Below are positions 1 through 32,000 of a stretch of DNA of 32,000 bases, one piece after another. How positions within the stretch are numbered: position 1 is the first letter of the stretch; the number at the start of each line of letters is the position of its first letter. The translations under genes and the position numbers were made by a program. Source of the DNA: Acaryochloris thomasi RCC1774 (GTDB taxonomy: Bacteria; Cyanobacteriota; Cyanobacteriia; Thermosynechococcales; Thermosynechococcaceae); the NCBI RefSeq assembly GCF_003231495.1, contig NZ_PQWO01000024.1, forward strand, positions 1 to 32,000, given 5' to 3'. The notes under the pieces are model-generated. The model was given only the letters and a program-made list of their open reading frames with translations. It was not told the DNA's origin and did no database searches.

Positions 1-306
1 CGCGCTACGCATATACATTAGGACTTTTTCCAAAAGCAGCATCAACACAATCTCAAAAGGTCTCAAACGCTCCCTAGCGCTGCTTTATCCAATTTTTGAG
101 CACAAAACACCACCGCTCTATCTTGTTCAAGAGGCTGTCGTATCAACCGAAAACAGGTACCCTCTAATATATTGACTAATTAGTTAGGAGTTGCCGCCTT
201 TCTCAAATGCATCAACGGGAAGTAAAATCTCGTGGTGCTTCTTGATGGCTTCTAGATGCTTGGGATCATGAATTTGAAACCGGATCTTTTGGATAATCTT
301 GAGTGC

Positions 307-545
307 TTAGTCACTGTTTTCTGGGTCTTGGGCCGTGAAGATTTGACTAATTGGAATACCTGATGGGACTTCAATGTCTTCGCTTTGATCCCTGGCCGTA
401 ACCATTTTTGTTGGTATCTCTAAACAACTATAGCGCTGACGAATTTGATGCAGGGTTTCAAGGCCACTGATTCCTGACGTCATTACGTCAAGTAGCACTA
501 ACGAGATCTCGGTTGTATCAAGTGGAACAGGAAACGTCTCGCCGG
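307..545 (-). pseudogene. Fragment of a response-regulator receiver domain lacking its N-terminal third
   Basis: The translation ..TEISLVLLDVMTSGISGLETLHQIRQRY..IPTKMVTARDQSEDI matches the beta3-alpha3-beta4 core of CheY-like receivers (hhLLDvmMPgmdGlEtl..IR....iPvImlTA). The upstream beta1/alpha1 segment with the acidic pair is absent because the pepP stop codon lies at 555-557. After ARDQSEDI the sequence no longer resembles a receiver and ends at TAA 307-309. The same frame then stays open to 187. Confidence 0.45.
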
Positions 546-554
546 AAAGGTGTC

Positions 555-1928
555 TCAGATACAGCGATTCATATAGCTTTCTATCTGAGAGGGTACGCTG
601 GGTAGAGCAGCAGTTAGGACTTCAGCACCTTTTGCTGTAATTAAAATGTCATCTTCGATGCGAATGCCCTGCACATCTTTAAATTTAACAAGCTGATCCC
701 AGTTGATGCAGTCTTGGTAATGAGATTGTCGCTCTGGATTCTTCAGAAGACTCGGCACTTGATAGAAGCCAGGCTCGATGGTCACAATCATGCTCTTCTG
801 CAGTGGGCGATCGAGCCTCAGGAAGCCGAGGCCAAAGCGATCGCATCTCTTCCTTCCGGGTGCATACCCAGCTAAATCTCCTAGATCCTCCATGTCGTGA
901 ACGTCTAACCCTAGTAAATGACCAACGCCGTGGGGAAAAAATAGGGCATGGGCATCCCGTTCCACGAGGGTTTCAGCTTTACCTTTGAGAATGCCGAGAC
1001 TCACAAGACCCTCAGCCAACGTTAAGGCAGCTAGTAAGTGCAAGTCTCGAAATTCAACGCCAGGGGCCGCTTTTGCAATACAGATGTCGTGAGCTGCTAA
1101 CACAATGTCGTAGATATCGTGTTGGGTGCTGGAAAAAGAGCCGGAGATCGGCCATGTGCGGGTCACATCTGAGGCCCAGCCCTCTTTCTCTGCGCCAACG
1201 TCGGCCAGCAGGAGGTCTCCGGCTCGGATGGGGCGATGGTAGCTCTGGTTATGCAGAACTTCGCCCTGCACGGTCACAATGCTGTTATAGGCACAGGTGA
1301 GGTTGTGGGCCATGATCACAGCTTCCATCGCCGCTCGGATCTCTGCTTCTGTTTGGGCGTTATAGGTAGCGGTCATTCCCGCTAGATGCGCCTTAACGGT
1401 TACCGCTGCTGCCTCTCGGATCGATGAGATCGCACTTTGATCGTGAATCATCCGCACGGCCACAATCGCCTTCGCTAGCTGGCGATTGTGGCCCTGTAGT
1501 TGTTTGGCGCTTCCTAGAGTGCGCCCGATCTGCTTTTCTTGGATCTGTCGTGTTGCAGAGTCTTGAACCGGAATCGTTGCTACATCTTGGGTCCAGCTTG
1601 CCAACTTACTGAGGGGATAGTCTTGATCTGCTCCCATCTGCTTGGCTATCTCTTGCCGTCGGGGACTGGGACCGTGCCAGAGAGCATCGTTAGCATCGGC
1701 GTCATCCATAAATAGGGTTAGCTTACCTGCCTCTAAGTGAATGGCAGCATTGGCAAGAGACCGGCCTGCAAAGAACAGAAAATGGCTGCTGGCTCGAAAC
1801 GGAAATCGATTGGCTGGGAAGTTGCGCGGGCTTTCGCTGCCGGACCACAGAATTGCCGGACCACAGAAATGCTGAGCCAGTTTTTCTCGGCGCTGCTGCA
1901 GTACGACACGGGGGTCTGATGGGTTCAT
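555..1928 (-). CDS. pepP: Xaa-Pro aminopeptidase, M24B family (aminopeptidase P-like)
   Basis: The N-terminal AMP_N-like segment (NRFPFRASSHFLFFAG) and the M24 pita-bread metal-site motifs (LLADVGAE, DVTRTWP, HGVGHLLGLDVHD, VTIEPG, IRIEDD) are all present. I prefer the ATG at 1928 (MNPSDPRV..) because it forms an ATGA overlap with the hisC stop at 1925-1927. The track ORF extends to 1970. Confidence 0.85.
   Translation of the reverse strand: MNPSDPRVVLQQRREKLAQHFCGPAILWSGSESPRNFPANRFPFRASSHFLFFAGRSLANAAIHLEAGKLTLFMDDADANDALWHGPSPRRQEIAKQMGADQDYPLSKLASWTQDVATIPVQDSATRQIQEKQIGRTLGSAKQLQGHNRQLAKAIVAVRMIHDQSAISSIREAAAVTVKAHLAGMTATYNAQTEAEIRAAMEAVIMAHNLTCAYNSIVTVQGEVLHNQSYHRPIRAGDLLLADVGAEKEGWASDVTRTWPISGSFSSTQHDIYDIVLAAHDICIAKAAPGVEFRDLHLLAALTLAEGLVSLGILKGKAETLVERDAHALFFPHGVGHLLGLDVHDMEDLGDLAGYAPGRKRCDRFGLGFLRLDRPLQKSMIVTIEPGFYQVPSLLKNPERQSHYQDCINWDQLVKFKDVQGIRIEDDILITAKGAEVLTAALPSVPSQIESYMNRCI
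837..844. repeat. HIP1 octamer GCGATCGC (one example of many)
   Basis: An exact GCGATCGC is read at 837-844. Further exact copies are at 5272, 6605, 7729, 7962, 13378, 14310, 15069 and 18877, and more are visible. This palindrome is characteristically over-represented in many cyanobacterial genomes. Confidence 0.9.
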
Positions 1929-2992
1929 GAGGACTTCAGCGCAGATAGATAATGAGTAAAGTGTTGGCACAGAACGGCATTCTGTTCATCGGTGCCCACT
2001 GTGATTCTAAGCTTATCAACCACGCTGGGTAGATTGAAATGGCGCACCAAAATGTTTCGCTGCTTGAGCCACTGCTGGAGTTCTAGTGCCTTTGCGTCGG
2101 GATGCTGAATTAAAAGGAAATTGGTCTGAGAGGGCCAAACCCGAAAACCAAGCTGCTCTAAGTCATGGGCTAAGGTGCCCCGAGAGCGCTTGACCCGCTC
2201 AGCGTTTCTGTTTTTGTGATCTTGATCTTGAATGGCAGCCGTGCCGAGTAGAGTTGCTATTGCATCGACACAATAGCTATCTTTCACTTTGTTGAGGTCT
2301 TGAATGATTTGGGGATTGGCAATGGCAAATCCCAGCCGCAACCCCGCCAGTGAATATCCTTTAGATAGTGTCCTCAAAACAATGACATGGTCATGGTCTC
2401 GCACTAGCGCCAGCGCACTGGATTCAGCAAAATCAACATAGGCTTCATCAATAACTAGAACACCTGAGACTTGGACGGCCAGCTTCTCTAGCTGCTCAAT
2501 CGGGATGGCTGTTCCCGAAGGACTATTGGGGGATGCGACCAACGTTACTGCCCCATCTGCTGTTGCCAATTGCGAGATCGGTAAATTGAAAGACTCATCG
2601 TAGGGAATCTCACAGGGCTGTACCCCTTGAAGCTGCGCCAATGTGCGATAGAGAACGTAGGTGGGCATTGGGTAGACCACCTTAGAGTTAGCGTCTACAA
2701 AAGCACGCATAATAATGCTCAGTAGGTCATCACTGCCGTTGGCAACCGTGATCCAATCAGGCGAGATATCGAAGACTGTACCTGCCGCCTCCCGGAACAT
2801 TCGAGCGGAGGCATCGGGGTAGCGACGCAGCAGCTCCCCATCAATATTTTGGAGCGCCTCAAAAACGCGATCCGAGGGTGGATAAGGATTCTCATTGGTA
2901 TTGAGCTTAATCACCGTGCTCCCTGGAGGGGGCTGTTCGCCAGGGGTATAGCCCGGTATTGTCTGTAAGTGAGGACGCAAGAAGGGTGTCAT
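1925..2992 (-). CDS. hisC: Histidinol-phosphate aminotransferase
   Basis: The 355-aa product has the typical N-terminus (..IPGYTPGEQP....IKLNTNENPYPP) and the PLP-lysine motif LSKGYSLAGLRLGF. Class II aminotransferase length and layout fit. Confidence 0.9.
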   Translation of the reverse strand: MTPFLRPHLQTIPGYTPGEQPPPGSTVIKLNTNENPYPPSDRVFEALQNIDGELLRRYPDASARMFREAAGTVFDISPDWITVANGSDDLLSIIMRAFVDANSKVVYPMPTYVLYRTLAQLQGVQPCEIPYDESFNLPISQLATADGAVTLVASPNSPSGTAIPIEQLEKLAVQVSGVLVIDEAYVDFAESSALALVRDHDHVIVLRTLSKGYSLAGLRLGFAIANPQIIQDLNKVKDSYCVDAIATLLGTAAIQDQDHKNRNAERVKRSRGTLAHDLEQLGFRVWPSQTNFLLIQHPDAKALELQQWLKQRNILVRHFNLPSVVDKLRITVGTDEQNAVLCQHFTHYLSALKSS

Positions 2993-3652
2993 GGGCTGAT
3001 CGCTGACTCTCTGGCAATGATTTGCTCGACAGCTCCCATTAAATCAGGTGCCAGTACGTCAGGCTGTGGATAAATAGAGAGATAGTCTCCTTCTCCAGCG
3101 GTGACAAAGGCCATCTTCAACCCAGCTCGAATTGCGCCAGCAATATCCCAGGTATGGGCGGCAACCATCCAAACGCTGCCTGCGATCTGCGGTAATAGCT
3201 GGTAAACCCGTGGATGGGGCTTGGTAATTTCAAGCTCATCGCAGGAATGGACTTCTGTGAAGTACTGCCGTGAGCCGGATTGCTCCAGAAGCTTTTGCGT
3301 TAGCTCGAGGCTGCCGTTGGTCAGGGCGATCACGTTCCAGCTGTTGAAAGACATCTAAGGCTCCCGGTACCAACTCTAGCTCACTGAAGGCAGAGACGAT
3401 GTGCGACCGCACTTCGGCGCTTGTTTCTATCCCTAGCAATGCCAGCGTTCGAGGCAACTCCGCCTCTAATACTTGCTTGAGAGGCCGATATCCATCGGCA
3501 TGGGACTAAGCGAAGGCATCTCTCAGAGCTTGGGCAAACCAGAGCTGTAGTGCGTATTTTGGTGCGCCTAATGCTAGTAGACGCTCCTGTGGGCGATCTA
3601 AGCTAAAGCAGGTTCCAATTATGTCGAATGCAATCGTGTTGGAAGCGGCCAT
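2989..3652 (-). pseudogene. HAD-superfamily hydrolase (haloacid dehalogenase type II-like), disrupted by an in-frame TAG and a frameshift
   Basis: Hand translation from the ATG at 3652 gives MAASNTIAFDIIGTCFSLDRPQERLLALGAPKYALQLWFAQALRDAFA, which contains HAD motif I (FDxxGT). A TAG follows at 3506-3508. The same frame then continues SHADGYRPLKQVLEAELPRTLALLGIETSAEVRSHIVSAFSELELVPGALDVFQQL. The similarity switches frame near 3340 to WNVIALTNGS...KPHPRVYQ...VAAHTWDIAGA. This accounts for the two track ORFs 3236..3457 and 2989..3354. Confidence 0.65.
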
Positions 3653-3762
3653 ATTCAGTCCAGAACAATCTTTGCAGGATTTAGGTGACGATTTCAGATC
3701 GTCTTCACTGTCGATCGCAACTGGAATAGGAGCTAGATTGCTAAATCTACGAGCCTAAAAAC

Positions 3763-4251
3763 TTATGCAAAGGCTAGATCTGCGGGTGTTCCACCGCCAG
3801 CCTGGCCGAGCTGGTGCTGCCAAGCCATTTCAATGGTGCTAGGTAAGACACCGACCAGCTTCGCTAAAATTTCATGGGGAATGGTGCGAATCTCGTTAAG
3901 ATCAAATTGCTGCTGACGGAACATTTCAAGAACGGCAATGGCCCGTTTCAGGGGGACTTCGTCACAGAGCGTTTGGATCGCGGCAATATCGTCCATGCGA
4001 CGCTCAAAAGCTTGCTGCCGATCTTCTTTGCTCTCTGGAACCGTAAATTCTGCTTTGCCCAGAGTGTGAATTGTGACGCACTGGACGTCAAACATGCCGC
4101 CAATCGCTGCTCCAGGGCCTACAAATTCAGCATGAAATGGCTTCTGCAAAATTAAGCCTGCAGGTTGATGCTGGGATAACGCCAGTAGCTGTCCACTTTT
4201 TAACAACTCAATGGGTTGGGTATTCCGTTTATCAACTGCAGCTTGATTCAT
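3763..4251 (-). CDS. Hypothetical protein (162 aa) with a possible C-terminal helix-turn-helix-like segment
   Basis: This is a clean ATG-initiated ORF with ordinary composition, standing alone between two AT-rich gaps. I recognise no family motif. The segment IPHEILAKLVGVLPSTIEMAW is only loosely HTH-like. Confidence 0.55.
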   Translation of the reverse strand: MNQAAVDKRNTQPIELLKSGQLLALSQHQPAGLILQKPFHAEFVGPGAAIGGMFDVQCVTIHTLGKAEFTVPESKEDRQQAFERRMDDIAAIQTLCDEVPLKRAIAVLEMFRQQQFDLNEIRTIPHEILAKLVGVLPSTIEMAWQHQLGQAGGGTPADLAFA

Positions 4252-4553
4252 AATCTTTTTGTGATCGGCAACTTTTCTGTGTTCAATTTTGACTATTAAG
4301 TGACTAGACCTTTAAGCCTCTAAATGTGGGAGATTGAGATGGTTCTCTAGACTGCCTTGGCATTGATTTGTATCAATGCGGTTAGGGAGTATATAAATGA
4401 GTCGCTTAAACGCTATTGACTAAAGTATGGGTGGGGATGCCCTTCTATAATTTTCTTCGCTTTTATATAAAGCTGACTTCGGTGTTTACACCTAATGTCT
4501 CGATATATGTATTGTTCCCAATTGGAGGGGGGTACAAGACATTTGCGTGCGAG

Positions 4554-7500
4554 TTAAGTAGACGGATCAAGGATTGTTGTTCCTGTTTGATCTTCTGCTC
4601 TTGAAAAGTAACCACCGCCCCCTGGCGTCTTAATGGTCAGCGTATCGCCGATCTGTACCGTTCTTGTGGTGCATCCAGCGAGCTTCGTTAGATGTCCCTG
4701 ATGCTTTAGTTGGTTCTGCCCCGTTTTGCCAGACTGTCCTCCCTGGAGGCCAAAGGGAGCTACTCTGCGGTGACCCGATAGAATGGAGACCGTCATCGGT
4801 TCTAAAAAACGAAACTGGCGAATAACGCCATCTCCCCCCGAGTATTGCCCTTGACCGCCGCTTTGAGGTCTAAGGCCAAAGTGTTCTAACCTGACCGGGA
4901 ACCGCCATTCCAAAATCTCGGGGTCAGTGAGGCGAGAGTTGGTCATGTGCGTTTGCACCGCATCTGCTCCGTTGAAGTTCGGCCCCGCTCCTGAGCCTCC
5001 GCAGATGGTTTCGTAATACTGACAGTTCTCGTTGCCAAAGGTGAGGTTATTCATGGTGCCTTGGCTGGCGGCCAGTTTCCCTAAAGCGCCGTACAGTGCA
5101 TTGACGATGGCTTGAGAGGTTTCGACGTTGCCTGCCACGATGGCTGCCGGGGGCTTGGGATTTAAAAAGCAATCCTCAGGGATATATATTTCGATGGGTT
5201 TAAGACAGCCTGCATTGAGGGGGATATCGGTGGATACTAGGGTGCGAAAGACGTAGAGAACGGCTGCTTTTGCGATCGCAACTGGCGCATTAAAGTTGTC
5301 GTCCTGCTGAGGTGAAGTCCCACTGAAGTCAACACGAGCGCTACGCGTTGGAGCATGCACTGTGATCGCCACCTGAATCTGTCGCTCGCCATCCATCACG
5401 TAAGTAAACTGCCCATCCTGCAGGTGATCAATCACGCGCCGCACTGACTGTTCCGCATTCTGCTGCACATGCTCCATGTAAGTCTGCACCGTTGATAGAC
5501 CGTAGTGATTGACCATCTTGAGCAGTTCTTGGACACCGCATTGATTGGCCGCAATCTGGGCCTGCAGATCTGCTAGATTTTGGTCTGGGTTTCGAGCGGG
5601 GTGGGGATGCTCTGTTAACAACCTCCGAAACGTTACTGCTTGAAGCTTTCCTTGCTCAACGACTCGGAATGGTGCGATCAACACCCCTTCCTCTTCGAGG
5701 CTTTTGCTGTGGGCAGGCATTGAACCCGGCGTGATGCCCCCAATATCGGCATGGTGTCCTCGCGAAGCTACATAGAACAGACGTTCTGACTCGATAAAGA
5801 CGGGAGTGACTACCGTAATGTCAGGTAAATGAGTCCCGCCACTGTAGGGATCATTAAGAACGTAGACATCTCCTTGCTGGAGTCGATCGCCTGCGGTCTC
5901 AATTACAGACTGAACGCTATCTTCCATTGAACCTAGGTGAACGGGGATGTGGGGGGCATTAGCGATTAGCTGCCCTTTACCGTCGAATAGTGCACAGGAA
6001 AAATCTAAACGTTCTTTGATGTTGACGGAATAGCTGGTGTTTTGTAGCGTGACGCCCATCTGCTCGGCAATGGCTCGAAACAAATTATTGAAGATCTCTA
6101 ATAGGACCGGATCCGGTGTGTCGGAGGATATTGGAAAGGGTTTAGGGTTTAGGGCCTCGGAGACTGCAGGAGCTAGAGCTAGCACTGCCGCTGATCGCGT
6201 GATCAGCAAATGCTGTTGCGGAATCACTTGGGCTTGCCAGCCAGGTTCAATCACGTTGGTGCCAGTGGCTTCCATAATCAAAGCAGGGCCATCAATCTGA
6301 TCGCCAGGGCGCAGGTCTTGACGTTGATAAATGAGAGTCTCATGCCAACGATTGTACGTGAAGATCTGTGTGCTTGAGATTGCCTGAGCCGGTCTAGAAC
6401 GCTGGGGGAGATCTTGTAAATCTGCAGTTTTTGGAGTGGTGGCGATGCCTTCTACTGATAGTGATTCCACTATTAGTGCTCGGTCAGAAACGATGAATCC
6501 ATAGCGCTGCTGGTGCAGGGTTTCAAATTCAGCTTGCATCATCGCTGGGTCTGCGAGATCTACTAGTAGTGGCGCGTCAGTGCCGGTGTAGCGGAGATAG
6601 AGTTGCGATCGCAACTCAACTTCATCCCTCACTACCCCCTGCTGTAAAAGATCATTCGCCACCATCGTCTTCAGCTTCTCTAAGTCCGATTCCAGTTGAG
6701 TGAGTCCTTCTGAAAGCAAAACCTCCACCGTTTGCTGCCGACTGGCCCGCAGATCGGCCAGCCCCATCCCAAACGCCGACAGCACCCCTGCAAAGGGATG
6801 AATCAAAATCTCTTGGATTCCTAAAACTTCAGCAATCTGACAGACATGCTGTCCCCCCGCACTCCCAAAGCAGCACAGCGTGTAGTCCGAAACATCGTGG
6901 CCCCGCTGCAGCGAGATTTTCTTAATCGCATTCGCCATGTTCTCCACTGCGATGGTCAGGAATCCTGCCGCTACCTGCTCTGGCGTCTGCACCTGTTTCG
7001 TCTCGCTCTGGATGCGCCGCGCCAGTTTCGCAAACGCTCGTTGAACTGGCTCTATATCTAACGGCAGATTGTGCTCGGGACCAAACACCTGTGGGAAGAA
7101 CTGCGGCTGAATTTTACCCACCATCACATTGCAGTCCGTCACCGTCAGCGGCCCACTCTGTCGATAGCAAGTTGGTCCAGGACTTGCGCCTGCCGATTCC
7201 GGCCCGACCCGGAACCTGGACCCATCAAAATTTAGAATCGAGCCGCCCCCTGCCGCAACCGTGTGGATATCCAGCATGGGGGTTCGCAATCGCACCCCGG
7301 TTAGCTCCGTCTCCAGGACTCGTTCATAGCTTCCCTGATAGTGGCAAACATCTGTAGAGGTGCCGCCCATATCGAAGCCAATCAGTTGAGTGCGACCCGC
7401 CAACGCGCAGGTTTGCACTGCCCCCACCACACCGCCAGCCGGACCTGAAAGAATGCTGTCTTTCCCTTGAAAATACTGGGCATCTACGAGGCCACCGCTG

Positions 7501-8222
7501 GACTGCATAAACATCAGGCGAGTGTCTCCCAACTCCGCTACCGTTCGGTTTACATAGCGTCGCAGAATGGGAGAAAGATAGGCATCGACGACGGTGGTGT
7601 CGCCCCGGCTCACGAGTTTGATCAGGGGACTGATTTGGTGAGAGACAGAAATTTGGGTAAAGCCCATCTCTTTTGCCAGGTCGGCGACCTGCTGCTCGTG
7701 GTCGGGGTAGCGATAGCTGTGGAGACATGCGATCGCACAGCTCCGAATGCCGTCATCATAGGCGACCTGCAAATCTGCCCGAGCTGCCTCTAAATCTACC
7801 GGCTGCAGCTCTTCGCCGTGGGCGCTATAGCGTTCGTTAACTTCAACCACCTGCTCGTACAGCATCTCCGGCAGGACAATCTCTAGAGCAAAGATATCGG
7901 GGCGATGCTGATCGCCAATCCGCAGCAAATCGGCAAAGCCCTTGGTTGTGATCAATAGGTTGCGATCGCCTTTTCGTTCTAACAGCGCATTGGTTGCCAC
8001 CGTGGTCCCCATTTTCACCACCTCAATTTTCTCTGTTGGGAGAGGTTGGTCTGCTTTGATACCCATCAGCTCTCGAATTCCCTGCAGTGCTGCATCTGGG
8101 TAGACAGATGGATTCTCAGAGAGCAGCTTATGAACGCTTCGTGAACCGTCTGGCTTGCGAGCCACAATGTCGGTAAAGGTGCCGCCGCGATCGATCCAAA
8201 ATTGCCATCGGAAATTCGTCAT
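4554..8222 (-). CDS. 5-oxoprolinase (ATP-hydrolysing), fused hydantoinase A/B (HyuA-HyuB) type
   Basis: The 1222-aa product starts with the characteristic N-terminus WQFWIDRGGTFTDIVA. A hydantoinase A ATPase region (GFDMGGTSTD) is followed by a hydantoinase B region (NDPYSGGTHLPD, GHHADIGG). Confidence 0.9.
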   Translation of the reverse strand: MTNFRWQFWIDRGGTFTDIVARKPDGSRSVHKLLSENPSVYPDAALQGIRELMGIKADQPLPTEKIEVVKMGTTVATNALLERKGDRNLLITTKGFADLLRIGDQHRPDIFALEIVLPEMLYEQVVEVNERYSAHGEELQPVDLEAARADLQVAYDDGIRSCAIACLHSYRYPDHEQQVADLAKEMGFTQISVSHQISPLIKLVSRGDTTVVDAYLSPILRRYVNRTVAELGDTRLMFMQSSGGLVDAQYFQGKDSILSGPAGGVVGAVQTCALAGRTQLIGFDMGGTSTDVCHYQGSYERVLETELTGVRLRTPMLDIHTVAAGGGSILNFDGSRFRVGPESAGASPGPTCYRQSGPLTVTDCNVMVGKIQPQFFPQVFGPEHNLPLDIEPVQRAFAKLARRIQSETKQVQTPEQVAAGFLTIAVENMANAIKKISLQRGHDVSDYTLCCFGSAGGQHVCQIAEVLGIQEILIHPFAGVLSAFGMGLADLRASRQQTVEVLLSEGLTQLESDLEKLKTMVANDLLQQGVVRDEVELRSQLYLRYTGTDAPLLVDLADPAMMQAEFETLHQQRYGFIVSDRALIVESLSVEGIATTPKTADLQDLPQRSRPAQAISSTQIFTYNRWHETLIYQRQDLRPGDQIDGPALIMEATGTNVIEPGWQAQVIPQQHLLITRSAAVLALAPAVSEALNPKPFPISSDTPDPVLLEIFNNLFRAIAEQMGVTLQNTSYSVNIKERLDFSCALFDGKGQLIANAPHIPVHLGSMEDSVQSVIETAGDRLQQGDVYVLNDPYSGGTHLPDITVVTPVFIESERLFYVASRGHHADIGGITPGSMPAHSKSLEEEGVLIAPFRVVEQGKLQAVTFRRLLTEHPHPARNPDQNLADLQAQIAANQCGVQELLKMVNHYGLSTVQTYMEHVQQNAEQSVRRVIDHLQDGQFTYVMDGERQIQVAITVHAPTRSARVDFSGTSPQQDDNFNAPVAIAKAAVLYVFRTLVSTDIPLNAGCLKPIEIYIPEDCFLNPKPPAAIVAGNVETSQAIVNALYGALGKLAASQGTMNNLTFGNENCQYYETICGGSGAGPNFNGADAVQTHMTNSRLTDPEILEWRFPVRLEHFGLRPQSGGQGQYSGGDGVIRQFRFLEPMTVSILSGHRRVAPFGLQGGQSGKTGQNQLKHQGHLTKLAGCTTRTVQIGDTLTIKTPGGGGYFSRAEDQTGTTILDPST

Positions 8223-8497
8223 TTGTTGTGCCAGTCTCTTTACTGCATTGTCTCGAAAAGAGATGGCATCTCTTGGGTCAATTTACACAACTTGGCTAGC
8301 TGACACTTGCAACTGTAGATAAAGCTATTCGTGTCTATTACGTCATAGTCCCGTAGATATGCAGATCGACATCGACAAAACGGTGCTTTCAATCTTCAAA
8401 GATTAAGGTTTGCTCAAGCTCTTTACTGAAGAATGTCTGTTAGCGTGGCGCTATAGGCTCAAATGTGCTGCAACATAACTAAACATTGGTGTTCACG

Positions 8498-8986
8498 ATG
8501 TCAACTTTACTGACCCCACCCGCTGTACGTACACTGACATCTAATGCCTCTGACCACTGCATGATTCCGGTCGTAAAGACACCAGCAGACTATAGAGCCT
8601 TCCGAATTCATAATCACGATACAAACCGGCTGGCGATTATCTTTGACCCCAATAATGCCGCCGCGTCGCTGACGGTCTGTGTCGAAATCTTCGATCCGGG
8701 TGGAGCAACGCCTCCTAATCGTCATCAAATTGCAGTGGAGATGTTTTTTATCCTTGAAGGCCAAGGGATTGCGAGCTGTGATGGCAAAGAGGTTTGCATT
8801 CAAGCCGGTGACAGCTTACTCGTGCCGCCGACCGGTACCCACCAAATTATCAATACAGGTGCAGGACGGCTCTATGCCCTTTGCTTTATGGTGCCGAACG
8901 AAGACTTTGTTGAACTGATTCAAAGCGGTGTGCCTGTGGAACTAGACGAAGAAGATCTGCGGGTTCTTCAACGGGTCCGTCGCTAA
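8498..8986 (+). CDS. Cupin-domain protein
   Basis: A two-motif cupin barrel pattern is present (PPNRHQIAVEMFFILEGQG ... GDSLLVPPTGTHQIINTG). The track ORF starts at TTG 8486. The ATG at 8498 (MSTLL) is the first ATG. Confidence 0.7.
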   Translation: MSTLLTPPAVRTLTSNASDHCMIPVVKTPADYRAFRIHNHDTNRLAIIFDPNNAAASLTVCVEIFDPGGATPPNRHQIAVEMFFILEGQGIASCDGKEVCIQAGDSLLVPPTGTHQIINTGAGRLYALCFMVPNEDFVELIQSGVPVELDEEDLRVLQRVRR

Positions 8987-9257
8987 ATCAGTACAACCTT
9001 TAAGAAAGGAAGCGTCTTTTACAGACATAACTTGTGTATACCTAAATTCTGTCTACTCCAACCCATCATTTAAGAAGTGCATACAGTTTGAGAAATACCT
9101 TATGCCTACGCTCGCCATCTAGGTTGTGAGCTAGATTTTTTGCAGTTTAGGCCGCGAACATCTCGCCTATCAAAAGCTGAGACTGTGTAGAGACAGCTAC
9201 TTTTGAAAAGTTAGAATGGCAACTGCTAATTATCGTTGCTGTTGCATCAAGTTTTGG

Positions 9258-9593
9258 CTATGTTGTCGCAGGCGAAGACCAAGTAGTATTTTCTTCAAGG
9301 TTGCCACCTGTGGGTAACTCTCGAGACTGTTCAGTATTGTAGCCTTCAACTGTATCGTTGATGATTACTGCAGACCACTGATGACAACAGCGCGGGCAGG
9401 TTCTAGTTCCTTCGAGACGGTAGATTAGCTGACCGTCTTGAATCTGCGTTTCGACTGTCTCCGGACTCAAATTGGCAGATTGGGGCCAAGGTAGATTAAG
9501 GCCGCAACAGGGGCAATCATGTTCCGAGTCATTTTCTTTGCTGCGCAGAAAGCCCCAACTCTTCCAAAAGTGTCGGTAGAACATTTCTTTCAT
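9258..9593 (-). CDS. Hypothetical small zinc-ribbon protein (CPCC..N39..CPRCC)
   Basis: This is the only long ORF in a gap that looks AT-rich by eye (about 8990-9946). Two Cys pairs suggest a zinc ribbon. The first ATG is at 9593 (MKEMFYRHFW), and the track ORF begins at GTG 9641. Coding status is unproven. Confidence 0.35.
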   Translation of the reverse strand: MKEMFYRHFWKSWGFLRSKENDSEHDCPCCGLNLPWPQSANLSPETVETQIQDGQLIYRLEGTRTCPRCCHQWSAVIINDTVEGYNTEQSRELPTGGNLEENTTWSSPATT

Positions 9594-9958
9594 TAACCAT
9601 ATAACTTCAGGCTCTACGCTAGTGTTCCCTTGTCTCTTCACAATATTGACACTGAAGAAAATATTTTCCTCCGAAAATAAAATAATAACTTGTATTTCAC
9701 CTGTACCAATAGTGCCTCTTTTTTATGAAGCGCAGGGACGGTCTTTAAAAAAGTTGCAGTTGTACGTAAAAGTTTACTTTTTCGACGCATATCACATGCT
9801 AACAATGAAATCTTGTCATCTTCGGCGCGACAAGACAGAATGTTGTCTGAAATCACGTGTGTTTCTTTTGACTCTTGTCTCACGATACGGTTGAGCGCTA
9901 GCTTGATGATGGGCGATAGGCTTTCTACCGCTGACTTTTACCTTAGGTGTCTTACCCT

Positions 9959-11446
9959 ATGCCGTTGACGCTTTACAACACGCTCACTCGCCAAAAAGAA
10001 ACTTTTGAGCCAATTGCTCTGGGTAAAGTCCGCTTTTACTGTTGTGGTGTCACGGTCTATGACTATTGCCACCTGGGGCATGCCCGCTCTTACATTGTCT
10101 GGGATGTGGTGCGGCGTTACCTGCAGTGGTGTGGGTATGACGTGCAGTATGTGCAGAATTACACCGACATTGATGACAAAATTCTCAAGCGTGCCCGCGA
10201 ACAAAACGAAGATTGGCAGGTGATTACCCAGCGATATATCACTGCATACCAAGAAGATATGAGTCGGCTCAATATTTTACCTGCGGATGTTTATCCGAAG
10301 GCTACTGAGTTTATCCCTCAAATGATTGCGTTGATTGAGTCTCTGGAGCAGCGGGGTCATGCCTATGCTGCGGAGGGTGATGTCTACTACGCGGTCGAAA
10401 AATTCCCGGGGTATGGCAAATTATCGGGCCGTAAGCTTGATCAGATGGAGGTGGGGGCTAGCGGCAGGGTGCAAGCTGATGTACGGAAGCGCCACCCCCT
10501 CGATTTCGCATTGTGGAAGGCGACAAAACCTGGTGAACCGGCTTGGGACTCTCCTTGGGGGGCTGGACGTCCGGGTTGGCACCTTGAATGCTCGGCAATG
10601 GCTAAGGACTGTCTGGGGACTGAAATCGATATTCATGCCGGCGGGTCCGATCTAACTTTTCCGCATCATGAGAATGAAATTGCCCAGTCTGAGGCGTCGG
10701 GGTCTGAGCGCTTGGCGCGTTACTGGATGCACAATGGGTTTGTGAATGTGGGGGGAGAAAAGATGTCAAAGTCTTTGGGAAACTTCACCACGATTCGTCA
10801 ATTGTTAGACAGCCCGATTCCGGCGTTGGATGGCGCGTTGTTTCATCCGATGGCGATGCGTCTGTTTGTGCTGCAGGCGCAGTATCGCAAGCCGATTGAT
10901 TTTACCGATGATGCTGTGATTGCGGCGAATCAGAGCTGGCAAACGCTGCGGGATGGGCTGCTGTTCGGGTTTGACTATGGTGGTCAACTGGGATGGTCTG
11001 ATGTTGAAGATCAAGACTTTGGCGATTCGGCTGCCATGCGGATGCCAGAGGGGGCATTGGTTGAGCGCTTCAAGGTGGCAATGGATGATGACTTTAATAC
11101 ATCCAGTGCTTTGGTGGTGTTGTTTGAGTTGGCGAAAGAGTTGCGGCGGGTTGGCAATGTATTAACCCATCAGGGAGAGATTAGTGAGACGGCTGATGAG
11201 TTGCGAGGTCGGTGGCAAACGTTGGTTTGCTTGGCACAGGTGCTGGGTTTGGAAGTTCAACCAGAGGCGAAGGCAGATCCGGTGGGAACTGGTGATGATG
11301 AAATTGAGGAACTGATTGCCCTGCGGCAGGCTGCTCGGCAGGCGAAGGATTTTGCAGAGAGCGATCGCATCCGTGATCAGCTTACAGCTCAGGGCATCAC
11401 GCTTATTGACCAAGCTGGAGGCGTCACAAGCTGGCATCGATCATAA
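9959..11446 (+). CDS. cysS: Cysteine--tRNA ligase
   Basis: Class I synthetase signatures are present: HLGH (CHLGHARSY) and KMSKS (GEKMSKSLGN). The zinc/cysteine-binding CCGVT and WHLECS motifs are also there. The ATG at 9959 (MPLTLYNTLTRQKE) is preferred over GTG 9947. Confidence 0.93.
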   Translation: MPLTLYNTLTRQKETFEPIALGKVRFYCCGVTVYDYCHLGHARSYIVWDVVRRYLQWCGYDVQYVQNYTDIDDKILKRAREQNEDWQVITQRYITAYQEDMSRLNILPADVYPKATEFIPQMIALIESLEQRGHAYAAEGDVYYAVEKFPGYGKLSGRKLDQMEVGASGRVQADVRKRHPLDFALWKATKPGEPAWDSPWGAGRPGWHLECSAMAKDCLGTEIDIHAGGSDLTFPHHENEIAQSEASGSERLARYWMHNGFVNVGGEKMSKSLGNFTTIRQLLDSPIPALDGALFHPMAMRLFVLQAQYRKPIDFTDDAVIAANQSWQTLRDGLLFGFDYGGQLGWSDVEDQDFGDSAAMRMPEGALVERFKVAMDDDFNTSSALVVLFELAKELRRVGNVLTHQGEISETADELRGRWQTLVCLAQVLGLEVQPEAKADPVGTGDDEIEELIALRQAARQAKDFAESDRIRDQLTAQGITLIDQAGGVTSWHRS

Positions 11447-11496
11447 AAGATGAAATTTAGATAGGTTTCAGCAGCCATGAGAAACTCAGATTTTCG

Positions 11497-12069
11497 ATGA
11501 AGAAACCTTTTGTTGTCGTCGTGACAGGCCGACCGGGGTCAGGAGAAACAACTTTGGCCCATCTTTTGGCTAACCGAATTCACTGTCCGGCATTTTGCCG
11601 CGATGAATTCAAGGAAGGTTTCGTGCATACTGTGGGGGGAAACCACGAATCGCTGGGCCAAGACGTGAATTGGGATATCTATGAAACCTTCTTTGAGACT
11701 GTCGATTTTGTGGCTTCAAAGGGAATTAGCCTTGTGATCGAAGCGGCGTTCCAGCATAAGCTCTGGGCACCTAAGTTACTCCCACTGACGCAGATTGCTA
11801 ACGTTTCTCTCGTCATCTGCACCGTCGCTCCGGGCTTGGCAAGATCTCGATGTATCGAAAGAAGCACGAAGGATATGACTCGAGAGCGCTTTCACGGTGA
11901 CTCGGCTATACTCGCCGCTAAAGAAGGAACTGAATTGTCGAAGTTTGATTACTGTCCACCCGCGCTGCCTGTGCCGTTGCTCTCTGTTGACACCACGGAT
12001 GGCTATTGCCCTGATGTGGATGAAATTATCTCCTTTGCCATGCAGTCAAGTCGTGCTGTAGACCTTTGA
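11497..12069 (+). CDS. P-loop NTPase/kinase-like protein (AAA_33-like) with an atypical Walker A (GRPGSGETT)
   Basis: The N-terminus KPFVVVVTGRPGSGETTLAHLLA follows the small-kinase P-loop layout, and RDEFKEG lies downstream. The codon at 11545-11547 is GAA (Glu) where the invariant Lys of GxxxxGK[ST] is expected. Confidence 0.7.
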   Translation: MKKPFVVVVTGRPGSGETTLAHLLANRIHCPAFCRDEFKEGFVHTVGGNHESLGQDVNWDIYETFFETVDFVASKGISLVIEAAFQHKLWAPKLLPLTQIANVSLVICTVAPGLARSRCIERSTKDMTRERFHGDSAILAAKEGTELSKFDYCPPALPVPLLSVDTTDGYCPDVDEIISFAMQSSRAVDL

Positions 12070-12107
12070 CATATTTTATAAGTGGATCGTGTCACTCAGA
12101 TCGCAGC

Positions 12108-13856
12108 TCAAATACCATGACTCTTACCAATCACCCAATGTCGTCGGAAGAATCGAGCTAGATTTGTCTCTTCAAGAGAAAGGTAAATTGGACGACCGTG
12201 GGGACAGGTTCGAGGACGTTGAGTACGCTGCCATTGATCTAACAGCGTTTGCATCTCTGGTAAGGCAAGCGGGGTGCCGTTGCGAATCGCGCTACGACAG
12301 GCTGTGGCAACCAATGCTGCATCTAGCTCTGTACATTGACTTAGTTCCAGTAGAGCTTCCTGGCAGTCAGAACGTTTGGCTAGCGGTTCAGGTGCAGAGC
12401 GAATCGCCCACAAGTGTGGACCGAAGATCTCTATCTCTAGTCCAAAATGAGTTAACTGGTTAACTTGCTGTTCAGTGAGATCTGGCAGCATGATTGGGGG
12501 CGTTAGCGGTACCAACTGCCAATCTTTCTGGAGCTGTTCGTAGAGAACGCGCTCGTGAGCAATGTGTTGTTCTATGAGCCACATGCCGCTCGTATGCTCG
12601 GCCAAAATGTAGGTTTGATGAAGCTGTGCGATCGCACGTAGTTCATGCAGCCTCTCATGGTCTTCCTCAGTGTTAGACAACAGCGAAGACTGTTGTAGGT
12701 TATATACACCTTTACCTTCTGCGACCTTCACTAACTGCTGAATTTTTTGACTGTGTCCTGCATCAGCATCGTCTGGAATCTTGAGCAGCTCTTGAATCAC
12801 CGCTGCTACCCGCTGCTGCCACTGTTCAAGATCTCGAAGGTAAATATCGGTTTTTGCCGGATGACGGTTCCAGTCAACCTGCTCGGGTTCGATGTATAGA
12901 TGTATAAAACACAGTGGATATCGATGGCGTGGCAGGGTTTGCCGAAAGTTGCGTAAAATCGTCTGCTCTAGTGGTCTTAGGGCCGTAAAATTATCGTCGC
13001 CGCTCACCTGTACGCAGCGTCCATTGACGGCCACTCGCACCCAGTCGGGACGGTGGCGGTGGCAGCGGTCGGGTAGACCCAGCAAAACTTCTAAGTATTC
13101 TGTACCGTTATTGAACGGAACTTTTAGGCAGCGCAGATCTCCAGGGTCGAGGGTGCTGAGAATCTGGGGCAAGATGTCTTGAGCTGTTTGACCGGGGGCG
13201 ATGCTAAACCATTGACGCTCGCCTTGATAGACCTGCCACGTGATCTGGGGATGGCACAGGGCATGGCTGTGGATAACGGCCTGAATGCTCCGTAACTGCT
13301 GCGTTAGAGAGGGAAGAGCCTGTTTGCGGGCCGGCCAGTCCCAAAAAAGTTGGTCTACCGTGGCGATAGTACCGGATGCGATCGCAACCTGATTCACCTC
13401 CGCTACTTGTCCCTGCCGGTCATAGGTAACCTGCCATCCTTCATCACCCCTGCGACTACAGATATTAAGTTGGCCCACCTGAGTCAAGCTATGGAGGGCT
13501 TCACCCCGAAATCCTAACGTTCTAATCTGCGAGAGATCACCACTCCGCAGCTTGCTGGTCGTGTGCGGAGCCGCCGCCTGCTTGAGATCGGCCCAGCTTA
13601 GCCCTACTCCATTATCAGAAACTTTAATGCGCCAGTTATCCGGCCACAGGGCAATGACAATCCGAGTGGCTTGGGCATCGATTGCATTATCAATCAGCTC
13701 TCGCACGACTGCAGCCGGTGAATCAATCACCTCTCCGGCTGCGATGCGATGCACCAGTTCCGTCGATAGGGGTTGAATCCCAGTCAATCCTAAACTTTCT
13801 CCAAGAATCACCCTTTTATCTTGACCGATTCCGGGACCATTCGTTGCCGTTGTCAA
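12108..13856 (-). CDS. mutL: DNA mismatch repair protein MutL (endonuclease-type)
   Basis: The GHKL ATPase N-terminus is present (IAAGEVIDSPAAVVRELIDNAIDA, DNGVG, LGFRGEAL). The C-terminal endonuclease motifs EQHIAHERVLYE (a DQHAxxExxxxE variant) and CPHGRP are also present. There is no in-frame ATG near the N-terminus. Candidate starts are TTG 13856, GTG 13811 and TTG 13787. The last gives M-TGIQPLSTELV and best fits usual MutL N-termini. Confidence 0.9.
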   Translation of the reverse strand: MTTATNGPGIGQDKRVILGESLGLTGIQPLSTELVHRIAAGEVIDSPAAVVRELIDNAIDAQATRIVIALWPDNWRIKVSDNGVGLSWADLKQAAAPHTTSKLRSGDLSQIRTLGFRGEALHSLTQVGQLNICSRRGDEGWQVTYDRQGQVAEVNQVAIASGTIATVDQLFWDWPARKQALPSLTQQLRSIQAVIHSHALCHPQITWQVYQGERQWFSIAPGQTAQDILPQILSTLDPGDLRCLKVPFNNGTEYLEVLLGLPDRCHRHRPDWVRVAVNGRCVQVSGDDNFTALRPLEQTILRNFRQTLPRHRYPLCFIHLYIEPEQVDWNRHPAKTDIYLRDLEQWQQRVAAVIQELLKIPDDADAGHSQKIQQLVKVAEGKGVYNLQQSSLLSNTEEDHERLHELRAIAQLHQTYILAEHTSGMWLIEQHIAHERVLYEQLQKDWQLVPLTPPIMLPDLTEQQVNQLTHFGLEIEIFGPHLWAIRSAPEPLAKRSDCQEALLELSQCTELDAALVATACRSAIRNGTPLALPEMQTLLDQWQRTQRPRTCPHGRPIYLSLEETNLARFFRRHWVIGKSHGI

Positions 13857-14170
13857 TTGAGCCGTTTGAGGTTGGCGAATAATCAGTGCAGCGAGTGAAG
13901 TTCTGTTCAGATGCCATTTCTGAGGGCTGTCTGTTACCTTTGCGACAAAAGTACAAATAACTTAGGCAATGTTCCGTATTTATACGGTGATACTCTTTGG
14001 GTAGAGAAATTAGTATAGATTTATCGGGCTGTCATACCCCCCGCATATAGCCCAGCTGAGTCCCCGAAATGGCAACTTGTTCCGAAAGGGCAAGACGCAA
14101 ACTAGCAGACCTAAAAACCATCTTAGGGGTATGGATGCTGTTAGTTCCGAAGGGGCTTTACATAATCAAC

Positions 14171-14204
14171 AAAAAGCCTCCGCCTTCTGGGTGGGGGCTT
14201 TTTG
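14171..14204. terminator. Bidirectional rho-independent terminator
   Basis: The sequence is AAAAAGCCTCCGCC-TTCT-GGGTGGGGGCTTTTT. It forms a GC-rich stem of about 10 bp (with G-U pairs), flanked by an A-run on one side and a T-run on the other. It could therefore terminate the minus-strand operon ending at 14366 as well as any plus-strand transcript. Confidence 0.6.
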
Positions 14205-14365
14205 CTGCTTTGAATTAACTTTTCAAGTATCCCGGCTCTATGAATCTTCAAACCAATGCTGCCACGGACACAGCGAGTTAAGCCTCGCATGAAGCCGTTG
14301 AACAAAGCTGCGATCGCACCTACTGCTGAGATCAAAGGCCCACGCTTTTGCCCGAGCTTCAAAGC

Positions 14366-15277
14366 TTATCGGCTGGCTTGATAAAGTTCTAAATAGCGGT
14401 GCAGATATTCCGTTAGTAGGCCGTGGAGAAAGAGATCTCTGGCAGCGTTAAAGGGACTGTTGGGAATCAGCGGATGGCGATTGGTGATCACATGGTTCCA
14501 GCGGCTGTCTCCTGTCAGGTTGCTGATATAAAGGCCAAAATTCTCATCGAGCTGCAGTGATAAAACCGCTCGGGCAAACTCATCGCTTGTTAAACAAAGG
14601 GAATAAAAGACCTTGAATAGCTCGATCGCGGATTCGAGATCGAGAATCCTGCACCAGCGGCGCTTGTCAAAGTCAATATTGACTTCAATGGGCTGAATAC
14701 TATCGAAGCATAACCCTCGCTCTTGAACCGCTGCCAGCCACTGGGGATGTTCTTCTTGGGCCTGGTGATAGTCCCAAACGAAGTTATACAGAATCAGATC
14801 ATGTTCTAGAAACGCCATGCGGTCGGCTAAGTCATGGACCGTTTTTGGGTACAGGGTTGAGCGTTCAATTTCAGGATCGGGACCATTCTCAATTAAGAAA
14901 TTAGCGATGTTAGATCCGAGGCCGATGTGGCGAATAATCAGGTAGCAGGCTTCGGGCGTAACGAAGTGATTGAGAAAGAAAGCCGCAACCTGATGCATCA
15001 AGCGATAGGCTCGGAACTGGAATGGTAATAGACGCTTGATCGTCATGATGATGGCGAGGAAGATATTTGCGATCGCTTTAATTGGAATCAGCAAATAGCT
15101 CCGGGTCCAGTGCTGCAAATCCTTGAGCATGTAGGATTTCGCCACTGGATCGAGGGGAATCGCCTGATCGATGTATAAAACATCCCAAGTGTTCGGATCA
15201 CGGCGATTATAGGGTTGAGGAGTATAGACGGGCGACTCGGAGCAACCCGGCGGCGTCTGGGAAGAGGTATGTGGCAT
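14366..15277 (-). CDS. Hypothetical protein (303 aa from ATG 15277) with one predicted hydrophobic helix, coupled to the upstream KAS III fusion gene
   Basis: This is a long clean ORF. The ATG at 15277 lies 1 nt after the TAA (15279-15281) of the upstream gene, with GGAG about 10 nt upstream. The track start at 15286 is a TTG overlapping the upstream gene by 8 nt. The hydrophobic stretch is SYLLIPIKAIANIFLAIIMTI. I recognise no family. Confidence 0.7.
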   Translation of the reverse strand: MPHTSSQTPPGCSESPVYTPQPYNRRDPNTWDVLYIDQAIPLDPVAKSYMLKDLQHWTRSYLLIPIKAIANIFLAIIMTIKRLLPFQFRAYRLMHQVAAFFLNHFVTPEACYLIIRHIGLGSNIANFLIENGPDPEIERSTLYPKTVHDLADRMAFLEHDLILYNFVWDYHQAQEEHPQWLAAVQERGLCFDSIQPIEVNIDFDKRRWCRILDLESAIELFKVFYSLCLTSDEFARAVLSLQLDENFGLYISNLTGDSRWNHVITNRHPLIPNSPFNAARDLFLHGLLTEYLHRYLELYQASR

Positions 15278-15278
15278 G

Positions 15279-17135
15279 TTATTCAATCTCCTCTAGCTGA
15301 AGTCGATAGAGTCGGGCCGTGACTTGAGCCGTTTTGAAAATTCTCTGGGCAATGTCGTCCGTCATCCAGTCAGCCTGCAGCAGTGCATCGAGCTTTTGTA
15401 GGTGCGATGCGTCGTTGTCGCCGTGGTAGGCCAAAAAAGAAACCTGCTCCGTCGATAGATTTAGCGTGGCCTGGATTCGCTTTGCCCATTGTCCGGCAAG
15501 CTGGTTGCCAACCCCTTCAATGATCATCATGCTGCCGATCAGATCAACGGGGTCGAGCTGAGAAGCTTTATGGAAGATAAAGGCTGAGAGAGCTTCACCA
15601 CCAATGTTCTTTTGGGCATTGAGAATCTCTATGGGGTTACCGCCTACCGCAACATAATTCTGCTCTAGCATTTGGAAGTCTCGATGCTCTTCTTGAGCAT
15701 GTTTGATAAAGGTGGAGCGGAGCTGAAAGTCTGTGAAATTAGAGGCTGCCCGGGCAATCCACCTTGCACCCTCAGCAACCTGTGGACGCAGGTTACGCAG
15801 CAGCGCCTGATAGTCCTCGAGCGAGAAGGTGCCGTTATGGAGCCTATGCACGAGGGGCACTGAGCGAAGTTGGCGCTCGAACTCAAGCCACGTTAAGGTG
15901 AGTTGACGCAGTAGATCGGCTGATTTTGATACCTCTATGGGGGCTGGCTGTTGCTTGCTCTCAGGTTTGTTGACTGAGGAGAATTGAGGACTTGCCGGTA
16001 AAGATTGGGGCTTAGCCTGCACAACGGTTAGCATCATGTATGCGGTAGTAAATCGTCCGCTTTCGGGTACGAAACAAAAGATTTTTTGGTCGGCCTGTAG
16101 TTTGCCGGAATGGAATAATTCTTCCAGCATCAGATAAATCGAAGCACAGCCGGTATTGCCCCTTGTGTAGAGGTTCGTAAACCATTTGTGTTCAGGAATC
16201 ATGCAGTTGGCTTTCTCCAGCAGGTCCACAATTTTGCTTTTGAAGAAGTGAGAGGAATAGTGACAGAGCAGCCAATCGATCTCTTGCGGATTCACACGAC
16301 CCATTTCAATTAACTTCAGCCAGCCTTCAACCCCGAGCTTGACCACCTGATCTAGTAGCCGAGTATTTTGGCGGAGATTCATGGCTCCAGCCTGGGCGGC
16401 TTCGATATAGGAAGGATAGTCTAGCCAGCTTTTATGACCATCTACGGACCCAGCAGACATGCAGACGGGATAGGCATTGGCATGAGAGATCAGTTCAATC
16501 CAATCGACGCGTAGGCTCAAACCTTTTGGGTTAGGGCGATCTTGAAGAATGAAGGCTCCGGCTCCGTCTGAGAGCATCCAGCGCAGGAATTCGGTATCGA
16601 AGGGGAGTGAGGCACCGGTCTGAATGGAGGTTTCGGCTTCAAATTTGGTGTGCTTGAACAATCGTGAGGCGAACTCGGAAGCAGTTGAGATCGCATTCTT
16701 TCGTTTCCCCAACTCAAGCTGCGAGATCGCATAGTTAAGTGCCGCAACGCCAGAACAGCAAACGCCTTGGGTCGAAACAATCTCCAATGGTGACAGCTCG
16801 GGCAGTTCACCATGAACCATACTGGCAAATCCGGGTACTAAGAGGTCTGGGAGTGTCGTTCCACAGGCAAGGAGGTCAACCTCTTGAGCCATCAGTGGAG
16901 CATTGGCTAAGCCATCTCGAACGGCATGGGCTGCCATTTGACTGTTGGAATAGCAGGTTTTTTGCTGCGCATCGATCGCGTAATAGCGCTGCTGGATGCC
17001 GTTGCGCTTGAGAACACATTTTCTGGCTCTAGAGGGTTGACCGTTGACCTGGCCAAGGTGGGCTTCTATTTCATGGTTGGGAATTGCATCCCCCGGCAGA
17101 AACTTTCCGATCTCATTGATATAGGCACTGGGCAT
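15279..17135 (-). CDS. Fusion protein: N-terminal 3-oxoacyl-ACP synthase III (FabH/KAS III-like) domain plus C-terminal heme-oxygenase-like (TenA/PqqC/CADD-type, putative diiron) domain
   Basis: The N-terminal ~370 aa have thiolase-fold KAS III features. These are an active-site Cys context (STQGVCCSGVAAL), SDGAGAFIL, a His context (LLCHYSSHFF) and an Asn context (TRGNTGCASIYLML). A Pro/Gln-rich linker follows (AKPQSLPASPQFSSVNKPESKQQPAPIE). The C-terminal ~215 aa are helical, with a spaced carboxylate/His pattern: VAEGARW, HAQEEHRDF, MIIEGVG, AYHGDNDASH. GAGGA lies about 9 nt upstream of ATG 17135. Confidence 0.8.
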   Translation of the reverse strand: MPSAYINEIGKFLPGDAIPNHEIEAHLGQVNGQPSRARKCVLKRNGIQQRYYAIDAQQKTCYSNSQMAAHAVRDGLANAPLMAQEVDLLACGTTLPDLLVPGFASMVHGELPELSPLEIVSTQGVCCSGVAALNYAISQLELGKRKNAISTASEFASRLFKHTKFEAETSIQTGASLPFDTEFLRWMLSDGAGAFILQDRPNPKGLSLRVDWIELISHANAYPVCMSAGSVDGHKSWLDYPSYIEAAQAGAMNLRQNTRLLDQVVKLGVEGWLKLIEMGRVNPQEIDWLLCHYSSHFFKSKIVDLLEKANCMIPEHKWFTNLYTRGNTGCASIYLMLEELFHSGKLQADQKIFCFVPESGRFTTAYMMLTVVQAKPQSLPASPQFSSVNKPESKQQPAPIEVSKSADLLRQLTLTWLEFERQLRSVPLVHRLHNGTFSLEDYQALLRNLRPQVAEGARWIARAASNFTDFQLRSTFIKHAQEEHRDFQMLEQNYVAVGGNPIEILNAQKNIGGEALSAFIFHKASQLDPVDLIGSMMIIEGVGNQLAGQWAKRIQATLNLSTEQVSFLAYHGDNDASHLQKLDALLQADWMTDDIAQRIFKTAQVTARLYRLQLEEIE

Positions 17136-17296
17136 AGGTAAATCTTCCTCAACTGGATAGCCCCATCCTGTCGTCTCAATTTATGAATATACAATGATCA
17201 AAATCTATACACCGTTAGGAATACCAAGGTTGGTGAAAAAGAACGAACGAAGGTGAAGCAGCATGAACCAGAGTCGCTTCTCTGTCTGATGACTGA

Positions 17297-17503
17297 GTAC
17301 TAGGTGACTATGCCGATCATGTTCTAGATTTCACCGCTATTGAATCACAGGTGTGGGGGAAGTTGCGCGTACCCCATTCTCAAAATGCTTTGGACAAACA
17401 GATTGCTGCTACGGCTCTGAGCTATGGATTAACCCTCGTGAATTGGAACGTTCGTGATTTTGAGGGGACCGATGTTAAGGTCGTTAACCCATTCTGTACG
17501 TGA
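17297..17503 (+). pseudogene. C-terminal remnant of a PIN-domain (VapC/FitB-like) toxin gene
   Basis: Hand translation in the frame ending at TGA 17501-17503 gives VLGDYADHVLDFTAIESQVWGKLRVPHSQNALDKQIAATALSYGLTLVNWNVRDFEGTDVKVVNPFCT. This matches the C-terminal half of PIN toxins (..iLpFd..aa..wg.l......g......D..IAAtAl.hgltLvTrNvrDFe...g..v.NPf). A TGA lies immediately upstream at 17294-17296. There is no start codon and no N-terminal PIN acidic motif. The fragment is absent from the ORF track. Confidence 0.55.
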
Positions 17504-17651
17504 AACCATTTTGAGTCTCAGAATTCATTAATGTCTCAGGATTTCCTCAATTACTCTAGTTCTGAATGAATTAAGGTGATAGCGAAGGCGCAAAGCTAGG
17601 CACTACGCGGCTATTCTACAGCTAGAAAAGATCACAACTGGAGCCATCAAT

Positions 17652-18332
17652 ATGAAGATTCTCATGATTTTGACCTCCCACGATCGCTTGGGCGACACCG
17701 ATAAGAAAACAGGCTTTTGGCTAGAAGAATTTACGGCCCCCTATTACGTCTTTAAAGATGCTCAGGCCCAGATCACACTCGCTTCTCCTAAAGGAGGACA
17801 GCCTCCCCTTGACCCGAAAAGCAATGACCCGAGCCAGCAAACTGATTCTACCCATCGTTTTGATGCCGATCCAGAAGCCCAAGCCGCACTTGCCAATACA
17901 GTGACCCTGAACAGCATCAACGCTGCTGACTATGATGCCGTTTTCTATCCCGGAGGTCACGGGCCGCTATGGGATCTGGCAGAAGACTCTAAGTCTATTG
18001 CGGTGATTGAGGCGATGTTTGCCGCTGGGAAAACGGTCTCTGCTGTGTGTCATGCTCCTGCTGTATTTCGCCATACTAAGACGCCTGATGGCGCGCCTCT
18101 TGTGCAAGGAAAATCTGTGACTGGCTTTAGCAATACGGAAGAGGCTGCTGTTGAATTGACTGAGATCGTCCCCTTTTTAGTTGAAGATGAACTCAAATCT
18201 AGGGGTGGCAACTACTCCAAGGGCGAAGACTGGCAACCCTACATCCTCACGGATGGAAAATTGATCACGGGTCAGAATCCAGCATCCTCGGCGGCGGTGG
18301 CTCAGGCCGTTTTGAAGCAACTGCAAGGATAG
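17652..18332 (+). CDS. DJ-1/PfpI family (type 1 glutamine amidotransferase-like) protein
   Basis: The 226-aa product has the nucleophile-elbow Cys-His (VSAVCHAPAVF), the YDAVFYPGGHGP motif and the typical C-terminus LITGQNPASS. GGAG lies 8 nt upstream of the ATG. Confidence 0.85.
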   Translation: MKILMILTSHDRLGDTDKKTGFWLEEFTAPYYVFKDAQAQITLASPKGGQPPLDPKSNDPSQQTDSTHRFDADPEAQAALANTVTLNSINAADYDAVFYPGGHGPLWDLAEDSKSIAVIEAMFAAGKTVSAVCHAPAVFRHTKTPDGAPLVQGKSVTGFSNTEEAAVELTEIVPFLVEDELKSRGGNYSKGEDWQPYILTDGKLITGQNPASSAAVAQAVLKQLQG

Positions 18333-18455
18333 ATGCGCTGTACTCCCGATGGTGCAATGGGCTAAGGCAAGATTGTTATTGCTGTGGGTTTCCCTTAGAC
18401 TGTTGCCAGCGTGGCGGTCATAGACGCCAGCATGGTTCAGCAACGGGAGTCGAGA

Positions 18456-19796
18456 ATGGCTACGGCCAAAATTAAGCCAAAGGAACGAGATGCCGTCATT
18501 CAGGCTTTGCAGGCTGGTGTTGTTCCCCGTAAAGGTCAGCATCTGATCCAGGTGGGCCGTGTAGAAGAAATTAAGGCACTATTGCGTGACATTGAGCGGA
18601 TTACTGATGGTGGCTCTGCAACCCGCTTTGTGATTGGCGAATATGGTTCGGGTAAAACCTTCTTTCTGTCGCTAATGCGTACGATCGCAATGGAAAAGAA
18701 GTTTGTCACCACCCAGGCTGATCTCACGCCCGATCGCAGGCTCCATGCCACAAACGGACAGGCCCGTGCTCTGTATTCTGAGTTGATGGCGAATTTGTCT
18801 ACGCGCACGAAGCCTGAAGGTGGTGCCCTGTCTAGTGTCGTGGAGCGGTTTGTGACATCCGCTATTGCAGAGGGACGCGATCGCAACTTAGACCCCGAAG
18901 AAATCATCCGAGAGCGATTGGCTCATCTTTCTGAGTATGTGGGGGGCTATGACTTCGCCGAAGTCATTGCTGCCTACTGGCGGGGCCACGACTCTGGAGA
19001 CGATACTCTCAAAGCCAATGCTGTCCGCTGGCTGCGAGGAGAATTCACCACTAAAACTGAAGCCCGTGCGGCTTTGGGGGTGCGCTCCATCGTAGATGAT
19101 GCCTCTGTTTATGATCAGCTAAAGCTGTTTGCCCAGCTCGTGAAGCTAGCAGGCTACAGCGGTTTCCTGGTGTGCATGGATGAGATGGTCAATCTCTATA
19201 AAATGGCCCATACCCAGTCCCGCAAAACGAACTACGAGCAAATCTTACGCATCCTCAACGATAGCCTGCAGGGCACAGCCTCTGGTATTGGTTTTATCAT
19301 GGGCGGCACACCAGAATTTCTCATGGATTCGCGCAAGGGTCTCTACAGCTATCCGGCGCTTCAGACCCGTTTGGCCGAGAATAGCTTTGCTGCTCAAGGA
19401 CTGGTCGACTACACTGGCCCTGTGATCCGGCTCGCGAACCTGAGTGCAGAAGACTTATATATATTGCTCAGCAAAATTCGGATGGTGTTTACCAGCGGCA
19501 ATCCTAAGCAGAAGTTGATTCCCGATGACGGTATCCAGGCTTTCATGGCCCACTGCTCGCAGTATATCGGCGAAGCCTATTTCCGCACTCCCCGAAACAC
19601 AATTAAAGCCTTTGTCGATCTGCTAGCGGTGCTGGAGCAAAATAAGCAGGTATCCTGGAAGGATCTAGTCACTCAGGTACAGGTGAACTCTGAAGTAAGT
19701 TCTTCGATATCTTCAGCGTCTGCCGCTTCAAGCAATGGTAAGCGAAGCAAGGACCAGCCTAAAGCAAGCGAAGACCTTGCTGCTTTTCGACTCTAG
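18456..19796 (+). CDS. BrxC/BrxD-family (DUF2791-like) P-loop ATPase, stand-alone
   Basis: The N-terminal segment is ERDAVIQALQAGVVPRKG. It is followed by Walker A FVIGEYGSGKTFFL and Walker B GFLVCMDEM, then a long helical C-terminal region and a Ser-rich tail. From memory this layout corresponds to the DUF2791/BrxD family. The ATG at 18456 has GGGAG about 7 nt upstream. The track ORF starts at GTG 18411. Confidence 0.7.
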   Translation: MATAKIKPKERDAVIQALQAGVVPRKGQHLIQVGRVEEIKALLRDIERITDGGSATRFVIGEYGSGKTFFLSLMRTIAMEKKFVTTQADLTPDRRLHATNGQARALYSELMANLSTRTKPEGGALSSVVERFVTSAIAEGRDRNLDPEEIIRERLAHLSEYVGGYDFAEVIAAYWRGHDSGDDTLKANAVRWLRGEFTTKTEARAALGVRSIVDDASVYDQLKLFAQLVKLAGYSGFLVCMDEMVNLYKMAHTQSRKTNYEQILRILNDSLQGTASGIGFIMGGTPEFLMDSRKGLYSYPALQTRLAENSFAAQGLVDYTGPVIRLANLSAEDLYILLSKIRMVFTSGNPKQKLIPDDGIQAFMAHCSQYIGEAYFRTPRNTIKAFVDLLAVLEQNKQVSWKDLVTQVQVNSEVSSSISSASAASSNGKRSKDQPKASEDLAAFRL

Positions 19797-19831
19797 GGCA
19801 AACTGTTTATCAAGACGGTGCGAAATCAGCT

Positions 19832-20287
19832 TCAGTGCTGCGACCGAATATGGTTCACGAGGGCACGTAGCCCCAAGGTATAGCTATCAGCACCAAAGCC
19901 ACTAATCTGGCCAACCACTACTGGCGCGATGTATGAATGATGACGAAAATCTTCGCGCTTGTAGATGTTGCTAAGGTGCACCTCGACTGCGGGGAGACCA
20001 ACAGATGCGATCGCATCTCTCAATGCGACACTCGTATGTGTGTAAGCTGCAGCATTAATAAGGATGCCTTGGTGCTGCTTTGCCGCACTTTGAACCGCGT
20101 CTACCAGACTGCCTTCATGATTTGACTGTAGCGGCTGAATCTTAGCGTCAAGTTCAGCAGAGAGCTGTATCAGAGCTTGATCAATGTCATTTAAGGTGGA
20201 CGAACCATATATCTCTGGTTCACGCTGCCCTAAAAGGTTCAAGTTTGGCCCATGCAGAACCAAGATGCTCAAGTCACCGATGCTCAA
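19832..20287 (-). CDS. aroQ: Type II 3-dehydroquinate dehydratase
   Basis: Family motifs are present: [37 protein letters not shown] and VEVHLSNI. There is no in-frame ATG. Candidate starts are TTG 20287 or TTG 20272, and the latter gives [10 protein letters not shown]. Confidence 0.9.
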
Positions 20288-20307
20288 AATTCTGGGTAGC
20301 CGACTGG

Positions 20308-20445
20308 CTAGCGGTAGATTTCGCGGTTCCGAACAGGAATTGGCACAGGCTCCATTTCTGGTTCCATATCAGGACCAAGAAGGATCTCAGCGACCCGTCG
20401 GGCAACGTCCTTAAGCTTTTCCAGTACTTTATCCAAAAAATCCAT
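20308..20445 (-). CDS. Candidate small protein (45 aa) immediately upstream of aroQ
   Basis: Hand translation from ATG 20445 to TAG 20308-20310 gives [45 protein letters not shown]. This is an amphipathic helix followed by a Pro/Glu-rich tail. It ends 20 nt before the aroQ start region. It falls below the ORF-track length cutoff and has only a weak Shine-Dalgarno sequence. Confidence 0.3.
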
Positions 20446-21109
20446 GACAGGTACTGTTCCTAAAAATCAACATTTTAAAGGCAACAAATCTGCTGTAACA
20501 AGCTCGGTAAAACAGATTGTTAATGAAGCTAACGTTACTTTTTGTTAACTCTACTCTTCTATTTATAGCATGTTTTTCTAGAAGAGTGCATGGTGCAAAC
20601 TGCTGAACTGCAAGAACTTTAACTCTCTATAGAGCCTCTATTGCAGCCTTCAACTTGCAATGCTTCTATACAATATCGGCTCTGGGGCCGAATAAAAGTT
20701 AACCTAATGTTTCCTTAAGCTTATGGACAAAGATGCGCCGACCAGAGTATCTTCTCTCCTCCACTAGTGCGATAGTGCCGGAACGCATCGCTAAGTACTT
20801 GTCGTAATCTTAGGCATCTCTTCCTTTTGCTCCATCCGTCTAGCCCTTACAATTAAGTATGTGTACGGTCGCTAACCTATAGAGTGACTGCCTTCGCCCT
20901 GTTCTCTTGGCCTTACAAGCTAAGGTGCTTTTGTAAGCAATTACTGCCGGTTTTGTAACGCACCGTAAACAAGTGTTGCGAAATTTCTATCAAATTGTGT
21001 CAGTTCCAGTGTTGTCGTCGTTTTAGTTTCGATTTCTTTGATAGAGATCGTAAATATAAACGAAGGATCGTCAACAAACGTATACCCTGTCCCTAAGGAG
21101 TTCGCTTGC

Positions 21110-24100
21110 ATGTTCACCCACGTCAAATCCACGATTAGACACGTTGCGCCTAATGATTTGCGCGGTCGCTCCTTGATGAAAGTGGTCTATGTCGTGTTAG
21201 AGCCGCAGTATCAAAGCTCGCTCACGGCGGCAGCTAAGGCCATTAATAAGGGTCACTCGGAGTTAGCCATTGAGTTAAGTGGCTATTTGCTCGAAGAGTT
21301 GCGCTCTCCTGAGAACTATGAAGCCTTTCAAGAAGATGTCGCGAACGCCAATATCTTTATTGCATCTTTAATCTTTATTGAAGACCTTGCCGATAAGGTT
21401 GTCGAAGCTGTTCAGCCCCACCGTGACAATTTAGATGTAGCGGTGGTGTTCCCATCGATGCCGCAGGTTATGCGCCTCAACAAGATGGGTAGCTTTACGA
21501 TGGCGAATTTGGGTCAGTCCCAAAGTGCGATCGCACAGTTCATGCGCAAGCGGAAAGAAGAGAAGGGGGCCTCTTTCCAAGACGGCATGTTGAAGCTCTT
21601 GCGGACATTGCCCAAGGTGCTTAAGTACCTGCCAGTAGACAAGGCGCAGGATGCTCGCAACTTCATGCTCAGCTTTCAGTATTGGCTCGGTGGCTCAGAG
21701 GACAACCTTGAGAACTTCCTGCTGATGCTGGCGAATCGGTATATTCCTGAGCTTGAGGATAAGGTTCAATTTGCCGATCCGGTCACCTATCTTGATACAG
21801 GGATTTGGCATCCGCTAGCGTTGGAAATGTTCAGCGATGTTAAAGAGTACCTCAACTGGTTCTCTTCTCGTAAAGATATCCCTGAGGCTCTGCGGGCAGT
21901 CGATGCGCCTACCGTGGGCCTGATTTTGCAACGGACACATTTGGTAACAGGCGATGATGCTCACTACGTTGCGACCGTTCAAGAGCTAGAGTCTCGCGGC
22001 GCTCGGGTCATTCCCGTATTCGCAAGTGGTCTAGACTTTTCGAAGCCCGTTGAGGAGTACTTCTATGATCCGGCCAACGGGCAGACTCCGCTTGTAGATG
22101 CGGTTGTTTCTCTCACGGGTTTTGCCCTAGTCGGCGGTCCTGCGCGTCAGGATCATCCCAAGGCGGTGGATGCGCTCAAGAAGCTGAATCGCCCCTATAT
22201 GGTGGCGCTGCCGCTGGTGTTCCAAACCACTGAGGAATGGGAGGAGAGCGATCTGGGCCTTCACCCAATTCAGGCAGCGCTGCAGATTGCGATTCCTGAA
22301 TTAGATGGTGCGATTGAGCCGATTGTTTTGTCGGGTCGTGACGGGGTGACCGGACGTGCGATCGCACTTCAAGATCGTATTGAGATGGTCGCCCAGCGAG
22401 CCATGAAGTGGGTCAACCTCCGCCATAAGAAACGGGCTGAAAAGAAGTTGGCGATCACGGTCTTCAGTTTCCCGCCAGATAAAGGCAACGTCGGTACAGC
22501 CGCCTACCTAGATGTCTTCGGTTCTATTTATAAAGTGATGGAAACTCTCAAAGAAGAAGGCTACTCCATCGAAGGTCTGCCGGAGACGTCAGAAGAGCTA
22601 ATGCTGGAGATTCTCCATGATGCGCAAGCTCAGTACAACAGTCCTGAACTCAACATCGCTCATCGGATGTCTGTCAGTGAGTACGAATCCCTGACACCCT
22701 ATTCACAGCGTTTAGAGGAGTCCTGGGGTAAGCCACCGGGAAATCTTAATAGCGACGGTCAGAACCTTCTAATCTTTGGTAAGCACTACGGCAATTTGTT
22801 TATCGGTGTTCAGCCTACTTTTGGTTATGAAGGCGATCCGATGCGGCTGCTGTTCTCTCGCTCAGCGAGTCCTCACCACGGATTTGCGGCCTACTACACC
22901 TATCTAGAGAAAGTATGGCAGGCGGATGCGGTTCTTCACTTCGGTACCCACGGCTCTCTGGAGTTCATGCCCGGAAAGCAGATCGGTATGTCTAACGACT
23001 GCTATCCCGACACGCTAATCGGCAATATTCCCAACCTTTATTACTATGCGGCTAACAATCCGTCAGAGGCGACGATTGCAAAGCGACGCAGTTATGCCAA
23101 CACGATCAGCTACCTCACGCCTCCAGCGGAGAATGCTGGTCTTTATAAAGGGCTGAAGGAACTCAATGAACTCATTGGCTCTTATCAGACGCTAAAAGAC
23201 AGCGGTCGCGGTGTCGCGATTGTCAACACGATTATGGACAAGGCTCGTCTTTGTAATCTCGATCAGGATGTAAACCTGCCAGATGTAGATGCTGAAACGA
23301 TGTCCGCTGGAGAGCGCGACACGATAGTCGGCAAGATCTACATCAAGCTAATGGAGATTGAGGCGCGTCTGCTGCCCTGTGGTCTGCATGTGGTGGGTAA
23401 GCCCCCGACTGCAGAAGAAGCGATCGCAACTCTAGTCAACATCGCCAGCCTTGATCGTGAAGAAGAAGAAATCGTCAGTCTGCCCAGCCTGATTGCCCGC
23501 AGCGTCAATCGTGACCGAGAAGAGATTTTTCACAACAGCGATCGCGGTGTGCTTGAGGATGTGGAGTTACTCAACTCCATCACTGAAGCGACCCGCGCGG
23601 CAGTCTCCGCTCTTGTCCATACCCAAATTGATGAAGAGGGCCGCGTTTCTAAGCTGTCACCGCTGAAGCTATTCAACTTCGGCAAAAAGCAAGAGCCTTG
23701 GGTCAAAGCTCTTGCAGAATCCGGCTATCCTGACGTGGATGAAGAGACGCTGCAGCCGCTGATTGAGTATCTAGAGTTCTGCCTCAAGCAGGTGGTAGCC
23801 GACAACGAAGTCGGTGCTCTAGTCCAGGCTTTAGAAGGTGAGTACGTTCTTCCTGGCCCTGGCGGCGACCCCATTCGCAATCCAGATGTACTGCCCACGG
23901 GCAAGAATATCCATGCCCTCGATCCGCAGGCGATTCCAACTGCCGCAGCCGTGCAGTCGGCCAAAGTAGTTGTCGACCGGCTTCTAGAGCGTCAGAAGAT
24001 TGAGAATAATGGTGAGTGGCCTGAGTCTATTGCTCTTGTTCTCTGGGGCACAGACAACATCAAAACCTATGGTGAATCTCTTGCCCAGGTTATGTGGATG

Positions 24101-25087
24101 GTAGGCGCTAAGCCCATGCCTGACTCTCTTGGTCGCGTCAATAAGATCGAGCTGCTGTCTCTTGAGGAATTGGGTCGCCCTCGTATTGACGTGGTGGTGA
24201 ATTGTTCTGGCGTCTTCCGAGATTTGTTCATCAACCAAATGGCGCTGCTCGACAAAGCTGTGAAGATGGCAGCGGAAGCTGACGAGCCGCTAGAGATGAA
24301 CTTTGTTCGTAAGCACGCGATGCAGCAGGCCGACGATTTAGGTGTCAGTGTCCGACAGGCCGCGACTCGAATCTTCTCCAATGCCTCTGGTTCTTACGCA
24401 GCCAACGTAAACCTGGCAGTTGAAAACAGCAGTTGGGACGAAGAGGCTGAACTGCAGGAGATGTATCTGCAGCGCAAGTCCTTTGCCTTCTCGTCAGATA
24501 GCCCTGGCGATATGGACCAGTCTCGGCAGATTTTGGAAGCATCGCTCAAAACTGTAGATGCCACATTCCAAAACCTAGATTCCTCTGAGATTAGCCTCAC
24601 GGACGTGAGTCACTACTTTGACTCGGATCCAACAAAGGTGGTTTCGAGTCTTCGGGACGATAAGAAGAAGCCAAATTCGTATATTGCTGATACAACAACG
24701 GCGAATGCACAAGTGCGATCGCTCAGCGAAACCGTCCGTCTTGATGCCCGTACGAAGCTCCTCAATCCCAAGTGGTATGAGGGAATGCTTAGCCACGGTT
24801 ACGAAGGTGTGCGTGAGCTATCCAAGCGATTGGTCAATACAATGGGCTGGTCGGCAACGGCTGGTGCCGTAGATAACTGGGTTTATGAAGATGTGAACAC
24901 TACCTTCATCGACGATGAAGAGATGCGGAATCGCTTGATGAACCTCAACCCTCACTCGTTTCGTAAGGTGGTTAGCACTTTGCTGGAGGTCAATGGTCGC
25001 GGCTATTGGGAAACCAGTGAAGAGAACCTCGATAAGCTGCGTGAGCTTTACCAAGAGGTCGAAGACAAAATTGAAGGGGTTGAATAA
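21110..25087 (+). CDS. chlH: Magnesium chelatase subunit H
   Basis: The product is about 1325 aa and starts [30 protein letters not shown], the characteristic cyanobacterial ChlH N-terminus. CobN/Mg-chelatase motifs run throughout. The track start at TTG 21038 adds 24 implausible residues. Confidence 0.95.
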
Positions 25088-25109
25088 CTGCTTCTCGGTT
25101 TGAAATTAC

Positions 25110-25144
25110 AAAGCGCCTTGCCTTTTGGTGGGGCGTTGTTTTTG
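25110..25144 (+). terminator. Rho-independent terminator downstream of chlH
   Basis: The sequence is AAAGCGCCTTGCC-TTTT-GGTGGGGCGTT followed by GTTTTT. It starts 23 nt after the chlH stop. The stem contains several G-U pairs. Confidence 0.6.
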
Positions 25145-25456
25145 AAGGGATGGTGGGGCTACTCGCCACTGATTCCTACAATGTCTTCGCCTGCTTCCAA
25201 AAGCTCCAGTGACCTTGTCTTGAAAAAGTTGATACTCCGTTCAAGGAAACGATCTAGGACAATGTCGCTGGCTCATCAATCGCAAAAATAGGCAAGTTGA
25301 AACTTGTTGGCTTAGCCAAGCTGTTGAGGTTCTAGATTCCCTAATATTCTCTCAGGGGAGTCTGTTCTACTTAGCTCCACGCTGCAGCTGAAATCTATTT
25401 GATCGGAGGTGTCTGCGGCAGGGTGATATTTTCCCTTGCTGAGAGCGACTGTCATC

Positions 25457-27001
25457 TCAAGAACCATCAGCATGAAGCTTAACAATTGCCGTTGATTTCT
25501 GCTGCTGGATAAATGCTGCATAGGTTTCTGAGGGGCAATCGCCGAGCTGATCTACTTTTTGCCGCTCTCCACCCTGGGTGAAATCAATGCTAAATAGCCC
25601 GAACCGGGGTGTATAGGACCCCCATTCGTAGTTGTCGGTTAACGACCAATGCATGTAGCCCACCAGCGGAATCTTTTCCTCTCGTAAGCGCTGTACTTGC
25701 CCAAGGTGGGCTTTCAAAAAGTCACTGCGGCTGAGCTGATCCTGTCGGGGCGCGACAATACTGTTGTCCGGTTTGCGCCGTAGGGCCATGCCATTTTCTG
25801 CAATCAGAATGGGTAGGTCAGGAAAAGCTTGGGCATAGTATTGGGTGAAGAAATATAGCCCATTGGGTAGACTGCGCCATTCCCACCATTTGCTCATCAT
25901 GCCGCTCACGAGCCAGCTTCTTAGACCTTTTGTTTCGAACTCAAAGTCTGAAAAGATTGGAAACCTCAATGTGTGAGCTAAAAACGGATCGTAGTAGTCA
26001 AAAGCGAGGTAATCGACGACTTGCGATCGCACCGATCCTTCCAAAACCTGAAAGAACTTCTCTAGCTTGCTGGCTTCGAAGGTCCGATGCCCAGCCTGGT
26101 TTGCGACCCAGCGCACCGCTTGTCCCAATCGGTAGGGTAAGTCGCGCTTGAATGGAAAGTTAGCTTCACTCAAGGCTGTCTCTAATCGTTTGGCACTGTT
26201 GTATACGTAGTCCGATAGGTCGGCACGCTGAATACCTCGCTGTCTGCTGAGCAACAAATCCCAGATCAGCTGGTCAGACCAGTACAGATCGCTACAGTAG
26301 GTGTTGAGCGAGACCTTCGGCGTTGGCCATCCCTGGGCTTCGTAGGTGTCGTGAATTAAATTGTAGGCGTAGACATGGGCCGCTAATAAATGACTGTAGG
26401 CTCGAAAAATATGGTCCAGACCGCCCTTTGTCTCTGAAGGAAATTGATCATTGAGATAGGTGTTGTTGACGAGAATATTGGGTTCGTTAATCGTGATATA
26501 CCAGTGGATTGGCGCTAGCTCATGAACCTCTACTAATCGACGATTGAGCTGCGTCACCGTCACCTGAACGTAATCAGCAAAAGCGCTAATGGTCCGCTCC
26601 TCTAGCCATGCATCTATTCCCAGCCAAGCGGGATGGGTAAAGTGCTGCAGCGTGACAATCGGTTCTAACCCCTGGCGGCGACAGGCGGCGATCCGATCGG
26701 CATAGGCATCGATGGCGGCGCGGTCATAGGTGGGAGCAAGGCCCGTTTGGTGGTCCGTGGTTGGCTGAATCCGTGGCCATTCTAGGCCCATTCGGAATGC
26801 CGTTAGCCCCATCTGTTTGCAGGTTGTAAAGTCGTCTTCATAGCGCTGCCAGAACTCTGACGCTGCACCCGTTGTCATCACCTCTCCGGATTGTTCTGCT
26901 TGAGACCAGTTGTTTTGGGGCTGGTCGGGGCCGTTGAAGCCCCCTTCGCTTTGATAACCAGAGGTGGCAACACCCCAGAGAAAGGGTTGGGTAGAAGTCA
27001 T
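25457..27001 (-). CDS. Glycoside hydrolase family 1 protein (beta-glucosidase-like)
   Basis: The GH1 N-terminal signature FLWGVATSGYQSEGG is present. So are the acid/base Glu in ITINEPN and the nucleophile Glu in ILIAENGMA, plus C-terminal HWSLTDNYEW. At 514 aa it is longer than the usual ~450 aa, and the region between the two catalytic Glu residues is divergent. Confidence 0.88.
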   Translation of the reverse strand: MTSTQPFLWGVATSGYQSEGGFNGPDQPQNNWSQAEQSGEVMTTGAASEFWQRYEDDFTTCKQMGLTAFRMGLEWPRIQPTTDHQTGLAPTYDRAAIDAYADRIAACRRQGLEPIVTLQHFTHPAWLGIDAWLEERTISAFADYVQVTVTQLNRRLVEVHELAPIHWYITINEPNILVNNTYLNDQFPSETKGGLDHIFRAYSHLLAAHVYAYNLIHDTYEAQGWPTPKVSLNTYCSDLYWSDQLIWDLLLSRQRGIQRADLSDYVYNSAKRLETALSEANFPFKRDLPYRLGQAVRWVANQAGHRTFEASKLEKFFQVLEGSVRSQVVDYLAFDYYDPFLAHTLRFPIFSDFEFETKGLRSWLVSGMMSKWWEWRSLPNGLYFFTQYYAQAFPDLPILIAENGMALRRKPDNSIVAPRQDQLSRSDFLKAHLGQVQRLREEKIPLVGYMHWSLTDNYEWGSYTPRFGLFSIDFTQGGERQKVDQLGDCPSETYAAFIQQQKSTAIVKLHADGS

Positions 27002-27081
27002 ATCCGTTTTTTGAGGTTTTTAGTAATCTCCTCCCAGAGGAGAGGCCGATGTACGGCCAGCTTTGGATCGCCAGCCTTTTG

Positions 27082-28233
27082 CTAGGAAGCTTGGGACAAC
27101 GTGCGAGACTGCGCATCTGCCATAATTTGTTCAGTGATTTCAAGCGCGGCGTGAGGGCGCCCCAACGCATTGGCCCACTGCTGCATCTCTTTTAGTCGCT
27201 CTGGGTGCTTGAGCAAAAACCGAACAGCAGGAGCTACCATTTCAGGCAATCGAATTTGCACCCCTGCACCCGCAGCAGCAATCACGTCTGCATTCTCTTC
27301 TTCTTGGCCGGGGATCGGGTCAACAATCACCATTGGAGTGCTGCGGGCGAGAACTTCGCTGGTAATTAAGCCTCCAGCTTTGGTAATCACTAGGTCGCTA
27401 GCCACAATCAAATCATCTACATAATCAATCATGCCAACTTTCTTGAGCCGCATGTGTGGCCCATCATCCATATCTTCCAGGGCCTCTAGCAGTTCATCAC
27501 TACGGCCTGCAGCGACGACTAAGAGTCCAGATTCCGGGGACTCTAGCAAATCCTGAACCATCCTGCGGACTCGCTTGGCGTTCAGGCCACCCCCAAAGAG
27601 AGTGATGATCGGTTGGTTGGGGGGAAGACTATGTTGCGATCGCACCTCCGCTTTCACCTTTGGCTCTGCAATCTTAAGGTCTACGGGAATCCCAGAGATG
27701 TGAAGTGCGTCAGCGTCGATGCCGCGCTGCATCAGCATCCGCTTGCTAATTTCGTTGGGCAGGAAGTACTTATCAACGCCGTTATTGATCCAGGTGCTGT
27801 GAACCACGGCATCGGTCACCACCACATACTGCGGCATTGAGACCTGATCTTCAGATTCTAGAAGCTGCAGTAAACGGCTCGGAATCTGCTGCACGCAGAC
27901 CACGATATCAGGATCAATATTGCGAACCAGTTGGCCCAGTTCACGGAAGAACAGTCGCTCTAGTTTGGCCCAAGCCAGATTATTGTCGAGCGATCGCTCT
28001 AAATCATCAACGTCGCTGCCTTCGTAGTATGCCTTGTATAAAATCGGCATGTTTTCGCTGAGCTGCTCATAGGTGCGCACGATCAGGCCCCGATAGATAG
28101 GGCTGGCGTGGGCCAGAGCGTCTTCGCTGTGAACCTCTAAATCGGGGATTTTAGAGAAGGCATCGCACAACGCTCGCGCGGCACTGACGTGTCCAGAACC
28201 GAGTGAGGCGTACAAAACAAGGATGCGAGTCAT
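27082..28233 (-). CDS. GT28-type glycosyltransferase of the MGDG-synthase/UgtP (diacylglycerol glycosyltransferase) family
   Basis: The N-terminus RILVLYASLGSGHVSAARAL resembles the G-rich loop of UgtP and plant MGD enzymes. The C-terminal GT-B half has VITKAGGLITSEVLA...P.VIVDPIPGQEEENA. GAGG lies about 9 nt upstream of ATG 28233. Confidence 0.8.
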   Translation of the reverse strand: MTRILVLYASLGSGHVSAARALCDAFSKIPDLEVHSEDALAHASPIYRGLIVRTYEQLSENMPILYKAYYEGSDVDDLERSLDNNLAWAKLERLFFRELGQLVRNIDPDIVVCVQQIPSRLLQLLESEDQVSMPQYVVVTDAVVHSTWINNGVDKYFLPNEISKRMLMQRGIDADALHISGIPVDLKIAEPKVKAEVRSQHSLPPNQPIITLFGGGLNAKRVRRMVQDLLESPESGLLVVAAGRSDELLEALEDMDDGPHMRLKKVGMIDYVDDLIVASDLVITKAGGLITSEVLARSTPMVIVDPIPGQEEENADVIAAAGAGVQIRLPEMVAPAVRFLLKHPERLKEMQQWANALGRPHAALEITEQIMADAQSRTLSQAS

Positions 28234-28263
28234 GCAGGGAACCTCATCGATGTATAAAGAGCA

Positions 28264-28608
28264 TTACCGCCATTTGCGATCGCCCTCTTCGTCGACTCTC
28301 GCTTGCCGAATCGTATCAGAAATTTTCTCCGCATCTTTAACGTGGTGGAGCGCTTCTTGCTCACCATCGGGCTGATCAACCACAAAGTATGTGGGAACCA
28401 CTTCACGATCACCCGTAATATCTGAGGCGTTCACTGCCACCTGTTGAGCTTTCTCTTCTACGGTCTTTTCTGAATTAACAACGTCACCGGAATTAACCGC
28501 TAGATCTGCTGGGTCTGCTTCTGGCTGGGTCTGCTTCTCTGGTGAAATTTGCTCAGGCGTGAGAGGCTGCTGCACACTGTCCTGCTTGGAATCTGTCGGC
28601 TGGCTCAT
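28264..28608 (-). CDS. Hypothetical acidic, low-complexity protein (114 aa)
   Basis: This ATG-initiated ORF ends 30 nt upstream of the GT28 gene on the same strand. The N-terminal two thirds are rich in Pro, Gln and Glu and probably disordered. I recognise no family. Coding status is moderately uncertain. Confidence 0.5.
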   Translation of the reverse strand: MSQPTDSKQDSVQQPLTPEQISPEKQTQPEADPADLAVNSGDVVNSEKTVEEKAQQVAVNASDITGDREVVPTYFVVDQPDGEQEALHHVKDAEKISDTIRQARVDEEGDRKWR

Positions 28609-28779
28609 AGCTCTTGGGGTCTAAACAATAGTATTTATTCCACCATCAGAGTAGGAGGCAAACACTGGCAGAGCCTCGACCAAAAGATAGACATCCATTG
28701 TCTTAGCGAGATAGATTTTGGCTATATACCCATCACCTCAAGGAGGACTGAAGCAAGTTTGGGGCACCACTTGCTAGTT

Positions 28780-29874
28780 CTACTCCGCGTAAGTAGGAAA
28801 GTCGGTATACCCTTCTTTATCGAAGGAATACCAAATGCCTTGATCCGGCGACGGGTTAAGGGGCCAGTCGTTCGTGAAACGCTTCACCAAATCGGGATTG
28901 CTGATGAACGGACGACCAAAGGAGATTAAGTCTGCCTGTTGGTTTGCGATCGCATCTTCTGCCTCTTCTCGGCTATATCCGCAGTTACCCATGAGCGGGC
29001 CATCAAACAATGAGCGAAACTCACTAAGCTGCATCGGTTCACCCAGCTCGTGGAACCCAAACGCCAAACCATCAAGCACGTGCAGGTAGGCTAATCCGAA
29101 GCTATTGAGTTGCTGTGCCACATAGGAAAACGTCTCGCGGTAGTCAGGAGATCCCATGCTGTTGTAGTTACCGTTAGGCGACAGCCGCACGCCGATTCGG
29201 TTAGCAGGCCAAACCGCAGTAACAGCCTCCACAACTTCCTTGAGCAAGCGATAGCGGTTTTCCAGACTGCCGCCGTAATCATCTTGGCGCTGATTTGTTT
29301 TGCTCTGCAGAAAGCTGTCGAGCAAATATCCGTTGGCACTGTGAACTTCAACGCCATCGAAGCCTGCAGCCTTCGCATTCTTAGCCGCGCGTCGATAATC
29401 ATCCACGACCTGCGCAATTTCATCAGTTTCCAAAGAACGAGGCGTTTCGTAAGGCTGCTTACCCTCCGGTGTGTGAATTGAATCGCCGTCAATCTTGATC
29501 GCTGACGGTGCAACCGGAGGCTGATTGTGCTCATGAAAGCTGCTGTGGGACGCACGTCCGCAGTGCCATAGTTGCAGAAAGATGGTTCCTCCCTGAGCAT
29601 GAACAGCATCTGTAACCTGCTGCCAAGCCTGAGTCTGTTCATCCGTATAGATGCCGGGAACGTGCTGCCAACCGATGGCCTGATCGGAAATAAACGTTCC
29701 CTCCGTAATGATTAATCCTGCAGAGGCTCGCTGGGTATAGTATTCCGCCATCAGAGCATTTGCCAACTGTTCTTTGCCCGCTCGAGATCGCGTCATCGGA
29801 GCCATCACTACTCGGTTCTGCAGTGACAGATCTCGCAGCTCAAATGAACTTAGCAAAGCATTAGACGCAGTCAT
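28780..29874 (-). CDS. NADH:flavin oxidoreductase, Old Yellow Enzyme family (NemA-like)
   Basis: OYE motifs are present: LSLQNRVVMAPMTRSRA, GLIITEGT, IFLQLWHCGR, GFDGVEVHSANGYLLDSFL and NQRQDDYGGSLENR. The ATG at 29874 (MTASNALL) is preferred to the longer track start at 29946. Confidence 0.88.
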   Translation of the reverse strand: MTASNALLSSFELRDLSLQNRVVMAPMTRSRAGKEQLANALMAEYYTQRASAGLIITEGTFISDQAIGWQHVPGIYTDEQTQAWQQVTDAVHAQGGTIFLQLWHCGRASHSSFHEHNQPPVAPSAIKIDGDSIHTPEGKQPYETPRSLETDEIAQVVDDYRRAAKNAKAAGFDGVEVHSANGYLLDSFLQSKTNQRQDDYGGSLENRYRLLKEVVEAVTAVWPANRIGVRLSPNGNYNSMGSPDYRETFSYVAQQLNSFGLAYLHVLDGLAFGFHELGEPMQLSEFRSLFDGPLMGNCGYSREEAEDAIANQQADLISFGRPFISNPDLVKRFTNDWPLNPSPDQGIWYSFDKEGYTDFPTYAE

Positions 29875-30007
29875 AGGCCAATGTTGATGATGAGTGACAG
29901 TAATTGTAAAAGGAAAGACAGGGAAAGTCTGTAGAGGCAAGCACATCCTACTATCTTGTCTACAGAGTCACGCACAAAGAATATACGCTGCAAAAATATG
30001 TGTGGCT

Positions 30008-30526
30008 TTAGGGTAAGGAGGACTTGGGCAGGTTCTTCAATATGACTCTTCTGAGATCATCAAGCTGGTAGGGTTTACTGAGATAGTCATTGAAGCCAAC
30101 AGACAATAGGCGCTCGCGATCGCTCATGTTAGCCAAGGCCGTCACCGCCACAATCGGAATGTCTTGGGTCGCAACATTCCGCCGCAGGGATTCAAGCAGA
30201 GCTTGACTGTCGATGTCGGTCAACAACGCATCTAGCAAAATCAGATCGGCTTCGTACTGCTGCAGGAACGGAATCATCCTCAACCCCTCCGATAGGCCAA
30301 CGTAGGGAAACCCAAACGATTCCAAGGTAGCAGAGATCACCAGTAGGCTATCAAAATTATCATCAACGGCTAAAATTCGCGGCGGTTGTCGCTCTCCGGC
30401 GGGCTTCTGCCAGCAATGCTGACAAAACAAAATCCCATTTTCTTGAAAGAGAATGCGATCGCACCAACAGCATGAGGCACTCAAGATGTCGCCTGTCTGT
30501 TTTTGCCAAGGTTCTCTATAAATCAC
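30008..30526 (-). CDS. Single-domain response regulator with an N-terminal CxxC..CxxC (zinc-ribbon-like) extension
   Basis: The receiver has all conserved positions: AVDDN, the phospho-acceptor in LILLDALL, VAVTA and LSKP. The N-terminal ~45 aa contain CCWC...N13...CQHC. The start is GTG 30526, with no ATG available. Confidence 0.75.
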   Translation of the reverse strand: MIYREPWQKQTGDILSASCCWCDRILFQENGILFCQHCWQKPAGERQPPRILAVDDNFDSLLVISATLESFGFPYVGLSEGLRMIPFLQQYEADLILLDALLTDIDSQALLESLRRNVATQDIPIVAVTALANMSDRERLLSVGFNDYLSKPYQLDDLRRVILKNLPKSSLP

Positions 30527-30630
30527 TAGCGAGAGGTGTCATTGAACAGCGAAAAACTCGCCTGTACTGCATTTCAGCCTTCCATAGCTGATTATGAGCG
30601 TCTGTTAGACCTCGAACATAGTCAAAAAAG

Positions 30631-31356
30631 TTAGCCAAGGGACTCTCCCTGCTTTTGGAGGCGATTTAATCGCCGATACTCTGTCTTTACGAGGGAATAG
30701 CACTCGCAGCTAGCAGCCTCCAGCTCATCTCGATCTAGGATCGTAATCCGGCCCCGTCGATAGCGAATCAGACCTGCTCGCTGCAGAATGCCGGCCGCAA
30801 TGGTGACACCGGGACGATTGATGCCCAGCATATTACTAATAAATTCTTGGGTCAGCCCCAGTTCATCTTGCTGCACGCAGTCCTGGGCTGAGAGCAGCCA
30901 GCGGGCAAGACGTTCTTCAATCGTATGTTGCCGGTTACAGGCCGCCGTCTGAGAAACCTGGCTGAATAGCGCCTGCGTGTAAAGCAGCAAGTGCTTGAAA
31001 AGAACAGTACCGGGTTGAGCGAACTCCATCAATTTTTCGGCCGTCAGCCTAAAGGCACCATCAGGAATTTGGACAATGGCCCGACTGGTCATGGATTGGC
31101 CACCCCAAAGAATCGGCAGCCCAACCATGCCTTCAGATCCGACTATTCCGACCTCAGTCGTCGCACCGTTCTCCATGATTGAGACTAAAGAAACAACGGC
31201 TCGCAGCGGGAAGTAAACATCCTGGATGGGTTCACCGGGTTCATAGAGAATTTGCCCACTCTCTAAGGATACCTTTTCTAAACTGGAGACAAGCTTTCCA
31301 TACTCAGCCGCAGGCAAAGCCGCTAGCAACTGGTTTGCCGAAGTATTTTGATTCAC
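30631..31356 (-). CDS. Crp/Fnr-family transcriptional regulator
   Basis: A cNMP-binding-like beta-barrel (GQILYEPGEPIQDVYFPLRAVVSLV) is followed by a C-terminal HTH (TQEFISNMLGINRPGVTIAAGILQRAGLI). There is no ATG start. GTG 31356 (VNQNTSANQLLAALP) has AGGA about 9 nt upstream. The track ORF begins at GTG 31401. Confidence 0.8.
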   Translation of the reverse strand: MNQNTSANQLLAALPAAEYGKLVSSLEKVSLESGQILYEPGEPIQDVYFPLRAVVSLVSIMENGATTEVGIVGSEGMVGLPILWGGQSMTSRAIVQIPDGAFRLTAEKLMEFAQPGTVLFKHLLLYTQALFSQVSQTAACNRQHTIEERLARWLLSAQDCVQQDELGLTQEFISNMLGINRPGVTIAAGILQRAGLIRYRRGRITILDRDELEAASCECYSLVKTEYRRLNRLQKQGESLG

Positions 31357-32000
31357 AATGAATGTTCCTATGAGTCTGGAGCGTGCGGAACTAGGAAACA
31401 CCAGTGGTCAAGAACCGTTCTCTTAACTGCAGTGCTGTTTCGCTTAGAGCAGCGGGCAAACCTGTTCTGAGACACAAGCTGCCTATTGACTTCAGGAATG
31501 TTGATTAAATCAGGAGCATAGCCTGGATCTCTACTGACTCTTATCTACTCTTAGGTGTCGGCTGATGCGAGACGGCTAAGTATTAAGGGCTTGAGTGCAG
31601 AGATGCAGCGAAGCTCAGTTTAGAGGCTAATCAAGATTGGTGCTGTCATAAATAATGGACTTGCAGGCCATACTGCAGTAAACCATTCTCATAAGTCTAG
31701 ACAAGCTCAGTTCCAGCCTGCCTGTATCTAAAGATAGAGAAAGAAATAAAGAAGAGAAAAATAGCATTGCCCTTGAGTTTGTCTCTGCCCAAAATGCTTT
31801 GCTGATCTATGAAAACTTACGCCAATTGATAGATGCTCTGCCTTCTCTGAAGCTGTTAGATTATGGGCCACTGAGCCGCATAGCGAAGGGCTATCTCAAG
31901 CCATGCGTGATCATCGGTGATCGGTACTATCTGTTAACTCAATTAGCGACCTATGTTTTTACAAAATAAGCAAACTGAAACGCTCATCAAGATTTTGGAT

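Follow-up and report, generated by a model that had tools for sequence, protein, structure and literature searches.

StlD of Photorhabdus, DarB of Chitinophaga and Pseudomonas, and BrtD of Synechocystis salina are cyclohexanedione-forming ketosynthases of the dialkylresorcinol and stilbene pathways. DarB and BrtD yield carboxy-cyclohexanediones, for which an aromatase is required, and aromatization is coupled to decarboxylation (PMC6836626; PMC10088813). The substrates of DarB-type enzymes, 3-oxoacyl-ACP and 2-enoyl-ACP, are ordinary intermediates of fatty-acid synthesis; BrtD, which acts in the bartoloside pathway, feeds on primary fatty-acid synthesis with no dedicated ACP and needs no helper (PMC6836626). 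Besides these enzymes, reviews published in 2019 and 2023 described "DarA-less" cyanobacterial DarB clades, Acaryochloris included, the products of which are not known (PMC6836626; PMC10088813), and the 2019 review noted that these clades are farther from the DarA-linked cyanobacterial enzymes than are DarB and StlD and may not make cyclohexanediones (PMC6836626).

[quoted passage not shown] Their chemistry is diverse, comprising N-oxygenation, olefin installation, desaturation, and rearrangements, and with fatty-acid substrates the olefin is installed by C-C cleavage (PMC13108848).

In the present study, we analyzed a 32,000-nucleotide stretch of the genome of Acaryochloris thomasi RCC1774 (the window), in which an ORF combining relatives of both families is followed by a gene of the family DUF6999. 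The best explanation for this ORF, with its function inferred, is that it is central to a biosynthetic module with three components, complete in itself and consisting of a StlD/DarB-type ketosynthase, a heme-oxygenase-like dimetal oxidase, and DUF6999. The features discussed below are as follows.

15279..17135 (including the stop codon), minus strand: 618-aa fusion ORF, predicted StlD/DarB-type ketosynthase, linker, and heme-oxygenase-like oxidase domain, in an uninterrupted frame
16020..17135, minus strand: ketosynthase domain, aa 1-372 (NF005293; PDB 5gk0)
15924..16019, minus strand: Pro/Gln/Ser-rich interdomain linker, aa 373-404, unconserved in a 30-sequence alignment
15282..15923, minus strand: heme-oxygenase-like (HDO-type) domain, aa 405-618 (AF2 model, Foldseek, and 47-sequence alignment)
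14366..15277, minus strand: DUF6999 gene, 303 aa, ATG at 15277 (PF22523)
14170..14198, no strand: G+C-rich hairpin between an A-tract and a T-tract (from the sequence and its conservation in a syntenic relative)
14061..14151, plus strand: c-di-GMP-I riboswitch aptamer (Rfam RF01051, 45.5 bits; gathering score 35)

The fused gene and its ketosynthase domain

The sequence-only reading, made before any database search, had described a single 618-aa ORF joining two parts across a Pro/Gln linker, and both points were confirmed. The frame runs unbroken on the minus strand from the ATG at 17135 to the stop codon at 15279-15281, its product is 100% identical to a protein of A. thomasi RCC1774 (P0001), and the linker corresponds to a P/Q/S-rich stretch at aa 373-404 that varied in length between orthologues (606-674 aa; 30-sequence alignment). 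A plus-strand reading of 15279-17135 was rejected, the frame being full of stops.

The possibility that two distinct genes only seem to be fused, through an artifact of assembly or annotation, had been raised as a check on the proposal. It would agree with the separate ketosynthase and oxidase genes found in all of the non-cyanobacterial lineages and in a small number of cyanobacteria, namely, Hormoscilla (L082 and L086) and Stenomitos ULC029 (L026). Against this, the two parts formed a single ORF in 81 of the 84 cyanobacterial loci examined, and more than 120 independent clusters of full-length orthologues from isolates and metagenomes, with 65-90% identity and spanning cyanobacterial orders, covered 100% of the query length. 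Together with the unbroken frame in the window, these results refute the artifact, the probability of which we regard as vanishingly small; the gene fusion is genuine, conserved, and widespread in cyanobacteria. GC content was uniform over the window and gave no signal of horizontal transfer.

The N-terminal domain was initially read as a FabH-like KAS III enzyme. Its assignment to the condensing enzymes of the thiolase fold stands, and its catalytic triad is intact, with the Cys, His, and Asn contexts all present (QGVCCSG, C126; LCHYSSH, H292; RGNTGCAS, N327). The FabH/KAS III label itself had to be abandoned: the domain shares with FabH the thiolase fold, the Cys-His-Asn triad, and the ACP_syn_III_C Pfam domain, but scored only 79.7 bits with PRK09352 and 64.6 bits with TIGR00747, the cut-offs of which are 249 and 292.1, respectively, and is predicted to belong to the cyclizing StlD/DarB branch. 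The NCBIfam model NF005293 (StlD/DarB family) matched with 438.7 bits (E = 1.7e-131), which is just under its curated cut-off of 450, and the DarB-specific model with 392.7 bits against a cut-off of 550. Homology to StlD extended over the whole length of the domain (PDB 5gk0, E = 1e-88, aa 3-372, 40% identity), and several orthologues are named "StlD/DarB family beta-ketosynthase" by NCBI. C126, E154, H292, and N327 were invariant in an alignment of 30 orthologues and all align to StlD residues; the sequence of PDB 5gk2 differs from that of 5gk0 at the His aligned with H292. The position of Glu154 is shared with StlD, in which this residue has a presumed functional role.

The N-terminal domain is accordingly classified, by sequence comparison, as a putative StlD/DarB-type head-to-head cyclizing ketosynthase. 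Since it groups with StlD/DarB and not with FabH, the chemistry to be expected is head-to-head Claisen and Michael cyclization instead of a simple Claisen elongation. The 40% identity to StlD, the score just under the family cut-off, and the reservation of the 2019 review about these clades (PMC6836626) are nevertheless to be counted against the best explanation given above. Similar to the brt cluster, the window locus has no dedicated ACP; it differs from the loci of StlD, DarB, and BrtD in having no DarA/StlC/BrtC aromatase gene nearby, with a C-terminal heme-oxygenase-like domain and DUF6999 instead.

The heme-oxygenase-like domain and its predicted metal site

The AF2 model of the C-terminal domain (pLDDT 95.4, pTM 0.91) supported the heme-oxygenase-like fold suggested from the sequence, with seven helices as in the HDOs. 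Foldseek placed 3dde (TM 0.88) and CADD (TM 0.87, rmsd 2.1 Å; approximately 2.1-2.2 Å for the two structures) first, with UndA (0.78) and FlcD (0.75) also matching, and the family profile of the domain matched 3dde with E = 5e-10. PF14518, the Pfam family to which the HDOs RohS and SznF belong, matched the window protein with 25.4 bits (E = 1.4e-5), below its gathering cut-off of 28.9, and is a precomputed match in most orthologues. The domain is confidently modeled as a heme-oxygenase-like fold, and, in line with the check that had been proposed, each half of the protein matched profiles or structures at levels well above chance.

The motifs singled out from the sequence (VAEGARW, EEHRDF, IIEGVG, and HGDNDASH) are all present in the ORF; the ligand pattern built on them was upheld only in part. 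Conservation was assessed in an alignment of 47 sequences, including non-cyanobacterial stand-alone homologues, from which H479, E483, D486, E540, H571, D575, and H578 emerged as candidate metal ligands; E455 (Glu or Asp), H484, and E514 were also invariant or nearly so. As in the HDOs, an invariant Glu (E540) is located on the second ligand helix and an invariant, canonical HxxxDxxH motif (H571-x3-D575-x2-H578) on the third, with the same spacing as H311/D315/H318 of SznF. The literal ExxH of the earlier pattern did not hold, and the first ligand helix carries the invariant residues H479-x3-E483-H484-x-D486 in place of the E...H of the HDOs. In a profile alignment, D486 is aligned with the His of the 3dde ExxH motif, and H479, E483, and D486, being spaced as i, i+4, and i+7, lie on the same side of the helix, which would allow a 3His/3-4carboxylate site. 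The domain therefore appears, from its conserved residues, to have a dimetal-type ligand pattern with a first helix that departs from the canonical E...H. This non-canonical helix and the PF14518 score below the gathering cut-off in the window protein are also observations against the best explanation.

The heme-oxygenase fold also includes metal-free proteins, and the domain may instead be TenA-like, PqqC-like, or a binding module, acting as a cofactor-less oxidase, a hydrolase, or a substrate/product-binding or regulatory domain. TenA and PqqC were significant Foldseek matches (TM 0.73-0.78), and the low PF14518 score and the Asp in place of the canonical first-helix His point in the same direction. 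However, both ranked below 3dde and CADD in structural similarity, the best matches being of the metal-binding type and 3dde having the full ligand motif, and ten His/Asp/Glu residues at or beside the ligand positions were invariant or nearly invariant across phyla in the 47-sequence alignment, which is hard to account for without a metal site. We consider a metal-free domain to be improbable.

A dimetal oxidase of this type would differ from the known HDOs in several respects besides its first ligand helix. Sequence identity to them is just 15-19%, the domain is fused to a ketosynthase in an architecture that is absent from a 2021 survey of the superfamily and from a 2026 mini-review, and the substrate on which it presumably acts, a ring acid derived from lipids, is neither an amino acid nor a plain fatty acid. 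Relatives of the domain were present in at least 569 species-representative genomes. Stand-alone heme-oxygenase-like proteins are misannotated as "3-oxoacyl-ACP synthase III", which is explained by the fusion of the ketosynthase to the oxidase.

DUF6999 and the organization of the module

The locus had been regarded as a lone cassette. Among the 88 loci clustered, no ACP or thioesterase was conserved, in agreement with this view, but the claim that nothing relevant adjoins the fusion gene was incorrect: the DUF6999 gene (PF22523, 351.3 bits, E = 3.9e-105) starts 1 nt past the fusion stop codon (TAA-C-ATG). Judging from this junction, the two genes are predicted to be translationally coupled. 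The survey of genomes that had been suggested established the fusion as conserved in cyanobacteria with DUF6999 directly after it in 83 of the 88 loci, a pattern that marks DUF6999 as a presumptive obligate partner of the fusion.

The PF22523 family comprises 288 representatives at 50% identity. E109, R116, H117, H159, D160, N165, D213, R236, D244, E245, H285, and E290 of the DUF6999 protein were invariant across phyla, and its AF2 model (pLDDT 85) had no fold match in the PDB (Foldseek best E = 0.6, TM approximately 0.1). A sequence-profile search of PDB sequences and a comparison with PADLOC gave no match, and hhalign indicated no relation to the heme-oxygenase-like domain. The spacing of H117...H159-D160...D213, which is similar to that of an HD-domain motif, raised the idea of an HD-domain protein; this was dropped because structural support was not found. 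As an all-helical protein with many invariant His, Asp, and Glu residues, DUF6999 is probably an enzyme.

In cyanobacteria, the fused ketosynthase-oxidase gene is followed by DUF6999, and Microthrixaceae, Alphaproteobacteria, and other metagenomic lineages have three overlapping genes in the same order. Fusions involving DUF6999 were also noted, namely, a metagenomic triple fusion (P0507), which may be a frameshift artifact of metagenome assembly, and a fragment joining the heme-oxygenase-like domain to DUF6999 (P0477). No other conserved neighbor family (DarA, ACP, thioesterase, or transporter) was found around the 88 loci, and an MMPL transporter gene followed the cassette in Microthrixaceae only.

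Gene order bears on whether the oxidase may act before the ketosynthase, modifying a fatty acyl substrate by desaturation or a beta-oxidation-like activation and thereby supplying one of the condensation partners. HDOs such as UndA work directly on fatty acids (PMC13108848), and cyanobacteria do not have canonical beta-oxidation (PMC6836626), so that an unusual partner could conceivably be made by a route of its own. On the other hand, the oxidase was placed after the ketosynthase in every lineage, as a gene or as a domain, and both DarB-type substrates are supplied by ordinary fatty-acid synthesis, as exemplified by the helper-free BrtD (PMC6836626); an oxidase that acts first is, in our assessment, quite unlikely.

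Downstream of the cassette, the c-di-GMP-I riboswitch converges with the operon and is oriented antisense to its 3' end. The syntenic relative L092 has this riboswitch too, with position and orientation unchanged, and Rfam scans of 12 other loci (L094 and 11 more) showed none; the idea that it generally accompanies the cassette was therefore rejected, and it is lineage-specific. The hairpin between the riboswitch and the operon was conserved in L092 with changes on both arms and is likely to be a bidirectional terminator serving the operon on the minus strand and the riboswitch transcript on the plus strand.

Proposed pathway and its implications

Taken together, the module probably leads to an oxidized lipid-derived ring compound. 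The residues of StlD are all retained in the ketosynthase domain, which makes the same cyclization the simplest expectation, and an aromatizing or decarboxylating step would then be needed. Our tentative proposal, drawn from analogy with characterized enzymes and held at somewhat less than even confidence, is that the ketosynthase forms a carboxy-cyclohexanedione, the oxidase domain replaces the DarA aromatase through an UndA-like oxidative decarboxylation, and DUF6999 acts in the same pathway. The ketosynthase would take 3-oxoacyl and 2-enoyl thioesters from primary fatty-acid synthesis without a dedicated ACP, as BrtD does, and join them head to head by Michael addition and Claisen condensation to give a 2,5-dialkyl-4-carboxy-cyclohexane-1,3-dione. 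The free beta-keto acid would then be bound at the Fe2 (or Fe/Mn) site of the tethered oxidase domain, where, as with UndA and fatty acids, O2-dependent abstraction of the C5 hydrogen would expel CO2 and leave a C4=C5 double bond, and tautomerization would yield a 2,5-dialkylresorcinol. DUF6999 might cleave the thioester that holds the carboxy intermediate, or else tailor or handle the lipid product, which is a guess.

With the oxidase at the decarboxylation step in loci that have no DarA, we propose it to be a non-homologous replacement of that aromatase. It would occupy the same position as DarA/StlC/BrtC, which oxidize and decarboxylate the carboxy-cyclohexanedione to the resorcinol (PMC6836626). 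In contrast to these aromatases, its proposed mechanism depends on O2 and a dimetal site, and neither the C-terminal domain nor DUF6999 showed detectable homology to them, no match being obtained for either with NCBIfam models at E values up to 10. Should DUF6999 itself be the aromatase, a different role must fall to the oxidase domain.

The latter case belongs to an alternative in which the oxidase performs another oxidation of the ketosynthase product, such as hydroxylation, desaturation, or C-C cleavage of the cyclohexanedione, or an UndA-like decarboxylation in which an uncyclized 2-alkyl-3-keto acid yields an enone or olefin. The pathway would then end in something other than a dialkylresorcinol, and DUF6999 may be an aromatase or another tailoring enzyme. 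The great diversity of HDO chemistry (PMC13108848) accommodates this, as do the enzyme-like invariant polar residues of DUF6999, and the 2019 review suspected that these ketosynthase clades might produce no carboxy-cyclohexanediones (PMC6836626). The extra invariant carboxylates (E455, E483/D486, and E514) may moreover form a 3His/4carboxylate-like set, which in SznF serves oxygenation and not olefin formation. The retention of the residues used by StlD argues against this alternative, and no particular alternative product has direct support; we regard it as rather doubtful.

A wider reading, which we also consider unlikely as a whole, is that the trio constitutes a pathway, so far unrecognized and shared between phyla, whose products are lipid-derived metabolites or signals of a new class other than plain dialkylresorcinols. 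A cyclohexanedione or beta-keto acid would undergo new chemistry at the tethered oxidase, with its unusual His/Glu/Asp set on the first helix, and DUF6999 would be a metalloenzyme with a new fold. In the A. thomasi lineage, c-di-GMP would gate the output by way of antisense read-through under riboswitch control.

Full-text literature searches found no characterized member of the ketosynthase-oxidase fusion, which is consistent with the sequence-only reading, the author of which knew of no such example. In reviews of cyanobacterial alkylresorcinols, "DarB homologues without an aromatase" are treated as an open problem (PMC6836626; PMC10088813). The present results indicate that these homologues do carry an oxidase, which is fused to the ketosynthase and was apparently overlooked in both reviews, as well as DUF6999 as a presumably obligate third partner. 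The orphan ketosynthase thereby becomes a directly testable three-protein pathway, complete cassettes of which are found in other phyla too. For the HDO field, the fusion adds a natural ketosynthase-oxidase combination with a variant of the ligand motif and, probably, a new class of substrate, and the DUF6999 family gains a pathway context for its annotation.

The ketosynthase-oxidase fusion and its conserved partner

Regarding the fusion gene, the sequence-only reading had described a FabH-like KAS III condensing enzyme joined to a putative diiron oxidase; its observation was confirmed, and its interpretation was borne out in part. The following two adjacent genes are relevant.

15279-17135, minus strand: fusion gene, ATG at 17135, stop at 15279-15281, 618 aa
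14366-15277, minus strand: DUF6999 gene

The 618-aa ORF is real and was assigned to the minus strand; a plus-strand ORF at 15279-17135 was rejected because that frame has stops throughout. All the quoted motifs (GVCCSG, CHYSSH, RGNTGCAS, VAEGARW, EEHRDF, IIEGVG, and HGDNDASH) were found in the translation, and the claimed linker is a P/Q/S-rich stretch at aa 373-404. A database protein from Acaryochloris thomasi RCC1774 is 100% identical to the product, and the uniform GC content of the window suggests a native chromosomal gene.

The fusion is genuine. Full-length homologues form more than 120 protein clusters (65-90% identity, 100% query coverage), including in Microcoleus, Kamptonema, Gloeotrichia, Gloeocapsa, Spirulina, Stenomitos, and Leptolyngbya, and a scan of species-representative genomes gave at least 569 relatives of the C-terminal domain, the best 80 of which were all cyanobacterial. 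In the genome survey that had been proposed as a check, the ketosynthase and oxidase formed one ORF at 81 of 88 loci and were split at seven (four non-cyanobacterial, two in Hormoscilla, and one in Stenomitos ULC029), and we consider it exceedingly improbable that the fusion is an artefact.

The DUF6999 gene (PF22523, E=4e-105) starts 1 nt past the fusion stop codon (TAA-C-ATG) and lies 3' of the fusion at 83 of the 88 loci. Among the other five, three are on short contigs and two truly have no DUF6999 gene within 6 kb, one of these being in a genome that encodes DUF6999 elsewhere (protein P0350). All-against-all clustering of the 88 loci revealed no further gene family conserved around the cassette, and none of these housekeeping neighbors is kept beside it at other loci:

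4554-8222, minus strand: fused hydantoinase A/B (5-oxoprolinase-type) protein, 1222 aa
21038-25087, plus strand: CobN/Mg-chelatase large subunit
27082-28233, minus strand: MGDG-synthase-like glycosyltransferase

Outside cyanobacteria, in Microthrixaceae, Alphaproteobacteria, and further metagenomic lineages, the ketosynthase, heme-oxygenase-like (HO-like) protein, and DUF6999 are encoded by three overlapping genes in unchanged order. Identity between cyanobacteria and other phyla is 53-56% for the HO-like part, 42-45% for the ketosynthase, and 25-35% for DUF6999. Two metagenomic proteins, P0507 (868 aa, truncated at its end, with all three parts in one chain) and P0477 (a 316-aa fragment joining the HO-like part to DUF6999), could represent natural "Rosetta-stone" fusions, or else artefacts of frameshifts where the overlapping genes meet. 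In the Microthrixaceae loci L005/L006, an MMPL-family transporter gene (9607-11919) follows the cassette with stop and start overlapping, which hints at an exported lipid as the product there. At two other non-cyanobacterial loci (L089, 7141-7725; L091, 7192-7809), an unannotated gene of ~195-205 aa with no Pfam match is located immediately upstream of the ketosynthase, and may encode an additional, fourth part of the cassette there.

Domain assignments

Judged by profiles and alignments, the N-terminal domain is an StlD/DarB-type ketosynthase and not FabH. The top NCBIfam model was NF005293 "StlD/DarB family beta-ketosynthase" (E=1.7e-131), with a score of 438.7 bits that is narrowly below the curated cut-off of 450. 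This was far better than the FabH models, the scores of which (65-80 bits vs cut-offs of 249-292) rule out the FabH-like label. The StlD crystal structure 5gk0 aligned with aa 3-372 (E=1e-88, 40% identity), and C126, E154, H292, and N327, which align with StlD residues, were invariant among 30 orthologues; the 5gk2 sequence departs from that of 5gk0 exactly at the His aligned with H292. Rather than elongating chains, members of this family join 3-oxoacyl and 2-enoyl thioesters head-to-head to give a carboxy-cyclohexanedione, which the aromatase DarA, StlC, or BrtC converts with decarboxylation to a dialkylresorcinol or stilbene (PMC6836626; PMC10088813; PMC7154725).

[quoted passage not shown] An AlphaFold model, built from a 47-sequence alignment including stand-alone homologues from other phyla, was very confident (ten helices, pLDDT 95.4, pTM 0.91). 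In a Foldseek search of the PDB with this model, the uncharacterised HO-like protein 3dde ranked first (TM 0.88) and CADD second (TM 0.87, rmsd 2.1 A), ahead of UndA (0.78), TenA and PqqC (0.73-0.78), and FlcD (0.75). The fold is, with confidence, heme-oxygenase-like.

Concerning the candidate metal ligands, H479, E483, H484, D486, E514, E540, H571, D575, and H578 (full-protein numbering) are invariant, and position 455 is Glu or Asp in alignments of homologues. The H571-x3-D575-x2-H578 spacing equals that of SznF H311/D315/H318, and E540 is at the expected place of the second-helix Glu. The ExxH claimed for the first ligand helix is literally absent; in a profile alignment, D486 stands opposite the His of the 3dde ExxH, with H479 and E483 conserved. 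H479, E483, and D486 follow an i, i+4, i+7 spacing and would share one helical face, which makes a candidate site of three His and three to four carboxylates plausible. A domain of this fold carrying no metal, for which the missing literal ExxH might speak, appears unlikely beside these invariant residues, and the model-based assignment is to the HDO type, with predicted metal ligands and a first ligand helix that deviates from the usual motif.

The label '3-oxoacyl-ACP synthase III' is given by JGI to many stand-alone proteins of the HO-like type (200-240 aa), and in the PDB, entry 3bjd, also HO-like, bears the title 'putative 3-oxoacyl-ACP synthase'; both were probably carried over from such fusions.

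With 288 representatives at 50% identity, DUF6999 is a small family. Its all-helical AlphaFold model (pLDDT 85) resembled no solved structure (best Foldseek hit: E=0.6, TM ~0.1), its profile found nothing among PDB sequences, no relation to the HO-like domain was detected, and NCBIfam and PADLOC gave no matches. Residues invariant across phyla, including E109, R116, H117, H159, D160, N165, D213, R236, D244, E245, H285, and E290, look like those of an active site, perhaps one that binds a metal. The protein may associate with membranes, given a strongly hydrophobic stretch at residues 62-80 (Kyte-Doolittle 2.28).

A riboswitch and other genes in the window

Two RNA elements lie beside the operon.

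14061-14151, plus strand: c-di-GMP-I riboswitch aptamer (Rfam RF01051, 45.5 bits vs a gathering score of 35)
~14170-14198, after the aptamer: strong hairpin between an A tract and a T tract

The aptamer lies between mutL and the DUF6999 stop, oriented convergently into the operon at its 3' end. The hairpin is plausibly a bidirectional terminator, and the 3' strand of the aptamer closing stem (GGGGCUUU) could pair with the 5' hairpin arm (AAAGCCUC) in an antiterminator arrangement. Both elements are ~95% conserved in the syntenic relative L092 (aptamer at 6142-6232, minus strand), in the same place and orientation, with changes on both hairpin arms and diverged flanks; no conserved ORF was found downstream in the window and L092. 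The riboswitch is lineage-specific, being absent from 12 other loci (L094 and 11 more) in an Rfam scan and from the remaining loci in a regex scan. The riboswitch may exert c-di-GMP-gated antisense control or transcriptional interference, or may be an orphan RNA, and gated antisense read-through across the cassette is a testable idea.

Elsewhere, a BrxD-like ATPase (18411-19796, plus strand) matched the PADLOC SngB model of the Shango defence system (E=1.5e-182), with a DJ-1/PfpI family gene (17652-18332, plus strand) directly upstream and no SngA or SngC partner evident between it and aroQ (19832-20287, minus strand). A zeta-toxin/AAA_33-like small P-loop kinase ORF (11497-12069, plus strand) is situated between cysS and mutL.

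Proposed chemistry and literature standing

In the simplest reading, StlD/DarB chemistry is kept and the tethered oxidase would take the missing aromatase role. The ketosynthase would make a 4-carboxy-cyclohexane-1,3-dione from fatty-acid-synthesis intermediates; as in the brt cluster (PMC6836626), the cassette has no ACP. The free carboxylate would bind at the putative dimetal site, activated O2 would take the C5 hydrogen, beta to the carboxylate, and loss of CO2 would leave a C4=C5 bond that tautomerises to a resorcinol. The ring acid would undergo a reaction of the UndA type; C-C cleavage that installs olefins on fatty-acid substrates is known for HDOs (PMC13108848). An oxidase working upstream of the ketosynthase is conceivable, though we give this little weight. 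DUF6999 may serve the same pathway in thioester release, further oxidation, or lipid-product handling, which is the weakest part of the proposal.

A 2019 review of cyanobacterial alkylresorcinols described "DarA-less" DarB clades, one represented by two Acaryochloris strains and another, larger, spread over many genera, with small clusters and unknown products, and suggested that they may not make carboxy-cyclohexanediones (PMC6836626). We favor the aromatase-replacing role at somewhat less than even odds, and a different oxidation, yielding a product other than a resorcinol, is not far behind it. A 2023 review left the DarA-less question open (PMC10088813); the fused oxidase domain and DUF6999 go unmentioned in both. 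No ketosynthase fusion is mentioned in the 2021 HDO superfamily survey or a 2026 HDO mini-review, and no characterised member of the cassette family was found in the full-text literature searched. Taken together, the cassette is best described as a widespread, uncharacterised version of the DarB/StlD pathway of head-to-head condensation with three components, in which the DarA aromatase would be replaced by an HDO-type oxidase (a fused domain in cyanobacteria) and the new-fold DUF6999 protein; it makes a question that reviews had left open accessible to concrete experiments.
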